Below are positions 1 to 64,000 of a stretch of DNA of 64,000 nucleotides, piece after piece. The first letter of the stretch is position 1. Each line of letters begins with the position of its first letter. The DNA is from a virus, in the IMG/VR virus record IMGVR_UViG_3300025728_000001, positions 21,817 to 85,816 of that record; one strand, written 5' to 3'. The notes below the pieces were generated by a model, which was not told the origin of the DNA, searched no databases, and was given only the letters and a program-made list of their open reading frames with translations. The position numbers were made by a program, and so were the translations under genes.

Positions 1-186
1 GTACCGACCAAAATCACTTTGTTGACCCCGCGAGCCATAAAAGCCCCCTCCTGTTGTATCCCTATACGTGGTTCGGGTGTAGTAACCCGCTGTTGGCGCA
101 TAAGATAATGCCTTATCAGGATTTAAAACAGCGCTTTTGTGTCTGCATGGTTTAGTATCTAGGCCATATCGAACTGAATTAGGGCT

Positions 187-687
187 GTGAGGACAATGAA
201 CCTGGAAGTGTTTGAGGGGGCGGTGACCGACGAAGAGGCGGTGCAAGCCAGTTACCTGGAGCGACAGCGCCGGTTTTACCTGTACGTCGACTTGAAAGCC
301 GATGGCGTGCGCCTGGACTTGTTCCGGCACTTGCCGGAAAAGGAACTGCACACCCTGTCGAATCAGGTGAGCGTGGCGTGCAACGGCCGGACGGGAATCA
401 CCGAAAAGCTGGCCAGACGCTTGGAATACCTGATCGGGCTGCCTTTTGGCTTCTTTGACCACCCACTGCCTGAGCGTGAAATGCGGGCGTCCTTGGCCCG
501 CGGTACCCGGCTGGTGCGCAAGCTCGCCAAGTACGACCTTGATCCAGAGTGGACAAAGCGCAGCAAGAAGAAAATTGCTCAGGTTATGGAGGCGCCCAGC
601 GGGCAAAGAGGGGTATCAAAAGCCCTGTATCAGCAAGTGATCGAGGCGTTGCGCCCGAAAAAAGGCAGTGCGAACAAGGAAGTATAG
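187..687 (+). CDS. Putative HTH (repressor-like) DNA-binding protein
   Basis: ITEKLARRLEYLIGLPFGFFD resembles the C-terminal helices of XRE/CI-type HTH domains. Confidence 0.5.
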   Translation: MRTMNLEVFEGAVTDEEAVQASYLERQRRFYLYVDLKADGVRLDLFRHLPEKELHTLSNQVSVACNGRTGITEKLARRLEYLIGLPFGFFDHPLPEREMRASLARGTRLVRKLAKYDLDPEWTKRSKKKIAQVMEAPSGQRGVSKALYQQVIEALRPKKGSANKEV

Positions 688-1084
688 GGAGGGAGGAATG
701 TTAGACGGCCACCTTTCAGCTATGGTATACAGCACGCCGAATTGAGGTGATCCGCCTAACTCCCACTAAACAGGAGACGAAAAAAAAGAACCCTCCCCCG
801 CCAAGGTTTTAGGTTCTTTTTGACTACACACATGAAACAACAATCACCACGTCAATCCGTAAGCTTTCCTTGCTTACCCCGTGCTATCAGGCGATGGCGC
901 CAGGGGGATCTATTTTGTTGACGTCCCGAGTATACCACAGGCTCGGGATCTGCAAACTTTCCAGCCGATTCAACCAAGAATTTGATAACGACGTTTCCCT
1001 GAGCCGGCCCTTTGGCTGTGATCCTCAGCGCCCGTTTTTGTCCGTCACTTTTGCCGTCAGCATCCAATTTCAAGGGGGTGCTCG

Positions 1085-2098
1085 ATGAGCATCATTCGCG
1101 CCGCACGAAAATCCCAGTTCTACACCCTGCCTACCGCCACCATCGACGACGACCGACTGTCATGGGAGGCGCGCGGCCTGCTGATCTACCTGTTGAGCAA
1201 GCCAGACCATTGGATGGTGCAAGTTAAAGACCTGATCAATCGCACCCGGAACGCCATAGGCAAGTCTTCTGGCCGTGACAAGGTGTACACCATCCTCAAC
1301 GAGCTGCGCGCCGCTGGTTACATCATCCGGAGCTTCCAGCGTTGTGGTGGGAACTTCACGGGGATCGAGTACGAAGTGGCTGAAACAGCTGATTTAGAGG
1401 CTGGCGCGGAGTATGTCCGGAGCATTGAACAGAAGGGCCGGGCACCGTTTCCGGAAAACACGGAAACGGACTCATCGGCTGAGGATTCACCGTCAGCGTC
1501 TGCACCGTTTACGTCTAAGCCCGAAACATTAGATAGTACTGAAAGTGCAATTAAGATTGAAAAAGCAGTAAAACCTACCACCGACCCCCTGGACGAAAAA
1601 ACCGATCAGGATCAGGGCGCCGATATCGACTCAACGCTACCCGCTGATTACCCAAGTGATTACCCAGGACCGGCCAGCTCGATTTTCAGAGCCTGGCGGG
1701 CGTATGCCTTAGCGATTCGTGAGCGGTACAAGCTTTGGCCGGTCTACAACTCCAAAGTTGGCGGCTTGATGGGCAAAGCTGTTGTCCGCATCCAAGCCGC
1801 CACCCCCGCCGCCGTTACCCACTTTGTGAAGCTTGAATCAGCCCCGAGCCTGGTCGACAAGCTTCACCCTGTTACCGCGTTCCTCATGTACTGCGAGTCG
1901 TATGCCGTCAAGGCAGAGCTGGCTGCGCAAAGCAAAAAGCGAGCGGACAGGGCGGCGGTGGCCGTGCAAGAAGCCGAACGAGCCAGCGCCTCAGCGCCCC
2001 AGGCAAACGAAAACACTAAATCCACACCGTCGCCAGCCTCGGCCGGCGCCGCAGCCCTGAGCGCGCTCAAAACTCGCGTGGGCATCCCGAGCAAGTGA
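1085..2098 (+). CDS. Phage replication initiator (N-terminal winged HTH, replisome-organizer type)
   Basis: N-terminus DDRLSWEARGLLIYLLSKPDHW...NELRAAGYI is typical of phage Rep HTH proteins; low-complexity linker follows. Confidence 0.7.
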   Translation: MSIIRAARKSQFYTLPTATIDDDRLSWEARGLLIYLLSKPDHWMVQVKDLINRTRNAIGKSSGRDKVYTILNELRAAGYIIRSFQRCGGNFTGIEYEVAETADLEAGAEYVRSIEQKGRAPFPENTETDSSAEDSPSASAPFTSKPETLDSTESAIKIEKAVKPTTDPLDEKTDQDQGADIDSTLPADYPSDYPGPASSIFRAWRAYALAIRERYKLWPVYNSKVGGLMGKAVVRIQAATPAAVTHFVKLESAPSLVDKLHPVTAFLMYCESYAVKAELAAQSKKRADRAAVAVQEAERASASAPQANENTKSTPSPASAGAAALSALKTRVGIPSK

Positions 2099-2143
2099 TT
2101 CACCCGTAACCCCCAACACTCAATCGCCAGAGAGAAAACAACC

Positions 2144-2557
2144 ATGCGCCATTCAGGTAAAAACCCAACCAAAGCCCAAAACCAGTGGTTCAACGACGTT
2201 GCGGACATTTGCGGCTGCATCTGCTGCATATTGGACGGCTTCCCACGGGACTTTTCCGAGAACGCCCACGTTTCGATCCACCACTGTGACGGTCGCACCA
2301 AGCCCCACGCCCATTTCTTTGTGCTGCCGCTGTGCGCTGGCCACCACCAAAACGGCTATGGCCAGCGCCCTGGCATGTTGGCGGTTCACGGCCACAAAGC
2401 CCGCTGGATTGCGGAGTACGGCCGCGAAATCGAATTGGTGGGGATGTGTGTCCAGATGGTGGACGCCTCGGGCCGCGCGGTACCGGATGGCGTGCGGGCA
2501 CTGGTGACAGCATGGGAACAGAGCAATCACGAGTCGACAGAGGCCATTGCATGCTGA
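2144..2557 (+). CDS. ref: Ref-family RecA-dependent HNH-like nuclease (recombination enhancement function)
   Basis: CICC...IHH...LPLCAGHHQ zinc/HNH signature of P1 Ref-like proteins. Confidence 0.75.
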   Translation: MRHSGKNPTKAQNQWFNDVADICGCICCILDGFPRDFSENAHVSIHHCDGRTKPHAHFFVLPLCAGHHQNGYGQRPGMLAVHGHKARWIAEYGREIELVGMCVQMVDASGRAVPDGVRALVTAWEQSNHESTEAIAC

Positions 2558-2754
2558 GTACAGAGGACAGGGTGCTCACCAAGAGCACCAAGTCTTGCCG
2601 GTGTGGAAGCACCGCCCTGATTGAATTCCAGTCGCTCAACCGAAAGCGGTGTAGCGACTGCAACAAACTCATCTACTGGCCGCTCACCACGGGCCAGCAA
2701 CCACTCAACGGCCACCACCGGGCGGGCCGCAAGAACAAGGATCAACCCAAATGA
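2551..2754 (+). CDS. Small zinc-ribbon protein
   Basis: CRCG...CSDC; start at ATG 2551 overlaps the upstream stop; ATGA overlap with dut. Confidence 0.55.
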   Translation: MLSTEDRVLTKSTKSCRCGSTALIEFQSLNRKRCSDCNKLIYWPLTTGQQPLNGHHRAGRKNKDQPK

Positions 2755-3191
2755 AAGTAAGACGTATCGGTACCCACGATCTGCCCCTGCCTGAGCGCGC
2801 CAAGGCTCGCGACTTCGGTTATGACCTGCGCACTACCGCGGCCTTTACGATCCACCCTGGTCAGCGCCTAACAGTCCCGACCGGCTTCGCCTACGACTTC
2901 CTGGTCGATCAGGGCGCCATGATCTGGCCGCGCAGTGGATTGGCGGACCAGCACGGGATCGACACCCTGGCCGGTCTGGTCGACGGTGGCTATCAGGGTG
3001 AGGCGAAGGCGATCCTAATCAACCACGGCCATGAGCCGGTATCGTTTGAGGCGGGGGATAGAATCGCGCAGATGGTAATCATTACCCGCGTGTCACCGGC
3101 ATTTTTCAGTACCGAAATGGAAGAGGTCGAAGAGTTCACTACGGCCTCAGACCGTGGTGTCGGGGGCTTCGGCCACACTGGCGCCGCATAG
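2751..3191 (+). CDS. dut: Trimeric dUTPase
   Basis: Motifs GYDL, PRSG, GLVDGGYQGE, RIAQ, RGVGGFGHTG. Confidence 0.95.
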   Translation: MKVRRIGTHDLPLPERAKARDFGYDLRTTAAFTIHPGQRLTVPTGFAYDFLVDQGAMIWPRSGLADQHGIDTLAGLVDGGYQGEAKAILINHGHEPVSFEAGDRIAQMVIITRVSPAFFSTEMEEVEEFTTASDRGVGGFGHTGAA

Positions 3192-3325
3192 CTTTACCCG
3201 ATATTGTCCGGGGATATCTTTCTATCCCCGGACACAATCCATAAGTTTTATTCAAAAAAAGCTTTATAAAATTCAGGGCATAATGATAATCTTGCGTCCT
3301 CACCAAAACGCCAGAGATAAACCCA

Positions 3326-3682
3326 ATGCCCTCCCTCCCACTCATGTTTAGCCGGATGTCGGCGGACCTTTTAGCGCACCGCATGCGCTTCCTGGCCTGC
3401 CCTGAAATCCTGGCCGATCTGTACGACATCAACCCGCCGGCCGGGTTTGACCTTGAACGCTGGGCCGATACCGCTCGTGCGCTGACCGAGGATCTGCAAG
3501 CCGGTAAAGCCATTACCCCCGATCAAGCCACCATCGCGTTGCTGGTCGAGTCACTGGAGGGCAATAGCGTGATCGCCAAAGCCCCTATGAGTAGTCGTGC
3601 TGGCCTGATTCAAGTGGCAGCCATGATTGCAACCCGCCTTGAGCCCTATGCAGGCCGCTCGATTCATCCGGAGGTTCACTGA
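3326..3682 (+). CDS. Hypothetical protein
   Basis: ORF downstream of an AT-rich promoter region; coding-like composition. Confidence 0.6.
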   Translation: MPSLPLMFSRMSADLLAHRMRFLACPEILADLYDINPPAGFDLERWADTARALTEDLQAGKAITPDQATIALLVESLEGNSVIAKAPMSSRAGLIQVAAMIATRLEPYAGRSIHPEVH

Positions 3683-3683
3683 T

Positions 3684-4352
3684 ATGACCGTTCAACCCCT
3701 AATCCCGGTCGGCGGCAAGCCTGATTGGGTTGGCGCGATGGTGGGCAACGCCCGCTTTGAGTTCACCGCGCGTCTGTGTACCGGCAACGACAAGCTGCGC
3801 CTGATCGCCAAGCACCTGCCAACCTGCACCACGGCCGAGCTGGAGGTGTGCGCCGTCGGCAATTCCGACATGAATACCGCCCGTGTTGAGCTGTGCGAGA
3901 AACTGGTGGCGACCATGCTGCAAGAAGGCACGGTAGATCACGGTATTAGCCAGTTCGCCAAACTGCTGCGCTGTGAGTACGCCAATCGCCTGATTCAGGT
4001 CATTTCCAGCTATGGCCGGTTCTTCTTTTACTCCCGGTCGTGCGACAGCGTGGCGCGGCTGACCTTTGACCAGCGGGTTTACTTGCACGATGAGAAAGGC
4101 GCCACGATTGAGGTTAAGGCATCCAGCAAGTGGAAGGGGTTCAGCCACGGGGGCACGCTGCGCGATCTGGTGTTGCAGATGCGCAACTACGTGATGCGGG
4201 GTGAGCGTATCGACCCTGCCTATCTCGGGATCGATCGTCGGCTGGGCGGAAACATTTGGGGCTATCCGCCTGAGCAGATGCGCCTGTGTCGTGAGGCGGC
4301 GCAGCAGCTGCCGATTATCAACGTGGCTACCCCGCTGGAGTGTGCGGCATGA
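3684..4352 (+). CDS. Hypothetical phage protein (paralog of 25718..26176)
   Basis: GGAGG RBS before ATG 3684; C-terminal half aligns by eye with ORF 25718. Confidence 0.65.
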   Translation: MTVQPLIPVGGKPDWVGAMVGNARFEFTARLCTGNDKLRLIAKHLPTCTTAELEVCAVGNSDMNTARVELCEKLVATMLQEGTVDHGISQFAKLLRCEYANRLIQVISSYGRFFFYSRSCDSVARLTFDQRVYLHDEKGATIEVKASSKWKGFSHGGTLRDLVLQMRNYVMRGERIDPAYLGIDRRLGGNIWGYPPEQMRLCREAAQQLPIINVATPLECAA

Positions 4353-4498
4353 GCATTCACCAAGGGCCAAAGCCGTTTGGCCATATCAGCGTTAAGTCCG
4401 TGTGTGATGAGTGTGGGCGCGCCCGTAGCAGCGGTAACCATGCGAAGTGCAGCAAGAAGCGCCAAGTTCGCACCGCCTCGCTGAGGGCTGGACAATGA
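4349..4498 (+). CDS. Small Cys/His zinc-finger protein (49 aa, not in ORF track)
   Basis: MSIHQ...CDECGRARSSGNHAKCSKKR; ATGA overlaps at both ends. Confidence 0.55.
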   Translation: MSIHQGPKPFGHISVKSVCDECGRARSSGNHAKCSKKRQVRTASLRAGQ

Positions 4499-4938
4499 CC
4501 GCCTCTGTCGCGCCAGCGCTGGCGCCGGTCTTGACCGCCGCGGAACAGGATCAGATCGAAGCCGCCGCCCTGCAAAGCTGGCTGGTGGGTAATGCCCGCT
4601 CTATCCGCCCGGTGGCCCGCGTTGGGCTGATGGGCTGGGCGCTGGCGGCGCTCAAGGCCAACCCGGCAGTGGCTGAGCTGCATATCCTTGAAGAGGTCTG
4701 CGCCTTCTACGCGAACGACGAAGACACTTTCAACGGTGAAGGCGGGGAGCCTTTCGGCTCGATCCCTACTGAGGTCGGCATGAAAGCCCGCCAGGCGCGC
4801 GAACGGTTCATTGAGCGGGAAGAGCGCACGAACACCAGCGGCCAGGCCCATTGCCCTAACTGCGGCGTCTGCCACACGAGTGACGAAACCTGCGTTATAG
4901 CGCTTAAGCGTTTTAACTCTTTAGAGTCAGGTGAATGA
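4495..4938 (+). CDS. Hypothetical protein with C-terminal CxxC-H-C motif
   Basis: Translationally coupled; CPNCGVCH. Confidence 0.55.
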   Translation: MTASVAPALAPVLTAAEQDQIEAAALQSWLVGNARSIRPVARVGLMGWALAALKANPAVAELHILEEVCAFYANDEDTFNGEGGEPFGSIPTEVGMKARQARERFIEREERTNTSGQAHCPNCGVCHTSDETCVIALKRFNSLESGE

Positions 4939-5321
4939 CGCGCCGGCCCGAAGTGCAGACCGACATGTTTGCCATGCCGGCGCCCGAGCAGCCGAAGCCG
5001 GTACCAGAAAGCCCGGTACCGGTGGCCAGCGAGGAAAGCCGGGCACTCAATGCGGTGTATGGCGAGTACCTGGAGCACAGCGTGCGCTATTACGTGCTGG
5101 ATTCGCCTGTGGTGCTGGATGGGTACTTCGACAAGCTCTGCAAGACGCTGCTGGCGGGCTGGGAGCTGGTCACGCACCGATACAAGGACATGTGCGATGA
5201 GTCGGCGCTGTCGGCGGGGACGGGGTTTCAAGTGCCGTTCCACAAGTTGGACCCCATCGTCTGGCTTTGCCGTCAGCACCCCGGAACCCCACTCAAAGAC
5301 ATTTACGGAAGCCACCCATGA
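4935..5321 (+). CDS. Stand-alone NAD-dependent DNA ligase subdomain Ia-like protein
   Basis: HSVRYYVLDSPVVLDGYFDKL matches the LigA N-terminal YY-x2-D-P-x2-D-x2-[YF]D motif. Confidence 0.65.
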   Translation: MTRRPEVQTDMFAMPAPEQPKPVPESPVPVASEESRALNAVYGEYLEHSVRYYVLDSPVVLDGYFDKLCKTLLAGWELVTHRYKDMCDESALSAGTGFQVPFHKLDPIVWLCRQHPGTPLKDIYGSHP

Positions 5322-5917
5322 ATAACCAAGTCACCCCAGCTGGCGCCATCGTTCGCCATAACGCCACCTCCCTGCGCTTTGCCACTGGCGACCTGGCCAA
5401 GGCCGAGTTTGTGGACGCCAAGCTGTTGGACGAAGCCCTGGCGCGTATTGCCGAGCTGGAAGAGGCCCGGCCCGCGGCTCTGCGCCAGGTGTATGACCTG
5501 ATCGGCCTGCACTACAGCCACCCGGTATCGGTTCTGCTGGAAAATTTCAAAAACATCAAGCGGTTTTCCGACCTTCTGCACGCCGTGGAGCGTGAGTTTT
5601 TCATGGTGCCGGGTGAGCCAAGCGACGAGCCCGAGGACGAAGGTGCGCCGGTTGACGACGATTGCCTGTTGAATTGCTGGGGATCGAGCCAAGAGCAGTA
5701 CCTTGAGCAGTTCCGTCTCGCGCTGCTGATGCTTTCCAAGCCAGCAGGGGAAGCGGTGGCCCATATCCAGTTTGGCGAGGTTGATTCGGGCGAGATTGGC
5801 GATTACGAGATTGAGCCCAACCGTAAGGTCTGTGACGCCTTGAACGTGGCGGACAACGGGAATGCGTCGATCTATGACCTTTACCTGTTCCCCCGCCAGG
5901 ATGCCGCCGCGCAATGA
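5318..5917 (+). CDS. Hypothetical phage protein
   Basis: ATGA-coupled ORF in operon. Confidence 0.6.
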   Translation: MNNQVTPAGAIVRHNATSLRFATGDLAKAEFVDAKLLDEALARIAELEEARPAALRQVYDLIGLHYSHPVSVLLENFKNIKRFSDLLHAVEREFFMVPGEPSDEPEDEGAPVDDDCLLNCWGSSQEQYLEQFRLALLMLSKPAGEAVAHIQFGEVDSGEIGDYEIEPNRKVCDALNVADNGNASIYDLYLFPRQDAAAQ

Positions 5918-6060
5918 CCACGCACCTGGTTTGGTTCGCGCCTCAGTACGGCAATCCCGGCTGCTGGCGCGAATGCACCGTTGACCGCTTTGGCGTGTGG
6001 CGTGGCCCTACCGGCTCCTACATCCCGGCCCCAAGCCCTGATCGAGTGAAGAAGAAATGA
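5914..6060 (+). CDS. Small hypothetical protein (48 aa)
   Basis: ATGA coupling at both ends. Confidence 0.45.
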   Translation: MTTHLVWFAPQYGNPGCWRECTVDRFGVWRGPTGSYIPAPSPDRVKKK

Positions 6061-6191
6061 GCAACTGCGACTGGAACAGCGCAGACCGCAACCGGGAGCT
6101 TGCCCGCGAGCGTGCTGAGCGTAGCGACCCTTTCCACCCAATACGTCGCTCCAAGGGCGAAAAGCACCGCAATAGGAAGGCGCGCAAATGA
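6057..6191 (+). CDS. Small basic hypothetical protein (44 aa)
   Basis: ATGA coupling at both ends. Confidence 0.45.
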   Translation: MSNCDWNSADRNRELARERAERSDPFHPIRRSKGEKHRNRKARK

Positions 6192-6583
6192 AAGCACTGA
6201 CAATTCGCCAGCCGTGGGCATGGCTGATCATCCACGGCGGCAAGGACATCGAAAACCGCTCGTGGCACACCAAGTTTCGCGGGCGCTTCCTGGTGCATGC
6301 CGCCAAGGGCATGACAAGGGACGAATACGCCGACGGCTACAAGTTCGCCCTGGAATGCGGCATTACCGACCTGCCGCGCTTCGGTGAGCTGCAACGGGGC
6401 GGGATTATCGGCTCTGTGGAGCTGGTCGACAGCCTGGACCATAGCGATTCGCCTTGGTACATGGGGCAAAAGGCCTTTGTCCTGCGCGAGCCTCGGTTCC
6501 TGCCGTTCACCGCCTACAAAGGGCAGCTTCAATTCTTCGAAGTGTCGAACGCCCTACTGCCGCACGGAGCTGCAAATGTCTGA
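6188..6583 (+). CDS. ASCH domain protein
   Basis: ALTIRQPWAWLIIHGGKDIENRSW, GxKxxExR ASCH signature. Confidence 0.9.
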   Translation: MKALTIRQPWAWLIIHGGKDIENRSWHTKFRGRFLVHAAKGMTRDEYADGYKFALECGITDLPRFGELQRGGIIGSVELVDSLDHSDSPWYMGQKAFVLREPRFLPFTAYKGQLQFFEVSNALLPHGAANV

Positions 6584-7205
6584 CGTCGAGTTTCTATTGC
6601 AAGACTCCCGCGGCAACACCGGTGACCGTCTGATGTTTTGGGCAGCTGGCGGCGGGTACACGACGAACCTGGACGCGGCGCAGCGCTATACCAAGGAAGA
6701 GGCGGCCAGTCAGAACGAAAGCCGGGAGTCTGACCTGCCTTGGCCGCTGGCGTACCTGGTCGAGCGCATGGAGCTGGCGATTGATTGCCAGTACTTGAAG
6801 CCAGAAGCCGTGGATGCCGGCATGCAGACCGCCGAGCGTGGCTACCTGTACGCGGGCGGTACCTGGAATGGGAACGACCTGTGCTGGCTAACCGATGACG
6901 GCAATATCACCAGCGATTTCAGGAGGGCGCACGCCTTCCCGATGAACATCGCCAAGAGCATGGCCGCTCCGAAGCACCACAACGTGCATTTGGCACCGGC
7001 CGACCTTGTTGAGTCACTGGCGCGCAAGGTGGTGGCCGCCGGCAACGTAAAGCACAAGGAAGCACTGAGAGGAACGGGGATTATCCTGACCAAGCCCCCG
7101 AAGCTCAGGGTATTCCGCGACCGCTGCGGCAACTGCGGGGTGTTTATCTCCGACGCCCAGCGCTTCCAGGACTGCCCCAAGTGCGGCGGTAGCAACGCGC
7201 CCTGA
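6576..7205 (+). CDS. Hypothetical protein with internal repeat and C-terminal zinc ribbon
   Basis: Repeats GDRLMFW/GNDLCWL; CGNCG...CPKCG. Confidence 0.6.
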   Translation: MSDVEFLLQDSRGNTGDRLMFWAAGGGYTTNLDAAQRYTKEEAASQNESRESDLPWPLAYLVERMELAIDCQYLKPEAVDAGMQTAERGYLYAGGTWNGNDLCWLTDDGNITSDFRRAHAFPMNIAKSMAAPKHHNVHLAPADLVESLARKVVAAGNVKHKEALRGTGIILTKPPKLRVFRDRCGNCGVFISDAQRFQDCPKCGGSNAP

Positions 7206-7296
7206 TACAGCCACGTAAAAGCGCTATAACATCTTAACGGCAAAGCGCCATAACGCTTTGCCGTTTTTGGTTGAGTCGAAGAAAGGGCGGTGCGTC

Positions 7297-8037
7297 ATGC
7301 TTGAGGTAATAGGGACAATTCGAATGAAGCGCTTCGCGGCCAACACGGCGGGCCGGGATTTTGCTGTGGGCGATATCCACGGCCATTTCACCCGGCTGCA
7401 AAAGGCACTGGACGCGGTGGGGTTTGATCCGGAGCGCGACCGGCTATTCAGTGCGGGCGATCTGGTGGACCGTGGCCCGGAGTGTCGCGACGTTCTGGAG
7501 TGGCTGGCCAAGTCCTGGTTTCACCCGGTGCGCGGCAACCATGACGACTACGTGTGTCGCTTCGATACGTGCGATGTCGACAACTGGATCTATAACGGCG
7601 GCTCGTGGTTCGCGGGGCTGTCGCTGTTCGAACAGAAAGAGTTCGCCGTCCAGTTTGCCGAAATCCCTATCGCCATTGAGGTCGAGACAGCCGGCGGCCT
7701 GGTGGGGGTGGTTCACGCTGATTGTCCATTCCCGTCGTGGGATCGATTGCGCGATGAGCTGGAATCGCCGGAGAGCAAGAAGCGCCTGCGCCTGGTGCAC
7801 AACACCTGTATGTGGTCACGCAAGCGCGTAGAGGAAGGCGACACGACACCTGTGGAAGGCGTGCGGGCGCTGGTGGTCGGTCACAGCCCGCTACGGTCGC
7901 CGTTGGTGCTGGGTAACGTCCATCACATCGACACGGGCGGCTGGCGCAGTGACTGGGGGCATTTCACCCTGCTCGACTTGTCCACGCTGGCCACGTTCCC
8001 CGCGGCACTCCCAACGCTGCTGCCTGACTGGGAATAA
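7297..8037 (+). CDS. Ser/Thr protein phosphatase (lambda NinI/PphA-like metallophosphoesterase)
   Basis: GDIHG, GDLVDRG, RGNHD, GHSP, IDTG motifs. Confidence 0.92.
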   Translation: MLEVIGTIRMKRFAANTAGRDFAVGDIHGHFTRLQKALDAVGFDPERDRLFSAGDLVDRGPECRDVLEWLAKSWFHPVRGNHDDYVCRFDTCDVDNWIYNGGSWFAGLSLFEQKEFAVQFAEIPIAIEVETAGGLVGVVHADCPFPSWDRLRDELESPESKKRLRLVHNTCMWSRKRVEEGDTTPVEGVRALVVGHSPLRSPLVLGNVHHIDTGGWRSDWGHFTLLDLSTLATFPAALPTLLPDWE

Positions 8038-8173
8038 CTACAAGGAGTTAAGGCGTTAAAACGTTAATGACACATTAGCGCTTTTATGTAATTATGCCGT
8101 CACTCCGCCAGAGATAAGGATTACCCCCCCATGAACGATTACCCCGCAACGGCTCCCGGCCAGGAGCACGCAA

Positions 8174-8524
8174 ATGGCTGAATACATGCACATTACCCGC
8201 GAGCTGCTGCAAGGGCTGTATGAGGATCTTGAGCGCGCCGTGCCCGAAATGCCGTCTTTGAAGTCTGACGCCGGCGCCCGTCGCAACTTGATTCGCCTCA
8301 TTCTGGCCCGCCAGCCGTCCGAGCATGTCCGCCCGATTCCGACCACTACGGAGGAACTGGCGGAACAAGCGAAAGCAACGGCCGAACGCCTGCGTCATGC
8401 CGAGCGTTTGTTGCACCGAAGCCTGCCGTTGATCGTCGAAGGTGGGCGCTATATCGAGGCCGGTTCGGTGACTGAATCGGTAGAACGGTTCCTGAAAACT
8501 GCATACCGTGGGGGTGAGGAATGA
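8174..8524 (+). CDS. Hypothetical protein
   Basis: AGGAG RBS; helical ORF. Confidence 0.55.
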   Translation: MAEYMHITRELLQGLYEDLERAVPEMPSLKSDAGARRNLIRLILARQPSEHVRPIPTTTEELAEQAKATAERLRHAERLLHRSLPLIVEGGRYIEAGSVTESVERFLKTAYRGGEE

Positions 8525-9390
8525 GCACATCAAACGGACCAGTCCGCCACGACATCATGTTCAGCATGTCCGCCGCGAGCCATGAGCGCGTGAATCTGCT
8601 ACTGAGCCAGTGCGGCCACCAAAACCTCAATCTGTTGCTGGCGCGTGGTCTGGCGCTGGTGCAATGGGTTGAGGATCAGCAAGACCTTGGCCGCACCATT
8701 GGCGCCGTGATTTATGGCGATGAGGGGGTAGACGTCGCGGAACTGGAAGAGCGCCCGGAGCTGTTGAAGCCCCAGCCGCGGCCCCAGTCGCTGACGCAAC
8801 CCAAGGCCGTCACCCCTGCGCCAGAGCCTGAGCTGGCGCCGGTGGTGGAGCCAACCCCAGCCCCAAAGCCTGAGCCGGTGGCTACCCCTGCGCCGGTGAT
8901 CGATCCGGCCAAGCTGGTGGCGCGCCCAAAGACGCCGCCGCCGGTAACGCAGCCGAAATACCGCGCCCCAAGTGGCCGTGAGCAGGTATTGCGCGCCCAT
9001 ATCCCCAATGACCAAGGCCCGGTAAAGACTCATACGTGGGTGGCATGGCGCTGCAAGATGGATAAGCGCCTGCCGCCGATCCTCATTGGTGATGACCGTG
9101 CGCTACCGGGTGAGCTGAGCCTTGAGCACCTTCCAGAGCTTGAGCGCATGCTGGTGGACGCTCGCCACGCCACGCACTTCCAACTGACTAAAGAGAACTA
9201 CCTTGCCTATTACGCCTTCCAGCATGGCAATGGAAAGCGCGGCGGCTGGTGCTATGTCGAAGAAGACTCGATGCAGCTGCGCAAGGATGACCATTGCGAC
9301 AGCGGGATGTTTGCGATTTTCCCGGTGGTGATGGCGGTCGAGTACTTGCGCCGCCTGACCAATCCACGGGCGTCGGTGGCCAGCGCATGA
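8521..9390 (+). CDS. Hypothetical protein with RHH-like N-terminus and Pro-rich linker
   Basis: Coupled ORF; PEP/PAP-rich centre. Confidence 0.55.
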   Translation: MSTSNGPVRHDIMFSMSAASHERVNLLLSQCGHQNLNLLLARGLALVQWVEDQQDLGRTIGAVIYGDEGVDVAELEERPELLKPQPRPQSLTQPKAVTPAPEPELAPVVEPTPAPKPEPVATPAPVIDPAKLVARPKTPPPVTQPKYRAPSGREQVLRAHIPNDQGPVKTHTWVAWRCKMDKRLPPILIGDDRALPGELSLEHLPELERMLVDARHATHFQLTKENYLAYYAFQHGNGKRGGWCYVEEDSMQLRKDDHCDSGMFAIFPVVMAVEYLRRLTNPRASVASA

Positions 9391-9737
9391 ACGGCCGCCT
9401 GCATTGCGCCTTTGAGGCGTTCGTGATCGATCAGCACAGTGCGCAGATGAAGGGCGCCGGGCACCAGTTCACCGAGGCGATGCGCCAGCACATGGTCAAA
9501 ATACTTGAGCATGGGCGTCCGTTTTACAGCTTTATCGAAGGTGGTGAGCAGTGGCCCGCGTTCGAAGCGGCTTGGAACCTTTCGCGTGAGGCGCTGGTGA
9601 TTACGTTGCCGGCGCGTGCTCTACCGATCCTGTACCAAGATCGTCCGATTTTCAGCATGAACGGCGAAGGCCGAAACGCGGCGCTGGATGAGGTCCGCAC
9701 CATTATCGAATCCGAGGGAGTGACCGTAAGTGGATAA
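9387..9737 (+). CDS. Hypothetical phage protein
   Basis: ATGA-coupled; C-terminal module shared with ORFs 18249 and 19040. Confidence 0.55.
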   Translation: MNGRLHCAFEAFVIDQHSAQMKGAGHQFTEAMRQHMVKILEHGRPFYSFIEGGEQWPAFEAAWNLSREALVITLPARALPILYQDRPIFSMNGEGRNAALDEVRTIIESEGVTVSG

Positions 9738-10161
9738 CGTGAAGCGCTACACAGTTGAGAGCCGTCACCTGTTCCAACACCTTGAGCACCATCGTGTTGG
9801 CTCTGTCGAATCAGTGGTCGTGCATGCCGCCGACTTCGCCGCGGCCCTGGCCCGCGAGGCCGCGTTGCAGGAACAACTGGAGCCCAAGACAGTGCGCGAG
9901 CTTCTTGAGTGCAACATGCTCAAAAGTCTTCCCGAGAAGAAAATCAACGACGTGCTCAAGCAGTTGCACCGTGAGACCGTGGACCTGCGCCGCCACCTTC
10001 ATGAGGCCGCCACGTCGCTGGAAACGATCAGCAAGCAGGCCGGCCGCGATGAGTTCTTGAAGCACATGAGCCAGGTGTGTGGCTACGCTAACAGCCGCGC
10101 CACGGTGGCCCGTGCGTTCATGGATGCGCAACAAGTCGAAGGTGTAAGCGATGATCGTTGA
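9730..10161 (+). CDS. Ead/Ea22-like hypothetical protein
   Basis: VKRY...VVHAADFAA coiled-coil pattern common in phage accessory genes. Confidence 0.5.
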   Translation: MDNVKRYTVESRHLFQHLEHHRVGSVESVVVHAADFAAALAREAALQEQLEPKTVRELLECNMLKSLPEKKINDVLKQLHRETVDLRRHLHEAATSLETISKQAGRDEFLKHMSQVCGYANSRATVARAFMDAQQVEGVSDDR

Positions 10162-10840
10162 TGACGTAATGACCGACAAAATCACTCTGCACGGCCTCGG
10201 CTTCGTGCAGGTTCAGCTCCAGGGTAATCAGCGACTGCATGTCTGGCACCCTGAGTTGCCGCGCCGCGCGTGCTTCGAACACTCTGCGATCCACGACCAC
10301 CGCTTTAACTTCACTTCACGTGTGATTGTCGGAACGCAGATTAACCACACGTTCGAAGATGCTGCCAATGATGCTGGCGAATTCGTGCTCTACCTGCATG
10401 AGGGTGCGCGCACAGCTGGCGGTGGCCGCCCTTGGACGCCGGATGGTCGAGCAGACATGGTGCGCACTGAATCCTATGTGATCGAAGCGGGAAACGATTA
10501 CAACACCCTGGCCTATGAATTCCACCGCACTGAGCCAGCTGGTGATGGCCGAGTGGCCACGATAATGGCGAAACGCGGTGAGTACCCTGCCGGGGCGCAC
10601 TCTACCTGCCGTTTCGGCATCATGCCCGACACGGACTTCGACCGATTCCAGTGGTCGACCGCCAAGCTGTGGGAGGTGGTAGCTGACGTTTTGGCGGGGC
10701 AGGCGCTCGCAGCCCCTACACCGCCAGTTGCCCGGCCAACATTCGAACCATTCAAATTCAGCGATTCCCCTGATGGGTGTGCGGCCGAGGCTGTGTATCT
10801 GCGCCAGGTAGCAGCTGAGGACAAATTCAATGGGCAATAA
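10151..10840 (+). CDS. Cupin-like (HxH) hypothetical protein
   Basis: RLHVWHP...IHDHRFNFTSRVIVG...FHR. Confidence 0.55.
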   Translation: MIVDDVMTDKITLHGLGFVQVQLQGNQRLHVWHPELPRRACFEHSAIHDHRFNFTSRVIVGTQINHTFEDAANDAGEFVLYLHEGARTAGGGRPWTPDGRADMVRTESYVIEAGNDYNTLAYEFHRTEPAGDGRVATIMAKRGEYPAGAHSTCRFGIMPDTDFDRFQWSTAKLWEVVADVLAGQALAAPTPPVARPTFEPFKFSDSPDGCAAEAVYLRQVAAEDKFNGQ

Positions 10841-11180
10841 CAAAACGATTGACGGCGTGCCGCGTGAGTTGCTGGAGCGCGTCCATTCCGAGCTTACCAG
10901 TGGTGCGGTAACCATCCGGACGGGTGCGGATGTGCGTGCACTTCTCGCCAAACAGCCAACTTGCGCAAAATCGCAAGTGGCGGATGGCGCGGTGACCGGA
11001 TGGCTATTGGTTTCGCACCCTGATAGCACAGAATGGGCGGTAGAGGCTGGGAGTAAACAGCACGACCGGGCCTTACGCGCTCACCATTTGACGATCCAGC
11101 CACTTTACACCCAAGCCGAACCACCGAGTCGCGACTATCCGCAAGGCGAATCCTTTTATCGCAACAAGGATGCAGACTGA
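10830..11180 (+). CDS. Hypothetical protein
   Basis: Coupled ORF; KTIDGVPRELLER N-terminus. Confidence 0.5.
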   Translation: MGNNKTIDGVPRELLERVHSELTSGAVTIRTGADVRALLAKQPTCAKSQVADGAVTGWLLVSHPDSTEWAVEAGSKQHDRALRAHHLTIQPLYTQAEPPSRDYPQGESFYRNKDAD

Positions 11181-11362
11181 TGGGTAACGAACAGCTGCAA
11201 GTCTTGGCCCTGATCATGGCGAACAACGCCTACGTGCTGGGCATGCAGGCAGACAACGCCTACCGTGCCGCCCTCGGTGAATCGCCGGCGTGGAATTATT
11301 CAGACTTTAGCCGTCAAGCAGTAGAGCTTGAAGAACTGGCGAACCGAGCGAGGCACCTATGA
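11180..11362 (+). CDS. Small hypothetical protein
   Basis: TGATG coupling. Confidence 0.5.
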   Translation: MGNEQLQVLALIMANNAYVLGMQADNAYRAALGESPAWNYSDFSRQAVELEELANRARHL

Positions 11363-11979
11363 GCAATGGAATCAATGAGCGCGCGGCGCTGATAGTCCGT
11401 GATATTTGCGAGCACGAGCCTGACGATACGCCGGAGAGCGTGCATATCAGCGTCAAGGCGCTTGGGTTGGTTCTGGCGCAGCGCCTTACCGACTTCCAGG
11501 CCGATATCGACGCCGTTCTGGCGGACCACAATCGCCTGGTGCGTGAGCTGGACGTGCTGCTGAATGGCGAGGCTGGTGCAGCTGATCAGGCCAGCCTGTG
11601 CGATATCGTGGCCCAAGTGCGTATGGCGCGTAAGAAACCCGGTACCGGATCGCTTCAATTGCTGGCGCTGGTACCTGACCAAGTGGTTGGGCGCGTGCAT
11701 CACAATCCCGATCATCACGACCAGGTTCGGGCGGTGCTGAATAGCTGCGGCCGAGCGCTGCCAGATGGTGCGCCGATGTACGCCCGCCCCGCCGATACCG
11801 TAATGCGCTATGTCCGTGCGCCGTCCCGGAAAGATCCGAAGTACCACGAGGTTTGGCCAGAGATTGAGGGCGGCCCGGTGTTCGATGGCGTCACCTACTG
11901 CAATGACCTGTTTGCAGCGCTAAAGCGTTATAACGTCATAGTGGCGGAAACCCTGCCTGAGGGTGCAGTCGATGAGTAA
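11359..11979 (+). CDS. Hypothetical phage protein (Eaa/Ead-like segment)
   Basis: RLVRELDVLLNGEAGAADQASLCDIVAQV segment typical of lambdoid accessory proteins. Confidence 0.55.
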   Translation: MSNGINERAALIVRDICEHEPDDTPESVHISVKALGLVLAQRLTDFQADIDAVLADHNRLVRELDVLLNGEAGAADQASLCDIVAQVRMARKKPGTGSLQLLALVPDQVVGRVHHNPDHHDQVRAVLNSCGRALPDGAPMYARPADTVMRYVRAPSRKDPKYHEVWPEIEGGPVFDGVTYCNDLFAALKRYNVIVAETLPEGAVDE

Positions 11980-12208
11980 GCAGAAGGAGGCCCAGTTGCA
12001 GCGGATCATAGACAAGATCGTTGCCGACACTGCCCTGGCCAAGAAGCTGGCCGTTGAGCTGTACGGTAAAGAGGCCAACCTGTTCGAAGAGTCGTCGAAT
12101 TTGTACGTGATGGACGGTGACAGCTACGACGGGCTGGCCCGCGAGCGGCAGAAGCATATCCGGATGACTGCCAACGGGGTCTGTTATATCAACGGAGGGG
12201 CGTGGTGA
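11972..12208 (+). CDS. Hypothetical protein
   Basis: Coupled ORF. Confidence 0.5.
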   Translation: MSKQKEAQLQRIIDKIVADTALAKKLAVELYGKEANLFEESSNLYVMDGDSYDGLARERQKHIRMTANGVCYINGGAW

Positions 12209-12417
12209 TGAGCAACAAAGCGTCTGTAACCCGTATTCGCCATGCGCTGCTAGTGAGCCAGGAGATTACTGAGTCGCTGGCCACGCTTGAGGCCGGCATT
12301 AAGGCCGCGATAGGTAAGGCCAAAGACGAAGGGCTGCCGCAAGGGCTACTGTCTTCAATCTTGAGTGCTTATGCGCTCCAAGAGACACAGAGAATGCTGG
12401 GGAGTAGCGAAGCATGA
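12208..12417 (+). CDS. Hypothetical protein
   Basis: Coupled ORF. Confidence 0.5.
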   Translation: MSNKASVTRIRHALLVSQEITESLATLEAGIKAAIGKAKDEGLPQGLLSSILSAYALQETQRMLGSSEA

Positions 12418-13109
12418 GAATCGTCAACCGCAAGACCTTCCTGGCCATGCCGGTGGGTACGGTGTTCGCCAAGTACGACCCGAGCATTATTCGGGAGCCC
12501 ATGGTGAAGAGCGATTCAGTGGCCGTCGCTGGCGATCTTGTGGACTTTCGCTATATGAATCTGACTGATGAGGTGGATTGCAGCGGATCGTCTGAGCGTG
12601 ATCACATCATGTTTACCGCCGAGGAAGAGGGCGCGTCTTTCGCCCTGCACTTCAATACCGAGAGTCGTGACGGCCTGTATGACGCTGATCAGCTGTTCGC
12701 AGTGTGGGAGCGTGGCGACGTAGAGGGGTTGATTGCTCGCCTACAGTTGGCGCTGGCGGATGGGTACGCCACTGCCACGCCACCGCCTGCTGACTGCGTG
12801 AGTGATGAGAATGAGCGTCCTGTAGTGGTTAGCATCAGGGCGCCGAGTGACCTAGCTATCGGTGACTACGTGTTCGCCAGTCGTTGGGCTGACTGCTGCC
12901 CTGGCGACCCGTGGCACGTAGGGCATGTGTCTGAGGTGGGGGAAAACTATGTGGTCGTTGGCGACGTCTCCCAAAGGCGCTGGGGCAATGCCATGCGTAT
13001 CACCGAGGAACAAGGTCGCCGCATAGCTGCTGAGTACCCTGCAATGGAGGATGGTCCGGCGCTACCGTACAAGGCGATTGCCCGTGTGTTTGGCGTGCCT
13101 GCGGAATAG
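12414..13109 (+). CDS. Hypothetical two-domain protein
   Basis: ATGA-coupled long ORF. Confidence 0.6.
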   Translation: MRIVNRKTFLAMPVGTVFAKYDPSIIREPMVKSDSVAVAGDLVDFRYMNLTDEVDCSGSSERDHIMFTAEEEGASFALHFNTESRDGLYDADQLFAVWERGDVEGLIARLQLALADGYATATPPPADCVSDENERPVVVSIRAPSDLAIGDYVFASRWADCCPGDPWHVGHVSEVGENYVVVGDVSQRRWGNAMRITEEQGRRIAAEYPAMEDGPALPYKAIARVFGVPAE

Positions 13110-13264
13110 GGTAGCGTATACACCGCGACACCTTGGCCGCGACTGAGGATAATGCCGCGCCCAAACGCACCAGCGAAAGCCGTACCGTTTATAGCGTTAA
13201 TGAGTTATAACGTTAAGCAGTTAAATATCAATCTTACGGAAGCCATACAGAGAGGCGTCATTTT

Positions 13265-13690
13265 ATGGATATCTACCAAACCCTTATGCTGTTCGGCCCT
13301 GGCCGCTTTGTCGCGCTTGTAAGCATTGTATTGGCAACATTTTGGGTGGGTATGGAGCTTTACAGCGTGGCCCGCCAGTTGGCGTGGAACTGGATCGACG
13401 AAACAAAACACCCGATACAGCGCAGCCGTGCTTTGCTGGCGATCCTGAAAGCCGTCGACAAGACGCGCATGCCCGCTTTAGAGGGATCCCTTGCCGTGCT
13501 CTGCCTGCTGATGCTTTGGCCGGTGGCGTGGATGGTGTGGATAGCGATGGCAATGATGCGCCGCGCTCGTGAAGCCCGCCGCTTGGAAAAGAAGAACTTG
13601 GCCGCCGCTGGCGCGCTGACTGTAGAGCGGACGCAAATGATTGAGCAGGATTTGCGCCGGGTTGAATCAAAAGAGCCTCTGCTGGGCTGA
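13265..13690 (+). CDS. Putative membrane protein
   Basis: Two hydrophobic segments. Confidence 0.55.
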   Translation: MDIYQTLMLFGPGRFVALVSIVLATFWVGMELYSVARQLAWNWIDETKHPIQRSRALLAILKAVDKTRMPALEGSLAVLCLLMLWPVAWMVWIAMAMMRRAREARRLEKKNLAAAGALTVERTQMIEQDLRRVESKEPLLG

Positions 13691-13800
13691 CCGCTGCAAC
13701 CACGAATGCCCGTCTGACCACTCGGTGTAAAGACGGGCATAGCTGGCGCCTGATATCGTTGAGGGAAGTGACACACCACAACCCAAGAGAACGGACCTCG

Positions 13801-14436
13801 ATGTCTAAAAAGCTGATTGCTTTAGCGCTATCCACTGGCCTTGGCCTGCTCGCCGGTATCCCAAGCGCCTCCGCTGGCGTGAGTCTGTTCAAGGACTACA
13901 CCTACGGCACTCCCATCGACAAATACACGCGATCCGCGGGCTATTACGACTGTTCGAATACCGAGCAGAAGGGGCGCTGCACCGACAATTTCAACTTTGT
14001 CGGGGAAAAGTTCACGGCGGTGCTGTACTTCCGCGAGGACAAGCTAGACACGGTTGCCCTGATTGCGCCCTACAAGCAGAGCCTGTACCCGAAAGTCTCC
14101 GCGGCACTGGATAAGTCGTTCAACATCATTTCAATGGAAAACGAGAAATCGTTTCTCGACATGGTGACGCTGCGCAACACGGCCACCCAAGAGGACTACG
14201 TGAAACAGTTCGTAGCCTTTGAGGGGGCGGCGCTTAAGGCTGGCGACCTGACCTATACCTACCTTGAGGTACCGGACACCGTGGGTTATGCGGATGTCGA
14301 CGCGATCATGCGGGCCTCACAGGAGGACGTGCGCCGTGCGGCGGTGCGGCTGGTGAGGGACACGGAATCGACTAGCCTGATCGTTAGGTTTGAGCTTCCG
14401 AATGTGAGCCACAAGCATGCCGACGAATCTTTCTGA
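13801..14436 (+). CDS. Secreted/periplasmic hypothetical protein
   Basis: Signal peptide MSKKLIALALSTGLGLLAGIPSASA. Confidence 0.65.
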   Translation: MSKKLIALALSTGLGLLAGIPSASAGVSLFKDYTYGTPIDKYTRSAGYYDCSNTEQKGRCTDNFNFVGEKFTAVLYFREDKLDTVALIAPYKQSLYPKVSAALDKSFNIISMENEKSFLDMVTLRNTATQEDYVKQFVAFEGAALKAGDLTYTYLEVPDTVGYADVDAIMRASQEDVRRAAVRLVRDTESTSLIVRFELPNVSHKHADESF

Positions 14437-14458
14437 TTCGGGTAAGGAGGTCGCGTAA

Positions 14459-14674
14459 ATGGGTGCATACGTCAATGAAAGGGGCCGTATCCAGTGCGGC
14501 GACCATCAATTCTTTACCGGTGAATGCGTAGCGGTGTGGATGTCTGGCGAGTGGGTAGAAACCCGCATTGAGTTCGACCATGAGGCTCAGGCGTTTTACT
14601 CGGTTGATGGCCTAGACTTGATTGGCCAGGAAGTCCGGCGCCATCGTTCTGATGGTGATTACCGCTTGGATTGA
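14459..14674 (+). CDS. Small beta-rich protein (DUF5348-like)
   Basis: GECVAVWMSGEWVETRIE; AGGAGG RBS. Confidence 0.5.
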   Translation: MGAYVNERGRIQCGDHQFFTGECVAVWMSGEWVETRIEFDHEAQAFYSVDGLDLIGQEVRRHRSDGDYRLD

Positions 14675-14692
14675 TTCAAAGGAGCCCCCGCC

Positions 14693-14956
14693 ATGATGAA
14701 GCCATTCGCCCCTGTCGACCCGGCGACCCTGCAAGTGCGGTTAGAAATGGTCTTTGACCGCATCCTGCCGCTGATGGAAGAGGCGCAGGGGGAGAATCGC
14801 GCCATTTACTACGGGCAATTGTTGGGCCTTTTGGCGGGGCTGTTCCAGGCCGGGATCATCGGGCCTGATGATTTTGAGCTTCGACGGCTGGCGGTCCATG
14901 CCAACTACGCGCCTGGCTCGCTGGAGACTTACAACCCGTTTAAGCCTGACGCATAA
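14693..14956 (+). CDS. Hypothetical protein
   Basis: AAAGGAG RBS. Confidence 0.55.
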   Translation: MMKPFAPVDPATLQVRLEMVFDRILPLMEEAQGENRAIYYGQLLGLLAGLFQAGIIGPDDFELRRLAVHANYAPGSLETYNPFKPDA

Positions 14957-14974
14957 ACCGAAAGGAGCCCCGCC

Positions 14975-15220
14975 ATGAGCGAACCCTATACCGCAAAAAT
15001 CACCATCGACATCAAGGCGGTCAGCGTCGAGCACGCTAACGAGATGTGGTTACAGGTCGTAAAGCTGATCGAAACCACATGTGCCAGCGGCAGTTGCGTT
15101 GTGCCCGGAAAAGGCGAGGCCAGCTTTACCGTGGTCGAGACGGGCAACCCGGACGCCGGATCGCTCCAGCGCGAACTGCACGACATGATGAACAAGGCCC
15201 TGCGCGGCGAGTTGGATTAG
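14975..15220 (+). CDS. Hypothetical protein
   Basis: AAAGGAG RBS (leader nearly identical to that of 14693). Confidence 0.55.
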   Translation: MSEPYTAKITIDIKAVSVEHANEMWLQVVKLIETTCASGSCVVPGKGEASFTVVETGNPDAGSLQRELHDMMNKALRGELD

Positions 15221-15334
15221 CCGCATGCGTTACACGTAAAGCCTGATACCATCACCGCTCGCTCTGCCTTTGTTGGCTGTGGTGATGTGTCCAGGGGGAT
15301 GGCCCTCGAAAACTTCCCCCTTGGATCGCTGTAG

Positions 15335-15370
15335 AAGCCCTGACGCTGTTGAAGCTGTCGGGGCTTTTTT
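15335..15370 (+). terminator. Rho-independent terminator
   Basis: AAGCCCTGAC...GTCGGGGCTTTTTT. Confidence 0.7.
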
Positions 15371-15469
15371 ATGTCTGTTTTTCAGATAAATACATAAAAA
15401 TGATGTATTGAGTTTTATGGCCGGTGTATAGTGGCGCCAAGCCAGAAATAGCCAGTCAGGTACACGGGT

Positions 15470-16198
15470 ATGTCGGATACTGAAAACGTCGTAGAGATAG
15501 GCGAGCTGCGGCTTGCAAGGGTCAAGCAGGGTTATCTGCGGATGCGTGAAGGCTGCCAGCATAAGCAGGTAGAACTCGACGATACCGGCGAAGTGGTCAC
15601 CTGTATGACCTGTAAAGTCCAAGTATCCGCGTACTGGGCACTGAGCATGCTCACCACCTATTGGGGCGACAACATGCTCAAGGTGAAGCGCGCGCAGGAA
15701 GCTGCCAAAGAAGAGCGCGGCGCCGTGTTGCACCTGACAGCGGCCAAGAGGGTCGAGGCGGCTTGGCGTAGCAGAACCATGGTGCCGGGCTGCCCACACT
15801 GCAATCGCGGAATCTTTCCCGAGGATGGGTTTGGTGGCTCCTTGATTCAGCGCCGCTTTGAGACTGGCCTGCGGGAACGGGAGAGGGCAGACAGCATTGC
15901 GCAGGGTTTGCCGGTGGTAGCGAAGCTGTTGCCGCGCAAGACCGTGAAAAGAACCACCCCGGCCAACGCCAAACCACGCTCCAAGGTCAAACCCCGCCCA
16001 CTGTGGGCCAACGCACCGGCTTGGGCTGAATGGCTCACAGGCGACGTTAAGGGCCGCTGGACATGGCACCAGATCGAGCCCTTTGAGGTTTCGAACGAAT
16101 ACCAGAGCGGATCCATGCACGAGTTCGCCGGCACGACGCTGGCGCCCGCGGATGGTGTTGGCATCAAAGAGAAGCGCCCGCGGGGTGAAACGGCATGA
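15470..16198 (+). CDS. Zinc-binding hypothetical protein
   Basis: CQH...CMTC...CPHC. Confidence 0.6.
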   Translation: MSDTENVVEIGELRLARVKQGYLRMREGCQHKQVELDDTGEVVTCMTCKVQVSAYWALSMLTTYWGDNMLKVKRAQEAAKEERGAVLHLTAAKRVEAAWRSRTMVPGCPHCNRGIFPEDGFGGSLIQRRFETGLRERERADSIAQGLPVVAKLLPRKTVKRTTPANAKPRSKVKPRPLWANAPAWAEWLTGDVKGRWTWHQIEPFEVSNEYQSGSMHEFAGTTLAPADGVGIKEKRPRGETA

Positions 16199-16404
16199 CT
16201 TCCCCGGTCGTTACCCGTAACCACACTGGCCATCGCGTTGGCGCCTGTCACCAGAACGCCAATCTAACCACCGCGCAGGTTGAGGCCATTCGTGCGGACT
16301 ACGCCGCCAAACGGGGCGGTTACATCGTACTGGGCCGCCTACACGGCTGCGGAGCTTCGACAGTCCGCGACATTGTTCTATTCAGAACGCGCTGGGCTGC
16401 ATAA
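16195..16404 (+). CDS. Stand-alone HTH of HNH-endonuclease C-terminal type
   Basis: GACHQNANLTTAQVEAIR...STVRDIV..RTRW. Confidence 0.6.
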   Translation: MTSPVVTRNHTGHRVGACHQNANLTTAQVEAIRADYAAKRGGYIVLGRLHGCGASTVRDIVLFRTRWAA

Positions 16405-16439
16405 GCGCTTACAACCCCTTAACCGTCTGGAAACCTCAA

Positions 16440-17537
16440 ATGAACCAAGAGCAGGAAAACAAGCTGTCGGCTGATATCGCCGGATGCCTGAAAGACCACG
16501 TTTACACCGAATTGACCAATGCGAATGGCGTTGAAGTGTGGCGCTGCCAGAAGCCTGGTAGCCACAATCTGGCGTTCGATATCTGTGTGACCCGCTACGG
16601 CACGGCGGTATTTGGCGATATCGGGCACCTGACCTTCGATATCGACGCCCGCTATGGCATTCATTACCTCGCCAATACCGGCTACAGCAACCTGCACGGG
16701 AAGCTGGCGGCGTCCTGCAAGGAAGAGTGGATAGACCTGGACGCGATTCTAGATACCGTGCGTGATTGCATTTATACGGCGCTGGATGATGAAGAGGTCG
16801 AATATCCAGGGGGTATGGATATCAAGTCGTTGATCGGTTGGCTGGGAGCTACGGCCAAGAAGCGCGAAGAATCGGATTTGCCGCTTGAAGAGTGGGCCGA
16901 TTTGCTGGATACCGTAGGCCGTTTTGACACTGAAACGGCTCGCGACATTGTGCCGGCCTTTGACCTGCTGGCCGAAAGCGAAGAGCTGTTACGCACCAGC
17001 GACCTGTGGGAATCGACATTCTCCAAACCATCCGATCATGTCTGGCGCAAGATTTTCTATGTGCAGCACGCGGCCAACGCCATCATGGCTCAGAAGGCCG
17101 CGGCCGAGGACGCTGCACTGGCGCCTGAGTACTGCTACGCACTGGGGCCGGCTGATGAGCGTTGGAGTAGTGACAGCCTGGCGTCGTATGTGAGCGACCA
17201 CGAATTGCCTATGGGCGCCGTGATCCAGCGAGCGGTGATATCCCGTAGTAGCGCAAGCAGCTTCCTGCCTGATGCCAGTGACGTGATTGAGCACATGGCG
17301 AACGCAGCAGATGACGAGAACAGCGAGTTTGCCGATGGCTTCCCGAACGAAACAAAAGAACAGAAGGCCGAGCTTGAGCGCCTGTTGAAGCCGCTGCAAT
17401 CCTGGGCAGACCGCACGTTCGATGTGAGCTTCTACACCATCGAGAACGACAGTATTGAGTCCTACGTCGTGACTGCTGAGGACGTGGCCGCCGGTGAGGC
17501 GTACCGCAAGACCCTGGAAACGGAGGTTGCGGCATGA
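16440..17537 (+). CDS. Acidic hypothetical phage protein
   Basis: 365 aa ORF, coding-like. Confidence 0.65.
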   Translation: MNQEQENKLSADIAGCLKDHVYTELTNANGVEVWRCQKPGSHNLAFDICVTRYGTAVFGDIGHLTFDIDARYGIHYLANTGYSNLHGKLAASCKEEWIDLDAILDTVRDCIYTALDDEEVEYPGGMDIKSLIGWLGATAKKREESDLPLEEWADLLDTVGRFDTETARDIVPAFDLLAESEELLRTSDLWESTFSKPSDHVWRKIFYVQHAANAIMAQKAAAEDAALAPEYCYALGPADERWSSDSLASYVSDHELPMGAVIQRAVISRSSASSFLPDASDVIEHMANAADDENSEFADGFPNETKEQKAELERLLKPLQSWADRTFDVSFYTIENDSIESYVVTAEDVAAGEAYRKTLETEVAA

Positions 17538-17974
17538 CTGCTACAGCCGAAAAGACGGTTGTTATCGAGACGGCAAAGCTTGAAGGCCTGGCGCTTGAGT
17601 GGGCGGTAGGCAAAGCGCGCAGTCCTGCGCCTGGCTACAAGCTGGCTTATTTGCGCCCGGCGTTCATCGACGAGAACAACCGGCCATCCGTCGTGTACAT
17701 GTCCATGGCTGACGGGATCGCCACGCCATGGCAACCGCTCAGTGACGGTAATCAGGCGTGGGAGCTGGTGGACGCTCATATCAAGCGCCTGGGTGACTGT
17801 GCGGCGCCTGTGAACGGCTGGGACGCTATCCCTGAGGGTAAGCAGTACTTTGCAATGAATCATGACAGCGACATGGCCTTTGGATCGACCAAGCGCATTG
17901 CAGTGTGTCGTGCTGTTGTGCTGGCCAAGCTGGGAACTTCGGTGGAAGTGCCGGCGGTGTTGGTGTCGCAATGA
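17534..17974 (+). CDS. NinX/DUF2591-family protein
   Basis: LEGLALEWAV...WQPLSD...IAVCRAVV. Confidence 0.7.
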   Translation: MTATAEKTVVIETAKLEGLALEWAVGKARSPAPGYKLAYLRPAFIDENNRPSVVYMSMADGIATPWQPLSDGNQAWELVDAHIKRLGDCAAPVNGWDAIPEGKQYFAMNHDSDMAFGSTKRIAVCRAVVLAKLGTSVEVPAVLVSQ

Positions 17975-18252
17975 CCAAGTACGTGGCGGTCCCTCACGTC
18001 GCGCTGAGCTCTCAGGTAGATGGCGAATGGGTGAATGTCGGCACTGTCGCGCATTTGGGCTATCCCCAGCCCTGGCCGTCCGCCGGCGCAGTGGTGCTGT
18101 ACGAAGAGTATGCCGAGATTCACGACCGCGTGTTTGAGGCGGTAAAGCCTGGCGCTCTCACCAAGCTAATCGCCGGGCAGAAAAAGCCGCCGCAGGAATG
18201 CCAACCAACCAAAAGCCACCCGTTAGTTGACCGCTGGGGACGCCTGAAATGA
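17971..18252 (+). CDS. Hypothetical protein
   Basis: ATGA-coupled. Confidence 0.5.
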   Translation: MTKYVAVPHVALSSQVDGEWVNVGTVAHLGYPQPWPSAGAVVLYEEYAEIHDRVFEAVKPGALTKLIAGQKKPPQECQPTKSHPLVDRWGRLK

Positions 18253-19043
18253 CCGAATACACCAAATCGAAAGAGTTGCAGCTGCTTGAGCTTGCAGGGA
18301 AGGCGCTCGCACTGTCGCACGCCATGTACTACGAAGCCTGTCCTGATGATGGCTTCCCTATGCCCTATGCCAAGCTGGGGAAGAGTCATTACTGGAATCC
18401 GTACTGTGATGACGGGGACTCAATGCGCGGTGCTGTTCTCAAGGGCTTGAATCTCCATACTGAGCAAGAGCCTGCTGGTACGGCGTATTGCACCGATCAC
18501 GCTGGCCACCTCTACCCATCGGCTTATGCGGAGGTCGGGGCGAATCGTGTGGCTGCTTACTACGAGGCTGCACGTCGGGCCATCGTGCTGGCGCTGGCCG
18601 AGATAGGGGCATCGCTCGCGTCCGCGGACTTGGTTGAAGCGGACGCGGCGCCCGAGCCCGACCGTAAAGACTTCGAAGACAAATGCCTGGTGCTGGCTGT
18701 GAAGCACTACGGATACGAGCCAGGTGACGCGCTATTGAAATCTATCCTTGAGCGCCGCGCCAATGATCGTTACATGCTGCCGTGGGTAGATGGCGCATGG
18801 ATTGGCTACCAGGCTGCCATTGAGCCGGTGTCGGTGATTACTATCGATCAGCCAACCCTTGACCGCATGTATGAGCGGACCAAGGCGTTGATCGACGCCG
18901 GGGAGCCCCGCTTTATGGTGGTCCTGCCGAGGCCGTTCATGAGCGGGTACACCGAGAGCGGCAACTGTCCGGCAACCGATCTGTACAGTTTCGATGACGT
19001 TAAATCCGCCATTGAAGCCGCCGGCGGGACGGTGACGAAATGA
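18249..19043 (+). CDS. Phage ABA-sandwich-like multidomain protein
   Basis: LLELAGKA...WNPYCDDGD...ARRAIVLALAEIG. Confidence 0.55.
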   Translation: MTEYTKSKELQLLELAGKALALSHAMYYEACPDDGFPMPYAKLGKSHYWNPYCDDGDSMRGAVLKGLNLHTEQEPAGTAYCTDHAGHLYPSAYAEVGANRVAAYYEAARRAIVLALAEIGASLASADLVEADAAPEPDRKDFEDKCLVLAVKHYGYEPGDALLKSILERRANDRYMLPWVDGAWIGYQAAIEPVSVITIDQPTLDRMYERTKALIDAGEPRFMVVLPRPFMSGYTESGNCPATDLYSFDDVKSAIEAAGGTVTK

Positions 19044-19306
19044 CCGACAAGATTCGCGAAGAGTTTGAGCGTACCAGCGCCCGCGACCATCGCCGCCAGC
19101 CACCGAAGGGCAATAACTACATCGATCCAATGGCCCAGGCTGACTGGGATTCGTTCCAGAAGGGCTGGATGCAGTCCCGCGCTGCAATGGTGGTGGAACT
19201 GCCGAAGGGCGGAAGCATGTGGAACGACGAGCCCATTGAAATTAAGCGTAGTGACGCGGTGGCAGCGATTGAAGCCGCTGGCGGCACTGTGAAGGTGAAA
19301 TCATGA
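19040..19306 (+). CDS. Hypothetical protein
   Basis: MTDKIREEFE...AAIEAAGGTVK. Confidence 0.55.
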   Translation: MTDKIREEFERTSARDHRRQPPKGNNYIDPMAQADWDSFQKGWMQSRAAMVVELPKGGSMWNDEPIEIKRSDAVAAIEAAGGTVKVKS

Positions 19307-19686
19307 ATACCGTTCCTGTGCTTGTGGATGTCGCTGTAAAGGATCTATCAGGGGCTGCGCTTGATTGGGCCATAGCTGTATCGGGATGCGTGACTGTTGA
19401 GGGAAATGGTTTGAGGTTCGATCTGCTGCATCGTCCGACCGTGGGCGGCGACTTTTCGATGCCTTACCAGCCCTCCACCAATTGGAGCCAAGCCGGCCCG
19501 CTGATCGACAAGTACAAGGCGTGCTTTGCTGCCTATGACTACGGGTACCTGTGCCTGTTGGCGCATAACGACCTGCACCACGGCCAAGGGAAAGGCCCGG
19601 ACCACCTTACAGCCGCCTGCCGCGCCATTGTCGCCGCTCACCTTGGCGATATCGTCAAAGTCCCTCACTGCCTGGTGATGCCATGA
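19303..19686 (+). CDS. NinX/DUF2591-family protein
   Basis: LSGAALDWAIA...YQPSTNWSQAGPLIDKY...AACRAIV. Confidence 0.75.
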   Translation: MNTVPVLVDVAVKDLSGAALDWAIAVSGCVTVEGNGLRFDLLHRPTVGGDFSMPYQPSTNWSQAGPLIDKYKACFAAYDYGYLCLLAHNDLHHGQGKGPDHLTAACRAIVAAHLGDIVKVPHCLVMP

Positions 19687-20048
19687 GAAACCACAATCAA
19701 GAATTGTTGACCTTTGCTGCCAAGGCTATCGGCCAAGGCCCGAGCGGCACCTATTACGCGGATGGTGGGTGGTCGCCTAGCGTCGAGCGCAGTTTCAAGC
19801 CCTCCAGTGGTATCGGTAGCGTCTCTGTAGAGGCCGGCTGGGATCCGACGAGCGACGACGGCGCCTGTGCTCGCTTGGAGGCTGCTCTGTTGCTGTCCGT
19901 CATATGGGGTGAAAGCGAGGTGAGTATCCAGTACCAGGGGCAGACCTTGAGCGCGGCGGCTTATGAAGCGTACAGGGGTGATCGAAACATGGCCCGACGT
20001 TATGCCTCTGTTAACGCTGCCGCGATGATTGGGAGAGCCATGCAATGA
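19683..20048 (+). CDS. Phage ABA-sandwich-like protein
   Basis: LLTFAAKAIG...WDPTSDDG...ARRYASVNAAAMIG. Confidence 0.55.
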   Translation: MRNHNQELLTFAAKAIGQGPSGTYYADGGWSPSVERSFKPSSGIGSVSVEAGWDPTSDDGACARLEAALLLSVIWGESEVSIQYQGQTLSAAAYEAYRGDRNMARRYASVNAAAMIGRAMQ

Positions 20049-20401
20049 AAGTGTTCGAAATTGAACTGACCGTGACGGCCGTAGTGGCGGCTGAGAGTGA
20101 ATTCTCAGCTGAGCAGTGGGCGGATCTGAATATGGTCGAGATTTGTAACGGTTCTACAGTGCTGGCCACCAGCTCCCGCGAAATCACGACGCGTGCCGAG
20201 CTGGATACGGTGGAGAACGGCCAGTGGAACGACGCCCAGCCGTATGGTCTGCCGTCGGGTGATAAGCGCCAGATCGTCGACCTGCTGCCGTTCGATCCTG
20301 ACGCACCGTATCGCTGTGAGCAGACGGTGGACATGTTTTCGCCTAATCCAGTCACCGCCGGCATAGATCGGGATACGACGGGGGCGATTGGTCAGCCATG
20401 A
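20045..20401 (+). CDS. Hypothetical protein
   Basis: ATGA-coupled; RCEQTVDMF tail. Confidence 0.5.
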   Translation: MKVFEIELTVTAVVAAESEFSAEQWADLNMVEICNGSTVLATSSREITTRAELDTVENGQWNDAQPYGLPSGDKRQIVDLLPFDPDAPYRCEQTVDMFSPNPVTAGIDRDTTGAIGQP

Positions 20402-20769
20402 GACTCAAGAAGGCCGAGCGGGCGTTGCTGCGCGAGAAGTTCGGCGGGCATTGCGCCTACTGCGGGATCGAGCTGGAAGGCAACAAGTGGCATGAGGACC
20501 ATGTAGACCCGATCATTCGCCAGGTGGAAAAGCCGACCGAACGCCCGGAGAACCATCACATGGACAACATGATGCCGGCATGCGCGCCCTGCAATCTCAG
20601 CAAGGGACGCCAAGAGCTGGAAGGCTGGCGTTTGTGGCTGGCGGGGCATGTGAACAGCCTTAACGAGTACCACGGTATCTACCGCATGGCGAAGGCTTAC
20701 GGCCTGGTAGTCGAGACGGCGGCGCCGGTGGTGTTCTATTTCGAGCGCGTCGGCCTGGCCGCTCATTAA
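20398..20769 (+). CDS. HNH endonuclease
   Basis: CAYCG...DHVDP...N.MPACAPCNLSK. Confidence 0.9.
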   Translation: MRLKKAERALLREKFGGHCAYCGIELEGNKWHEDHVDPIIRQVEKPTERPENHHMDNMMPACAPCNLSKGRQELEGWRLWLAGHVNSLNEYHGIYRMAKAYGLVVETAAPVVFYFERVGLAAH

Positions 20770-20785
20770 AACCAAAGGAGTAGGT

Positions 20786-21151
20786 ATGGACCTGTTCAAA
20801 AATGCTTGCTGGCTGCATCTGAGCTTCGCCATCAACCGCTATTTGATGGCCAACGCTGACGGCCGCCAGGATGGTCACGAGAAGGCTCAGCGACATTTGG
20901 AGCTGTGCTACTTCTACCTTGCAGCGTTTAAAGGCGTTGATATTGATCAGGCGCGGATCGACTTCATAGACGAATACCTGGCGCTGCATGAACACACCCA
21001 AGCGCTTACCGACTACCTGGATGAGCAGATAGGGTTCCCGCTCAAGGGGCGGCCAGACTACGACAAGCTTGCGCCGATGTTCTTCGAAAAATTCCACGCG
21101 CTGGCTATGGAATCCCTCGCTGCTCTAGTGCCAGCCACCACGAACGCGTAA
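20786..21151 (+). CDS. Hypothetical protein
   Basis: Strong RBS AAGGAG. Confidence 0.6.
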   Translation: MDLFKNACWLHLSFAINRYLMANADGRQDGHEKAQRHLELCYFYLAAFKGVDIDQARIDFIDEYLALHEHTQALTDYLDEQIGFPLKGRPDYDKLAPMFFEKFHALAMESLAALVPATTNA

Positions 21152-21211
21152 CCGATCGATTCATGCAAAGGGCGCCCAAGCTGGCGCCCTTTTTGTTGGG
21201 AAAATGCGGCC

Positions 21212-21742
21212 ATGACTAGATGGATAAGCGACGATCACTTGAAGAGCCTCCCGGCCGCCATGACGCGGCGTGCGCTGGGTGGTGTTGCCTCGACACCTGC
21301 GGCCAGGAAGCCGGCGAGCCGGGCCACGGCCAAGACTGTGCAGATTCCTGAGCCGGTGGTGGCTACCGTTCCCGCTCCCACGGCAAAGCAGCGTATGCAG
21401 GCCAAGGGGCGCTTGCCGAAAGGGGTGATGAACGCCACCGAAACCCGGTACGCGGCGCACCTGGACGAGTTGAAGCTGGTCGGGGAGGTTGTGTGGTGGC
21501 GTTTCGAGCCGGTGAAGCTGTTACTGGCGCCGCTCACTACCCTGACGCCTGATTTCATGGTGCAGCTCGCTGACGGCGCGCTAGAAATGCACGACGTGAA
21601 GGGGGCGAAGGCCATCTACGAGGATGACGCCAAGGTCAAGATGAAGGTGGCCGCCAAGGAATACCCCTTTGTGTTCCGTGTGGTGTTCCCCAAGGCCAAG
21701 AAGGACGGCGGCGGGTGGTTGATTGAGCAGGTTGGTGAATGA
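21212..21742 (+). CDS. DUF1064-like PD-(D/E)XK nuclease
   Basis: TETRYA...WRFEP...TPDF...HDVKG. Confidence 0.75.
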   Translation: MTRWISDDHLKSLPAAMTRRALGGVASTPAARKPASRATAKTVQIPEPVVATVPAPTAKQRMQAKGRLPKGVMNATETRYAAHLDELKLVGEVVWWRFEPVKLLLAPLTTLTPDFMVQLADGALEMHDVKGAKAIYEDDAKVKMKVAAKEYPFVFRVVFPKAKKDGGGWLIEQVGE

Positions 21743-22017
21743 GCGGGCCACAGCCTCCCGAGGTGCTGGCCGCCCACGAACGATACGTTAGCCATATCAT
21801 GTTTTGCGTTGTTTGTTTTGCCCCAAAAAAGCGCCATTGTCCTACAGGATTGGCATTGCGGGTGGAGTACGACGCCCGTTTTTTAATGACCATTTCCGAC
21901 CTTCGCTGGCGCCGAATCCTGTTGCAGCGCGAGGTCGAGCAAAACCCGGCAAATGCTGACGGGCTCAAGGACCGCGTTATAGAGCTGTACAACGAAGAAC
22001 AGGGCGAGGCGCAATAG
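21739..22017 (+). CDS. Hypothetical Cys/His protein
   Basis: HIMFCVVC...C. Confidence 0.5.
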   Translation: MSGPQPPEVLAAHERYVSHIMFCVVCFAPKKRHCPTGLALRVEYDARFLMTISDLRWRRILLQREVEQNPANADGLKDRVIELYNEEQGEAQ

Positions 22018-22129
22018 GTTGTCAGTTTTCCCGCGTCAATAGCTAAGCTCTTGCGCCTTTTTGGCTTGCTAAATGTATAGGGATACTTTCTAATCGCCGA
22101 CGTTGAGACGTGCCGGGGAGGGTGCCTAG

Positions 22130-22888
22130 ATGGATGGGAACAAAACAATCGCAGCGGCTACTACAGAGCAGGAAGGCGCCGCGCCTGGCGATACCCAGCC
22201 GTCGGTGCTCTCGCTGTTTTGTGAGTCGGAGGATTTGGGGGTTGGTGCTGGCAAGAGCGAGCGTCGGCGGGCCGAAGAGGCCAAGCTGATGGCCGTTATG
22301 GGTGCCAAGCTGCGCCGGGCGCGCAAGGCTGCCGGACTGAGCGCGAATGACGCGGGGCTGGCACTGGCACAAGAAGGGATGACCATGATCAGCCTGTACG
22401 AGAATGGCCATCGTCTGCCCAGCCTTACTAACATTCGTTTAATGGCACAATTGTACGGCGTGACCACCGATTACCTGTTGGACATGCACGACGACGTTGT
22501 GGCCCGGCCAGAAGACGGCAATCAGGCTGTTCTAAAGGGAATTATCAGTACCTCCCTAATGGGCCAGTTTGGCCAGTTCGTAGATGTCATGTCCCGCCGC
22601 AACTCCGTAATGATCGAGGCCCTGAGCTTGGATCGCGCCCTGTTGTCCAGCCTGGCCGTCGTCGCCACTGATCTGGTCAGCGCTTTAAACGTCGTCAAAA
22701 CCCACGCCCCCGAGTTCGAAGAGATTCGCGGAGGTGCAAAGCTCGTCCGTTTGGTCGGTGAGCTGCATGTGAGTATGTCCGAACAGATACGCCGCCGAGC
22801 GCGCGAGGAAGCCATGGCCGATTACGAGCCCTTCTATCCCGCGCCGGACCAGATTGCAGAGAAGGTGCAGCAGTTCTTTTTGTTTTAG
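22130..22888 (+). CDS. XRE-family HTH transcriptional regulator
   Basis: LRRARKAAGLS...ISLYENG...YGVTTDYLL. Confidence 0.85.
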   Translation: MDGNKTIAAATTEQEGAAPGDTQPSVLSLFCESEDLGVGAGKSERRRAEEAKLMAVMGAKLRRARKAAGLSANDAGLALAQEGMTMISLYENGHRLPSLTNIRLMAQLYGVTTDYLLDMHDDVVARPEDGNQAVLKGIISTSLMGQFGQFVDVMSRRNSVMIEALSLDRALLSSLAVVATDLVSALNVVKTHAPEFEEIRGGAKLVRLVGELHVSMSEQIRRRAREEAMADYEPFYPAPDQIAEKVQQFFLF

Positions 22889-22894
22889 AAGGTG

Positions 22895-23435
22895 GATACA
22901 CGGGCTGGAGAGGTGGACGCGTATAGCCCTGCGTGGCGTCCACTGGCTTGACCAGCTGGTTAACGGGGGCAGTGGTACCCCCGCAAGCTTGAACTCGATC
23001 AGGCTTGCGGGTTTCTAAAGGAGTACGCATACCGGAGCGCTTTGTGAAGAGCACTGCGGTATGCAGTAGGCCGAAAGGTGAGCAAGCATGGCCGGGGCTT
23101 CCTACCGGTTGTAGAGGCGCCAGTAACGCGGGTTGACCATGCGCCTAAGCGCGTTACCTGCTGCATTTCGAATTTGCGCTCTGCGCGGATAGCTTGGCCT
23201 CCTTAAGGGGCATGTGATGCGGTCGCTCGTCGTTGGTGGTCAGGTGTGCGGTTTGCACTCGGCATATAGCGTCCTTAGACAGTGCGCTGAAACACCGCGG
23301 CATGGATAACCGACAGGGAGAAAGGTATTACCACCTTTGCGGCGCCGATCAGTAGCGTTCCCGTTGGCTGATAGTGGTGGGGGTCTACCAGGACCAACGC
23401 CCAAAAGAATGGCCCGCTCTGCGGGCTATTTTTTT
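22895..23435 (+). ncRNA. Candidate large structured ncRNA (~540 nt, multiple stems, two pseudoknots)
   Basis: More than 10 stems with G-U pairs, a GNRA loop, a long-range helix and a terminal intrinsic terminator; no credible ORF. Confidence 0.6.
23410..23435 (+). terminator. Rho-independent terminator
   Basis: GGCCCGC-TCT-GCGGGCT followed by ATTTTTTT. Confidence 0.75.
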
Positions 23436-23506
23436 AAGGTGAAGCGCAAGAAGTTGGCCGCGTTACCACGGCTGACAGCGAACATATTACGCATTAGGGA
23501 TAACAG

Positions 23507-24580
23507 ATGCCGCGCAAGCCAGAGAGTGATAAACCTGCGATGTCGAGGGATGATTTATCCCCGTCCAAGGCTCCGGCGCGTGATCGAAAACCTGCAAAAC
23601 CGCGCGCGGCTAATGCCAACACGGTGCAAAGCAGCAAAAAGCCGGCCACCACGGAAACTAAAAAGCCCGTGAAAGCTGCTGCTAAACCTGCCGCTAAACG
23701 CAAGCCTCGCAGTGCGGCCACGATTGGAAGGACTGCGATCAAGAACCCGGTAAAGCTCCCCCCTAAGGCCCAGCAAGCCATTGATATCTCTGCGTTTCAA
23801 GGGCTCGACGCCCGACAGGCGAAGTTCGTGGATCTGTGGCTGGTCACCTACAACGGGGCTCAGTCCTACCGGGACGCGGGTTACAAGTGCAAGAACGACA
23901 ACGTTGCGCGGGTGGGTGCCCACAAACTGCTAACTAAGGTTAAAAACCACCCGTATACGCTCGCTCGACAGGTTGAACTGTTCTCACGCACCGCCGATGT
24001 GCAAAACCAGATCGTCGCCACCTTCCACGCCGCCTCCTTTGCCGATCCGCGGGAACTGGTCGAGTACGTGCGCCGGTGCTGCCGCTATTGCTATGGCATC
24101 GATCACAAGTTTCAGCTGCGCCCCAGTGAAATGGAGCGCCGCCGCCAGCAGTACGAGGCGGACAAAACCGCCCTCAAGGCCGAGGGCAAGGAAATTGGCG
24201 AGTTCGACGAGCTGGGTGGTGTGGGCTACGACGGCAAGAAGTCGCCCAACTACGATTGCCCCGAGTGCGACGGCGAAGGCGAAGGCCGCGCACTGTTCAA
24301 AGACAGCTCCACCCTGTCCCCTGCTGCCCTGACGCTGTACGAGGGCGTGAAAGAGGGCAAGGACGGTACCGAAATGAAGGTGGCCAGCCAGAAAGGCTAT
24401 CGCGACTCCCTGGCGAAGCTGTTCAACATGAACGTAGAGCCGGCGGTAACAGTGACGCTGGGTATCAGTGAAGAGAAGTTAGAGGAAATCCTGGCGATAG
24501 CTGAGGCGAACACTCAGAAGAATCGCGAGGCCATGTCAGCCCGCGCCGAAGAGCTGGCCAAGATAGGGATTGTGTCGTGA
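23507..24580 (+). CDS. Terminase small subunit (basic N-terminal tail, Zn-finger insert)
   Basis: LDARQAKFVDLWLVTYNGAQSYRDAGY Terminase_2 HTH; CCRYC...CPEC. Confidence 0.85.
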   Translation: MPRKPESDKPAMSRDDLSPSKAPARDRKPAKPRAANANTVQSSKKPATTETKKPVKAAAKPAAKRKPRSAATIGRTAIKNPVKLPPKAQQAIDISAFQGLDARQAKFVDLWLVTYNGAQSYRDAGYKCKNDNVARVGAHKLLTKVKNHPYTLARQVELFSRTADVQNQIVATFHAASFADPRELVEYVRRCCRYCYGIDHKFQLRPSEMERRRQQYEADKTALKAEGKEIGEFDELGGVGYDGKKSPNYDCPECDGEGEGRALFKDSSTLSPAALTLYEGVKEGKDGTEMKVASQKGYRDSLAKLFNMNVEPAVTVTLGISEEKLEEILAIAEANTQKNREAMSARAEELAKIGIVS

Positions 24581-24858
24581 AGCATCCAGGCCCGACTGCG
24601 GCCGATGTTAAGCATTCACGCGTTACCACGGGCCTAAGCCAGCGAGCGAGCGCCGCCCTGATCCACGTCAGCCGGAGAGCCTGGCAGACGTATGAAGACG
24701 GGACGGTTGTGATGAAGCTTGGCCTGTGGGAGCTGTACCAGTTCAAGACCGGACAAATATGGGTCTGTCCGCTGCCAGTGAAGGGCGCGAAGCGGGCGAC
24801 ATTACGCCAGGGTAGGCAAGAAAACTTAACGCCATTCAAGGCTAAGTCACAGGAGTAG
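24577..24858 (+). CDS. Small XRE HTH protein
   Basis: GLSQRASAALIHVSRRAWQTYEDG. Confidence 0.7.
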   Translation: MKHPGPTAADVKHSRVTTGLSQRASAALIHVSRRAWQTYEDGTVVMKLGLWELYQFKTGQIWVCPLPVKGAKRATLRQGRQENLTPFKAKSQE

Positions 24859-24864
24859 GTACAC

Positions 24865-25521
24865 ATGCCGCACGTAGAGAAATCAGTTGCTGTTGAGCGT
24901 CGTTCGCCTGTTGCCGCACCAGGTGCAAGCATCGTGAACGATATCGGCCTGTTGAATGCCGAGCAGATCCCGGCCTTCCGGGTGTTCCTGGAAGAAAGCG
25001 GCCTGCTAGTCCGTGATTCGGGCGCTGGGCAGTTCTTTCACGTCCGCCTGCCTGAGTTGCCGCGCTGGCTGCCAATCGAGCGTGGTCGTGCCGGTGCGCC
25101 GGTAACGCCGGACGTGTTGCGCCCCTTCGTGGCCAGCTTCCTCAAGAAGCCATTGGATAGCGTGATGGGCGAGGTTCGTGCAGCCCGCCAAGCTGCTGAG
25201 CGTGCCGTGGCCCGTGCAGCGCTTGATTTACCGCTGAATGTCTTTTCTGCCTCGCCTGCCTTATTGGAGCCGATCCGCCCCGTAGAGCCAGAACAATCGG
25301 TTGTCACGTCATCACAGGGTGTGGCTTTCATGCCTGCGCTCGCCAAGCAGGCCGCACCATTGTCGAGTTACCTCAGCGACCTGCGCGACGACTTCGCCTT
25401 GCATGCGCCCATCCCTTTGTGCTCACTCCACACCGAGGACGACCTCATGAACCATGCTATTCGCCGCTGGGAGTACGCGGACGTGATGCTTTCAACACGA
25501 TCCGTAAAGGCCGGGGATTAA
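24865..25521 (+). CDS. Hypothetical protein
   Basis: AGGAG RBS; LRDDFA...ADVML C-terminal motif common in phage proteins. Confidence 0.55.
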   Translation: MPHVEKSVAVERRSPVAAPGASIVNDIGLLNAEQIPAFRVFLEESGLLVRDSGAGQFFHVRLPELPRWLPIERGRAGAPVTPDVLRPFVASFLKKPLDSVMGEVRAARQAAERAVARAALDLPLNVFSASPALLEPIRPVEPEQSVVTSSQGVAFMPALAKQAAPLSSYLSDLRDDFALHAPIPLCSLHTEDDLMNHAIRRWEYADVMLSTRSVKAGD

Positions 25522-25717
25522 CCGGGAGAGTACAAACCAATGGTTTGCCGTTACTGCGACGGGGCCAGGGTCGTGTGGCGCACAGGTGCGCACGGCCCAT
25601 TCACCCTTTGCCAGGACTGCAAACGTCGGAACTGTGAGCGGGGCACCAGAGCCCTGCCTCACGGGCACCACGAATGCGTCCGCGCCCAACTTCAACTGAA
25701 AATGCTGTGAGCCCCCT

Positions 25718-26176
25718 ATGAGCCAGTCACAGAAAGCCCTGTTAGCCGCCACTGAATTGAATCGCGCCACCCGCCTGGTGCGGTTGCAGCACGCCAACGC
25801 GGTGTTGATCGAGATATCGAAGGTCGGGAACCACACATGGGCGAACGAAGCGGGGGACGTGTGCCGCTTGCGCCTCACCATCGACGGCCGCGTGCATTTC
25901 CGCGACCACAACCCGGAAACGCCAACCATCGACCTGCACAGCACCGCCAAGGGCACCCACGGCTTCTGGCTGGGGTTTCCCTACAAGGGCTCCGAAGCGC
26001 TGGTGCTGCGCGGCCTGCGCGACTACGTGGCGAAGGGGACCAAGATCCACCGCACGTTGCTGGTGCCGCTGGTGAATGGGCGCCTGGCCCGTGGGTATAC
26101 CGCCGACGACGTGGCGCTGATCGAGGACCGGTTGAAGTTCGTGCCGATCTTTGTTGAGCCGGGGGCGCGGCCATGA
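25718..26176 (+). CDS. Hypothetical protein, diverged paralog of 3684..4352
   Basis: Aligned blocks ANAVLIEISKVG / WLGF...LRDYVAKG. Confidence 0.6.
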   Translation: MSQSQKALLAATELNRATRLVRLQHANAVLIEISKVGNHTWANEAGDVCRLRLTIDGRVHFRDHNPETPTIDLHSTAKGTHGFWLGFPYKGSEALVLRGLRDYVAKGTKIHRTLLVPLVNGRLARGYTADDVALIEDRLKFVPIFVEPGARP

Positions 26177-26760
26177 TTTTTCTGAATCGCGCTGATTTTG
26201 AGTATGCCGCCAAGGAAGCCGGGATAACCGACCTTGAGCACGCCGGGGAGCATTACGCCAACCCCCACACGCAAGCGGCCTTCTTGGTCTGGATGAGCGT
26301 GGCATTCCCGCGCACCAGCACCGGGGTCAGTCCGCTGGCGTGGGTGAATCGTCGTAACGGCAAGGCGGTGGGGCTGAGCATGACGCGCCCGAGCGGGCCA
26401 GAGTCGGCCGGCTGGGCCAAGCGCCGCGCCCAAGGCTGGGAGCCGTCTATGCCGATGTTCGCCAACGTGCCAGGGGTGAGCCCCGAGGTGATGGCGGTCG
26501 TGCTTGAGCACCAGCGCCAGCGCCAGGAAGAGGGCTATTCGATACAGAGCGACCTGGCGCAATACCGCGGTGGCGAGCTGGCGCGGTCGGCGGCGTGCTA
26601 CGCGATGCAGGCCGGTGGCATGTATCCCCTACGGTGGGCCAACTTCTGGCCGTTTAACTCGAAAATGAAGTCGTGCCCGCCCACTGAATCGCTGATCAAG
26701 GCGGGCGCACTGATCTTTTCCGAACTGGAGCGCATCAAGGCACAAGAGGCGGCCCGATGA
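26173..26760 (+). CDS. Hypothetical phage protein
   Basis: EHQRQ..EEGY...GELARSAACYA...LIKAGALI common phage domain. Confidence 0.6.
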   Translation: MIFLNRADFEYAAKEAGITDLEHAGEHYANPHTQAAFLVWMSVAFPRTSTGVSPLAWVNRRNGKAVGLSMTRPSGPESAGWAKRRAQGWEPSMPMFANVPGVSPEVMAVVLEHQRQRQEEGYSIQSDLAQYRGGELARSAACYAMQAGGMYPLRWANFWPFNSKMKSCPPTESLIKAGALIFSELERIKAQEAAR

Positions 26761-27446
26761 GTTTGCCACCGCTCTACGAGGATGCCCGGTGGCCCGCGTT
26801 CATCGCTCGTTACGCCAACGACCTCTGCGCGTTTGCCGCTGATGTCCTCGGCATGGAGGTAACGCCAGCGCTCGCCCACGCCTACTGCCTCGCCTCGCTC
26901 CCTGGCTGTCGTGTGTCCATCGCTACCGACATCGATTTGAATGGTGTCGACGCCATTAGCCCGATGGCGCCTATCGCGATCTGGCGCCTGCTGTGTCGCC
27001 CTGAGTCCAGAACCTTAGTGACCATTCCTTTTGGTGGTGGGCGTGCCCGCAAACAGCAATACGTGCGGTTGCTGACGTGGATGGTCGAGGGCGCCCATAG
27101 CTGGTTGCGCGCCTATATCAGTGTTGACGCTACTCAAATCTATCTGCGGCGCGGGTATACGGGCTCGAAAATCCTGTTCCTCTGTGCCGACCAGAGAAGC
27201 CCCGAGAGTCTGGCCGGGTTCTACGGGGGTCACATTTGCTGGCTGATGGAGGCCGCCGAGGACATTCCTGATGCGTGTTTCAGCGTGGCGCTCGCGGCGA
27301 TGACCGATCCGGGCGCCTGCATGCTGCTCACCAACAAACCTTGGCGGGAATCGGGGTTTGCCGCCGACACACGCGGAAAGCTGAGCAAGGACCAGGGCGG
27401 ACAGTGGGACGTCTGCGCCTTGGCTGGCGCGCAAACCACGCAATAA
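26757..27446 (+). CDS. Inactive paralog of the TerL ATPase domain
   Basis: Colinear with TerL N-terminus (RWPAFIARYA, GCRVS, PESLAG, SGF, QGGQW), but Walker A and B are lost and there is no nuclease domain. Confidence 0.8.
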   Translation: MSLPPLYEDARWPAFIARYANDLCAFAADVLGMEVTPALAHAYCLASLPGCRVSIATDIDLNGVDAISPMAPIAIWRLLCRPESRTLVTIPFGGGRARKQQYVRLLTWMVEGAHSWLRAYISVDATQIYLRRGYTGSKILFLCADQRSPESLAGFYGGHICWLMEAAEDIPDACFSVALAAMTDPGACMLLTNKPWRESGFAADTRGKLSKDQGGQWDVCALAGAQTTQ

Positions 27447-27512
27447 GTGCCATCAAATCAAGCAGTAAGGTGTAAGGGCCGGTAATACGGCCCTTTTGCG
27501 TTAAGGAATGGC

Positions 27513-29807
27513 ATGGCCAGGGCGAAGAAAGAAAAACAGTTGGTGCTCGATGCCGATCCGCGCTGGCCTGCGTTTGTTGCCCGGTATGCCTTCGAACAGT
27601 ACAAGTTCGCCGTCGAAGTGTGCGGCATGGGCATTGTGGGCAAGCCCGTAACGCACCAGCAGAAAGAACTGTTCGATGAGGCCTCGCCCTATGGCTGCCG
27701 GGTGTCGGTGGCGTCTGGCCACGGCTGCTTTGCGCTGGGCACTAAACTCATGCTCGCCAGCGGTGAGCCGATTGCCGTAGAGGACGTGAAGTCTGGCCAG
27801 CGCCTCATGGGCGCCGACGGCTCGCACGCCACCACGGTCCTGGAGCTTAAGCGTGGGCGCCAGGCCATGTACCGGTTCACCTATACCGACGGCACCAGCC
27901 ACACATTCAACGAAGCACACATTCTTTGCCTGGTGGCCATCGCGCCCGATGGTGACGTGGGCGTGGGCGCCGAGATTGAAACGTCCGTAGAGCAGTGGTT
28001 GACCTGGGGGGCGGACAAGCAGGCCCGGTATGCGACCTATCGAAGCGATGCCAAGTCGTTCCGGCGCCCACTGCGCAACCTGTCGGTGTCTCCATACGTC
28101 ATGGGCCAGCGGCTGGCGCTTTCTGGTGAGCTGATCCCCGCCGATTACCTGTACAGCGGCCAGGCGCAACGCCAAGAGCTGCTGGATGGCATGGTGGGGC
28201 GTGCTGGCGCCCAATTCATTAGTGGGAGCGAGGCTGTCACCCGTCAAGTGAGCTGGCTGGCGCGTTCGGTTGGGTACCACTCCAGTGTGGTGCGCCTTGA
28301 GTCCGGCAACTGGCTGGCCAAGATCGATCGGTTGCCTGGCGCGCTGCACTTCGCGATTGCTTCCTGTGAGGCGCTGGGGGAGGGCGACTACTACGGCTTC
28401 ACCCTGGACGGCGACAACCGGCTGCTTGGGCATGACTTCACCGTTCTGCACAACACCGGCAAGACTAGGAGTTTTGGCGTTATAGCGCTTTGGCACCTGC
28501 TCTGCTATCGCAACTCAAACACCTACATCACCGCGCCAAAGCTCAAGACGGTACGGGAGGGTGTCTGGAAGGAAATCACCACACTCAAGGCGCAGATCGA
28601 GAAAGGCCCGCACGCCTGGATTGCGCAATACATCACCATCCAGGCCGAAAAGGTCTACATCAACACCAAGTCGGCTATCTGGTACGTCACGACCCGTACA
28701 GCGCCCCGCGGCTCGCCTGAGAACCTGGCCGGTACCCACGGTGATTACCTCTTATGGATGGCGGATGAGGCGTCAGGCATCCCGGACGAAAACTTTGGTG
28801 TGATCGGTGGCGCCCTCACCGATCCGCGTAACCGTTTCATCATGGCCAGCCAGCCTACCCGTAGCAGCGGGTTCTTTCGTGACTCGCACCACAGTAAGAG
28901 CAAGCGCCAGGGCGGGGCGTGGACAAGCCTCACATTCAGCTCCGAAGAGTCGACGCTGGTTGGTATCGAGTTCATCAAGGAAAAGCTCATCCAGTACGGT
29001 GGGCGCGATGAAATGGAATACCAGATCAAGGTCCGGGGCATGTTCCCGACCAACTCAAGCAAGTACCTGCTCAGCCAGGCAGCCCTTGAGCGCGTCATTG
29101 AAGGCCCGAACGTCATTCTGCCGGGCGAAGCCTATGGTCACCTGATCATCGTCGACGTGGCGGCGGGCGTAGGGCGAGACAAGACCGTGGCCACCCATAT
29201 GAAGGTGATCGGCAACGGCGACCGCATGAGCGCAGACCGGCGCCGGATTGAGGTAGTGGCGGTACCGGTCTACACCAACACCGAAGACTGGACACCGGTG
29301 GCGGTGAAGGTGCTGGACTACGCGGCGCAGTTCTCCAACGTAACGATCATCGTCGACACCAACGGCATGGGTAACCAGTTCCTCAAGCGGCTGATAGAGC
29401 TGTCGGGCGGCGGTATCCATGCCAAGGGCTGTCGCTGGGGTGAATTGCCGTTCAGCAACGAATACCGCAAGCGATTCCTCAATCAGCGGGCGCAAAGCAC
29501 CGTGCACCTGGTTGAGGCGATCAAGGACGGCGTGGTACGTCTGTCGAGCCAGTACAAAAAGGATCTGATCGACCAGGGCAGCCGTATTCCTTACTTCCTG
29601 GACGAGCTGGGGCGATATCACATCGCCCGCAAGCAGGACATGGCCGCCGAGGGTCTGCCATCCCCCGACCTTTTGGACACGCTCGCCATGGCGTTTCTGG
29701 AATCTGCGGACTACGTGCCAGCGCAAGGCGAGGCCGTCAGCCTCAGCACAGACAGGCGCCAGGCCGCACTTGATGCGGCTCGCGAGGCGCTGGCGGGCAT
29801 CACGTAA
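27513..29807 (+). CDS. Terminase large subunit (P1 PacB-like) with intein
   Basis: Spliced Walker A SGHG/TGKT, Walker B LLWMADEASG, RNase H nuclease IIVDVAAG...SPDLLD. Confidence 0.93.
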   Translation: MARAKKEKQLVLDADPRWPAFVARYAFEQYKFAVEVCGMGIVGKPVTHQQKELFDEASPYGCRVSVASGHGCFALGTKLMLASGEPIAVEDVKSGQRLMGADGSHATTVLELKRGRQAMYRFTYTDGTSHTFNEAHILCLVAIAPDGDVGVGAEIETSVEQWLTWGADKQARYATYRSDAKSFRRPLRNLSVSPYVMGQRLALSGELIPADYLYSGQAQRQELLDGMVGRAGAQFISGSEAVTRQVSWLARSVGYHSSVVRLESGNWLAKIDRLPGALHFAIASCEALGEGDYYGFTLDGDNRLLGHDFTVLHNTGKTRSFGVIALWHLLCYRNSNTYITAPKLKTVREGVWKEITTLKAQIEKGPHAWIAQYITIQAEKVYINTKSAIWYVTTRTAPRGSPENLAGTHGDYLLWMADEASGIPDENFGVIGGALTDPRNRFIMASQPTRSSGFFRDSHHSKSKRQGGAWTSLTFSSEESTLVGIEFIKEKLIQYGGRDEMEYQIKVRGMFPTNSSKYLLSQAALERVIEGPNVILPGEAYGHLIIVDVAAGVGRDKTVATHMKVIGNGDRMSADRRRIEVVAVPVYTNTEDWTPVAVKVLDYAAQFSNVTIIVDTNGMGNQFLKRLIELSGGGIHAKGCRWGELPFSNEYRKRFLNQRAQSTVHLVEAIKDGVVRLSSQYKKDLIDQGSRIPYFLDELGRYHIARKQDMAAEGLPSPDLLDTLAMAFLESADYVPAQGEAVSLSTDRRQAALDAAREALAGIT
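27726..28454 (+). mobile_element. Intein (243 aa) in TerL Walker A
   Basis: Begins CFALGT, ends FTVLHN followed by Thr; block B HIL; remnant LLDGM...ARSVG endonuclease segment. Confidence 0.92.
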
Positions 29808-29878
29808 CAAACAATGTTTTGATAATGCGTAATCCGCTGATATGCTGGCGCCCGCCCCACATATTCGGAACAAAACTT

Positions 29879-30565
29879 ATGAGTGATTTTGTGTGCCGTA
29901 AGAGCATGACGCCCTGCAAGACACCGGGTATGTGCTCGCCGCACGGCGGATGCCCCAGCACTGAGCAAGTCAGCAGCGCATGGCTGGCGCAGCTGCGCAG
30001 TGAGTACCTGGTGTTTGGTCAGCAAGCCACGGCTTTGAAGGCCGAGAACGTCCGTCTGCGCGAACAGGTTGCCGCACTGCAATCCAGTCCGCTGGATGCG
30101 CGGCTTGCTGGCTTCTGGCGCTCCCCGAAGGAAATGCCGCCAGAGGACGCCCAAGTGGTGGTGCTGCGCGATGCCGGCAACGTGGGGAATGGTCAGCACC
30201 CTGGCCACCGCTGTGGGCGCTGGCTTGAGCTGACCACGGCCAGTCGCCTTATGTTCGCCTGCGATGCGCTTTCAACCGGAAACGTTATCGGCTGGGTTGG
30301 CGCTGATGAGTTCCTAGGGCTTGAGGGTTTGAGCGCCAACGCCTGCCGCTATCTGTGGTTGCGCGACAAGGACGAAACGACGGCGGCCCATTTCCTTGGT
30401 TATTCGGACGGCAGTGTTGGCGATTCGATCCTTGATAAGGCAATGAGCAGGGAGAGCGGCGAAGAGTTTCGATGCAAGACCTGCTATTGCGAATGGATAG
30501 GCACCAAAGCCCATCCAGATACCGCTTGTGAAGCCCCAGACGTTAGAGCGGGGCGTCGGCCATGA
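29879..30565 (+). CDS. Hypothetical mosaic protein
   Basis: Cys-rich N-terminus, coiled coil, RYLWLRD motif. Confidence 0.55.
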   Translation: MSDFVCRKSMTPCKTPGMCSPHGGCPSTEQVSSAWLAQLRSEYLVFGQQATALKAENVRLREQVAALQSSPLDARLAGFWRSPKEMPPEDAQVVVLRDAGNVGNGQHPGHRCGRWLELTTASRLMFACDALSTGNVIGWVGADEFLGLEGLSANACRYLWLRDKDETTAAHFLGYSDGSVGDSILDKAMSRESGEEFRCKTCYCEWIGTKAHPDTACEAPDVRAGRRP

Positions 30566-30747
30566 GTGACGGAGCACTGGCCGCGCTGGTGATCTGCTAC
30601 CTGGCTGGCAGCTCCATCACCCTCATGAGCATGGACGCGCCCAGCAAAGTGCGTTTCCTGTACCGCCGTCTCGCGCTGTGGCCGCTGTACTGGGCCTACC
30701 TGCTCGTAAAGATGGCTTTCATGCTGGCGCACGAGCTGCGCCGGTAA
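30562..30747 (+). CDS. Small membrane protein
   Basis: Two hydrophobic segments. Confidence 0.5.
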   Translation: MSDGALAALVICYLAGSSITLMSMDAPSKVRFLYRRLALWPLYWAYLLVKMAFMLAHELRR

Positions 30748-30789
30748 ACACCCTTTCAACCCCAACCCATAAACCCGAGGAACATCACC

Positions 30790-31809
30790 GTGCCTGTACT
30801 CCATAGCGCTATTCACAAGATCGACAAGAAGCCAGACGGCACCCCGGCCGTGCTGCACCTTGGCCGTTCCGAGCAGGTCGAGAGCATGGCCCGCGATGAG
30901 CTGATGAGTCAGTTCAACGACAGCTACAACGCCACTACCGGCAAGGCTTGGGGTTTCTTTCACCCGGAGTCCGGGGCGCACCCACTGCGCGGATGGCTCA
31001 CGACGTACCTGGCTGGCGCGTCTGACTTCCTGACGTTCAGCACCATCGCCGTCGAACACCTGACCAGGCTCATGGAAGAATCGAATCTGACCACGGGCGG
31101 CCACGCGCTCTTCTGCCACTACCGTCAAGGTATGACCGACTACCTGGTCATCGCCCTGGTGCAGGAAACCGAAGCGCTGACAATGACCGAAGAGCTGGAC
31201 CTGATCAGAGGCAAGCGCCTGGACCTGGACCACCTGCGCCTGGCCGCGCGTATCAACCTGTCGGAGTGGGCGAGTAATTCCGCGTCCAAGCAATACGTCT
31301 CTTATCTCAAGGGTAAGAACGGCAAGCGGGCCAGCGAGTATTTCCGCGACTTCGTTGGTGTGCAGGAAGGCGTCGACGGCGCCGGCGAAACCCGGACCTT
31401 GCTCAAGGCGTTCAGTGACTTCGTTGAAAGCGAGGATCTGCCAGAAGAGTCCACCCGTGAGCGCACCAAGGCACTGATCGATTACGCCAGCAGCCAGACC
31501 AAGCGGGGCGAGTCGATGAATCTTGAAGAGCTGTCGGAGCTGATCGACGAAGAGCGCCCGAAAGCCTTCTATGATCACATCCGGGCCAAGGACTACGGCC
31601 TGTCTCCTGAAATCCCGGCCGATAAACGCGTTCTGAATCAGTTCCGCCGCTTCACCGGGCGCACAGATGGCATGTCGATCAGCTTTGATTCGCATCTGCT
31701 GGGCTCTAAGGTCGCGTTTGACCAAGAGGGCGGCACGCTGACACTGAGCGGCCTGCCAACCCAGCTCACCGAACAGCTGAAACGCGCCGCAAAGGACGCC
31801 AACGCATGA
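30790..31809 (+). CDS. yejK: Nucleoid-associated protein YejK/NdpA
   Basis: [13 protein letters not shown]...[10 protein letters not shown]...YFRDFVG; very like Pseudomonas YejK. Confidence 0.9.
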
Positions 31810-32480
31810 AAAAGAGCAAATCAATTCAGGCTGTGATCCGCCGAGCCCGCGCACAGGGCCGGGCCGAGGCCGTCACGATGCTGAGCAGCCTTTGCCCTGA
31901 GGATGGCCTTGATAAGTGCATAGGCAGCTCAGCGAACGGTGACGCTGGCGACTACAGCAGCTATTGGGACGTGGACGCGCTGCGCAAGCTGCTGTGTGCT
32001 GATACCGAGGTGTGCGACAAGATCGATCGGTTGCACGGTGCGCATGAGTGGGTGTCGTACCTGGAGTTCGACCTTAAGAAGGCGCGCGAAGAGCTGGCGC
32101 TGGCCAAACCGAACGCCGCCCGGTACCAGCACCTAAAAGCTACGTGGGAGGATGGCGGCCTTATTGCGCAGCTGGATACGAACGTGAAGCCTGAGCACTG
32201 GGACGCGACCATAGATGCCGATATCGCCAAGACAGGCGTGGTGCGCGCCGACATTGAACGGATGACGATGGGGCTCGACCTCAGCGAAGAGCAGATTCTG
32301 GAGGCGATGGCGAGCGCACGACGAATGATCAACCTGGAGCGCTTGCCGCTGAGCATGCCAGCCAGCGCCGAATTCAATGCAGTAGTGCGAAAGAGCACAG
32401 AGGCCATGTTCGGCCCAATCATGGCTCCGCAGATGTACCCAGGCGCTTATAGCAAGTCGAGTGGTGGCGCCCATGAGTGA
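31806..32480 (+). CDS. Hypothetical protein
   Basis: ATGA-coupled. Confidence 0.55.
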
Positions 32481-32670
32481 CGTGGAGCTTGTTCAGGTGG
32501 TTGTCAGTGTCGACGGCGCACTATGCCAAGTAGTGATCCCATCGGAGTACAAGCCGGCCTTGCTGCGCCTGATGCAGGGCTTCTGTGAGGGCGGCGCCTT
32601 GAAGGTGGTCCGCCTGCCCGATACGGTGGGGCTGATCCCACTGCATGACGTGATTAAGTCAGAATCATGA
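32473..32670 (+). CDS. Small hypothetical protein
   Basis: Coupled ORF. Confidence 0.45.
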   Translation: MSDVELVQVVVSVDGALCQVVIPSEYKPALLRLMQGFCEGGALKVVRLPDTVGLIPLHDVIKSES

Positions 32671-32791
32671 AATGCGATAGAGTGGCGTTTTAGCACCACA
32701 AAAGCCGTTTTTTAACCGAAAGAATGTATAGGGATACTTTTTGGATCCCTTTTTTGCCCCAAACCAGTAAAACGATAAGGATGGAAACCGG

Positions 32792-33184
32792 ATGATCTTG
32801 AAGGCGTACAGGGATGGGCAATTTCATTACATCAAGGCCCGCGATTTCGCCGGGTTCAAGGCAGACAGCAAGTATGTGATAGGCGTCACCCCGGATGGGC
32901 GCGAGTGGTTGTTGTCGGATGGCGTGACCCTTAAGTCTATCGAGTCGGTGTTGCCCGACCTGATCCGGTTGAATCGTGGGGTGCTGGTCAAGCGCTCCCA
33001 CGTCACCGGGCTGATTCGCACGCGCAAGGGCAGCAACATCGCTATCACCGTGGTGACGACGGCCGGCGAGTACAGGCTGGCGCGCCGCAACTGCGTGAGC
33101 ACCATTGTCGAGCTGATCGAGCACAACCTTAGGCGCGAACGCTCCCCCACTTACCCCATGGATAAATCGCCAGATGAGCTTTGA
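32792..33184 (+). CDS. Stand-alone LytTR DNA-binding domain protein
   Basis: ADSKYV...TLKSIE...LIRLNRGVLV...LARR. Confidence 0.75.
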   Translation: MILKAYRDGQFHYIKARDFAGFKADSKYVIGVTPDGREWLLSDGVTLKSIESVLPDLIRLNRGVLVKRSHVTGLIRTRKGSNIAITVVTTAGEYRLARRNCVSTIVELIEHNLRRERSPTYPMDKSPDEL

Positions 33185-33656
33185 AGACACAACCCCGGAC
33201 TTGTCCGGTCTTATATCGCCCGCACCCACCGAAACGCTTGAGCAGGCCCGTGAGCGCATCATTGCCCAGGTGATGGACCGTCAGAAGGCATTGAGCGAGC
33301 AATTCAGTAAGGTCGATCACCCCTTTGTCAGTGAGGCCGCGCAGGATGACTACGAGCTGGCCGCCGAAGAGTTCCGGGCGCTGATCAAGTGCGTGGTCCA
33401 TTTGCCTAATTCGGTCGAGGGGGTGCGCTTCCTGGAAGGCTGGCACGCTAACCGTATGAAGCAAGTCGAGCTGCTGATGGATCACGCCAGACCGGGCCAG
33501 CACATAGCGTTCGGCGCCGGTACCGAGCCCGTGGCCATCAGTGAAGAGTTTGCCAAGGGGATGCGGGCGGGCCTGTTGGTGGTTCGCGATATGTTCGGAA
33601 ATTTCCCCCTGGCGCTGACGGTGAGTGAAGAGCCCGAAGACGACCCAGCGGAATAG
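33174..33656 (+). CDS. Hypothetical protein
   Basis: Coupled ORF. Confidence 0.55.
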   Translation: MSFEDTTPDLSGLISPAPTETLEQARERIIAQVMDRQKALSEQFSKVDHPFVSEAAQDDYELAAEEFRALIKCVVHLPNSVEGVRFLEGWHANRMKQVELLMDHARPGQHIAFGAGTEPVAISEEFAKGMRAGLLVVRDMFGNFPLALTVSEEPEDDPAE

Positions 33657-33755
33657 CCCACAACGCTCCCGAAGCCCGCCCACAAAGCGGGCTTTGCTTT
33701 TCTGGTATGCTGAATAAATCTTATAAGCACCAGACTCTAAATTCAGGGTGGCACG

Positions 33756-33980
33756 ATGGAAGTAGCACGATTGGTTGAACTACTCGGCAACAAGAAGGCG
33801 GTAGCGGAGGCGCTGGGGCTGGCCTACCAAACCGTTTATTGCTGGGAAAAGGACGTACCGCCGAGACAGCTGCCTACCGTCCTGGTGGCGCTGGAGACAA
33901 AAAGCATTGAAGCGATGGAGCATTCCAAGTTGCTGGCGCGTGAAGCCAAGGCGCTGCGCCACCAGCTGACCACCGAGTAA
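33756..33980 (+). CDS. Cro-like HTH protein
   Basis: GNKKAVAEALGLAYQTVYCW...VPPR. Confidence 0.75.
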   Translation: MEVARLVELLGNKKAVAEALGLAYQTVYCWEKDVPPRQLPTVLVALETKSIEAMEHSKLLAREAKALRHQLTTE

Positions 33981-34063
33981 GGCGCTGGCGTGCAAAGCGC
34001 CGGCCAATCCCCTTTCCCCTGCATGTGACACTACCGCCCTGGCTATCAATGGGGTGCGTGGAC

Positions 34064-34360
34064 ATGATCGAAGAGTCGCGGTTTTATCGGGAGGTGCGCA
34101 AGTTTGCCACCACTGAGCCGACCTATTCCGCCAACTGCCAAGTGATCCGCACCGTTCCCAGTGACCGACACAACCTGTCGGCGGTGGCGCGGCGGGCGTT
34201 TGGTGATGCGACAGAAACGCGCACGATCCTTGCCGCGGCGGGCCTGCCCAATGTCGACTCCCCGCTGGTCGAGCAAGACCTGGTGCTGCCGACGATTGCC
34301 TACCTGCGCTATCTGAAAGAGAAGTGCGGGATCACCACAGCGGTTAGGACTGTTCGCTAA
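34064..34360 (+). CDS. LysM/tail-X-like baseplate protein (P1 gp26-like)
   Basis: LSAVARRAFGD...ILAAAG...LVLP; synteny with P1 26-25-7. Confidence 0.6.
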   Translation: MIEESRFYREVRKFATTEPTYSANCQVIRTVPSDRHNLSAVARRAFGDATETRTILAAAGLPNVDSPLVEQDLVLPTIAYLRYLKEKCGITTAVRTVR

Positions 34361-35433
34361 TGGCGGCCAAGGACCAGGGCCGGCCGGATGTGGTGCAGGA
34401 CGCGCGCAAGGCCGGCAAGGAAGCCCGTGAGGCGTTTGAGTTCGATCTAAAGCGCCGTCTCGGGGACCAGGCCAAGATCCTGTCCGCCGACGACATGGGC
34501 GGGCTGTACGAACCAAAGCGCGGGCTGTTCACGTCGATTGACGGCAAGCCCCGCATGCTCACCTTTGACGACATCCTGGCGTTCAAGGCCGCGGTCAAAG
34601 ACATTCAGCGGATGCACGGCCAGCACAGCAAGCAGGCGTCCGGCGGGATCCTGGTCAAGAAGGTGATCGACCTGTCCACGCCCCAGGACCGGGAGCGCGC
34701 CAACAAGCAGATCCATTTCGCGGTACCGATGAGCAATCGCGCGGGCGTGGTGCAGTTCCAGACCAACTCCGGCCCCAACTCCGACGTATCGCGCCACACG
34801 GTGATGGTGCAGTTCCTTAGCTATGACGCGGCCCTATCGAGTGGTCAGCCGGCGCCCGAGGCGGCCAAGTCGCTGGCGCGCGGCAAGATCAAATACGACT
34901 GTAGCTGCAACCGGCACACGTTCTGGTTTCGCTACATCGCCAGCATTGGCAACTTCAACTACGGCCGCGCTGAGGATGGTTTTCCGCGCATCCGCAACCC
35001 CAAGCTGTACGGTGTTGCCTGCAAGCACGTCATCCGGGTTATGGCCACGCTGGGGCATTCAGGGACGTTCAACAACTACGCCCGGAAGATGATCGAGCAC
35101 GGACGTAAAACGCTGAGCGGCAAACAGCAAATCATGACGGTGAAAGAGCAGCAGGCGTTTATTGACAACGCCACCAACGCTCGCCGCCGGGCGCGCACCG
35201 TCAAGACCTCCGAAGAGAAGCGCCTGGAGCGTGCCGCACAGCCCGCGCAGCAACGCAAAGCCGTAGAGGCGGCCAGGGTCAAGGCGGCGAATGACGAGCT
35301 GCGCAGAACGCACGCCACCAAGGTCAACAAGCCGGTGCCACTGGACAAGAAAATCAAGGCCATGATGAAGCTGGGCTACTCCGAACAGGCCGCACGTATC
35401 GCCATCACCGCCGCCGACAACGCACAGGGTTAA
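34360..35433 (+). CDS. SWIM-type Zn-finger tail morphogenesis protein (P1 gp25-like)
   Basis: YDCSC...ACKH; size and synteny. Confidence 0.6.
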   Translation: MAAKDQGRPDVVQDARKAGKEAREAFEFDLKRRLGDQAKILSADDMGGLYEPKRGLFTSIDGKPRMLTFDDILAFKAAVKDIQRMHGQHSKQASGGILVKKVIDLSTPQDRERANKQIHFAVPMSNRAGVVQFQTNSGPNSDVSRHTVMVQFLSYDAALSSGQPAPEAAKSLARGKIKYDCSCNRHTFWFRYIASIGNFNYGRAEDGFPRIRNPKLYGVACKHVIRVMATLGHSGTFNNYARKMIEHGRKTLSGKQQIMTVKEQQAFIDNATNARRRARTVKTSEEKRLERAAQPAQQRKAVEAARVKAANDELRRTHATKVNKPVPLDKKIKAMMKLGYSEQAARIAITAADNAQG

Positions 35434-35436
35434 GAC

Positions 35437-35946
35437 ATGCTCAACAACGTCGCTATTGCAATCAACAAGGCCAACCGCCAGCGCACCCTGCGCGAGCCCA
35501 ACGCTATCGAGTGTGTGCTGTTCACCAAGCGAGTCGACCGGGAGTCAGACAGCACCAGCTATGACGGCTATCCCACGCTGGGCGGCGCTGGCGTCATGAG
35601 CGATGAGGATGAGGTGAACTATTCGTGGGTGTACGCCTGCGATGCCAAGATTCACTTTGCCCAAGGCTTTGCCGCGCCGCTGGGCAACACGGCCGACGAT
35701 GATGGGCGCCTCAACTACCCCGAGGGCGTGACAGAGGCGTCTATCGAGCCAATCCTTGATCCGGGTGCCGAAGGCTACGTGCAGCCGGCCAAGCGCATGC
35801 TGGTGGCCTTACTGATGGGGGACGGCCTGATCATCAACTACGAGATTGTTGACGTGACCGGTAACGTGAACATCCCGCCGTATACCCGCAAGTACCTGGT
35901 TAATCCGCGCCCGGATGAAGAGGCGACCGGGGATCTGGAACCATAG
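35437..35946 (+). CDS. Head/tail completion protein (P1 gp7-like)
   Basis: 169 aa; synteny. Confidence 0.5.
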   Translation: MLNNVAIAINKANRQRTLREPNAIECVLFTKRVDRESDSTSYDGYPTLGGAGVMSDEDEVNYSWVYACDAKIHFAQGFAAPLGNTADDDGRLNYPEGVTEASIEPILDPGAEGYVQPAKRMLVALLMGDGLIINYEIVDVTGNVNIPPYTRKYLVNPRPDEEATGDLEP

Positions 35947-36039
35947 CGCGCCCGTCCTCCATATGGTGCAAAGCCCCGCCCGGAAGGGCTCAAAACCGCC
36001 TGTACGCTGACCGGTAAATGGGACTAATGCGTACAGACA

Positions 36040-37629
36040 ATGGCCGACGAAAAGAAACCGAAAAAGAGCTGGCTGGGGTCGCTTAGCGACACCACCAAGC
36101 TTTTGCTGGGCGAGGTGAGCACGGCGCCCGAAAACCGAATGGAAGGCATCAGCACCTTCGACGCTGATTACGTCGGCATTGAAATGCTGTTGGGGTCGAG
36201 TGATCGCCCCGCCCGGTCCCGTTCTGCGATCTATCAGAAGTGGCATTACATGATTCAGGACGGGCTGATCAGCACCATCCTGCGCTTACACGTCCAGATG
36301 GCGCTGGGCGGCCACGAGACGACCGGGGAAACGATCTTTATCGAACCCAAGCCCGGTATCTCGGCGGCGGACAAGAAGGCCGTCGACGAACTGCAATTTA
36401 TCGCCAAGATCCTCAACAAGCACGCGCACGGCATGTGCTTCACCGCCTGTGCCTTCGGGGATGCCTACGCCCGGCTCTACACCCAAAAGGGCGAGGGGAT
36501 GTTTGCCTTCGACAGCGAGCAGCCGTTTGCGCCCCTGGTGCAGGCCTATGAAGAGATTGGCCAGACCGTGGGCTACATCGTCAGTCTCGGGTCGAAGCTG
36601 CAAAGCCGCTTCAATCACCTGGACATGGTGCGTATGCGCATGCCGCGCATGGTGTACCTGCCACAGATGCGCGCCATCGAGAACGCCCAAAAGATCAACC
36701 TGGAAGCCACTCAGCCGCGCGATATGCGGCCATTGCCGGCGCTGGTGGGCGGTTCGTTCCTGGAAGCGGCCGAGGTGGACTACGACAACCTTATGTCCGC
36801 CCTGCGCGGGATGATCGGCCAGCGTATCGCCGGATCGATTGACGAAACCATGATCGGCGCCAACCTCTCCGACATGACGGCGGCGCAACAAAAGCTGTTC
36901 ATGGACTCGCTGGAAAAGATGCTTATCAGCATGAAAACCCGCGCAGAGGATGCCGTGCGCACGGGCCAATACGCCACCTCGCGCAACTTCCACGTCATGC
37001 CGACCTTCAATGAAAAGCAGCTGACGCAAATCAGCTCGTTTCAGGGCGGCTCCAACTCCGGCGCCGGCGCCAACATCGAAGACGTGATGTTCTGCGCCCG
37101 CAAGCTGGCGGGCACGCTGGGCATTGACCTGTCGATGGTGGGCTTCGCTGACCAAATGACCGGGGGCCTGGGTGAGGGTGGCTTTAACCGCACCAGCAGC
37201 CAGGCCGCTGAGCGCTCCCGAATCATCCGCACCGCCTTTATGCAGACGGTGAACGACACCATCGACCGCCACATGCTGGCCAAGACCGGCAAGTGTTGGG
37301 CGGACGATGAACGCCCCTATGACGTGAATTTCTTCGGCTCCATTGCGGCGCTTGAGGCTGAGAAACAGGCCAGCCGAGAACGATCGATCAATGCCGGCGC
37401 CATGCTGCTCCAGGCTATGGATGGCATGCGAACCATGGGCCTGCCGCAAGACGTTTGCGAGCAGTTCCTGGCCTCAATGATGGAAATCGACGCCGACAAG
37501 GCCAAGGTGTTCGCCAAAGGGATCAAGGATGCAAAACCGCCAGCGCCTGATATGGGCGGTGGCTTCGGCGGTGGTGATGACAACCCGCAACCGCTACTGC
37601 CGAACGGCACTACAGAGAGAGAGGAATGA
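36040..37629 (+). CDS. Portal protein (P1 Prt-like)
   Basis: 529 aa, directly upstream of the protease; FGDAYARLY, GGLGEGGF. Confidence 0.75.
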   Translation: MADEKKPKKSWLGSLSDTTKLLLGEVSTAPENRMEGISTFDADYVGIEMLLGSSDRPARSRSAIYQKWHYMIQDGLISTILRLHVQMALGGHETTGETIFIEPKPGISAADKKAVDELQFIAKILNKHAHGMCFTACAFGDAYARLYTQKGEGMFAFDSEQPFAPLVQAYEEIGQTVGYIVSLGSKLQSRFNHLDMVRMRMPRMVYLPQMRAIENAQKINLEATQPRDMRPLPALVGGSFLEAAEVDYDNLMSALRGMIGQRIAGSIDETMIGANLSDMTAAQQKLFMDSLEKMLISMKTRAEDAVRTGQYATSRNFHVMPTFNEKQLTQISSFQGGSNSGAGANIEDVMFCARKLAGTLGIDLSMVGFADQMTGGLGEGGFNRTSSQAAERSRIIRTAFMQTVNDTIDRHMLAKTGKCWADDERPYDVNFFGSIAALEAEKQASRERSINAGAMLLQAMDGMRTMGLPQDVCEQFLASMMEIDADKAKVFAKGIKDAKPPAPDMGGGFGGGDDNPQPLLPNGTTEREE

Positions 37630-38531
37630 TCATGCGTAAGCGCACAGGGGTTATCAGCTACAACTTGAACGACCGTGGCCGAGACTTTAACGGCCAGGAT
37701 CGTGACGTCGACATTGCCGCGGCCATGCGCTTGATCAATGGCCCGGCGGTACAGGAGCTGGTGCGCCAGGGTGATGTGTACGGTTACTTCGGGCACACGT
37801 TCCGCGAGAAATACGGCCTGAATGTGCCTGAAACGGTGATCGAGGGCGGCAAAGTGGTGGTGCTTGAGCCCAGCGTGCGCACGGTGTTTATCAAGTGCCT
37901 GCCTGACGGCACCGTAGAGCACGAACAGGAGTTTTTGAACAATGCGCCCGGCCGTATTGCTGGCCGCCTGTACGACAGCAAGGCCTACGGTTTCAGTTCG
38001 GTGTTCCATGCGCCCGAAGAGAACGGCAAGCGCACGCCCAAGACCTATCACGGCATGGATTTCGTCAGGACACCGAACTACAACACCAACAAGGGCTATA
38101 CCGCGATGCTGGATAGCGTCGAGCCGGGCGCCATCGAGTCGCTGGGCTTTGCGGGCGAGTGCGCCGCCATGATGGACAGCGTAGACGCGATCATGGCTGA
38201 GAACGACGCTACCGCGGCCGGGATCAGCGAGGCCTACCTGCACCAGTGCAAGGTTAACGATGACCTGGTAGACCTCAATGCACGCCTGATGCTGCGCCTA
38301 CAGAAGGCCGGTACCGGCGCCATGCTCGACAGTCTCGATCCGACCACACTGCAACGCGGTTCGGAGTTCCTGCCCAGTCGTGCGGCGGCCATGCTCGACA
38401 GCGCGGATCGTTTCATGTCCGCTGTTCTGCCAGAACTGGAGCCTGCGCCCGAACAAGTGGAAGCCGACAAGAAATCCGGCGTCCTGGCCAAGAGCATCGA
38501 CATGGTGCGCAAAGTGATTGGGGGGGTGTAA
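37626..38531 (+). CDS. Prohead protease (P1 Pro-like)
   Basis: YGYFGH, GFSS, GMDFV..PNY catalytic-type motifs. Confidence 0.75.
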   Translation: MIMRKRTGVISYNLNDRGRDFNGQDRDVDIAAAMRLINGPAVQELVRQGDVYGYFGHTFREKYGLNVPETVIEGGKVVVLEPSVRTVFIKCLPDGTVEHEQEFLNNAPGRIAGRLYDSKAYGFSSVFHAPEENGKRTPKTYHGMDFVRTPNYNTNKGYTAMLDSVEPGAIESLGFAGECAAMMDSVDAIMAENDATAAGISEAYLHQCKVNDDLVDLNARLMLRLQKAGTGAMLDSLDPTTLQRGSEFLPSRAAAMLDSADRFMSAVLPELEPAPEQVEADKKSGVLAKSIDMVRKVIGGV

Positions 38532-41072
38532 GTGGCCAACCTTCCCTCTGGTCCGGACGGCTTCCTTACCGGGAAGGCCGCTGAATCGCTCAGCCGGATC
38601 GCCAGCGAAATCGAGGTGCTTAAGGCGATCCACTCGGACACGACCGCGACCCTCAAAACGCTGACCAAAATGGCGCGCTCGCTGTCCAGCCCTGCGCCAG
38701 CGGCGCCGCCCAATCAGCGCGCGCCCCAGCAGCGCGCCCCAGCTGCCGCGCCACGAGCGCCCGTAGCGCCGCGTGATCCCTCTTCCAGTCCGTCGGGCGC
38801 CCCATCGTCCACGTCGAGTCGTGGCCGGGATGAGAACGGCCGATGGCGCCCCAAGACGCCCGCCTCAGACGCTAGCCCATCGCGCAGCAGTGAGGGCGGG
38901 CGCGTCTCGGCGGCCATGCACAACGTCGGGGACTCCCTGAAAGGTGCCGGCCACTCCATAGCGTCCGGCGCCGAAGGCATGGACCCCACTGTCCAGGCCG
39001 TCAAGGAAATCAGCGGCATATTCTCCCCACTGTCGAGCATGCTTAAGCCCATGGGGCGACTGTTCGGTCGGGGCAAAACCCCTGAGCAGAAGAATCAGCG
39101 CGAAAATGTGACCTGGTACCGCCGCATCTGGAGCGCGGTCAAAAACCCGGCGGCCGGTGGCGGTGGCATGGGGCTGATCATGACGGCCTTGCTGTCGATG
39201 CTGGGCATGCTGCTGGCGCCTATCAAGGCGCTGGGGCGACTGCTCGGCATGGGTTCGCTGGGCAAGCTCTTGGGCGGGCTTGCAGGGGGCGGTCGCGCGG
39301 GCTCAAGAGGTGCGCGAGGCGCAAATAGTCGGCTTGATGCAGGCGCAGCCGGTGGGAAGAGAAAACCGGGCACGGCAGGCGGTACCGCTGGCGCTGCGAC
39401 AACCGGCACAAAAGCCGAAGCGGCGGCGGCCAAGGCAGCAGCGAAGGCCGGCGGCAAGGGCATACTGGGCAAGGCCGCTGGCTTTGGCAAAGGGCTGCTC
39501 AAGCGGATTCCATTCCTCGGCGCGGCGCTGGGCTTGGGCATGGCTGCCAGTTCGGCTATGGCATCCGACGATCCCAATCTGTCGGCTGATGAGAACAAGA
39601 AGGAGCGTTATGGCGGTGTAGGCAGCGGCATCGGTGGCGTGATCGGTGGTGCGGTGGGGATGTTGGGCGGGCCAGCGGGCGCCATTGCCGGCGCGATGAT
39701 TGGCGACCAACTGGGCACCATGGTGGGCGAATGGCTGGCCACCGTCGACCTGGGCTCACTCCCCGGCAAAATTGGCGATGCGTTCACCAGCCTCAAAGAC
39801 GGCACCCTTAAGGCGGCCACGGGGGCGTTTGACTCGATAAAAGAGGGCTGGAAGGGGCTGGTAGACACTGGCGCGAAACTCTTCACCAGCATGAGCGATT
39901 GGGCCAAGGACACTTGGAAGGCGGCCACGGAAGCCGTCTTGGGCCTCAAGGACACCGTAGCCGACAAGTTGCAGACCGCCACGGACTACGTGGGCGATAA
40001 AGCCACGTCGGTGAAGGATGCCGGCCAGAACCTGCTCAACAAGGCCACCGGTGGCAGCTACACGGGCGGCTCCAATGCGCGCAAGGATGAGCTGATTAAG
40101 GCAATGGACGCCGGCGGGATCACCGATCCGAAGTCGAAAGCCATGCTCATGTCCAACGTCGACGTCGAGACGGGCGGGTTCAAGAAGAATGAGGAAAACC
40201 TGAATTACAGCGCCAAGCGCCTACAGGAGGTATTCCCCAAGTACTACAGCACCCCCGAGGCGGCTCGCGCAGACGCCAACAACCCGGAAGCCATCGCCAA
40301 CAAGGTCTATGGCGGGCGCATGGGCAACACCGACGCGGGTGACGGGTACAAGTACCGTGGGCGTGGCGACATCCAGCTCACCGGCAAAGCGCAGTATGCG
40401 GACATGGGCAAGAAGCTGGGCGTCGACCTGGTGAACAACCCGGATCTGGCCATGGATCCCAAGTATTCGGCGCAGATTGCCGTGCAGCATTGGAAAGGCT
40501 CCGGCGCCGACAAGGCGGCCATGGCCGGCGACCAGGACCGCGCCCGCAAGCTCACCAACGGCGGCACCAACGGCCTGGAGGACGTGAAAAGCAAGTATGA
40601 CGGCTACCTGGATCAGGCCAAGGCCGGCGACTTGACGCCAACCCGCCGCGCCGATCAGGGCAAGGTGCAAGCCCCCGAGGGTGCTAACGCCGCGCTGGCC
40701 AGTACCATGTCAGCGGTAAGGGGTACCGCGGCCATAGGGGTGATGCCGATTGGCCCGCGTGGCGCAATGGCCCCGGCCATGCCTGGCGCTCAGACAGTGG
40801 GTGTTATGGCGCCGGCCGTGCCGACCACGGGCATGGCGTCCGTCAGGCCGATCAATGCCGGCATGATGGTCGCCCCCAGCTACTCGCCGCCGGCGCCGGA
40901 CGCGTCCCTGACCAAGATCCCGCCAACGCCAGCCGTTGAAAAGCCCCTCCTGACACCAGGCAAGGCCGCGGCCTCCCCCGCTATTCAGATGTCGGTACCG
41001 CTCAGCCAGAACTTGGAAGACAGGCAGATTGCCCACGTCGCCAGTGGTGGCATGGGAATGGGGAACAAGTAG
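38532..41072 (+). CDS. Tape measure protein with GH19 lysozyme domain (P1 Sit analogue)
   Basis: Gly/Ala-rich helical body; ETGG..EENLNYS...YRGRGDIQLTGK. Confidence 0.8.
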   Translation: MANLPSGPDGFLTGKAAESLSRIASEIEVLKAIHSDTTATLKTLTKMARSLSSPAPAAPPNQRAPQQRAPAAAPRAPVAPRDPSSSPSGAPSSTSSRGRDENGRWRPKTPASDASPSRSSEGGRVSAAMHNVGDSLKGAGHSIASGAEGMDPTVQAVKEISGIFSPLSSMLKPMGRLFGRGKTPEQKNQRENVTWYRRIWSAVKNPAAGGGGMGLIMTALLSMLGMLLAPIKALGRLLGMGSLGKLLGGLAGGGRAGSRGARGANSRLDAGAAGGKRKPGTAGGTAGAATTGTKAEAAAAKAAAKAGGKGILGKAAGFGKGLLKRIPFLGAALGLGMAASSAMASDDPNLSADENKKERYGGVGSGIGGVIGGAVGMLGGPAGAIAGAMIGDQLGTMVGEWLATVDLGSLPGKIGDAFTSLKDGTLKAATGAFDSIKEGWKGLVDTGAKLFTSMSDWAKDTWKAATEAVLGLKDTVADKLQTATDYVGDKATSVKDAGQNLLNKATGGSYTGGSNARKDELIKAMDAGGITDPKSKAMLMSNVDVETGGFKKNEENLNYSAKRLQEVFPKYYSTPEAARADANNPEAIANKVYGGRMGNTDAGDGYKYRGRGDIQLTGKAQYADMGKKLGVDLVNNPDLAMDPKYSAQIAVQHWKGSGADKAAMAGDQDRARKLTNGGTNGLEDVKSKYDGYLDQAKAGDLTPTRRADQGKVQAPEGANAALASTMSAVRGTAAIGVMPIGPRGAMAPAMPGAQTVGVMAPAVPTTGMASVRPINAGMMVAPSYSPPAPDASLTKIPPTPAVEKPLLTPGKAAASPAIQMSVPLSQNLEDRQIAHVASGGMGMGNK

Positions 41073-41155
41073 CCCGCCAGTTCACTGCAAACCGCCCCGC
41101 AATAGGGCGGTTTTTGTTTGTCATCATGTAATCAATAAACCGCTACCGGTGCCCT

Positions 41156-41476
41156 ATGGCAGACGACATGCTCAACACGGACCTGCTCTTTCGAATGATT
41201 GCCCATTGGGTGGGTACCCAGCCGAACAAGTACTACGGATCGACCTATGGCGCGCCGACCGAGGACTTGCTGCAAAAGCCCCTCAGTTCGCCCATTGCCG
41301 ACGCCTACCTGGCCAAGATGCGCGAAGACATTCCCGTTATCGCTGCGCTGCCACCGGGCACGATCAACATGTACACAGACAACGATGGGCTTGACCGAAA
41401 GACCATCTATATCGATATCAACGGCTCCTACGTGAGTCTGGCGGACCTGGGGGACGTGAAACGTGGCAGTTACTAA
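41156..41476 (+). CDS. Baseplate wedge protein (gp25-like / P1 PmgA-like)
   Basis: Size and position before the baseplate J-like gene. Confidence 0.55.
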   Translation: MADDMLNTDLLFRMIAHWVGTQPNKYYGSTYGAPTEDLLQKPLSSPIADAYLAKMREDIPVIAALPPGTINMYTDNDGLDRKTIYIDINGSYVSLADLGDVKRGSY

Positions 41477-42857
41477 AGACGACTTCATTCAAAGCGCGAT
41501 TAATGAAATCGCCAGCTACCCCACTATCGCCATGCGGTACCAGATTGGTGATCCGCTGATTACGCAGGGGCTCGCGTCGATGGCGGCCATGCTGGCGGAC
41601 GTGAGCAACCAGGTGGAGGTGACCGCCGGCGAGCCCTTCACCAAGGCCCGCGACGTGACGGTACGCAGTGATGCGGCCGTTAAAGGCATCTTGCCCTTCG
41701 CTACGCCCGCCATCGCCGCCATCAAGGTTACGAACGGCGCCCTGGTGCCGGTCCAAGTGCTGGCGGGGCGAGTGCTCCAGGATGCGGCTGGGCGCTATTG
41801 GTTGGTTACGTCGGGCGTGAACCTGGCCGCCGGCGCTATCGGTTACCTGACGGCCAAGCAAGTCAGCGCTCGCCGCTTCACGCACCAGGTGACCGCGTTC
41901 ATTCCGTTCTACTCGATTCCCCTCAGCCAGCCCGAGGTGGGGTTTATTGCCAACGTGCTGGTGGACACTTTCGAGTACTCCACCAACTTCGCCAACATCC
42001 TGGACGGCGAACGGGTTTACAACATCAAGTCCAACGAAGTCAGCGAGCTGAGCCTGCAATTCGGCATTGCCGGGCTGTCCGGTTATCAGCCGGCCGTGGG
42101 CGCGCAGATCAAAATCACCGTGCAGGACACAGAGGGCGCTGTGACGCTCTCCACCGGCATGAAGTTCTATTTTGAGTACACCGGTGGCGCGAGTGATGCG
42201 CTGTTGGCCATGGAACTGTCAGAGGTCAGCCAGGCCGGCGCCAACCCGATGGACATCACGACTATGCGCGAGGTGTGTTCCTACCCCGGCATTTACGACG
42301 ACAGCGCCGTGTTCGGCTCCAACTTCGATTTTGTGGTGCGCAAGGCGGTGTCCCCGGTGACGTTCCTCAGTATCTGGAACGAAGCCAAGGAGGAAGCGGT
42401 TCGCGGCGCCAGCGTGGACAACATCAACACGCTGTTTGTGGCGGCGCGCAAGGCCGGCACCACACAGCCGGTGCTGCAATCGCAAATCACGGCGGCGATT
42501 CAGCGCGCCGATAACAGCTACAAGATCAAGTACGTGCCCGTGATCGATGTCGTGGTGCCCATGGTGGTCACCCTCACCATTCCATCGGTCTATGACTCCG
42601 GCGCCGTCGAGCAGCAAGTAAGCACGATCCTGCTCGGCCAATACGGCGAGGACTCGGCCTGGGCCAAACGGGGCGAGGCGCAGATTCTGGAAAAAGACGT
42701 GTACGCGCTGATGGTCGACAACAACGTGACGGCACTCTCTGCGCGCCTGGGTAACCTGACGGTCGACAGTATTGGGGATGATGACGACGTATTGCCCGAA
42801 CACTACCGCTACATCACGCCCGAAAGCCTGGTGATCAACATCCGCGAGGCGGACTGA
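41463..42857 (+). CDS. Baseplate protein (J-like / P1 BplA-like)
   Basis: 464 aa; LQFG..G..P motif; synteny. Confidence 0.7.
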   Translation: MAVTKDDFIQSAINEIASYPTIAMRYQIGDPLITQGLASMAAMLADVSNQVEVTAGEPFTKARDVTVRSDAAVKGILPFATPAIAAIKVTNGALVPVQVLAGRVLQDAAGRYWLVTSGVNLAAGAIGYLTAKQVSARRFTHQVTAFIPFYSIPLSQPEVGFIANVLVDTFEYSTNFANILDGERVYNIKSNEVSELSLQFGIAGLSGYQPAVGAQIKITVQDTEGAVTLSTGMKFYFEYTGGASDALLAMELSEVSQAGANPMDITTMREVCSYPGIYDDSAVFGSNFDFVVRKAVSPVTFLSIWNEAKEEAVRGASVDNINTLFVAARKAGTTQPVLQSQITAAIQRADNSYKIKYVPVIDVVVPMVVTLTIPSVYDSGAVEQQVSTILLGQYGEDSAWAKRGEAQILEKDVYALMVDNNVTALSARLGNLTVDSIGDDDDVLPEHYRYITPESLVINIREAD

Positions 42858-42858
42858 T

Positions 42859-43575
42859 ATGGAGCTGCTACCACTTGTTCGCAGTGCTGAGTTCGACGAG
42901 GTGGAAAGCGAGTTCAAAGCGCTGTTCCTCAGCCTGTACAAGCAACACGTAGACGATCAAGTCAGCGAGGTGGCGCTGTACGGCATGCCGCATATTGGGC
43001 CTGACTCGTTGGTTGAACGCGGTTTGACCGGGGATGGCCTGGCCGTCCTGCGCACCACCACCATGGACCAGATCCGCCACCTGTTCCATGCCTGGCGCTA
43101 CCGCAACCCGCAGCGCGGCACGACGTTTCTGGCGGCCTATCTCAACACGCTGTTTGGCCCGGTGTTCACCATCGATCAGCTCTGGTGCAAGAAAGCCGGC
43201 ACCTACCCGGTAGACGTGATGACCGCGGCAGAAATGCAGCTCGCCGGCGAGCTTGAGGCGGATTACTTCCTGACCAGTCGCCTGCGCGTGGACATCGAAA
43301 CCGAGATTGTTCCGGAGCGCATCCTAAAGGCCGCCAAGACTGCATTGGCCGCCCGCTTCGTTCTGGAGCTGCGCGCGGCCAAGAAGGTCGCCGTTAATAC
43401 TTACCTGGGTTTTGTGGCCTACGGCTTCAACGTGGGGCGTATCACCGGTACCGCGATCTATCACCAGCCCGTCATTGAAAGTTCGGTCACGGTCGGCCCG
43501 GCGATCAAGTCCGGCGGTACCAGCGTTACGTTCAGCTCGATTAAGCGTTTAGACATGCAAACCTTCCAAAAATAG
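42859..43575 (+). CDS. Baseplate protein (P1 gp16 / gpI-like)
   Basis: WRYRNPQRGTTFL; synteny. Confidence 0.6.
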   Translation: MELLPLVRSAEFDEVESEFKALFLSLYKQHVDDQVSEVALYGMPHIGPDSLVERGLTGDGLAVLRTTTMDQIRHLFHAWRYRNPQRGTTFLAAYLNTLFGPVFTIDQLWCKKAGTYPVDVMTAAEMQLAGELEADYFLTSRLRVDIETEIVPERILKAAKTALAARFVLELRAAKKVAVNTYLGFVAYGFNVGRITGTAIYHQPVIESSVTVGPAIKSGGTSVTFSSIKRLDMQTFQK

Positions 43576-43623
43576 GGCGTTTTTTCGACCGTAAGCTTTG
43601 CCATAAATCACGCCGGGGGCTTT

Positions 43624-45900
43624 ATGGCAAATCCTGTAATTATCAATCCCACGCTGACGTTGGCGGGCCAAGCGGCCGCGATCAACGCCAGCAACACCGG
43701 GCTTGAACTGATCATCGACGGCGTATCGTTCGGCCGCGCGCATTACGAACCGGACGGGGAAGAGCTGGCGCTGGTCGATCCGGTGGGCAGTCGTGTTCCG
43801 TTCGCGGGTGGCAGTCGCCCAACGCTGTATCAATTGCGCCTCAGTGCTGCGTGGAAGGAAGACGTCGGTGTCGTGCCCATTGCCGAGATTGGTTTTTGGG
43901 CGGGCGATGTTCTGGTGTTCGTCTGGTCTGATCCCGATCCTACTGTCGTTGCAACCTACAAGACCGATGGCGTTCCCTACGTGCTGTTCTGTGATCTGGC
44001 GTTTGCTCAGGTTCCCGCTGGCAGCATCACCATTGTCACCGATCCAGACGAAAGCGCCGCGCTGGCGGCTCTGACTGAGCATGAGGGCGCAAGCAACGCT
44101 CACCCTCAGTATCTGCTGCGCGAAGACGTGGCGAAGGATGCCGGCCCTCTCATGGGGCTTGTGCATTCCGTTGGCAGTACAGCCAATGCGTTGCTGCTGG
44201 CCCTGGATGCACCTGAGTCCGTGTTGCCCGCCTACGCGAAGTTTCAGCGCTTCCAGTTCCTGGCCGCACTAACCAACACCACCGCCGTAACAGTCAATGT
44301 CGAAGGCCTCGGCCCGATTGCCGTGAAGCGCGGAGGCGATACCGGCCTGGTACCGCTTGATCCGGGCGACATCAAAGCCGGCTCGCTGTACGACCTCAAC
44401 TATGACGGTACGTTCTTCCAGCTGGGCGGCGGCGTGGGCGGCGGCAAGGCCTTTGAGCGCTTTTCGTTCGTAGCAGGCGTTGCTCAGAACGAATTCATCT
44501 TTCCGCACGTCCCTGGCAACGTCATTGCTCTGCGCAACGGTCGCGAAATCGACGGTGTCACGTCGGCCGTAGACGGTTCGAAGGTGACCACGGCCATTGC
44601 CATGAACCTTGACGACCGCATGGACTTCCTGGCGTTCAAGTCGTTCAGGGTGGCGGACAGCTACACCAAGACGGAACTTAACGCGCTGCTGCTCACCGCG
44701 GGCGCCTTGCCCGTCGGTTCCATGCTGCCGGTACCGAAGGGCGTTGTTCCGCCGGGCTATCTTGAGCTGGATGGCAGTGTGCAGAGCATTGCGGTCTATC
44801 CGGACCTGGCCGCCTACCTGGGGACTACGTTCAACACGGGCGGCGAAGGCGCGGGCAATTTCCGCCTACCTGAGTCGCGCGGCGAGTTCCTGCGGGGCTG
44901 GGACCATGGCCGTGGCGTCGACGCTGGCCGAGCGATAGGTAGTTGGCAGAAAGGCACAATGACCGGTGCCGACACGACAGGTTCCGGCGATGGCCTCGTG
45001 GTCGTTGGCCTTGGCGGCACAGCGGCAGCGCCTATCTCAAGTTACGGTATGGACCCGGTAACGCTGACCGACTATCCGCCCAATCTGGTTGTTAGCGGCA
45101 CCGGAACGTCTGCCATCGCCGCGACAACGGCAGTAATTGGCTCTACCCGTCCGCGCAACTTGGCGGTTATGTGGTGCATCAAGGCTTGGAACGCACCGAT
45201 CAATCAGGGAAACATTGATATTGCTGCCCTGGCGCAGAAGGTCGCGGACAACGAGTTCGGCCGACTTCTAGGTATTCAAAAGTTCACCGCCAACGGCCTT
45301 TATGTCCCAACGCTTGGAATGAAAAAGGTGCGATTGCGCCAATGTGGTGGTGGTGCCGGCTCCAGTGGTGTCGCTGCAACTAGTGCTACGCAAACCTCCG
45401 CATCTGGCGGTGGCGCGGCGGGGGGCTACTCCGAATCCCTGCTAACGGCGGCGGACATTGGCGCAAGCCAAGTTGTGACAATTGGTGCTGCTGGCCTCGC
45501 TGGTGCCGCAGCAGCAGTTGGTGGTCCGGGCGGTACAACTTCATTAGGAGCGCTGGTTATCACTCCCGGAGGCTTCCCGTCTAGCGTCGGAACCGTCGTA
45601 GCCAGCACGGCCTTCAATCTTTTCGCCGGGGGCGCACCTGGGGCTCTACCTACTGGCGGCAATCTCTTGAATAGTGTTGGTGAGCCAGGCGCGCCCGCGA
45701 TACTAGTCAGCGCGTCAACGCTAGCCGGGCACGGAGGAAGCGGCCCGCTTGGTGCAGGTGGTTTTGGTACATCAGGCACCCCTAACCCTGGATCTGGCTA
45801 CGGATCGGGCGGCGGCGGCGTAGCAAATGGTATTTCTTCGGCCGCAAAGCCTGGTGCACCAGGTGGCCCTGGTGTGATGTTTCTTGAGGAGTACGCATAA
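43624..45900 (+). CDS. Tail fibre protein with collar and Gly-rich C-terminal domain
   Basis: AHPQYL; collar PPGYLELDG...FRLPESRGEFLRGWDHGRGVD...TRPRNLA. Confidence 0.88.
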   Translation: MANPVIINPTLTLAGQAAAINASNTGLELIIDGVSFGRAHYEPDGEELALVDPVGSRVPFAGGSRPTLYQLRLSAAWKEDVGVVPIAEIGFWAGDVLVFVWSDPDPTVVATYKTDGVPYVLFCDLAFAQVPAGSITIVTDPDESAALAALTEHEGASNAHPQYLLREDVAKDAGPLMGLVHSVGSTANALLLALDAPESVLPAYAKFQRFQFLAALTNTTAVTVNVEGLGPIAVKRGGDTGLVPLDPGDIKAGSLYDLNYDGTFFQLGGGVGGGKAFERFSFVAGVAQNEFIFPHVPGNVIALRNGREIDGVTSAVDGSKVTTAIAMNLDDRMDFLAFKSFRVADSYTKTELNALLLTAGALPVGSMLPVPKGVVPPGYLELDGSVQSIAVYPDLAAYLGTTFNTGGEGAGNFRLPESRGEFLRGWDHGRGVDAGRAIGSWQKGTMTGADTTGSGDGLVVVGLGGTAAAPISSYGMDPVTLTDYPPNLVVSGTGTSAIAATTAVIGSTRPRNLAVMWCIKAWNAPINQGNIDIAALAQKVADNEFGRLLGIQKFTANGLYVPTLGMKKVRLRQCGGGAGSSGVAATSATQTSASGGGAAGGYSESLLTAADIGASQVVTIGAAGLAGAAAAVGGPGGTTSLGALVITPGGFPSSVGTVVASTAFNLFAGGAPGALPTGGNLLNSVGEPGAPAILVSASTLAGHGGSGPLGAGGFGTSGTPNPGSGYGSGGGGVANGISSAAKPGAPGGPGVMFLEEYA

Positions 45901-46811
45901 TGAGCCGTGCAGATGATTTAGCCGATATGGAGAGCAGCATGCTCGCCATGCGCGGGATGAACAACGCCACTATCACCGCCGCCAAGGTGCTCACCAACGA
46001 TGAGACGGGCTTTCTGCTGGTGGACGCTACCGCCGCCGGCTTTACCCTGACCTTGCCGTCAGCGACCCGCCCGATGGATATCCGGGTGCAGCGCGTCGAC
46101 AACGGTGGCAACCGCCTGGTGGTACAGGCGTCCGGGGCCGAAAAGATCCTGTTCCATACCCACTTGAGCGCGACCGGCTATCCGTTCTTCGTCCTGATGG
46201 GGGCTGGTGACTTCTGGCACTTGCGCAGTGACAGCAATGGCAAGTGGCAGGTGCTTGATCGTATGGACACCACCCCATTGGGGCGCCCGGTGTTCGAAAC
46301 CACCACCGCGTTCTCTCCGGGTGGCTGGGCGGGCATCAACGGGTTTATCTACAACCGTGCCGAATGGCCATGGGTATGGGACCACGCGCAGGCGTCGGGG
46401 ATGCTCACCACCGAAGCGCTACGGGCCGGCAAGGAGGGTATGTGGACCTCGGGCGACGGTGCGCTGACCTTTCGCAGCCCTGAAACACGCGGCGAATTCA
46501 TGCGGGTGCTCGATGAGTCGCGGGGGATTGATGCGTCGCGCACGGCCGGCTCTTGGCAAAAGGGCGCTGTTCATAGCTTCGACATCGGTCCAGGGACCGG
46601 GCTGGTCGGCGATAGGTCGGGCACCACGACTGGCGCCTTGGCTCGCGCCGACCTCGGCTATGACGCTGGCTCAGCCGCTGACTATCCGACTGGACAATCT
46701 ATGTCGTCGGCCACCGGCAGCATCCTCGGGATAACAGAAACCACAGAAATTGCATGGGGTGTCACGCGCCCTCGAAACATCGCCTATCCCGGCCGACTGA
46801 AACTGATCTGA
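45900..46811 (+). CDS. Second tail-fibre/collar protein
   Basis: RGEFMRVLDESRGID...TRPRNIAY. Confidence 0.8.
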   Translation: MSRADDLADMESSMLAMRGMNNATITAAKVLTNDETGFLLVDATAAGFTLTLPSATRPMDIRVQRVDNGGNRLVVQASGAEKILFHTHLSATGYPFFVLMGAGDFWHLRSDSNGKWQVLDRMDTTPLGRPVFETTTAFSPGGWAGINGFIYNRAEWPWVWDHAQASGMLTTEALRAGKEGMWTSGDGALTFRSPETRGEFMRVLDESRGIDASRTAGSWQKGAVHSFDIGPGTGLVGDRSGTTTGALARADLGYDAGSAADYPTGQSMSSATGSILGITETTEIAWGVTRPRNIAYPGRLKLI

Positions 46812-46818
46812 GGTGTTT

Positions 46819-47625
46819 ATGACTGCAATTTATTTGATCGACCCGGCCGGCGCTCTTGTTGGCCCTATCACCCTGCCAGTGGTGCCCGGTATCGGCTGCC
46901 AGATGCCAGATGACGCCATCGACTTGGGTAGCGAGCTTGTCGCGCCAGCAGAGGGCTTTGTGTGGGCGCTGCTGGAAGGCGAGCCGGTGTTGCTGGCTGA
47001 CCATCGCGGGACGGTCTACAGCACCGCCACCGGTGAGGCGCAGCAGCTCGACGCACTGGGCGAGCTGCCGGAAGGCCTGGCGCTCGATCCGCGCCCTTCG
47101 TTGGCCCATGCGTGGACTGACGGCAGTTGGCAGGTTGACGCCACCCTGGTGGCCAAGTTGCACAGCGAAGCGCAGGCCAGCGCCTGGGAGCTGATCAAGG
47201 CTGAGCGGGACCGCCGGAAAAAGGCCGGATTCAACGCCGCCGGTAAGTGGGTGCATTCGGACACGTTCAGCCGCAGCCAGTGGCTTGGGCTCAAGGATAA
47301 CGCCCGTGACTCCTTGGCCAACGGCGGGACCATGGCTGACGGCCTGCGCGACGACGAAGACAAGCCAATTATCTGGAAAATGCTGGACGGCTCATTTGTG
47401 CCCGTGACCGCACAGCTCGCGTTCGACGTAGTGGCAGCGGTGACACGCTCTGACATGGCGGTCTTTACCGCGGCCGAGACGCACAACGCGTATATGCGCG
47501 GCGCCGCCGATCCAAGCGCCTACGACTACACCACCGACTGGCCTCAAACCTATGCAGAGTGGGCGGCAATCCAGGCTCAAGATCCTGAGACAATTCCCCC
47601 TGAGGATCCGGCGCCAGAAAGCTGA
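46819..47625 (+). CDS. Tail fibre assembly chaperone (DUF4376-like C-terminus)
   Basis: ADHRGTVYST...LGELPEG; IKAERDRR...WKMLDGSFV. Confidence 0.75.
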   Translation: MTAIYLIDPAGALVGPITLPVVPGIGCQMPDDAIDLGSELVAPAEGFVWALLEGEPVLLADHRGTVYSTATGEAQQLDALGELPEGLALDPRPSLAHAWTDGSWQVDATLVAKLHSEAQASAWELIKAERDRRKKAGFNAAGKWVHSDTFSRSQWLGLKDNARDSLANGGTMADGLRDDEDKPIIWKMLDGSFVPVTAQLAFDVVAAVTRSDMAVFTAAETHNAYMRGAADPSAYDYTTDWPQTYAEWAAIQAQDPETIPPEDPAPES

Positions 47626-47670
47626 CCCGGAACAAGACCCTGAGCCCGCACCAGAATAGGAAGGTCAACT

Positions 47671-48153
47671 ATGATGCAATCGGTACAGCTGCTGTTCACC
47701 CGCCGCCGCATGATCGGCAGCCTACTGATCCGGGGCATTACCTGGTCGTCGTTCAGTCACGTCGAGATCGTGGTGGGCGACCAGGTGATAGGCGCCAATA
47801 TGGTGGGAGGCGTGAGCCTGACGCCGCTCAAGGAACGCCTGGCGAATTCCAGCTATGCCGCCCTGGTCAATATCCCTTGCCATGACGCCCAGGCGATCAA
47901 GCAGACGGCGTTGAGCATGATCGGTGCCGGCTATGACTACTTGGCGCTGTTCGGGATCCTGGTGCACTCCGAGCGCTTCGACAGCAAAACGCGTTTCTTC
48001 TGTTCCGAGTTTGTGGCGTGGGCGTTTGAAAAGGCCGGTGCGCCGTTGATTCGTCCGGAGATTACCGGCCGCGTCACGCCCCAGCACCTGTGGATGCTCC
48101 CCGCTCCCACGGTGACGGCTGGCGACCCGCTTTCGCTCTTAAATTTGGCCTAA
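47671..48153 (+). CDS. Permuted papain-like NlpC/P60 (YiiX/YebB-like) enzyme
   Basis: FSHVEI...YDY...FFCSEFVAWA. Confidence 0.8.
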   Translation: MMQSVQLLFTRRRMIGSLLIRGITWSSFSHVEIVVGDQVIGANMVGGVSLTPLKERLANSSYAALVNIPCHDAQAIKQTALSMIGAGYDYLALFGILVHSERFDSKTRFFCSEFVAWAFEKAGAPLIRPEITGRVTPQHLWMLPAPTVTAGDPLSLLNLA

Positions 48154-48207
48154 CAATGTATAGGGATACTTTTCCGGGGTTCGCCCCGGCGAAGTATCGA
48201 GGTTTTT

Positions 48208-48987
48208 ATGAACAAACCGTTAAACGGCAGTTTCGACCAGATCAAAGACGGATTTGGGCACTACCTGCAACGCTGGCGTGACGGCCTTTACGCGGACTAC
48301 GCCGACACCAAGGCGGTAAAGGCGTTCATGGCTAAGCCGTTCGCTGAGGCCGTCAAATTTGCGTCCGGGCGCATGGTGGACGATGCCGAGGCCATGCTGG
48401 AGGCCTACCAGAAGAACAAAAACGGGCCGCCCGGTAAAACCACGCTGTTTCCGGTGCTGCTGCTCGCCATGGATGAGAATTTTGTCGGTACCGGCGCCGA
48501 CTGGGGTGGCGATCAGATTGGCCGCACCCTGCAACAAATCGAAGAGGGCGGATCCTGGTACGGGCATAAGCATGTTATGCAGGATCGGCGCCTACAGATG
48601 GTGCTCATCGCCAGCGAAGGCGGATCGGCGCAAAGCCTGGCCGCGCAGCTGTCGTCGTTCATCAAAGAGCCGTCTAACCGCTATTTCAATGCCGTGTACC
48701 AGTTCGGCCAGTACAACGTTCCGGTGCCTCAGACACTGGAATCTGTGCGAATCGACTGGATGGAGGTCAAACAGGATGAGAAGAACATCAAGATCCTGGT
48801 GGCCGACCTGACACTCAAATGTACGATTCCGTTCTTTGATGCCCCGGCCGATGGCGCGCCCAATGACGGTTCCGACAAGGTGCCGCCAGGCTATCCGGTC
48901 GTGATCGATACCCAGCACGCCGCGCGCAGCCTCCTGGCCGACACAGCGACCATGCCACCGGGCCGCGTTATGGGTACCCGCCAGTGA
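48208..48987 (+). CDS. Tail terminator/baseplate protein (P1 gp24-like)
   Basis: 259 aa; synteny 24-6-5. Confidence 0.5.
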   Translation: MNKPLNGSFDQIKDGFGHYLQRWRDGLYADYADTKAVKAFMAKPFAEAVKFASGRMVDDAEAMLEAYQKNKNGPPGKTTLFPVLLLAMDENFVGTGADWGGDQIGRTLQQIEEGGSWYGHKHVMQDRRLQMVLIASEGGSAQSLAAQLSSFIKEPSNRYFNAVYQFGQYNVPVPQTLESVRIDWMEVKQDEKNIKILVADLTLKCTIPFFDAPADGAPNDGSDKVPPGYPVVIDTQHAARSLLADTATMPPGRVMGTRQ

Positions 48988-49883
48988 ACGTCTACCTGCG
49001 CGAGGGCGGCGACCAGCTCCCTACCGACGTGATACTCAAGTGGGTGGGGCGCTCTGACCTGACGCCTATCCCGCGCTCGCTTGAATTCACGGTGAAGCTG
49101 ATCGATGGCGTCCAGGAAAAGCTTAAAGTCGGCGCCTCGGTATGGGCCGGGCGGGAAAACCTGCGCTATGAAATCGTCAAGAGCGACCGGGCGCAGCCGC
49201 TTGGCCAGGTGCAGGGCAAGAATCAGCAGCAGGCCATGAAAGTGACCGCATTGCTTCACCGCTGCGCCTCAATCGCCCGCCCGCTCAATAGTGCGGTGAT
49301 CCTGACCGGTACCACGCTTGGGGCGATCTACCGGGCGTGTGGGGCGTTCATGCCGGTGACCAGCGACTTCGCGGTACCGCGCTTTACCTGTTTCAAAGGT
49401 CACCAGCCCAGCTATCCGCTGGCGCAGGCACTCCAAGAGGAAGGCGCGGCGCTGGTGCTCAGGAATGGAAGCATTACCGCCATGCGCCTGACTGACATGG
49501 CCAAGCAGGCGCCCCTGGCGGATATCGGCCAGGTGGACAGCAGCGCCAAGATCGAAAGCGAGTTTCTGCAACTCCAGGACATCCCGTCGTTCTACTCGGT
49601 CAACGACAGCGCCGCCATTGTCCTGGGGCAGATGGGCCAGACCCGTCGCGTGGAGTTCATGGCCCGCGCCGACGAGCGCCAGCTGAGGAACGCCAGTTGT
49701 GTCCTGGTGCGCAGCAAGACCGTAGACAGCAACATTTGCCAGCAGTACCAGGCCGGTGACGTGCTACGGGTGGCCGGAGAGAACCTGGTGATCATCACCG
49801 CCGCACACGCCTTTGAAAACCTTGAGGGGGCGCAGGAAAGCCGCAGCCGCCTATGGCTCGGGAAGCTGATCAATGCCCAGTAA
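48984..49883 (+). CDS. Baseplate hub protein (P1 gp6-like)
   Basis: RSDLTPIPRSLEF; precedes the spike. Confidence 0.55.
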   Translation: MNVYLREGGDQLPTDVILKWVGRSDLTPIPRSLEFTVKLIDGVQEKLKVGASVWAGRENLRYEIVKSDRAQPLGQVQGKNQQQAMKVTALLHRCASIARPLNSAVILTGTTLGAIYRACGAFMPVTSDFAVPRFTCFKGHQPSYPLAQALQEEGAALVLRNGSITAMRLTDMAKQAPLADIGQVDSSAKIESEFLQLQDIPSFYSVNDSAAIVLGQMGQTRRVEFMARADERQLRNASCVLVRSKTVDSNICQQYQAGDVLRVAGENLVIITAAHAFENLEGAQESRSRLWLGKLINAQ

Positions 49884-50409
49884 TAAGCACCCTGGATTCA
49901 TCCGCATAGTGGACCGGGACCGCCGCGAGGTGCGCGTAGAGATACCGCCCTTCACCGACGGGGCCGCCGAGTTGCCTATCGCGGAAATCGAATACCCGAT
50001 TGGTGATGACTCGCAAAACACCGAGATTCGTCTGGTCGCGGGGCGCCCGGTGTGGATTGAGTTCATCGCGGGCGATCCGCGCCGGCCGCTCATCACCGGG
50101 TATCGCAATCCGAACACGGGTAACGTGATCGGCATGCGCCGCTGGAACCATGACAACTTTGAAATCAACGCTGACCAGGTGTTCACGATCAATGCAGGTG
50201 CGCAGATTGCCCTGGTGGTCGGCGGCACGTCTCTGGTGCTCACACCGGACGCCATCGCGATGATTGCCACGGCGCTGAGCATCCAGGCAGCGGTAACGAT
50301 TGAGGGAGCTGTCACGCAGACCGGTGGCGACATCACCAGCGACGGTATCAGCGTTCAACACCACAACCACCCTACAGCGCCGCCTGGCCCGCCAAGCGAG
50401 CCGGTATAA
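49873..50409 (+). CDS. Baseplate spike (gpV / P1 gp5-like)
   Basis: OB-fold VWIEFIAGDPRRPLI; C-terminal HHNH metal-binding apex. Confidence 0.8.
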   Translation: MPSNKHPGFIRIVDRDRREVRVEIPPFTDGAAELPIAEIEYPIGDDSQNTEIRLVAGRPVWIEFIAGDPRRPLITGYRNPNTGNVIGMRRWNHDNFEINADQVFTINAGAQIALVVGGTSLVLTPDAIAMIATALSIQAAVTIEGAVTQTGGDITSDGISVQHHNHPTAPPGPPSEPV

Positions 50410-50499
50410 CTCCTGGTCAGGGGTTTGTTCATCGCGTGAACACACCCCCGCTCATCCCTGTGAGATAGCGAACAAGCCTGTCAGATATCGTTCAAGCAG

Positions 50500-50997
50500 T
50501 TAGAGCGGCAATTCGTCTTGCACGCTGACTGCTGATGTCTCAACTTGACGCCCGCGCTCAGCAGAGTAGGTCACGCGCAGCTGGAAGGCCTGACGCTGCA
50601 TACAGATCTTGCGCCACTCGCCGCGACCAAAATAAAGCGGATTCACTTGGTATTCATTGGTCGACACCCGGCAGATCAAGTCCTTTTTGCACAGCTCGTT
50701 CAAACGGTTTCGAAAGGTTTGATCGGCAATCCCCAAGTTCGCGGCAATCTCTTTTCGCGACCGAGGCGAAAGCAGGATGTACCCCTCAAAGTCGAGCCGG
50801 CGCAGCAGCGACAGCAAGAACGTTTTGAGCGAGTCGGACACGTTGATCAGTACGCAGAGGTCGTCGAGGTACAGCTTGACGTAGGGCGGCTCACTGGGTA
50901 ATTGGAAAACATTGTGGGTGGTGCTTTCGATCACTTCGCCAGTCTGGAAGTTAACCACTTGAGAGCTGGTGCTCTGTACGACTTTTTTGGTAGCCAT
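50500..50997 (-). CDS. RepL-family plasmid replication/maintenance protein
   Basis: NFQTGEV...YVKLY...wHTH...YQVNPLYFGRG; AGGAGG RBS at 51005-51010. Confidence 0.75.
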   Translation of the reverse strand: MATKKVVQSTSSQVVNFQTGEVIESTTHNVFQLPSEPPYVKLYLDDLCVLINVSDSLKTFLLSLLRRLDFEGYILLSPRSRKEIAANLGIADQTFRNRLNELCKKDLICRVSTNEYQVNPLYFGRGEWRKICMQRQAFQLRVTYSAERGRQVETSAVSVQDELPL

Positions 50998-51102
50998 GCC
51001 GGATCCTCCTTTGTACCTTGTTAGATAGGTACATCCTAACATGTACAATGGTTCAGGTGTACTCCACTGAGTGAGTACATAAGTGCGCTGCGATCTTGGG
51101 AT

Positions 51103-51220
51103 TTTGTACCGTCCAGACGGTACAAATCTCGGGATAGGGGTTTTGGCCATTTGTACCGTCCACACGGTACAAACCTAACCGTCTCCACGGTACAAAAGTA
51201 ACCGTCTGGACGGTACAAAA
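51103..51220. repeat. Four palindromic iterons (TTTGTACCGTCnnnACGGTACAAA), putative plasmid origin
   Basis: Copies at 51103, 51150, ~51177, ~51200; AT-rich tract at 51255-51270. Confidence 0.8.
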
Positions 51221-51613
51221 CTCCGCTCTAGCCCACGCGGCACAAGGCTCTCCCTAATCTCTTATATTATGGGGGTGTTCCAGAAGGGCAAAAGTCGCCT
51301 GCGGCAGCGGCCAGTTGTTCACGGGTGACAGACTTGGCTCGCGCCGGCGCTAGTCACCCGCGCCCAACCGGCTTGCAGGGGCGTTCGGCGGGGCGGGTGG
51401 GTGAATTACAAGAAACCAATCGTTCAGCCCATCTTTCTGCCTTGTAGGGCAGGCACACCAAGGCTTCTAGTGGGCTTCATATGCAGAAATTTGTAATTCA
51501 CCCACCCGATTCCGTTTATTACCCCTGAGCCATTTGCAGCGCAAAGCCCGCCCGGTCCCGCCCTTTTTGCCCCTTCACAATGTCCCCAGTAAATCCAATC
51601 CATGGGGGCAGTC

Positions 51614-53176
51614 ATGCCAGCTACGAACAAACTCGATTTCTCCAATGCCCAGGCCGCTGCCAAGGCGCTCAAGAAAGTCAGTACGATCATGATCCGCGCG
51701 GGCCAGCCCGTGGTTTCATCTGAATTCAGCGACAAAGCCCGTCGCGTGGCGGGTGTCACGTACCGGGAAGCGTCGTTAACCGTCGCCAGTGGGCAAATCG
51801 TTGTGCTGCGCGTGAATGCGACCGGCGATATCTTCCAGGTGCTGCTCAATGGCTCCGTGCAACCGATGAAGAATCAGACCGATTCTGACAAGGCGGTGAT
51901 GGAGATTGCCGCGCTGCTGGAAGGTGGTCAGGTGGCATTTCAGAAAGCCCAGGCTCGCAAAGCGATTGCTCTGCCTAAGGGTATGAGCACGCCGGCGCCG
52001 AAACAGGCCGCGGTTTACGCCGAGCGCGTGGCGCAGCTCGATACGCAGATTGCCGAGCGCCAGGCGACGGTGGCGGACCTACAGCAGCAACTGGGGGCGA
52101 TGACCGACAGCCTGGAGCCTGCGCCAGCGGCTCCCGCTCAGAATCAAAACCCTGAGCCAATGTCGTGGCTTGGTTTCAAACTCGTTAATCAGGCATTCGT
52201 CGATGAGGTTGGCCCGATGGAAGTCCCTTCGCGCTTCCAGATCGGCGCTGATGTATTTCTCGGGCTTGGGCAGGAAGGGGACAGGATGGACATAGCCGCC
52301 AAGGTGATCGGGGCAAATTTCCGCGCATCGAAGGTGCATTACACGCTGGCGGTCCCTACTCAGTCCGTCGGTGAGCAGCAGATGTACGCGGTGCTGTACG
52401 ACGTGGACTCACTGTCGGTTGCCTCCGCTGGCGACATCTTGCTCGACAGCATTCCTGACTTTTCGCCAGTCCAGTCCCTGGAGGCTCACAAGGAGCCATT
52501 ACCCGATGATGAGGGGCTGGCCGCCACACTGCTCGATGCGATCAATCAGCAGCCGAAGGGATTCCCGCGCAAGTGGGGAGGCAAGCTGTACAACTTCGAT
52601 CAGTTCAAGCTGGTACCAGCCGATGAGCATGGCGAATTGCCGGGGGCCTGGACGCTTATTGACGGCGCCGTCCCGGTAGCTGATTCGCTGCTGGATGGTA
52701 TCGAGCAGCCTCAAGACGAAGAGCTGACCGTATCAGGCGCCTACGTGGCCGCGCGGGAGATTGTCCTGGCCGATCCGGCGATGATGGATAGCATGGCCAC
52801 CGCTGGCGCTATCGAACAGCTCAGACAAGCGCTGAGCGTGGTCGAGACGAATGCCCCGATAAATGAGGCCGAGGGGAATCTGGACCAGGCGAAGCTTGAG
52901 CGCAGCCTGGCGAAGTCCTTTATCACCGCCATTGCCATGCTCGACAGCGTAGCCCCTGACTTTGGGGACTCAGGCCTGTCGGAGCTGGTGAACATCGCCA
53001 TTGTGTCGGCGGCGGACGTGAGCGATATCAAGGATGAGGAAGCGTTGGCGCAGCTGCTCGCGTTGGGCATGGTCGAGACTGCCGAGGGTCTTTACATGTT
53101 GACCGACAAAGGCCGAAGCGCCTTGGAAGACGCTGGCTTTGATGCCTACGGCGAGCCCTTTGCCGCAGAGGATTAA
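51614..53176 (+). CDS. DarA/Hdf-like anti-restriction capsid cargo protein
   Basis: DarA_N-like RRVAGVTYRE..L...GQ.V.LRV...GDIFQVLLNG plus coiled coil. Confidence 0.7.
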   Translation: MPATNKLDFSNAQAAAKALKKVSTIMIRAGQPVVSSEFSDKARRVAGVTYREASLTVASGQIVVLRVNATGDIFQVLLNGSVQPMKNQTDSDKAVMEIAALLEGGQVAFQKAQARKAIALPKGMSTPAPKQAAVYAERVAQLDTQIAERQATVADLQQQLGAMTDSLEPAPAAPAQNQNPEPMSWLGFKLVNQAFVDEVGPMEVPSRFQIGADVFLGLGQEGDRMDIAAKVIGANFRASKVHYTLAVPTQSVGEQQMYAVLYDVDSLSVASAGDILLDSIPDFSPVQSLEAHKEPLPDDEGLAATLLDAINQQPKGFPRKWGGKLYNFDQFKLVPADEHGELPGAWTLIDGAVPVADSLLDGIEQPQDEELTVSGAYVAAREIVLADPAMMDSMATAGAIEQLRQALSVVETNAPINEAEGNLDQAKLERSLAKSFITAIAMLDSVAPDFGDSGLSELVNIAIVSAADVSDIKDEEALAQLLALGMVETAEGLYMLTDKGRSALEDAGFDAYGEPFAAED

Positions 53177-53655
53177 ATCGAAGTGATCTGATACAGGCGG
53201 GCGATGTCGTCACTCATTCGCCCAAGTGACTCGATACCGCGCTGGCGTGACATGAAGTGCGCCAGCGCCAGTACCGCCACCTCAGCGTTGCCGATATCGC
53301 CAGCCAGTCGGTATTTCTGCCCCTGCGTGTCCACGCCATCCGTTTCGATCCGTGGGCGGTACCGGGCCACGTCGTCGGCCAGCAGGATGGTAGCCATCCC
53401 CTCGGCTTCCTTGTACGCGGTAATCGCTGCCGCCAGGTGTTCCTCTTTGAACAGGCAGTCGTAGTTTTTCAGTCGAAGGTTTGTCACAAAGGCAAAGCCC
53501 TCGTCTGCAACCTCCCTATACGTGATCTTGTCCAAGACAGTCATTGTCCCTAGCGCGTTGCTTTTGAACGCCATCAGGGTTATAGGCTCAGCCCCTGCGC
53601 CACCATAGCCGCCTATGGACACCATGATTTTCATTCCGGCCGGTGCTTCTGACAT
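53173..53655 (-). CDS. Hypothetical protein
   Basis: GGAG RBS; coding-like 160 aa ORF. Confidence 0.55.
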   Translation of the reverse strand: MSEAPAGMKIMVSIGGYGGAGAEPITLMAFKSNALGTMTVLDKITYREVADEGFAFVTNLRLKNYDCLFKEEHLAAAITAYKEAEGMATILLADDVARYRPRIETDGVDTQGQKYRLAGDIGNAEVAVLALAHFMSRQRGIESLGRMSDDIARLYQITSI

Positions 53656-53771
53656 GCCATATCTCCATATGAATACATAAATTTGATGTAGTGATGTTTG
53701 CAGTTAGAACAATCAAATGATAATGTCTTTTCCGTCGAGGCTTTCGACACGCCAGAGAAAGGAAAAGACCG

Positions 53772-54005
53772 ATGAGAACTAGAAATCTTAAGCGTCAACG
53801 CCAGGCCATTTGGGCCGGCTGTTTGCTCATGGTTGCGCTGTATCTGATTGTGGTCAGCTTTCTAGGAGGTAGCGATTATGACCAAGCCGTGGTGGATCAT
53901 CAGTGGAAGTGCCAGATGATCAGTGAGGGCGTTTGGCCCAAGGATCCGGCCACTCATTGCTCCGAGCCCCTTGAGACGCTGGCGCTCAACACCGTCAACC
54001 AGTAA
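53772..54005 (+). CDS. Small single-pass membrane protein
   Basis: One TM segment; C.MI..G.WP motif. Confidence 0.55.
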   Translation: MRTRNLKRQRQAIWAGCLLMVALYLIVVSFLGGSDYDQAVVDHQWKCQMISEGVWPKDPATHCSEPLETLALNTVNQ

Positions 54006-54021
54006 CCACGCTGCACGCCAC

Positions 54022-54047
54022 AAGCCCCGCTCCCTCGGGGCTTTTTT
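54022..54047 (+). terminator. Rho-independent terminator
   Basis: AAGCCCCG-CTCCCT-CGGGGCTTTTTT. Confidence 0.75.
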
Positions 54048-54165
54048 ACGCCTGCAATAACACCATAGCGCATTAACGCCATACCGTCATAACAGAACAG
54101 ACCTATTGCGTTATGACGGGATAGCGCTAGAATTCGGCCATAATCAATTGGCCGGAGCGCTACAC

Positions 54166-54807
54166 ATGACAGTTATCGCGGTGATGAATCAGAAGGGCGG
54201 CGTGTGCAAAACCACCACTTGTGTCGGGCTGGCGCGGGCGCTAGATCTGGATGAGCGGGACGTGGTGCTGGTTGACTCGGATCCGCAGGGCAGCATGGTC
54301 GACTGGGCGGCGGCGAATGATTCGCAGCCCATTCAGGTGTACGTGATTGAGCGCACGAAGTTGGAGCGAGAAATTCCAAAGCTCACCAATGAATTCGTAA
54401 TCATCGACGGTACAGCGAAGGCCGCCGATCTGGCCTTGAAGACAATCAATGTCGCGGACCTGATCTTGATCCCCGTGCAGCCTTCCCCGCTTGACGTGTG
54501 GGCCACCAGCGAAATGGTGGACATGATTCACGACCGGATTGAAGAACAGAAAGCCGCGGGCGAGACGCCTGTACGCGCTGCCTTTATCGTTAGTCGCTCA
54601 TCAAGTCGGGCAAAGCTGAGCAAGAAAATTTCCGCGACTCTGGCGGGTTATGGCTTTCCAGTGCTGGAGGCTCGACTTTCACAGCGCCAAGAGCACCCGA
54701 ACTCTCATATGTCCGGGAAAACCCCTTTGGACACGCAGCCGCGCGGCCCAGCAGCGGCGGACCTTCGGGCTATCAAGGATGAAGTGTTGGCGCTCTTGGC
54801 GTCGTAA
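54166..54807 (+). CDS. parA: ParA partition ATPase (type Ib, ParF-like)
   Basis: NQKGGVCKTT, DSDPQGS, VIIDG, IPVQPSPLD. Confidence 0.93.
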   Translation: MTVIAVMNQKGGVCKTTTCVGLARALDLDERDVVLVDSDPQGSMVDWAAANDSQPIQVYVIERTKLEREIPKLTNEFVIIDGTAKAADLALKTINVADLILIPVQPSPLDVWATSEMVDMIHDRIEEQKAAGETPVRAAFIVSRSSSRAKLSKKISATLAGYGFPVLEARLSQRQEHPNSHMSGKTPLDTQPRGPAAADLRAIKDEVLALLAS

Positions 54808-54869
54808 ATAGACGCTAAGGAGTTAAATGCACTATCATGCCGAAAACGTCTTAACGCTAAAGGTGAGCC

Positions 54870-55115
54870 ATGAGTGAATTATCCATTAAGCCGCGCCAGT
54901 CGCGCACGCAGGAAGAAAAGCCTGCCGTAGAACTCGCCCCTGGCCGCCCGAGCAAGACGCCTAAGGTGATCAAGCTGGGCGCTAAAGAGCGGTTGAACCC
55001 CTACGTGACTCCCGAGCAGAAGCGCAAGCTGCGTCTACTCGCGGTAGACCGTAATTGCTCGATGTCTGAAATCATCGGGGTGCTGATCGACGAGGCAGAA
55101 ACGCCGACATTCTAG
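54870..55115 (+). CDS. ParG/RHH-like centromere-binding partner
   Basis: Small protein after parA; RLNPYV...KLRLLA...MSEII ribbon-helix-helix pattern. Confidence 0.7.
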   Translation: MSELSIKPRQSRTQEEKPAVELAPGRPSKTPKVIKLGAKERLNPYVTPEQKRKLRLLAVDRNCSMSEIIGVLIDEAETPTF

Positions 55116-55131
55116 GGATGCCGGCTTACCA

Positions 55132-55218
55132 AAGGGTGCCCATGCGGCGCCCTTTTTTGTGCCTGCGATTCGGGAGGAAGTGATCGGGCATAAAAAAACC
55201 GCCCCGAGAGGCGGTTTT
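55132..55218. terminator. Pair of terminator hairpins (bidirectional)
   Basis: AAGGGTGCC..GGCGCCCTTTTTT and AAAAAAACCGCC..GGCGGTTTT. Confidence 0.7.
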
Positions 55219-55432
55219 AAATATGTCCACGAGTAGTTCCGCAGCGTTTTAGCGGACAGAAACGTAACTACTCGCCCTCTCCCACCTGCGTTAGCAAGGT
55301 CAAGATAGTGAAGCTATTTAAAGCCAGCCGATGCGGCCGCGTCAATTGGTGATTTGGCGCCACGCAAGCAAACCGCCGGCCGGGACTAGGGGAATCGGGC
55401 GGTATCGTGGCTGCTTTCAGGGAGCGGCTTCG

Positions 55433-58400
55433 ATGACAGACGTTTTTAGCAATCTCCAGAGCGCCGCGCATGCCGGCGCCTTTGGCATGGGCTCGCACGC
55501 ACAGCCCACGCCCGCGCAGATCAAGGCCGGCAACTACGCCAAGGGCAGCTTTCGCCTGCACGGCCTGCGCATCACCATTGAAACCCCCATGTTCCAGTCC
55601 CGCCGGGGCAAAGAAGACGGTAAGCCCTGGTCGATCACCTGCATGGCGCATTACGGCTATGTGAACGGCACCAAGGGCGCCGACGGTGACGCCGTGGACG
55701 TGTTCGTGGGACCAGTGCCCGAGAGCCTGCGCGTGTACGTGGTCAACCAGAACGCCAAGGACGGCTCATTCGATGAGCACAAGGTGCTGCTGGGCTTTAT
55801 CGACCAGGACCAGGCCTGCACCGCCTACATGAACTCTTACGAAAAGGGTTGGACCGGCCTGGGCAGTGTCGCGGCCTGCACCATCAAGCAATTCAAGTAT
55901 TGGCTCAAACACGGGGATCTAAGCCAGCCCCTCTCCCCCGACTTACCCAATATTCCGCAAGATGAGGCGTTGAGCATGACTGATGTATTTGCGCGCTGGG
56001 GCGCTGACAACCTACCCGTAGGGCAGACCGTGGGCGCCTTGCTGTACGAGCTGCGCCGCTCCGATCCGGACGGCCTGATGTTCGACAGCGCCACCATGGC
56101 CGATATCACTGAGAGCCTGGCCGACGACGGCACAATGCTCGATGCCATGGTGATCGAGTACAAGCAGTTTGAGCGCAAGGCTGGCCAGCTGCTCAAAGTG
56201 ATGCAGAACGTAGGCGGTGAGGTGAAGGCCGACGCTGTGGAAGTCAGCAAGCCGTTCAAGAGCAAGGGCACCACCCAAGTAGCCATGCTGTTCACCATGA
56301 GCGACGGCCAGAGCGTGTCGGTGTTCTTCCACAACCCGGACAGCACGCCCAACAAGCTCACGCCAGCCGACGAGCTGATCAGCTGGAAGTGGGTACAGAA
56401 CAAGAGGGACATCACCGCTGTGGTGGCGCCTGAGAGCGGCCAAGACCTCAACCCGCGCATTGTGTGCCGCCGGATCATGGCGCTGATTCAGAAGAACAGC
56501 GCCAAGTTCATCAAGGCGAACGAAGGCAAGACCGCCCGCACCGCCGCGCTCGATGAGCTGAAAGCCAGTGTGGAAAGCAAAACCGGCGAGCTGGCGGCAC
56601 TCGACACCCAAATCAGCGAACTACAGGCGCAGCTGGCTGAGAAGAAGGCCGCCCCGGTGGTGCCAGTCGCTCCAGTGGTCGAGCCGGTAGCCGTTGAGCC
56701 TGTTGCAGTGCTGGCGTCGACACAATGGCCAGCAGACGCCAAGGCGATGGCTACAGCGTTGAAGCGCCTGGCCACTGATTCCCCGACACCTATCCGGATC
56801 ATCCGAGCGACTAAGGGCGAGCGTCAAAGTGTCCAGGTGATCACTGAGCGAGGTGAGTTTGCCACGTTCACTACCATCGTCGCCCTGAAGACGCCCGAGG
56901 GTGCTGCATCGTTCTGGTATGTCTCCGCGACTGACTCCGACAAGCCGTCGGCCCCGCTTGATCGCCAGGAGCGCGATTACTTTGCAGCGCTGGTCAAAGC
57001 TACGAACGAACTCCCGCGCGCTGTAGTCGCTGAGCCTGCCCTTGCCCCTGTCGTCGAGCCTGAGCCGGTATCGACCGATCCTGTTGTCCCCGTCAGCACC
57101 GCCAGCGTCATCCTGGAGGACTACGCCGACGTTGCAGCGCTTGGCGAAGCCGTCGTGCTCAGCACCGGTTCCGAAAACGTGTACCTGGTCAAGGATGGCG
57201 TCCAGTACATGACGAAGTTGCTCAACACAGACGTGTATGAGCCGAAAGTGGGCGAAGTGGTCGACCTGTCGGGCGTGGTTGATCCGTTCGCCGTGTCCGA
57301 TGTAGATGAGTCGTCCGCAATTCTTCAAGGTCCAGCCGGGCCGGTGACTGTCGCCAAGACCAAATATGTAGAAACCGGTGAATGGGGCGTGAGTTGGGCC
57401 AGCACCCACCTCGCTACCGCTGCAAGCAAGGCCGAAGGTGTTGCCATTGCTGAGCGCGTCATTGCGTCGGGCGCTGACAACATCGACGGCATGCGTGCGG
57501 CGGTTGCCGTGACTACCCCCGAGCCGGTAGCAGAGCCAGAATCTGACCCGTATGAGGAAATTAACACCGCCCTCACGGCCGTGGGCTTTACCCGCGTGCA
57601 GCAAAATGACTGGGCTTCGCCGGCGTACCCTCTTGAAAATGGAGGGACTAAAGGTTTCAACGTGCGCGCCGGCGGGGAACCTGTGAGCATGCGCCTGAGC
57701 TTCCGTGTCACTTTTCCGGGGATTACAGGGGGCGGCCAGGAGGTCGGTACCTATCAAGATATCCCTTCGCTCATGGCTGCACTCGCTGCCGAGCAAGCCA
57801 AGGTCGCCCCGGCGCCAGTTGCTGAGCCTGACGAAACCGAAGACACCGGCGTTATCGAAGCCGAAGGCCGAGACAACACCGTCAAAACCGCCAAGGGCAC
57901 CAAGGTCGTGACCGGCTTCAAGGTGATCGAAGCGAAGAACCTGATCATCAGCCACGAGACTGACGGCACGATAAACCCTGACTACCCGGCTGAAATCCAG
58001 CCGCGTGACCGGGCGCGGGCGACATCGCAGGCGTGGGTGCAAAAGACAGCACGCAATCTTGACCCGGACAGCCTGGGGCGCACTCAGCGTGCCGACAGTG
58101 GCGCGCCTATCGTTGGTACCGACCGTGTGGTCGAATCGGGCAACGGCCGCGCCATGGCAGTCCGTGAGGCCTACCGCATTGGCCAGGCCGATGAATACCG
58201 GGAGTGGTTGCTGGAAAACGCGGAGTACTTCGGCGTAGACCCGGCCAAGATTCAGCGCATGAAAGCGCCGGTGCTGGTGCGTGTGCGTAAAACCGAGGTG
58301 AATCGGGTGGAGTTTGCCGTGGAATCCAACCAGGACGACAAGCTGGCGATGACGGCCACCGAGAAGGCCCGCAGCGATGCCAAGCGCCTGGACACCGCCA

Positions 58401-59359
58401 TGCTGTCGAAGCTGGCAGACGGCGACCTCAATAGCGCGGCCAACCGTGACTTTGTGGCGGCCTTCCTGCAATCGCTGGGCGATGCCGAGGCGGCGCAGTA
58501 CCTGACCAGCGACGGTAAACCAACGTCGAGCCTGATCAGTCGCCTACAGGCCGCGCTGTTTGCTGGTGCCTACTCAGACGATCGGTTGCTGGAAATGACC
58601 GCGGACCAGGCCAAGCCTGAGATTGCCAACATCGTTTCGGCCTTGAACAGCGCAGCGCCTGACTTCATGCGGGCCAAGGAACAGGACCGGATCGGCGCCG
58701 AGAAAGCGGGCGAGCAGGTCACCGACTCCCTGGAGCTGTCGCTTAACCAGGAGGCGGTCAACGCCATCATTGGCGCTACCAACGTGCTGCGCCAAGCCAA
58801 AGAGGCCGGCATGGGCCTGGACGAGTTCCTACGCCAGGGCGACATGTTTGGCGGCACGGATCCGGCTGTAGCAGCCATGGCCGTGTTTATCAGTGCCAAC
58901 AACCGCAGCGCCAAACGCATGAGCACCGCCTTCAAGGCCATGGCGCAGTTCGTTGAGAGCGAGAACGTGCGCAAGCAGACCGCGAGCCTGTTTGGTGATG
59001 AGCCTGTCAGCTTTACCGATATCGTCGGCGCGGCTAACCGCAAGCTGGAACAGGAATATGGCGAGGGGCTGTTTGCCATCGACCAGACCGACATGTTCAG
59101 CCCGGCGCCGCCAGCCGCTCCACCGGCGCCGGTTATCGAGCCAGAAGAGCCGAACGAGGATGACGCCTTGCAGAAGGCCAAGACCTATCTGGACGACATC
59201 ATTGGCGGCACCACCGACCTGGGCAGCCCTGGCGACGTGCTCAAAGAGCTTGAGAGCATTTACGCGGCCTATGGCGAGGACAAGCTGAGCGAGCTGTTCA
59301 TTGATGCCTCTAACGCCTTCCGGGACTACGCGTTGAAGGCTACCGCCGGCGCGTTCTAA
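55433..59359 (+). CDS. Large polyvalent protein: InPase-like + DarA_N-like + DdrB-like ParB domains
   Basis: AGNYAKG...HYGYVNGTKGADGDAVDVF...FDEHK; DGQSVSVFFHNPD...SWKW; QPRDR...GAPIV...ESGNGR. Confidence 0.8.
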   Translation: MTDVFSNLQSAAHAGAFGMGSHAQPTPAQIKAGNYAKGSFRLHGLRITIETPMFQSRRGKEDGKPWSITCMAHYGYVNGTKGADGDAVDVFVGPVPESLRVYVVNQNAKDGSFDEHKVLLGFIDQDQACTAYMNSYEKGWTGLGSVAACTIKQFKYWLKHGDLSQPLSPDLPNIPQDEALSMTDVFARWGADNLPVGQTVGALLYELRRSDPDGLMFDSATMADITESLADDGTMLDAMVIEYKQFERKAGQLLKVMQNVGGEVKADAVEVSKPFKSKGTTQVAMLFTMSDGQSVSVFFHNPDSTPNKLTPADELISWKWVQNKRDITAVVAPESGQDLNPRIVCRRIMALIQKNSAKFIKANEGKTARTAALDELKASVESKTGELAALDTQISELQAQLAEKKAAPVVPVAPVVEPVAVEPVAVLASTQWPADAKAMATALKRLATDSPTPIRIIRATKGERQSVQVITERGEFATFTTIVALKTPEGAASFWYVSATDSDKPSAPLDRQERDYFAALVKATNELPRAVVAEPALAPVVEPEPVSTDPVVPVSTASVILEDYADVAALGEAVVLSTGSENVYLVKDGVQYMTKLLNTDVYEPKVGEVVDLSGVVDPFAVSDVDESSAILQGPAGPVTVAKTKYVETGEWGVSWASTHLATAASKAEGVAIAERVIASGADNIDGMRAAVAVTTPEPVAEPESDPYEEINTALTAVGFTRVQQNDWASPAYPLENGGTKGFNVRAGGEPVSMRLSFRVTFPGITGGGQEVGTYQDIPSLMAALAAEQAKVAPAPVAEPDETEDTGVIEAEGRDNTVKTAKGTKVVTGFKVIEAKNLIISHETDGTINPDYPAEIQPRDRARATSQAWVQKTARNLDPDSLGRTQRADSGAPIVGTDRVVESGNGRAMAVREAYRIGQADEYREWLLENAEYFGVDPAKIQRMKAPVLVRVRKTEVNRVEFAVESNQDDKLAMTATEKARSDAKRLDTAMLSKLADGDLNSAANRDFVAAFLQSLGDAEAAQYLTSDGKPTSSLISRLQAALFAGAYSDDRLLEMTADQAKPEIANIVSALNSAAPDFMRAKEQDRIGAEKAGEQVTDSLELSLNQEAVNAIIGATNVLRQAKEAGMGLDEFLRQGDMFGGTDPAVAAMAVFISANNRSAKRMSTAFKAMAQFVESENVRKQTASLFGDEPVSFTDIVGAANRKLEQEYGEGLFAIDQTDMFSPAPPAAPPAPVIEPEEPNEDDALQKAKTYLDDIIGGTTDLGSPGDVLKELESIYAAYGEDKLSELFIDASNAFRDYALKATAGAF

Positions 59360-59379
59360 CCCTTCACCCACTGACCAAG

Positions 59380-59403
59380 AAGCCCGCCGAGTGCGGGCTT
59401 TTT
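59380..59403 (+). terminator. Rho-independent terminator
   Basis: AAGCCCGC-CGAGT-GCGGGCTTTTT. Confidence 0.75.
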
Positions 59404-59497
59404 GCTGGCCGAAAAGGTGCAAAGTCCGGCCTGGATGCGGAATAAAACGCCACGACACTGGGGGCCAGAACAAAAAAATCGCCAGTGGAGCTCTGCA

Positions 59498-60358
59498 ATG
59501 GAATCGTTCGTTACCCGCACCCTGACCATTAACGGTCAAACCATCCGCACCGCAGTACGCGCCGGAAAGCCGCACTTAACGCCGCTGCTGGTCTGTAACG
59601 GTATCGGCGCCAGCCTGGAGCTGGTATTGCCGTTCGCGAAGGCGCTGGACCCCGATCAGGGCGTCATAGCCTTCGACGTGCCGGGCGTGGGCGGATCCTC
59701 GACGCCGTGGCTGCCCTACAGCTTTAGCAGCCTGGCCAAGCTGGTGACCCGGATGCTCGACTATCTTGACGTCGGCCAGGTGAACGTCATCGGCTTGAGC
59801 TGGGGCGGGTTTCTCGCGCAGACCTTCGCCCACGAATACCCTGGCCGCTGCAAGAAACTCATCCTTGCCGCCACCTCGGCCGGCCTGGTTAGCGTTATGC
59901 CGTCCCTGAAAGTCCTATCGCTCATGGCGAGCCCGCGGCGCTACACCGACCCTACCCATGGGGCGAGGATCGCGCCGGATATCTATGGGGGCGAGTTCCG
60001 CCGCAACCCTGAGCTGGCGGCTGCGCATGCCGAGAAAATGCAGTCGACGGGCGGCCTGGGCTATTACTACCAAATGGCTGCCGTCTATTTGTGGACGTCG
60101 ATCCACTGGCTGTACACGCTCAAGCAGCCGACCCTGGTACTGGCCGGCTCAGACGATCCGATCATTCCCCTGGTCAATATGCAGACGCTGGCCAACCTCA
60201 TCCCCAATGCGCGGCTACACGTCGTCAACGATGGTCATCTGTTCTTGCTGACCCAGCGCGAAACCCTGGCGCCACTGATCATGTCGTTTCTGTCTGAGGC
60301 CACACAGGAACAGTCGTGTGTGGGCGCTGCTGAGCCCGCCGGCCTTTGCGCTCTGTAG
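59498..60358 (+). CDS. phaZ: Intracellular poly(3-hydroxyalkanoate) depolymerase
   Basis: PLL..NGIGASLEL, AFDVPGVGGS, GLSWGG lipase box, DDPIIP, DGHLFL; closely resembles Pseudomonas PhaZ. Confidence 0.92.
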   Translation: MESFVTRTLTINGQTIRTAVRAGKPHLTPLLVCNGIGASLELVLPFAKALDPDQGVIAFDVPGVGGSSTPWLPYSFSSLAKLVTRMLDYLDVGQVNVIGLSWGGFLAQTFAHEYPGRCKKLILAATSAGLVSVMPSLKVLSLMASPRRYTDPTHGARIAPDIYGGEFRRNPELAAAHAEKMQSTGGLGYYYQMAAVYLWTSIHWLYTLKQPTLVLAGSDDPIIPLVNMQTLANLIPNARLHVVNDGHLFLLTQRETLAPLIMSFLSEATQEQSCVGAAEPAGLCAL

Positions 60359-60373
60359 CCAACCTGGCGTCAC

Positions 60374-60538
60374 AAGCCCGCCGCTTGCGGGCTTTTTTGT
60401 GGGTATATCTAACGCATTAGCGTTTTAACATTTATGAGTTAAAGCGTTAAAGAGTTGTTGACCAGTAGGCACGACGTGCCTATTATCGCTCCAAGCCGAA
60501 CGAAGCGGCGCCTAACAGCAACGGAGCACGAAGCCATG
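60374..60538 (+). promoter_or_regulatory. Terminator + sigma70 promoter cassette, copy 1
   Basis: TTGACC(60458)-17bp-TATTAT(60481); palindrome TAGGCACGACGTGCCTA. Confidence 0.8.
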
Positions 60539-61429
60539 ACTAAGACCGCCGACCACTACCGCCAGCAAGCCGTTGAGCTGTTTGAAGCGGGCTTCACTTC
60601 CAAGGCGGGCCAAAAGCGCGCCCTTGATGTCTTGAATCGTGCTCACGAAATCCTGACTCGCTCGATTCAAGCGTTCTTCCTGGCCAAGCCTCACGCCGAG
60701 CGCACTGAGGCTGAATCAGCGGTTTACTGGGGCATGGCAGACTTGCACAACTGGAAGGCCAAGCACACCGCCGACACGCTGGCCGTGTACCCGCAAGCCG
60801 CCAGCATCTGCGCAGAAATCGAAGCGCTTGTAGAACTGCGCGCTGCAATCAAGGGTGCTGAAATCGTCAAGGTCCAGCGCGGCGAGTGTGGCGAGCTGGA
60901 TCTGGCCATTATCGCTCTGGCACCGGCTCCTATCACTGGTGCCGCAATCGCCAAAATTTCCGCCTCTCTGAAAACCATCTTCGCCCCAATGGACGCCAAG
61001 GTGCTGGAGGCCGCTAAGGAATGGGCTGTAGGTCGCGTTGCTGCCCTGAAAGAGTTCAAGGCCTCTGACGAGTACGCCGCGATCCGTCGTGACGCTTCCA
61101 AGCTGTACGAACGCCTGCACGCAATCGCCGGCGGTAAGACCTGGTACGCCGTATTCAACGGCACCGGTTCGGTTTACGTCTCGGAGTTCATGACAAAGAA
61201 CTGCGCAGCTACCGCCTACAAACGTAACGCCAGCATCACCACCAAGCTGGTCAAGGCGGGCGTGGCCGAAGTGGTAAGCGAGGAATACACCTACACCAAC
61301 GACGGCTTTAACGGGGTGTTCATCGTCAACACTAACGCCGGCTCCAAGCGCGTATCCATCGATACCATTTATGCCGGCGGCTACAACATTCAGTGCCTGC
61401 ACCTGCGCGTGCTGGTGAAGGTCAAGTAA
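60536..61429 (+). CDS. Early hypothetical protein
   Basis: GGAG RBS after a strong promoter; C-terminal AGGYNIQCLH. Confidence 0.65.
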   Translation: MTKTADHYRQQAVELFEAGFTSKAGQKRALDVLNRAHEILTRSIQAFFLAKPHAERTEAESAVYWGMADLHNWKAKHTADTLAVYPQAASICAEIEALVELRAAIKGAEIVKVQRGECGELDLAIIALAPAPITGAAIAKISASLKTIFAPMDAKVLEAAKEWAVGRVAALKEFKASDEYAAIRRDASKLYERLHAIAGGKTWYAVFNGTGSVYVSEFMTKNCAATAYKRNASITTKLVKAGVAEVVSEEYTYTNDGFNGVFIVNTNAGSKRVSIDTIYAGGYNIQCLHLRVLVKVK

Positions 61430-61479
61430 GGCCTGAGCACCCCGCCCGGAGCAATCCGGGCTCTACCTGGAGAAAGAGC

Positions 61480-61665
61480 ATGACCCGGACCCAATCAATC
61501 CAACAAGTCGACGCCCGCGCACTTGAAATCATCCGTCAGGAGCAAGCAGGCGATATCGACCATCAGGATATTCGCAACTGGCTGAAAAACTCTGCGGACC
61601 ACCTTGAGCTGGCTGCCCTGCACGTTGCAGCTCACGCGCTTGGCGTCACGGAGACAAGTCACTGA
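61480..61665 (+). CDS. Small hypothetical protein
   Basis: GGAG RBS. Confidence 0.5.
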   Translation: MTRTQSIQQVDARALEIIRQEQAGDIDHQDIRNWLKNSADHLELAALHVAAHALGVTETSH

Positions 61666-61752
61666 TAGGCCATTTCCGTCCATCGCCCCTTAGTTGGGGC
61701 TTTGCCAGTACCGCCAGAACGATCTGGCTCAACCCAGGCAAGAGGTTTCACC

Positions 61753-61908
61753 ATGAAATTCACAGCAAGCGAGCCAGCAGCGTCCGGCATGTTCCCGGTA
61801 GTCAGCGAGTGCGGGCATGACATGGGTTCGTTCAAGACCCAGGGCGAGGCGCAGAAGAAGGCCGCCGACCTGAATGCCGAATACGAGCGGATGAGCGAAG
61901 CGCTCTAG
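61753..61908 (+). CDS. Small hypothetical protein
   Basis: GAGG RBS; FKTQGEAQKKAADLN. Confidence 0.5.
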   Translation: MKFTASEPAASGMFPVVSECGHDMGSFKTQGEAQKKAADLNAEYERMSEAL

Positions 61909-61978
61909 ATTCGCCGTGTGATCAACGCCAAGCCCGCTCATGCGGGCTTTGTCAGTACAACCCGCCAGAGATAAGGCC

Positions 61979-62200
61979 ATGTCGTTCATCACGTCCGCTG
62001 TACTTGTTGCATCGATCTGCATGCCTGGTAAGGCCTGCATCGTTAAGGAGGTCGCCCGCTTCACCAATGGCGACACCGGGAAACAGTTCTGTATCGCTAC
62101 GGCGGGTTCCGTTAACAGCGTGGGGGATGAGGTAGGCGAAAGCCTTTACTACTGCGTCGACCCGAACACAGGGCAAAGGCTCTTCGCCTCGCTCAAGTGA
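61979..62200 (+). CDS. Small Cys-containing hypothetical protein
   Basis: TAAGG RBS. Confidence 0.5.
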   Translation: MSFITSAVLVASICMPGKACIVKEVARFTNGDTGKQFCIATAGSVNSVGDEVGESLYYCVDPNTGQRLFASLK

Positions 62201-62204
62201 CCTG

Positions 62205-62369
62205 AGCCCCTTCGCTGGGGCTTTTTTGTGGGCGTCTACTCAGCGCTGTAGCGTCTTAACTTTTTTACGTTAAAGCGTTAAAGAGTTATTGACCGATAGG
62301 CACGACATGCCTATTATCCTCCCAAGCCGAACGACACGGCGCCCCACAGCAGCGGAGCAAGACGACATG
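62205..62369 (+). promoter_or_regulatory. Terminator + sigma70 promoter cassette, copy 2
   Basis: TTGACC(62289)-17bp-TATTAT(62312); TAGGCACGACATGCCTA. Confidence 0.8.
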
Positions 62370-62777
62370 AACGCAAACATCGGAAAACTCAATAGCGGCA
62401 AGTGCTACGTCTACCTGAACGGCTACCGCGCTGAGCCGTTTTGGGGCACCGAAGCCGAATGCGAGTCGGCCATCGTTGCGCAAGGTGTTGCCGAGCCAAT
62501 CCCGGTGTTTGTCGACGGCGTGGATATGACCACCAGCACGACGGGCGTTGCAGCCCAGGCAGTGGCCGCCGAACCGATCAAGAAGGCCCGGCGCGCAACA
62601 CGCGAGTACGTCATGACCTTCAAGGCGGCGGACGGCTCCGAGGACGACACTAGCGGGCATGTGGAGAATGTTTTCGCAAAAGACCGTAACGAGGCGATGC
62701 GCAAAGGCCGCGACATCGTGCGGGAGAACTCAGGCCCATACGGCCCAAAGATTCGCGTCAGCGCCCGACTGGCCTAG
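62367..62777 (+). CDS. Early hypothetical protein
   Basis: GGAG RBS after promoter copy 2. Confidence 0.6.
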   Translation: MNANIGKLNSGKCYVYLNGYRAEPFWGTEAECESAIVAQGVAEPIPVFVDGVDMTTSTTGVAAQAVAAEPIKKARRATREYVMTFKAADGSEDDTSGHVENVFAKDRNEAMRKGRDIVRENSGPYGPKIRVSARLA

Positions 62778-62843
62778 CCGGCCCGCCAACCTCAAGCCCC
62801 TTCATTGGGGCATTGCCAGTACTACCTGACGGAGAATGAGCAG

Positions 62844-63110
62844 ATGACCACCAAAATCGAAACCCTCAAAGAAGAAATCAAAGGCTGGTTGAGCAATGCC
62901 GATGACGTAACTATCGCGGTTCACAACCGTGAAGCTTTCGCCAAGAACGCTGTTAAATCGATTGGCGAAGCGGTGAATGAATTCCTCGTCAATGATGCTG
63001 CTTACAGCACGCTGGCCATGTACCAGACTGATTTCATTCGCGAAATAGCCTTGAGCAAGGGCGCTGACGATGCCCGCATTATTTTGCTTTGGAAGGCATG
63101 CAAGCTCTAA
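62844..63110 (+). CDS. Hypothetical protein
   Basis: GGAG RBS. Confidence 0.55.
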   Translation: MTTKIETLKEEIKGWLSNADDVTIAVHNREAFAKNAVKSIGEAVNEFLVNDAAYSTLAMYQTDFIREIALSKGADDARIILLWKACKL

Positions 63111-63176
63111 GACAACCCGCCCGTTGCGCGCCCCTTAATTGGGGCTTCGTCAGTACCAACATAAGGAGATTCACCC

Positions 63177-63437
63177 ATGCCGCCACGTAAGCAGATGTCA
63201 TTGAAGCAAATGGAAGTCCAGGCCAAGGCCTTGTGCTTCGACTGGAACGAAAAGCACCCGAGCGGAACCATGGTCAGCTATGAGTCTGTGTTGGGTAGTG
63301 GCGAAACCCATCGCTGCCGAACCAATGGCAAGGCGTTTGTATCGAGCTGCGAAGCCGTGATTTTCATCGAGCGCGTATCGGGCTACGTCTCCCTGGAGCA
63401 CTGCACCGCCGTTGCGGATGAGGCCGTAGGCGCATAA
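63177..63437 (+). CDS. Hypothetical protein
   Basis: TAAGGAG RBS; WNEKHPSGT. Confidence 0.6.
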   Translation: MPPRKQMSLKQMEVQAKALCFDWNEKHPSGTMVSYESVLGSGETHRCRTNGKAFVSSCEAVIFIERVSGYVSLEHCTAVADEAVGA

Positions 63438-63502
63438 CCGCCGGCGGAAGGAACAACCCCCTTGATTGGGGGTTTTCTGGTATCCACAAAGGGAAGTCCG
63501 AA

Positions 63503-63766
63503 ATGACCACAAACAGTGAGGCGTATTTTGCCCGGAAGCTCTTGGCCACTTTAAAAGAGCACCACCCTGCGTTTGCTGTAGAAACCGTGAAGGGAAGCCG
63601 GATCGGTGCTGGGTCGCAGCGTGTGATTCACATCAAACACAGCGGCGGGAAATTTGCGCAGTTCCCATTCCCCATGAAAGGTTTGCACTCCGGCGCCGTA
63701 AGCGATGCTCTGTACATGTCGGCGTGCAGCATGTTGCAACTTACGCCCGCCCCCGAAGCAATGTAG
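63503..63766 (+). CDS. Hypothetical protein
   Basis: Purine-rich RBS. Confidence 0.55.
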   Translation: MTTNSEAYFARKLLATLKEHHPAFAVETVKGSRIGAGSQRVIHIKHSGGKFAQFPFPMKGLHSGAVSDALYMSACSMLQLTPAPEAM

Positions 63767-63776
63767 GAAATGTCCA

Positions 63777-64000
63777 ATGAGTTCTAAACCTCGAAAGGGC
63801 GCCAAGCCTGACGCAACCCTGCATAACCCTGACGCGGCGTACATGCGCAGCCTGGTAGAGGCGTCCGGCATGACTCAGGTGCAGGCCGCCGAGGCTATCG
63901 GTATCAGTGAGCGCGCCATGCGCAACTACCTGAGCAAGACCGCGGGGAAGTACATCGCTCCCCCCTACCCGGTCCAGTACGCGCTTGAGCAGTTGGCCGC
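63777..64000 (+). CDS. XRE HTH protein (runs off the window end)
   Basis: HNPDAAYMRSLVEASGMTQVQAAEAIGISERAMRNYL...PYPVQYALE. Confidence 0.75.
   Translation, partial: MSSKPRKGAKPDATLHNPDAAYMRSLVEASGMTQVQAAEAIGISERAMRNYLSKTAGKYIAPPYPVQYALEQLA

What the first reader, a model, noticed from the sequence alone, without database searches (positions are those of the whole stretch)
22895..23435. Candidate large ornate non-coding RNA (~540 nt) upstream of terminase, with two pseudoknots
Seen: the largest gap in a gene-dense genome is almost fully base-pairable. Pseudoknot 1: stem GTGGACGC(22913)/GCGTCCAC(22936), whose loop AGCCC(22925) pairs with upstream GGGCT(22902). Next come CCGCAAGCTTGA(22981)/TCAGGCTTGCGG with a G-U pair, GCATACCG(23027)/CGGTATGC(23057), and GTAGG(23066)/CCTAC(23101) enclosing a CC-GAAA-GG GNRA hairpin. 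Pseudoknot 2 has the same topology as the first: stem GTAACGCG(23123)/CGCGTTAC(23150), whose loop GCGCCT(23141) pairs with AGGCGC(23115). A G-U-rich three-way junction spans 23161-23222. The long-range helix CGTTGGT(23231)/ACCAACG(23393) closes a multi-hairpin domain, followed directly by an intrinsic terminator. G-U pairs work on the + strand, which indicates RNA. Known: GOLLD and ROOL are large ornate ncRNAs of similar size often found in prophages. I cannot assign this sequence to either. Inference: a new or very diverged phage large ncRNA, perhaps late-expressed and linked to packaging or anti-defence.
Basis: partly seen in the sequence, partly recalled or inferred. Interest (0 to 1): 0.88.

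Follow-up and report, generated by a model that had tools for sequence, protein, structure and literature searches.

The report
Modular structured RNA before phage terminase
The 618-base gap before the small-terminase gene of this Pseudomonas P1-like phage-plasmid encodes a real, conserved, intricately folded non-coding RNA of about 530 nt that is in no RNA catalogue; its middle domain is the same fold that precedes the DicF small RNA in about 80% of E. coli genomes and sits in phage P1, and its function is unknown.

Summary
Window 22889-23506 holds no conserved ORF. It encodes a + strand structured RNA of about 530 nt (about 22904-23435) that ends in a strong intrinsic terminator.

- **Conservation:** the RNA lies at the same place, between an HTH regulator gene and terS, in 19 related Pseudomonas phage-plasmid sequences.
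- **Three domains:** D1 is found only in the closest relatives. D2 has 93.6% of cells paired and 16 pairs changed on both sides. D3, the core, has 89% paired and 30 such pairs. Both beat the shuffled and slid controls.
- **Size classes:** four classes of about 250 to 550 nt gain or lose whole domains.
- **Known families:** Rfam 15 gives no match, and tRNA/tmRNA scans are negative.
- **D2 relatives:** a model built only from the Pseudomonas sequences finds D2 once in the E. coli K-12 chromosome, directly before dicF. That site is the 5' part of the known 190-nt DicF species. It also finds D2 once in P1, just after Pban in the "dicF-like region".
six of the named stems hold. Both pseudoknots remain unproven, and two helices are better explained by other pairings.

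My best reading is a stable RNA made as the tail of the early regulator transcript. A put-like antiterminator is the main rival. This scan had already flagged the same RNA on sister genomes.

The parts
22130..22888 (+). Upstream 252-aa HTH (XRE-type) regulator gene. It occupies the position that lpa has in P1 but is not homologous to Lpa. The RNA starts directly after its stop codon.
   Evidence: Pfam HTH_3/HTH_31. PHROG transcription regulators. No similarity to P1 Lpa. 27% identity, E 4e-7, to the HTH protein at the same position in Xanthomonas phage Rb1.
22904..23011 (+). Domain D1, a 5' extension found only in class A. Helices: P0 22904-08/22952-56, P1 22912-20/22936-44 with the conserved loop GUAUAGCC, and P2' 22980-92/22999-23011.
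   Evidence: RNAalifold on 6 sequences: 27 pairs, 15 with compensatory changes. Absent from classes B, B' and C. Model R3 finds no credible copy in P1, K-12 or other records.
23027..23165 (+). Domain D2. Helices: P3 hairpin 23031-42/23049-60; long-range P4 23062-69/23158-65 enclosing P4a (GNRA hairpin 23071-78), the conserved GCAAG, P4b 23090-95/23105-10, and P4c 23123-30/23150-57. P4c has a near-invariant 19-nt loop, GGUUGACCAUGCGCCUAAG.
   Evidence: Model R1. 93.6% of cells paired, against 29-49% when slid. 16 pairs changed on both sides, against 7.2 +/- 1.5 shuffled. Homologous to P1 68713-68845 and to K-12 1649241-1649370, just before dicF.
23115..23146 (+). It is possible here but unproven.
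   Evidence: 90% paired with no covariation. The 5' strand reads AAACCA in P1 and AGGACA in Qin, while the loop is kept.
23176..23399 (+). Domain D3, the core shared by all classes. Helices: variable hairpin P5 23176-79/23183-86; P7 23197-201/23207-11; P8 23220-23/23309-12; P9 23229-38/23293-301; P10 23243-46/23256-59; P11 23268-72/23284-88 (loop CCUUAGACAGU); P12 23321-26/23333-38; P14 23348-53/23367-72; P13 23382-85/23392-95 (invariant loop UACCAG). The P13 loop may pair with CUUGG 23193-97.
   Evidence: Model R2. 89.0% paired, against 29-51% when slid. 30 pairs changed on both sides, against 18.4 +/- 2.0 shuffled. Covariation score 0.429 against 0.188. P5 rests on inspection of the alignment only. 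The loop-to-5' pairing is 89.5% paired but has no double changes. No homologue in P1, K-12, Rb1 or L016.
23412..23435 (+). Intrinsic terminator: stem GCCCGC/GCGGGC, loop UCU, then U-A-U7. This is the presumed 3' end of the RNA.
   Evidence: Conserved in every full-length relative, with compensatory changes such as GCACGC/GCGTGC in L006.
23441..23500 (+). Conserved element of about 60 nt between the terminator and terS (GCGCAAGAAGTTGGCC...CCACGG..GATAGCGAA). It is presumed to be the promoter or leader of the packaging operon, in the position of P1 LPpac.
   Evidence: Conserved across classes A, B, B' and C. P1 has terminator-like hairpin, LPpac, pacA in the same order. No sigma-70 consensus match. 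Function not tested.
23507..24580 (+). terS (PacA-like small terminase, 357 aa), the downstream neighbour in all relatives.
   Evidence: phrog_51 and Pfam Terminase_2. Homologues are named from Pseudomonas isolates and plasmids.

Best explanation
This is a gene for a modular, highly structured non-coding RNA on the + strand, about 530 nt here and about 250-550 nt in relatives. It is carried by P1-like phage-plasmids of Pseudomonas.

**Shown**
- The sequence, its position and some 15 helices are conserved, with many compensatory changes.
- No conserved reading frame exists.
- The RNA ends in a canonical intrinsic terminator.
- Its middle domain D2 is homologous to the fold just 5' of DicF in E. 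coli Qin-type prophages and to the leader of the P1 ban operon.

**Inferred**
- In the shorter classes the first helix starts within about 10 nt of the stop codon of the upstream HTH regulator gene. So the RNA is most likely made as the 3' tail of that early transcript and stops at its terminator. A promoter buried in the end of the HTH gene cannot be excluded.
- It is then probably trimmed to a stable species, as the 190-nt DicF form is cut from the dicBF transcript by RNase III.
- In this reading D2 is a shared 5' structural or processing module. D3 is the clade-specific working part, whose many invariant unpaired bases suggest a tertiary fold that binds a partner. D1 is an optional add-on.
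- The packaging operon downstream probably starts from its own conserved promoter-like element, as at P1 LPpac.

**Odds:** a real structured RNA family, about 0.95. A stable RNA acting in trans rather than a purely cis-acting signal, about 0.5. The confidence figure given for this explanation is for the whole statement, mechanism included.

The target of its action is unknown.
For: - **Homologous region:** it is found in the same synteny (resolvase, 92-aa ORF, HTH, RNA, terS) in 19 distinct sequences. Nucleotide identity runs from 93% down to matches that only profiles detect.
- **Covariation:** D1 has 15 of 27 pairs compensated. D2 has 16 pairs changed on both sides, with 0 of 500 shuffles as high. 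D3 has 30 such pairs, with 0 of 500 shuffles as high, and 8-16 when slid.
- **Strand:** invariant U-G pairs, one-sided G-C to G-U changes and the T-run of the terminator all fit the + strand.
- **Not coding:** every + frame has several stops in the long-form relatives, no frame is open in all relatives on either strand, and most gap runs are not multiples of three.
- **Not catalogued:** Rfam gives nothing at gathering scores and only noise at E up to 10. ARAGORN finds nothing.
- **D2 homology:** model R1, built only from Pseudomonas sequences, gives one hit in the 4.6-Mb K-12 chromosome (E 4e-7), 12 nt before dicF. It gives one hit in P1 (E 7e-6), starting about 17 nt after the P1ban -10 box and overlapping the annotated 'dicF-like region'.
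- **Transcription of the E. coli fold:** a 190-nt DicF species with an RNase III-made 5' end is seen on Northern blots (PMC10448788). Its computed 5' end (dicF start minus 137 nt) falls at the start of the R1 match.
- **Early-operon logic:** P1 has lpa, a terminator-like hairpin, LPpac and pacA within 85 nt. The RNA here is an insertion between the regulator gene and that terminator-promoter pair.
Against: - No transcript ends, promoter or processing sites are known for this RNA.
- The RNA-library contigs that cover it also cover its neighbours and may be DNA.
- In all three contexts the D2 fold lies upstream of an intrinsic terminator, with more genes behind it in the same direction. A cis-acting antiterminator would look the same.
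- Classes B' and C lack the P4c hairpin or all of D2 but keep the position and the terminator. D2 therefore cannot be essential to whatever D3 does.
- The promoter nature of the element after the terminator is unproven. No sigma-70 match was found.
Confidence: 0.55

Rival explanations
1. It is a cis-acting processive antiterminator, working like HK022 put RNA. The nascent fold, D2 and/or D3, binds the transcribing RNA polymerase. Transcripts that start at the upstream early promoter then read through the terminator at 23412-23435 and later terminators into the packaging genes. Other transcripts stop.
For: - The D2 fold recurs in three unrelated operons, always upstream of an intrinsic terminator that is followed by co-oriented genes.
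  - Here it is followed by D3, the terminator and terS.
  - In P1, the hairpin GCCCATCTTCGGGTGGGC plus T6 lies about 31 nt behind the fold and ahead of the tRNAs, tciABC and ban.
  - In Qin it is followed by the DicF terminator and then dicB.
- In E. coli both a terminated 1,146-nt transcript and a read-through 1,608-nt transcript are seen (PMC10448788).
- P4b plus P4c make two stem-loops of about 70 nt, the size of put (PMC9378689).
Against: - Model R1 finds nothing in the whole HK022 genome, even at E up to 10. There is no detectable homology to put.
- 250-550 nt is far more than put needs.
- D3, not D2, is the conserved core, and classes B' and C lack the P4c hairpin.
- A well conserved promoter-like element follows the terminator, as LPpac does in P1.
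- Earlier agents of this scan had the same idea, which is not independent evidence.
Confidence: 0.25
2. It is an ornate RNA that works by its three-dimensional form. Candidates are a self-assembling multimer like ROOL or GOLLD, a ribozyme, a packaging-motor RNA like phi29 pRNA, or a decoy against a host defence.
For: - Its size, its many helices and its long invariant unpaired stretches resemble large functional RNAs. Examples of such stretches are GGUUGACCAUGCGCCUAAG, CCUUAGACAG, GGAUAACCG, AGUGGUGGGGG and UACCAG.
- It always lies next to terS.
- It has a GNRA loop, and a CCUAAG sequence reminiscent of a tetraloop receptor (the resemblance is from my own knowledge and was not tested).
Against: - There is no homology to ROOL, GOLLD, pRNA or any ribozyme family in Rfam.
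- Synteny of the whole region is conserved, so adjacency to terS is not specific evidence.
- Domains are gained and lost freely, which is unusual for a single catalytic or cage-forming fold.
- Nothing here tests assembly, catalysis or defence.
Confidence: 0.12
3. It is a DNA-level element, such as a pac/cos site, an origin or an array of protein-binding sites, and not an RNA.
For: It lies next to the terminase genes, and the - strand also folds better than shuffles (z = -3.16).
Against: - Substitutions keep RNA-type pairing, including U-G pairs that would be A-C on the other strand.
- A terminator closes the unit.
- In P1 the pac site lies inside pacA, not upstream of it.
- No repeats or iterons were noticed in the alignments; no repeat search was run.
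Confidence: 0.03
4. The gap hides one or more small protein genes.
For: In Xanthomonas phage Rb1 the equivalent 467-nt gap does contain unannotated open frames.
Against: - The window has 6-10 stops in each + frame, and no frame is open in all relatives on either strand.
- Most indels are not multiples of three.
- The substitution pattern is compensatory, not codon-like.
Confidence: 0.02

Closest known systems
5' part of the 190-nt DicF species of the E. coli Qin prophage (dicBF operon), and the 'dicF-like region' in the leader of the phage P1 ban operon
   Same: - Domain D2 is homologous to it. A closing helix encloses a short G-rich hairpin and an 8-9 bp hairpin whose 19-nt loop GGUUGACCAU(G/A)CGC(C/U)UAAG is nearly identical from Pseudomonas to E. 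coli.
- Both lie in a repressor-controlled early operon and are followed by an intrinsic terminator.
- The E. coli fold is unannotated although it is present in 4315 of 5426 complete genomes.
   Different: - Here the fold is followed by a 225-nt domain D3 in place of the 53-nt DicF.
- It carries an extra P3 hairpin and a GNRA hairpin.
- The closest relatives have a further 5' domain, D1.
- D3 and D1 have no counterpart in E. coli or P1.
- The function of the fold itself has not been studied, as far as I could find.
GOLLD and ROOL, large ornate RNAs often found in prophages (Rfam; PMC12286853)
   Same: All are large, multi-helix non-coding RNAs carried by temperate phages, with unknown function.
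   Different: - There is no sequence or structure match at any threshold.
- The hosts differ: Pseudomonas against Lactobacillales and rumen or lake bacteria.
- This RNA is smaller than GOLLD.
- It is modular, with domains gained and lost.
- Multimer formation was not tested.
HK022 put RNAs (putL and putR), protein-independent processive antiterminators (PMC9378689)
   Same: Both are phage RNA folds inside early operons, upstream of terminators that must be passed. The P4b-P4c pair has about the size of put and its two-hairpin layout.
   Different: - There is no detectable homology. Model R1 finds nothing in HK022.
- This RNA is 4-8 times larger.
- Action on RNA polymerase is untested.
sRNAs derived from the 3' UTR of an mRNA (for example CpxQ and SroC; from my general knowledge)
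   Same: The RNA starts directly behind a stop codon, shares the terminator of the upstream gene, and has no visible promoter of its own in the shorter classes.
   Different: Those sRNAs are 50-150 nt, Hfq-dependent and act by short seed pairing. This RNA is 250-550 nt with a complex fold. Processing has not been shown.

Membership tests
Any Rfam 15 family (GOLLD, ROOL, HEARO, raiA, OLE, RNase P, tmRNA, group I/II introns, riboswitches, DicF) | Match to the family covariance model at its gathering score | tested here: not met
   No match in the whole 64-kb window at gathering scores. At E up to 10 on 22700-23600 there are only terminator-like noise hits far below threshold.
tRNA / tmRNA | Cloverleaf or tRNA-like domain with a tag reading frame | tested here: not met
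   ARAGORN finds no gene in the window.
DicF-precursor fold / P1 'dicF-like region' (unannotated family) | Closing helix P4 around a G-rich hairpin (P4b) and a hairpin (P4c) with the loop GGUUGACCAUNCGCYUAAG | tested here: met
   Model R1, built from Pseudomonas sequences only, hits K-12 1649241-1649370 (42.5 bits, E 4e-7, the only hit in the chromosome). It hits P1 68713-68845 (30.4 bits, E 7e-6). The stems differ by compensatory changes while the loop is kept.
DicF-precursor fold / P1 'dicF-like region' (unannotated family) | Lies inside an operon under prophage-repressor control and upstream of an intrinsic terminator | tested here: inconclusive
   The terminator condition is met (23412-23435). 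P1 (Pban/Oban) and Qin (dicBp/DicA) are repressor-controlled. The promoter that drives the HTH gene here was not identified.
HK022 put RNA | Homology to putL/putR (two stem-loops of about 70 nt) | tested here: not met
   Model R1 finds no match in the complete HK022 genome at E up to 10. This is a weak test, because R1 models the whole of D2.
HK022 put RNA | Acts in cis on RNA polymerase to suppress termination | not testable with these tools
   This needs reporter or in vitro transcription assays.
ROOL/GOLLD-like RNA-only assemblies | Forms defined homo-multimers | not testable with these tools
   This needs native gels or cryo-EM.
3'-UTR-derived stable RNA | No promoter of its own; shares the terminator of the upstream gene; released by RNase processing | tested here: inconclusive
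   In classes B and C the first helix starts within about 10 nt of the HTH stop codon. No sigma-70-like site lies in 21500-24000. A promoter inside the gene's 3' end cannot be excluded, and processing is untested.
Protein-coding gene | A reading frame conserved among relatives | tested here: not met
   No frame is open in all relatives on either strand; the window has 6-10 stops in each + frame. Most indels are not multiples of three.

The most novel reading that the evidence does not exclude
D3, with or without D2, is a new class of RNA that acts directly on a large machine. It could be a polymerase-binding antiterminator unrelated to put. It could instead be a self-folding RNA scaffold or ribozyme that the phage-plasmid makes at the switch from plasmid maintenance to lytic growth. 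In either case the widespread D2 fold, present in about 80% of E. coli genomes and in P1, would be an unrecognised functional RNA motif in its own right.
Probability: 0.3. Interest if true: 0.88.

Novelty: new variant of a known kind. Interest (0 to 1): 0.72.

Why it matters
- **A rare kind of RNA:** large structured bacterial and phage RNAs with strong covariation and no assigned function are few. Each one studied so far (GOLLD, ROOL, OLE, raiA) has shown unexpected RNA architecture.
- **A tractable host:** this one comes from Pseudomonas phage-plasmids. At least one cultured carrier exists, P. atacamensis SM1 with plasmid NZ_CP070504.
- **Natural deletion variants:** the four size classes show which domain is the core.
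- **A link to model systems:** one module is the same fold that sits unannotated in front of DicF in most E. coli genomes and at the start of the P1 ban operon. Genetics in E. coli K-12 or P1 could therefore reveal what this module does.
- **A testable question:** the finding turns 'what does the 190-nt DicF form carry in its 5' part?' into an experiment.

Tried and rejected
- **BLAST of the gap:** blastn against 50,697 phage records gave no match. Against plasmids, only P. atacamensis NZ_CP070504 matched.
- **Motif scan of species genomes:** an exact-motif scan of 185,579 species genomes gave 12 places. None was confirmed by the profile, so they are chance matches.
- **RNA-labelled soil runs (X7, X10, X21):** these are contigs only. 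In X7 one 6.5-kb contig covers the whole stretch. In X10 a 328-nt contig (depth 26) stops at 23404, just before the terminator, beside flanks of depth 12.6 and 4.1. In X21 a contig bridges the terminator. DNA carry-over cannot be excluded, so this shows neither expression nor ends.
the pattern occurs 3 times, against 2.5 expected, and not at this site.
- **16-mer from the post-terminator element:** it has 8 near-matches against 1.3 expected, but all the others lie in coding sequence and look like codon bias.
- **My naive column-pair covariation scan:** too many false helices appeared in this G/U-rich sequence, so I replaced it with model-based alignments.
- **Candidate helix P15 (23339-43 with 23374-78):** only 79% paired and weak.
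- **Xanthomonas phage Rb1:** same synteny and a 467-nt gap, but it is coding and has no R2 match.
- **Distant TerS relatives (29-40% identity):** no R1 or R2 match.
- **Terminator-distance survey of 107 IMG/VR copies of the D2 loop motif:** my simple terminator finder missed the branched DicF terminator, so the counts are not usable.
- **Tools and papers not available:** The P1 genome paper (PMC523184) is not held.
Full report
**Context.** The window is the right-hand 64 kb of an 85.8-kb IMG/VR virus record with direct terminal repeats.
- Gene content is P1-like. It includes a PacB-type large terminase (best hits Acinetobacter phage ABMM1, Xanthomonas phage Rb1 and P1 pacB), DarB- and Hdf-like antirestriction proteins, a portal and a baseplate.
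- Homologues of its small terminase are named from Pseudomonas isolates (P. atacamensis, P. putida, P. orientalis, and a P. fluorescens plasmid of 80,993 bp), on contigs of 77-92 kb.
- One relative is the complete, non-mobilizable 81-kb plasmid NZ_CP070504 of P. atacamensis SM1.
- The element is therefore a P1-like phage-plasmid of Pseudomonas.

**The observation.**
- Positions 22889-23506 lie between the stop codon of a 252-aa HTH gene and the ATG of terS.
- The + strand folds at -243.9 kcal/mol, z = -3.83 against dinucleotide shuffles. The - strand gives z = -3.16.
- Rfam 15 gives nothing at gathering thresholds in the whole window and only terminator-like noise at E up to 10. ARAGORN finds nothing.
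- In my crude ORF map this gap is the second largest, after a 676-nt gap at 29808-30483.

**Relatives.**
- Searches with TerS, with the HTH protein, with a TerS alignment and with DNA motifs gave loci from IMG/VR, metagenomes and PLSDB.
- Profile searches confirmed a homologous non-coding stretch at the same position in 19 further distinct sequences.
- They fall into four classes:
  - Class A (window, L002-L006, partial L029): about 530-560 nt.
  - Class B (L007, L020, L031, L083): about 400-430 nt, lacking the first 130 nt or so.
  - Class B' (L063-L065, L067): about 400 nt, with the central hairpin module replaced by unrelated sequence.
  - Class C (L008-L010, L071, L072): about 250-280 nt, keeping only the 3' domain.
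- All end in the same kind of intrinsic terminator and are followed by a conserved element of about 60 nt and then terS.
- The window has 6-10 stops in each + frame, the long-form relatives have several, no frame is open in all relatives on either strand, and most gap runs are not multiples of three.

**Structure.** I split the RNA into three domains.

*D1 (22904-23011).* RNAalifold on the six class A sequences predicts P0, P1 and P2'. Of 27 pairs, 15 have compensatory changes.

*D2 (23027-23165).*
- I wrote a structure (P3, P4, P4a, P4b, P4c), built covariance model R1 and realigned.
- On 12 sequences, 93.6% of cells are standard pairs, against 29-49% when the partners are slid.
- Sixteen pairs change on both sides, against 7.2 +/- 1.5 in shuffles, and 0 of 500 shuffles reach this.

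*D3 (23176-23399).*
- Model R2 (P7-P14) recovers all class A, B and B' sequences at E below 1e-29, and four of five class C sequences at about 1e-6.
- On 19 sequences, 89.0% of cells are paired, against 29-51% slid.
- Thirty pairs change on both sides, against 18.4 +/- 2.0 shuffled and 8-16 slid.
- The covariation score is 0.429, against 0.188.
- The best helices are P7, P9, P13 and P14.
- The variable hairpins P10-P12 score lower, partly because they are hard to align.
- The alignments were fitted to the models, which favours the structure. The slid and shuffled controls and the number of double changes argue that this is not the whole effect.
- Invariant U-G pairs and G-C to G-U changes fit only the + strand.

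- Six stems hold: P1, P2', P3, the GNRA hairpin, P4c and the terminator.
- Pseudoknot 1 is not supported. Its upstream strand varies without compensation and overlaps helix P0.
- GTAGG/CCTAC is 78% paired and loses to P4 at 98.9%. CGTTGGT/ACCAACG is 74.5% paired and loses to P9 at 97.7%.
- Pseudoknot 2 can form in this clade but shows no covariation. It cannot form in the P1 and E. coli homologues, which keep the loop.
- A different long-range contact is possible: the invariant P13 loop UACCAG with CUUGG at the start of D3. It too lacks double changes.

**A module shared with E. coli phages.** Notes from earlier agents of this scan, made on sister genomes, said that part of this RNA resembles a fold before DicF and in P1. 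I tested this with my own model R1, which contains only Pseudomonas sequences.
- In the whole K-12 chromosome R1 gives a single hit, 1649241-1649370 (42.5 bits, E 4e-7). It ends 12 nt before dicF, between ydfC and dicF in the Qin prophage.
- In P1 it gives a single hit, 68713-68845 (30.4 bits, E 7e-6). This begins about 17 nt after the -10 box of the C1-controlled promoter P1ban and overlaps the annotated 'dicF-like region'.
- The stems differ by compensatory changes: GUAACGCG/CGCGUUAC here, GUUGUCA/UGACAAC in Qin and GUUGCCA/UGGCAAC in P1. The 19-nt loop GGUUGACCAU(G/A)CGC(C/U)UAAG is kept.
- The Qin fold occurs in 4315 of 5426 complete E. coli genomes with no annotation under it. It also occurs in lambdoid, Stx and P1/P7-type phages.
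- More than 120 IMG/VR contigs carry the loop motif.
- In E. coli a 190-nt DicF species whose 5' end is made by RNase III has been shown on Northern blots (PMC10448788). By arithmetic, its 5' end lies at the start of the R1 match. So this fold is transcribed and persists as part of a processed RNA.
- Another viral contig (L016) carries a reduced D2 (47.5 bits) in a non-coding gap of about 650 nt, in a different gene context.
- D3 and D1 have no counterpart in P1, K-12, Rb1 or L016. HK022 has no R1 match.

**How it probably works.**
- In P1 the order is lpa, a terminator-like hairpin, the late promoter LPpac and pacA, all within 85 nt.
- Here the HTH gene occupies the lpa position, although it is not homologous to Lpa.
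- The RNA lies between that gene and a terminator, and the terminator is followed by a conserved promoter-like element.
- In classes B and C the first helix begins within about 10 nt of the stop codon, which leaves no room for an intergenic promoter.
- I therefore infer that the RNA is made as the tail of the regulator transcript, stops at its terminator, and may be trimmed to a stable species as DicF is.
- The D2 relatives in P1 and Qin both lie in repressor-controlled early operons. This argues for expression at derepression rather than late.
- What the RNA acts on is unknown. The long invariant unpaired stretches of D3 suggest a tertiary fold with a partner.
- The main rival is a cis-acting antiterminator. 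In all three contexts the D2 fold precedes an intrinsic terminator with co-oriented genes behind it, and read-through transcripts exist in E. coli.
- Against that rival: the RNA is large, D3 rather than D2 is the core, and a promoter-like element follows the terminator.

**Limits.**
- There is no direct evidence of transcription for this RNA. The RNA-library contigs are ambiguous.
- The 5' end is not known.
- Both proposed loop contacts are untested.
- The number of independent lineages is modest (19 sequences, several of them close), so cell counts overstate the number of evolutionary events.

**Verdict.** This is a real, uncatalogued, modular structured RNA family of Pseudomonas P1-like phage-plasmids. 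One domain is shared with the DicF precursor of E. coli prophages and with the ban leader of P1. Its function is unknown, and it is worth experimental follow-up.

Noticed in passing
E. coli K-12 NC_000913.3 1649241-1649370 (L091 2742-2871): A structured fold of about 130 nt directly before dicF carries no annotation. It is present in 4315 of 5426 complete E. coli genomes, with up to 8 copies per genome.
   Followed up: partly
Phage P1 NC_005856 about 68,870-68,900 (L089 about 1660-1690): An unannotated intrinsic terminator-like hairpin, GCCCATCTTCGGGTGGGC followed by T6, lies about 31 nt behind the D2-like fold. It is between Pban and the tRNA, tci and ban genes that the same promoter is thought to serve.
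   Followed up: no
L016 (IMGVR_UViG_2030936006_000015) 7040-7676, - strand: A non-coding gap of about 650 nt in a different phage context contains a reduced D2 module at 7250-7360. A sigma-70-like TTGCAA-N18-AATAAT lies at its 5' edge. It may be another large RNA that reuses the module.
   Followed up: partly
window 23441-23500: An element of about 60 nt after the terminator is conserved from class A to class C (GCGCA-GAAGTTGGCC...CCACG..GATAGC). GAAGTT-N16/17-CTGA resembles an ECF-sigma type promoter more than a sigma-70 one (from my own knowledge, not tested).
   Followed up: partly
L006 about 1110-1150 (loop of P3): One relative carries an insertion of about 34 nt in the P3 loop. It is made of short AACTCTAAA-like repeats.
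   Followed up: no
window 23038 and 23053: The window's own copy has a C-A mismatch in the inner P3 stem (GCACT where most relatives have GCGCT).
   Followed up: no
window 26757-27446 and 27513-29807: The 229-aa ORF just upstream of the 764-aa large terminase matches the same PHROG (phrog_5902) as TerL residues 313-619. In TerL the terminase match starts only at residue about 313. First-stage notes call these a dead ATPase paralogue and an intein; I did not check either.
   Followed up: no
window 29808-30483: A 676-nt stretch without an ORF of 60 aa or more in my crude map lies directly behind the large terminase gene. It is larger than the gap studied here. No Rfam match.
   Followed up: no
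Xanthomonas phage Rb1 PQ569993 1340-1810 (L087): The annotated 467-nt gap between the HTH gene and the next gene contains two open frames that are not annotated (about 1340-1585 and about 1590-1808).
   Followed up: no

Follow-up and report, generated by a model that had tools for sequence, protein, structure and literature searches.

Immediately upstream of its large terminase (TerL) gene, the P1-like Pseudomonas phage-plasmid analyzed here carries a separate gene for a copy of its own PacB-type TerL ATPase domain, stand-alone and nucleotide-blind as judged from sequence comparison and structure prediction. This paralog is a candidate non-catalytic, terminase-binding regulator, a reading to which we give a probability of roughly 40%. 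The source record is an 85.8 kb IMG/VR virus with direct terminal repeats, and the window (the whole stretch of 64,000 nucleotides that was analyzed) corresponds to its bases 21817-85816. The packaging module in the window follows an order that is conserved in relatives (TerS, 93-aa HTH, 218-aa, 152-aa, 195-aa, paralog, TerL):

23507-24580, + strand: small terminase TerS (Terminase_2; PF03592, E 9e-13; phrog_51), first gene of the module
24577-24858, + strand: 93-aa HTH protein
24865-25521, + strand: 218-aa protein
25718-26176, + strand: 152-aa protein
26173-26760, + strand: 195-aa protein, 5' neighbor of the paralog, with a stop codon that overlaps the paralog ATG
26757-27446, + strand: Walker-less TerL ATPase-domain paralog, 229 aa (ORF, BLASTP, phrog_5902, AF2, dN/dS)
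27513-29807, + strand: true large terminase, PacB type, 764 aa (tblastn to pacB, phrog_2, phrog_5902)
27726-28454, + strand: Hint-type intein in TerL (243 aa, TerL residues 72-314), which splits Walker A

A preliminary description of this DNA had reported an intact 229-aa frame, translationally coupled to the gene upstream, colinear with the spliced TerL ATPase domain and devoid of a nuclease domain. We find the frame at 26757-27446 as claimed, together with all six of the blocks of similarity to TerL that were quoted. The coupling takes the form of an ATGA at 26757-26760, in which the paralog start overlaps the stop of the 195-aa gene; the same arrangement is annotated in CP048608.1. The 195-aa gene is the constant 5' neighbor of the paralog in relatives and adjoins TerL where the paralog is missing.

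BLASTP aligns the paralog with TerL in two colinear segments, one on each side of the intein. The N-terminal segment covers 54 residues at 46% identity (E 2e-9) and the second covers 180 residues at 32% identity (E 5e-27). The intein site lies exactly in Walker A (GHG/C...HN/TGKT, the slashes marking the splice junctions), and intein-less TerL alleles occur in relatives. Both BLASTP and the multiple alignment end at the ATPase domain; the paralog has no nuclease domain because the protein stops at the boundary of the ATPase domain. A second nuclease-like copy was not found in the whole 85.8 kb genome. The phrog_5902 profile matches paralog residues 7-211 (E 4.8e-19) and does not distinguish the paralog from TerL, since the true TerL matches it too (E 7e-64). 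None of Pfam, NCBIfam and PADLOC covers the paralog or its neighbors of 152, 195 and 218 aa, a comparison of the 195-aa neighbor with PDB sequences returned noise only, and a megablast search of deposited phages with the TerS-TerL block gave no match.

The motifs that bind and hydrolyze ATP were compared in an alignment of 33 sequences (alignment A2, comprising the paralogs and TerL N-domains), which was also the basis of the AF2 model described below. The Walker A sequence of TerL, SGHG(T)GKT, aligns to TDIDLNGVDAISP, and the lysine is present in 0 of 22 paralogs. At Walker B, WMADE is replaced by WLME[A/D/N/G], with an invariant Glu as the first acidic residue and a variable residue in the catalytic position. 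The adenine-binding Q motif, T(H/P)QQ in TerL, aligns to TPAL or DKEL. For the pair in the window, THQQK of TerL corresponds to TPALA of the paralog, and WMADE to WLMEA. The loss of Walker A and Walker B noted in the preliminary description for a single gene thus extends to every aligned paralog, as does loss of the ATP-binding motifs as a whole.

Other features of the domain were kept. Invariant or nearly invariant across paralogs and TerLs are an N-terminal D-x-R-W-P-x-F-x-x-R-Y helix (R[WY]PxF..RY), W116 and a PExLAG segment that precedes the Walker B strand. Two invariant motifs, SPxAPIAxWRLL and WLME, are new to the paralogs. A structure prediction of the paralog alone, which the preliminary description had proposed as a check, yielded a confident TerL ATPase fold (pLDDT 89.9, pTM 0.89). 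The model has the ASCE/TerL ATPase fold, and its best PDB matches are all TerL ATPase domains (Foldseek, TM 0.5-0.66), namely those of P74-26 (4znl, E 6e-7), Sf6 gp2 (4ife), D6E (5oea), T4 gp17 (2o0j) and HK97.

A search of 5.8 billion proteins identified 14 homologs (228-240 aa, 40-90% identity) from Pseudomonas isolates, plasmids and soil metagenomes. Among related loci drawn from viral, genome and metagenome collections, the paralog lies directly 5' of TerL in approximately 17 Pseudomonas phage-plasmid loci; the TerLs of these loci share 62-99% identity with that of the window. The frame is intact (225-280 aa) in approximately 20 orthologs, down to 28-45% identity, and no frameshift or other disruption was found among them.

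Nei-Gojobori dN/dS for the paralog ranges from 0.11 to 0.43 in seven unsaturated pairs (Fisher p 3e-8 to 7e-17). The TerL ATPase domain has values of 0.02-0.07 in the same genome pairs, such that the paralog figures are 4-13 times higher, and TerS has values of 0.13-0.29. Judged by these substitution patterns, purifying selection has maintained the paralog at the protein level. The preliminary description had argued that retention of the frame speaks against simple decay and had suggested a homolog survey with dN/dS as the way to find out; the ratios well below 1, the conserved length and the absence of frameshifts among the approximately 20 orthologs agree with that argument. Were the gene a decaying, functionless leftover from a TerL that had been duplicated or displaced, the disappearance of all catalytic motifs and of the nuclease domain and the lack of a curated family would be expected. 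Such a remnant should not, however, hold an intact frame of 225-280 aa in approximately 20 orthologs as divergent as 28-45% identity, with dN/dS significantly below 1 in all seven pairs, new invariant motifs (SPxAPIAxWRLL, WLME), a confident compact fold and approximately 40 clusters at 50% identity (see below). We regard decay as extremely improbable, and the selection tests rule it out (dN/dS 0.11-0.43, Fisher p <= 3e-8).

In a maximum-likelihood tree, all 22 paralogs form a single clade (100/100), which is nested among the TerLs of the group on a long stem, after two outgroup TerLs from genomes that are without the paralog. This topology points to one old duplication of the 5' half of the phage's own TerL gene, and we place it at the root of the P1-like Pseudomonas phage-plasmids of this group (roughly 80-95 kb). 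The long stem and the constraint within the clade indicate, as a reading of the phylogeny, that duplication was followed by rapid change and then by maintenance. Neither gene conversion nor co-evolution between the paralog and the N-terminus of its own TerL was seen when alignment A2 was inspected by eye; in the tree, the two separate cleanly.

The region around the paralog-TerL junction contains the following predicted signals:

27431-27471, + strand: predicted TerL late promoter, GCAAA-N30-TAAGGT, a spacing-specific motif kept in relatives
27431-27435, + strand: GCAAA box, inside the last codons of the paralog (A-Q-T)
27466-27471, + strand: TAAGGT, -10-like
27476-27493, + strand: GC-rich hairpin (GGGCCG/CGGCCC), identified from sequence and found in the same place in relatives
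27494-27497, + strand: TTTT following the hairpin
27503-27508, + strand: TerL ribosome-binding site
27513, + strand: TerL ATG

On the + strand of the window, GCAAA-N-TAnnnT occurs four times with a spacing of N30 and once with N31, and it does not occur at spacings of 24-29 or 32-36. Relatives have the box, the -10-like element (TAnnGT) and a hairpin 5' of TerL whether or not they carry the paralog. The hairpin has weak covariation support (RNAalifold) and is not among the calls of a consensus terminator scan (27476-27497); together with its T-run, it could terminate the upstream unit, form a stem at the 5' end of the TerL mRNA, or do both. A further GCAAA-N30 match, at 22736 and inside an ORF, was considered as a promoter of the TerS unit and rejected. 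Given the layout of the motif and hairpin 5' of TerL, the paralog is most likely the last gene of the TerS-side unit, with a separate predicted promoter serving TerL; sequence signals are the basis for this assignment. The preliminary description had stated that the paralog is transcribed separately from TerL. The spacing-specific motif at 27431-27471 is indeed in place, and separate transcription itself stays a prediction. Soil metatranscriptome contigs from a relative with 90-95% identity cover TerS through TerL, paralog included, and skip 27725-28454, corresponding to an intein-less TerL allele. These RNA-library contigs are 6-23 kb in length and may be DNA carry-over, so they are no proof of transcription, its timing or its ends.

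The paralog is accessory, being missing in two close relatives, doubled in a third and fast-evolving. In L013 (TerL 88% identical to that of the window) and L016 (TerL 94.5% identical, intein-bearing), the rest of the module is kept and the paralog is cleanly missing. The tree makes loss the simpler reading for these two loci. The tails of their 195-aa proteins (KAQ/STR-stop and AQTAQ-stop) resemble those of paralogs (GAQSGR-stop and GAQTTQ-stop), and the GCAAA box of the predicted TerL promoter coincides with this shared tail. The pattern could reflect a precise deletion at a repeated GCGCAA, and promoter constraint alone could account for it equally well. Locus L021 has two paralogs in tandem.

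Copies of the other TerL domain occur in the same group. In L006-L009 and L018, a protein of approximately 430 aa consists of a nuclease-like domain inserted into a homolog of the 218-aa protein; L011 and L024 have a 239-aa nuclease-like gene just 3' of TerL. In both kinds of nuclease-like copy, the first catalytic Asp (IVDVA) has been replaced, giving GARVA or TVVVA. The combination of loss, duplication and fast evolution seen for the paralog is commoner in conflict genes than in core machinery; its patchy distribution, tandem copies and rapid divergence, together with the dead nuclease copies of relatives, favor a role in an arms race.

The family extends beyond these loci. A profile built from 15 close sequences gave 413 matches among 1.84 billion cluster representatives; the long ones are TerLs that have both Walker motifs or contain inteins, and approximately 40 representatives (50%-identity clusters, 185-270 aa) are without either Walker motif. 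In a tree of 114 sequences, 41 short Walker-less sequences group together (SH-aLRT 87). A further two Walker-less groups, the P0058 set (97) and the P0064 set (99), fall among other TerLs, a placement that suggests independent origins; in the alignment, both are without the lysine and without the DE pair. Searches of viral contigs gave 0 loci for P0081 and 48 loci for P0058, each of the latter with a single ATPase-like ORF, which is TerL. Each of 31 matching deposited phage genomes has a single matching place, TerL. Three Pseudomonas plasmids have two matching places each. GenBank labels the paralog gene 'hypothetical protein', and a search of the literature on TerL paralogs and terminase pseudoenzymes returned nothing relevant. 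The family is sizeable and under selection, and its database labels are hypothetical only.

We favor a role for the paralog as a non-catalytic accessory subunit of terminase, or as a brake on it. The paralog would bind a partner of TerL via the surfaces that it still has in common with TerL. TerS is the prime candidate for this partner, with another TerL ATPase domain or pac DNA as alternatives. Bound in this way, the paralog could adjust the timing or manner of TerS-TerL holoenzyme assembly or of pac cutting, with no ATP hydrolysis of its own. In well-studied terminases (lambda gpA/gpNu1, T4 gp17/gp16), the N-terminal ATPase region of TerL is the docking place of TerS, so a nucleotide-blind copy of this region could compete for the contact or bridge it. 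Dead ATPase subunits are structural parts of other ring ATPases, for example delta and delta' of the clamp loader. The paralog would be helpful and not essential, because two close relatives have lost it. The observations that speak for a regulator are the homology and fold, the single origin, the purifying selection, the fixed position in the packaging module, the coupling to the upstream gene, the fact that the N-terminal motif and surfaces of TerL were kept, and the removal of the chemistry alone, in every member. Those that speak against it are the clean absence in L013 and L016, the tandem copies in L021, the dN/dS of 4-13 times that of the TerL ATPase domain, and the presence of no copy other than TerL in P1 and in the 31 matching phage genomes.

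The distribution of the gene also bears on a different role, as a candidate anti-sensor mimic, which we consider doubtful. Here the dead ATPase domain would occupy the TerL-recognizing sensors Avs1-3 and Upx, or shield from them, either by competing without activating them or by keeping TerL masked up to its docking on proheads, and the nuclease copies of the relatives would act likewise. Loss in L013 and L016, the tandem copies in L021 and fast evolution fit a mimic, as does the recurrence of dead TerL-domain copies (the nuclease-like copies of L006-L009, L018, L011 and L024, and the two further Walker-less clades). The TerL ATPase domain alone is enough for recognition by Avs2 and Upx (PMC13601566). 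Small TerL-ATPase-like proteins fit the Avs2 pocket, and the authors raised the possibility that they are anti-defense proteins (PMC13601566). However, the characterized mimics, T4 vs.8, Ksap1 and Ksap2, which are stand-alone TerL-ATPase-like proteins, all activate Avs2 and do not block it (PMC13601566, PMC11564622). Moreover, SeAvs3 reads the active-site residues and bound ATP of the terminase, and in EcAvs2 a bridging ATP touches the ATP of the terminase and its Mg shell (PMC13601566, PMC11564622); the paralog is without these features. The gene is also inside the packaging block, outside early or anti-defense regions, and PADLOC gives no match. As a hypothesis, the Avs decoy put forward in the preliminary description is weakened by the published data, and the evidence pulls both ways.

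A broader proposition, which we judge unlikely, is that P1-like phage-plasmids repeatedly turned dead copies of both TerL domains into terminase mimics that antagonize the sensors Avs1-3 and Upx or shield from them. The candidate class comprises the paralog family, the two Walker-less ATPase clades and the two nuclease-like kinds without the first catalytic Asp. If this proposition is true, these would be the first anti-defense proteins that mimic a conserved viral protein recognized by immune receptors.

The architecture of the paralog also suggests a possible use against competitors. Poison subunits are classically built as a truncated, ATP-blind copy of an oligomeric-ring subunit, and the paralog could be a dominant-negative exclusion factor that poisons the motor of related co-resident or superinfecting phage-plasmids, with the cognate TerL being insensitive. 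Its fast, lineage-specific divergence would suit this function, and phage-plasmids of the group co-occur in soil and rhizosphere samples, with small shares only. The gene sits, however, in the late packaging block, is coupled to upstream genes and shows no sign of expression in lysogeny, and a poison of this design would threaten its own TerL too, making an exclusion factor improbable in our estimation. The probability that is left over goes to an explanation that has yet to be conceived.

Among the proteins of tailed phages, none is more conserved than the large terminase, which is also one of the main targets of pattern-recognition immunity in bacteria. Proteins that consist of a stand-alone copy of its ATPase domain (vs.8, Ksap1/2) have only just been noticed, and their purpose is a stated question in the field. 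Because every nucleotide-binding element has been stripped from it, the paralog separates the shape of TerL from the chemistry of TerL. It would therefore be a natural reagent for asking what Avs and Upx sensors read and whether a pseudo-subunit can regulate terminase assembly. Members of the family are on plasmids of cultured Pseudomonas strains, which makes genetics feasible; carriers include the P. fluorescens DR133 plasmid CP048608.1 (gene GZ982_30070) and the P. putida plasmid NZ_AP015032.1.

Compared with PacB-type TerLs (P1 PacB and the TerL of the window), the paralog shares 32-46% identity with the window TerL, the fold, and the R[WY]PxF..RY and PExLAG motifs. It differs from them in being a separate 229-aa gene without the Q motif, the Walker lysine, the catalytic Glu or the nuclease, and in evolving 4-13 times faster. 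The clamp-loader delta and delta' subunits may serve as an analogy, in that a degenerate P-loop domain has been kept beside active paralogs; they belong to another ATPase family, however, and the place of the paralog in a TerL/TerS assembly is hypothetical.

As judged by published descriptions, the paralog is, like vs.8 and the Ksap proteins, a small separate phage gene with TerL ATPase architecture. The KpAvs2 activators Ksap1 and Ksap2 (Bas60_220) are likewise small, lineage-restricted and TerL-ATPase-like (Bechon et al. 2024, PMC11564622). T4 vs.8 resembles the paralog as a small, lineage-restricted paralog of the ATPase domain of its phage's own TerL (Evans et al. 2026, PMC13601566). In contrast to the paralog, in which the motifs are lost, this gp17 ATPase homolog keeps Walker A and B and triggers EcAvs2. 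The paralog differs further from vs.8 in adjoining TerL in a P1-like phage-plasmid and in being of PacB-type and not gp17-type origin. What is new with respect to the known stand-alone TerL ATPase paralogs is that the family described here is Walker-dead, TerL-adjacent and broadly represented in P1-like phage-plasmids.

The start region of the terminase module, the genes upstream of TerL and the TerL gene itself contain the following features in the window.

22889–23506, long helix-rich gap without genes, upstream of TerS
24577–24858, 93-aa HTH (Xre/MqsA-like) protein
24865–25521, 218-aa protein, the counterpart of ~430-aa proteins in one clade of relatives
26173–26760, 195-aa neighbour of the paralog
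27431–27497, GCAAA-N30-TAnnGT late-promoter motif and GC hairpin with T-run, immediately upstream of TerL
27726–28454, Hint/homing-endonuclease-type intein (243 aa) within TerL (27513–29807, + strand)

The gap upstream of TerS closes with a strong hairpin and T-run that resemble a terminator (23411–23435). A start signal specific to TerS is therefore probably located within the last 70 nt of the gap. The 93-aa HTH protein, which is translationally coupled to TerS through an ATGA-type overlap and kept in all relatives, may be a partner of TerS in pac recognition or regulation.

Over its last ~90 residues, the 195-aa neighbour resembles the C-terminal parts of eight PHROG families of unknown function (including phrog_6628, 9763, 14548 and 9434; E values 1e-16 to 4e-6). 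This segment is a mobile domain, and searches of Pfam, NCBIfam and the PDB returned no relative of it. The late-promoter motif and the GC hairpin with T-run occur at equivalent positions upstream of TerL in the related loci L004–L018. Whichever gene ends at the GCAAA box, the paralog or the 195-aa gene, acquires an A-Q-(T/S) tail because the box forces those residues.

The intein splits Walker A of TerL (GHG|C...HN|TGKT), and its 729 nt are exactly absent from contigs of a 90–95% identical relative. Among the relatives it is shared only with L016; elsewhere in this phage group, the TerLs of L023 and of several database representatives contain inteins too.

Inactivated-looking copies of TerL domains, both nuclease-like and ATPase-like, are found in related loci and among database proteins.

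L006:5145–6437, L007:5173–6459, L008:5178–6473, L009:5173–6468, L018:5192–6472, ~430-aa homologs of the window 218-aa protein
L011:9557–10276, L024:5557–6276, separate 239-aa nuclease-like gene directly downstream of TerL
L021:412–1056, L021:1053–1853, two tandem, diverged dead ATPase paralogs upstream of one TerL
P0058, P0084, P0086, P0156, first additional clade of Walker-less ATPase-like proteins
P0064, P0081, P0091, P0113, second additional clade of Walker-less ATPase-like proteins

In the ~430-aa homologs, a TerL nuclease-like domain (28–35% identical to TerL residues 514–741) is inserted between the N- and C-terminal modules. Its first catalytic Asp is replaced (IVDVA to GARVA), and the domain therefore looks catalytically dead. 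The 239-aa protein shares 44% identity with the nuclease domain of TerL and likewise lacks the first catalytic Asp (TVVVA).

One of the two L021 ATPase paralogs retains the GHG remnant of Walker A (SAGHGDEQG). The two database clades comprise TerL-ATPase-like proteins of 230–280 aa that retain the Q motif but have neither the lysine of Walker A nor the DE of Walker B. Each clade falls within the diversity of other PacB-type TerLs, a position that suggests independent origins.

Follow-up and report, generated by a model that had tools for sequence, protein, structure and literature searches.

In pseudomonads short of nutrients, PHA can account for much of the dry mass, and the PhaZ/FadD route by which these bacteria use it is well established. 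Why should a phage carry phaZ, the gene for an mcl-PHA depolymerase, and when in its life cycle would the enzyme be made? This question is raised by a phaZ gene in a 64,000-nt stretch of viral DNA (hereafter the window, meaning the whole stretch analysed). The initial annotation of the window had proposed a domesticated auxiliary metabolic gene that releases host carbon stores during virion assembly. Here, we analysed the phage, the enzyme, the insertion of its gene, the promoter in front of it and its relatives in other phages, and weighed this proposal against other explanations.

The phage genome carrying phaZ

The window is the final 64 kb of one 85,816-bp contig with a G+C content of 59.7%, the ends of which overlap by ~130 bp. 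The corresponding IMG/VR virus record has direct terminal repeats and a CheckV completeness of 100, indicating a complete phage genome. Judged by its gene content (Table 1), the phage is a temperate myovirus with a virion module distantly like that of P1. Further genes, recognised with Pfam and PHROGs, encode an Hdf/DarA_N-like protein, ParA and an HTH repressor-like protein. The gene directly upstream of phaZ, which encodes a large polyvalent protein, likely starts at the ATG at 55433 and has a GCAAA-N30-TATCGT site of its own at 55368; its product is probably a Dar-like anti-restriction protein carried in the capsid.

Among named phages, the closest portal proteins are those of Xanthomonas phage Rb1 (43% identity), Acinetobacter phage ABMM1 (30%) and P1/P7/D6 (27%), and ~20 proteins are common to the window phage and Rb1. 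A related portal was found in three of 401 sampled Pseudomonadaceae genomes (58, 47 and 42% identity), in two of them on contigs of 85.7 and 89.5 kb, which is about the size of the whole phage. The 85.7-kb contig was found within a Pseudomonadaceae genome bearing phaC1-phaZ-phaC2. These related contigs suggest that the phage has hosts of the Pseudomonas type. A possible second PHA-related gene at 47671-48153, labelled 'enoyl-CoA hydratase-like' by PHROGs, was rejected, as Pfam assigns it to Peptidase_C92.

Table 1. Features of the phage genome around phaZ (coordinates are those of the window)
Feature	Position	Strand	Basis or remark
Major capsid protein, tail sheath, tube-like and PmgG-like head proteins, integrase	upstream of the window		
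Replication initiator and small terminase	window start		
Large terminase and nucleoid-associated protein	after the small terminase		
Portal, tail lysin, baseplate, tail fibres	~34-50 kb		
RepL-like gene with iteron-like repeats	50500-51176		
Polyvalent protein, 1,308 aa, with InPase, DarA_N and ddrB-ParB domains	55433-59359	+	Pfam, PHROGs; upstream neighbour of phaZ
Terminator copy 1 (left direct repeat), hairpin and T-run after the polyvalent gene	59376-59404	+	Fold, alignment of relatives
Upstream box TGCAAA	59418-59423	+	Motif search, leave-one-out matrix
-10-like hexamer GACACT	59454-59459	+	Exactly 30 nt past GCAAA; predicted transcript start ~59466
Ribosome-binding site GGAG	59487-59490	+	7 nt upstream of the phaZ ATG, read from the sequence
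phaZ, 286 aa, intracellular mcl-PHA depolymerase family, alpha/beta hydrolase with helical lid	59498-60358	+	TIGR02240, Pfam Abhydrolase_1, residues, AF2 model, trees
Terminator copy 2 (right direct repeat), -17.7 kcal/mol	60374-60400	+	Flank colinear with relatives from this copy onward
Sigma-70-type promoter TTGACC-17-TATTAT of the next small-gene cassette	60458-60486	+	

phaZ encodes an intact PhaZ-family hydrolase

The open frame of phaZ spans 59402-60358, within which the ATG at 59498 is the start that agrees with all homologues. Against the NCBIfam equivalog profile TIGR02240 (poly(3-hydroxyalkanoate) depolymerase), the product scored 425.6 bits, with a curated cut-off of 250.6, and the match covers residues 4-270 of the protein and positions 2-268 of the 276 in the profile. 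The next best family reached 108.7 bits, far under the cut-off of that family.

In PhaZ-KT, the enzyme of P. putida, the catalytic triad is Ser102/Asp221/His248, the lid covers residues 133-192, Asn35 is essential and Ser184 is a hinge residue (PMC12504323). The triad of window PhaZ, Ser101 (in GLSWG), Asp220 and His247, aligns with that of PhaZ-KT and is invariant in 18 sequences. Window PhaZ also keeps Asn34 and Ser183, the counterparts of Asn35 and Ser184, and its lid is full-length and 60% identical to the PhaZ-KT lid. Read in this way, window PhaZ is an intact full-length PhaZ-family hydrolase in which all residues known to be needed are present, which agrees with the initial annotation of an intact PhaZ with Ser-Asp-His motifs.

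Two positions near the active site differ from PhaZ-KT. The lid hinge reads YYYQMA in window PhaZ and YYWQLF in PhaZ-KT, and the residue after SWGG is F rather than A. YYYQM is the commonest hinge among the 16 non-chromosomal rows of the 18-sequence alignment. The family match and the conserved residues suggest activity as an mcl-PHA depolymerase, a predicted activity in an enzyme whose lid hinge departs from that of PhaZ-KT. An AlphaFold (AF2) model (pLDDT 72) gave an alpha/beta hydrolase with a helical lid at 137-207, and the nearest solved folds in a fold search with this model were generic lidded esterases and alpha/beta hydrolases; a sequence search for a solved structure close to window PhaZ found none.

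Window PhaZ is 63-70% identical to chromosomal PhaZ, and the G+C content of its gene is in line with that of the neighbouring genes. In two Pseudomonas genomes (G002 and G353), phaZ is flanked by two PhaC genes. A search for PhaC (PF07167) in the whole 85.8-kb phage genome gave no match, confirming that the phage gene stands without phaC1 and phaC2 neighbours.

phaZ lies in a cassette between two terminator copies

Terminators had been noted on both sides of phaZ, and both were recovered as hairpins, which form a direct repeat. Copy 1 folds with -19.5 kcal/mol (z -3.17), and none of 200 shuffled sequences was as stable. In 15 relatives from IMG/VR, the polyvalent protein (62-92% identity) and the surrounding genes are shared, and phaZ is found in none of them; nor does it occur at the same position in the three Pseudomonadaceae contigs (G353, G167 and G275). 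In the close relatives, a single terminator comes after the stop codon of the polyvalent gene, with an octamer array and the TTGACC-17-TATTAT cassette immediately behind it; in the window, this cassette begins only at ~60400. Alignment showed that the left flank is colinear with the relatives up to terminator copy 1 and the right flank from copy 2 onward, and that a putative late-class promoter (see below), a ribosome-binding site and phaZ lie between the two copies. Because the terminator is single in the relatives and its two copies bracket promoter and phaZ in the window, the alignments indicate that phaZ was gained by insertion of a ~1-kb cassette, as a lineage-specific gain.

At the same site, one relative (L111) carries a different cargo gene, with a signal-peptide-like start, behind GCAAA-N30-TACAAT. 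No two relatives compared with the window showed the window's arrangement between the two polyvalent genes, where each has its own content. On this comparison, the phaZ cassette sits in a cargo hot spot that follows the Dar-like polyvalent gene.

An assembly chimera, which would have undermined the initial annotation, was looked for and excluded, since the identical PhaZ protein is recorded from JGI, Logan and ENA (longest contig, 85,830 bp) and both junctions consist of phage sequence. Two other contigs carry variants of PhaZ (98% and 96% identical), which depart from it chiefly in the last 19 residues. The comparisons pointed to no recent donor: DNA identity to the chromosomes compared reached ~74% at best, and protein identity, with one genome per GTDB species, peaked at 65-70%, all in Pseudomonas. 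A genome scan with exact PhaZ peptides gave no match, the junction 24-mer was absent from IMG/VR outside the window, and the 100 nt upstream of phaZ matched no other sequence compared.

A putative late-class promoter element precedes phaZ

phaZ had been described as preceded by the same GCAAA-N30-GACACT element as the virion genes. This holds only in a generalised form, because the literal string, searched as GCAAA-N28-32-GACACT, was found only at 33992 and 59419; the site at 33992-34032 has the same hexamer and spacing as the one upstream of phaZ, and the hexamer GACACT alone showed no enrichment. Derived from all upstream regions and all intergenic GCAAA sites, the general element consists of YGCAAA, exactly 30 nt and a hexamer whose second letter is A and whose sixth is T (YGCAAA-N30-xAxxxT). 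On the plus strand of the whole genome, it occurs 16 times at gap 30 versus 0-8 times at every other gap from 18 to 44. Its TGCAAA form has nine sites at gap 30 and at most three at any other gap, whereas the minus strand has none.

The element lies 7-42 nt upstream of likely start codons. It precedes the DarB-like methyltransferase polyvalent gene, the major capsid gene, a tail operon and 21212; the genes for the large terminase and the portal, the operon at 34 kb and the baseplate operon; and the tail fibre gene, the Hdf/DarA_N gene, the InPase polyvalent gene and phaZ. In 12 related viral loci (266 kb), which took no part in finding the element, gap 30 was seen 63 times on the gene strand, versus 6-25 times for other gaps and five times on the opposite strand. 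The element is absent from phage Rb1.

Scored with a position matrix made from 12 other gene-proximal sites, the phaZ site ranked second among ~171,600 held-out (non-training) positions. Its leave-one-out score of 8.7, in a range of 4.8-31.7 for accepted sites, is near the scores of the terminase, polyvalent gene and 33992 sites; it is among the weaker matches, and its spacer is without the GC hairpin and T-run found in most others. A consensus scan upstream of phaZ found no sigma-70-type promoter. The element combines a -10-like box with an upstream box at a fixed distance and has no -35 box; from this layout and from the genes that lie behind it, we infer an activator-dependent late promoter. 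By the company of its motif, phaZ would likewise be transcribed late. A candidate regulator at 32792-33184 had no match in the phage collection.

Two other promoter candidates were rejected. A sigma-54-type match, TGGC-N8-TGCA at 59406, overlaps TGCAAA, and we take it as a coincidence because the window holds 15 such matches versus 9 expected and the other late sites are without the GG element. The 13-mer TGTATAGGGATAC, considered as a late promoter, is present in three exact copies and one on the minus strand; since it lies upstream of regulator-like and early leftward genes, TGTATAGGGATAC looks more like a set of dispersed repressor operators.

PhaZ in other phages

Among 5.8 billion proteins, ~20 sequences at 69-77% identity to window PhaZ outrank all named Pseudomonas PhaZ (63-68%), and many of them are on contigs of 50-116 kb. 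On a 116-kb viral contig (L001), phaZ is placed among accessory genes (SPFH, NAPRTase and phosphoesterase) near a tail fibre gene. In a complete 48.9-kb prophage-type genome with terminal repeats (L003), it lies between genes for a reverse transcriptase and a DNA methyltransferase, in an operon that also holds RecE/RecT-like genes and an integrase, and seven further contigs (L002 and L004-L009) have phaZ in the same early-operon setting. The Ralstonia jumbo phages RP12 and RP31 encode a homologue 46.8% identical to window PhaZ, which scores 291 bits against the TIGR02240 cut-off of 250.6. This cut-off was passed by all homologues tested, namely those of L001, L003, five further contigs and RP12.

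A phylogeny, which had been suggested as a check for a phage-specific clade, was built from 89 sequences. In this tree, made by a 'quick' method with SH-aLRT support only and rooted on RP12, itself a long branch, the 26 known chromosomal PhaZ form one clade (SH-aLRT 100, stem length 0.49). All 10 known viral PhaZ fall outside this clade, in three lineages, and one label change is needed on the tree versus a mean of nine in shuffles; these counts cover known sequences only, as ~50 sequences outside the chromosomal clade carry no phage or chromosome label. With no PhaC neighbours and a place outside the chromosomal clade, window PhaZ does not belong to the chromosomal pha clusters.

Phage-borne PhaZ has been annotated before. 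ΦRP12-ORF269 and ΦRP31-ORF266 are listed as poly(3-hydroxyalkanoate) depolymerase without comment (PMC5468394), and the database records of these homologues read esterase/lipase or hypothetical. In a 2026 preprint, a PHB depolymerase of a Gloeobacter prophage was proposed as an auxiliary metabolic gene (PMC13317609). Our literature search for a functionally tested phage PHA depolymerase found none, so that the earlier statement that no characterised example is known holds within this search, alongside the annotated ones. Phage-borne PhaZ as an annotation is thus already known, and the novelty of this locus lies in its putative late-promoter wiring and in the anatomy of the insertion.

What phaZ may do for the phage

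Based on these data, we propose, with a probability of roughly 0.55, that phaZ encodes a working mcl-PHA depolymerase which is made together with the virion proteins and opens the PHA store of the host. In the proposed sequence of events, the phage gained a cassette of promoter, ribosome-binding site, phaZ and terminator after its Dar-like polyvalent gene. An activator-dependent late promoter, working like the Lpa-dependent promoters of P1, would drive phaZ, and PhaZ would be made along with the virion proteins from a one-gene transcript. The enzyme would then bind the mcl-PHA granules of the host and release (R)-3-hydroxyalkanoic acids, which host FadD would activate and beta-oxidation would burn. 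In this way, the store would yield acetyl-CoA, reducing power and ATP at the point of greatest demand from virion synthesis and DNA packaging. The likely setting would be nutrient-limited, PHA-loaded cells, which are common in soil and the rhizosphere.

Late synthesis is not an obvious timing for a fuel-supplying enzyme, which counts against this proposal. Close relatives manage without phaZ, an observation we also counted against it. The place of the phaZ site among the weaker matches, the 63-70% identity to chromosomal PhaZ and the altered lid hinge weigh against it as well. As for the idea of a domesticated auxiliary gene serving virion assembly, the intact frame, the accessory position and the late-class promoter speak for it in this phage, but 'during virion assembly' is no general rule for phage PhaZ, because the homologue in lambdoid prophages sits in the early recombination operon.

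An alternative that we regard as unlikely is that phaZ is a moron of lysogenic conversion, expressed from the resident prophage or plasmid to alter PHA turnover of the lysogen, for example for a faster recovery from starvation, rather than to serve lytic growth. The phage is temperate, as judged by its integrase, ParA, RepL-like gene and HTH repressor-like gene, and phaZ, which has a promoter and a terminator to itself and lies in a variable cargo region, shows the classical layout of a moron. However, the upstream region offers no sigma-70-type promoter, its sole recognisable signal being of the virion-gene class. Moreover, the likely hosts already carry phaZ, so that an extra, unregulated copy would mainly lower their PHA stores.

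It is also possible, though in our view unlikely, that the phage enzyme is a re-purposed esterase that has drifted towards an envelope lipid or lipoprotein during lysis, or towards a small signalling or defence molecule, with PHA no longer its target. The branch of 0.49 that parts the chromosomal from the non-chromosomal sequences fits such a drift, as do the group-specific changes beside the nucleophile (SWGGF versus SWGGA) and in the lid hinge. The homologue in jumbo phages of Ralstonia, a short-chain PHB producer, points the same way, and phaZ adjoins anti-restriction genes and would be made late, like lysis genes. The diverged hinge and the Ralstonia case lend this reading some weight; a single mutation in the hinge region switches PhaZ-KT from a depolymerase to an esterase with almost no depolymerase activity (PMC12504323). 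Against this stand the full-length equivalog match far over the cut-off, the retention of all PhaZ-KT key residues together with a complete lid, and the conservation of the lid among the non-chromosomal sequences.

That phaZ is a passenger, a recent cassette without a selected role that is kept because the site tolerates cargo, seems quite improbable. In its favour, phaZ is found in none of the 18 relatives examined, and the genes of the region differ in every relative. Against it, the open frame is unbroken, the ribosome-binding site is good and the promoter is typical of its class; among the three variants (96-100% identity), changes fall mostly in the C-terminal tail; and members of the PhaZ family turn up in four or more unrelated types of phage. 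We regard it as still more improbable that PhaZ, packed into capsids alongside the Dar-like proteins, enters the cell together with the DNA, so that PHA breakdown would begin in the first minute of the next infection, ahead of the reading of any phage gene. The late-class promoter and the adjoining genes for DarA_N- and ddrB-domain proteins are compatible with this, but PhaZ has neither DarA_N nor any other recognisable packaging domain.

Should late-made PhaZ open the PHA store as we propose, the carbon reserve of the host would influence how many phages a starved cell in soil or rhizosphere releases (the burst size), and PHA turnover would gain a viral component, in natural settings as well as in industrial PHA fermentations attacked by phages. 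The locus offers a clean test case, with a one-gene cassette, a defined promoter class and relatives without the cassette as natural controls. The non-chromosomal PhaZ sequences also form a pool of diverged lid variants of an enzyme studied for bioplastic recycling.

Comparison with known systems

Window PhaZ shares with PhaZ-KT of P. putida KT2440/KT2442 the TIGR02240 family, the length, the GxSxG motif, the triad, the place of the lid and the equivalents of Asn35 and Ser184. It differs in being only ~64% identical, in the hinge YYYQMA, in the F after SWGG and in its C-terminal tail, and whereas the chromosomal gene lies between phaC1 and phaC2, window phaZ stands alone in a phage behind a phage promoter. 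ΦRP12-ORF269 and ΦRP31-ORF266 are likewise phage-borne and of the same family, but they belong to lytic phiKZ-like jumbo phages of another host genus and are far more distant genes.

With P1, the window phage shares a portal (27% identity), a sheath, PmgG-like, DarA_N/Hdf-like and ddrB-like proteins or domains, a RepL-like gene and ParA. P1 has 11 Lpa-dependent late promoters and 15 one-gene units (PMC10695390). The dar operon is among its late transcription units. Like the window element, the late promoters of P1 combine a -10 box with a conserved upstream element, have no -35 box and are repeated before late operons. However, the upstream box of P1 is a 9-bp inverted repeat (PMC10695390), while that of the window phage is YGCAAA at a fixed 30 nt with an unconserved spacer, and the one candidate regulator examined revealed no Lpa homologue in the window phage. 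On these features, the window element resembles the P1 promoter class in layout and is not a member of it. P1-family phage records and plasmids were not among the PhaZ-family matches in the searches run.

Like other phage auxiliary genes and morons, phaZ is a host-type metabolic gene, dispensable for building the virion, with its own promoter and terminator between conserved genes. Different from these, its target would be a storage polymer, and its promoter is of the late class rather than a host-type promoter active in lysogens.

A cargo region between the polyvalent genes

Comparison with relatives identifies the interval between the two polyvalent (Dar-like) genes as a cargo hot spot: the set of small genes that it holds is different in every relative (loci L107 and L110-L123), and in the viral relative L111 the position of phaZ is filled by a gene for a protein with a signal-peptide-like start. 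Part of the cargo genes lie behind the sigma-70 cassette and part behind the late motif. One small ORF of this region has a C-terminus, EYERMSEAL, identical over nine residues to that of the non-chromosomal PhaZ P0030, and the C-terminus of a further protein, P0009, is similar to this end of P0030; the sequence common to the ORF and P0030 could be a short motif that the C-termini share, or else the joint of an old recombination event.

Features of the window and of related loci
Feature	Position	Strand	Remark
Cargo hot spot between two polyvalent (Dar-like) genes	59360-64000 and genome 1-2826		Comparison with relatives
Corresponding cargo stretch in relatives	L110-L123, 3' of polyvalent gene; L107, 2441-13330
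Small ORF	61702-61908		Final nine residues EYERMSEAL
Late-class site of polyvalent gene	GCAAA at 55368; -10 box 55403-55408		Inside N-terminal extension 55331-55433
Sigma-54-like TGGC-N8-TGCA	59406-59421	+	Overlaps TGCAAA box of late-class site
Sigma-54-like TGGC-N8-TGCA	33991-34006	-	Overlaps TGCAAA box of late-class site
RepL-like gene	50500-51176
ParA gene	54106-54807
Palindromic 13-mer TGTATAGGGATAC	22074-22086, 32725-32737, 48157-48169	+	Sequence copies
Palindromic 13-mer TGTATAGGGATAC	56-68	-	Sequence copy

Gene starts, labels and promoter matches

In its longest frame the polyvalent gene would begin at 55331; because its late-class site falls within the resulting extension, the true start codon is probably the ATG at 55433. 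The two sigma-54-like matches are probably chance overlaps, and that at 33991 is wrongly oriented. The gene at 47671-48153, 3' of the tail-fibre genes, carries a misleading PHROGs label, 'enoyl-CoA hydratase/carnithine racemase-like' (AMG category), the Pfam call being Peptidase_C92, a permuted papain-like amidase.

Maintenance and regulation

By gene content, the phage carries both plasmid-type and integrative maintenance genes: a minus-strand RepL-like gene, beside which a 34-bp direct repeat occurs twice (at 51096 and 51143), and a ParA gene are accompanied by an integrase gene elsewhere in the genome. Related elements are found on contigs of ~86-90 kb in two Pseudomonadaceae assemblies.

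The palindromic TGTATAGGGATAC occurs in the window as three exact copies and one with a single mismatch, and downstream of these copies are one HTH repressor-like gene, one small regulator-like gene, one structural operon and the leftward SSB/exonuclease operon. These copies look like dispersed repressor operators, a layout resembling that of the C1 sites of P1.
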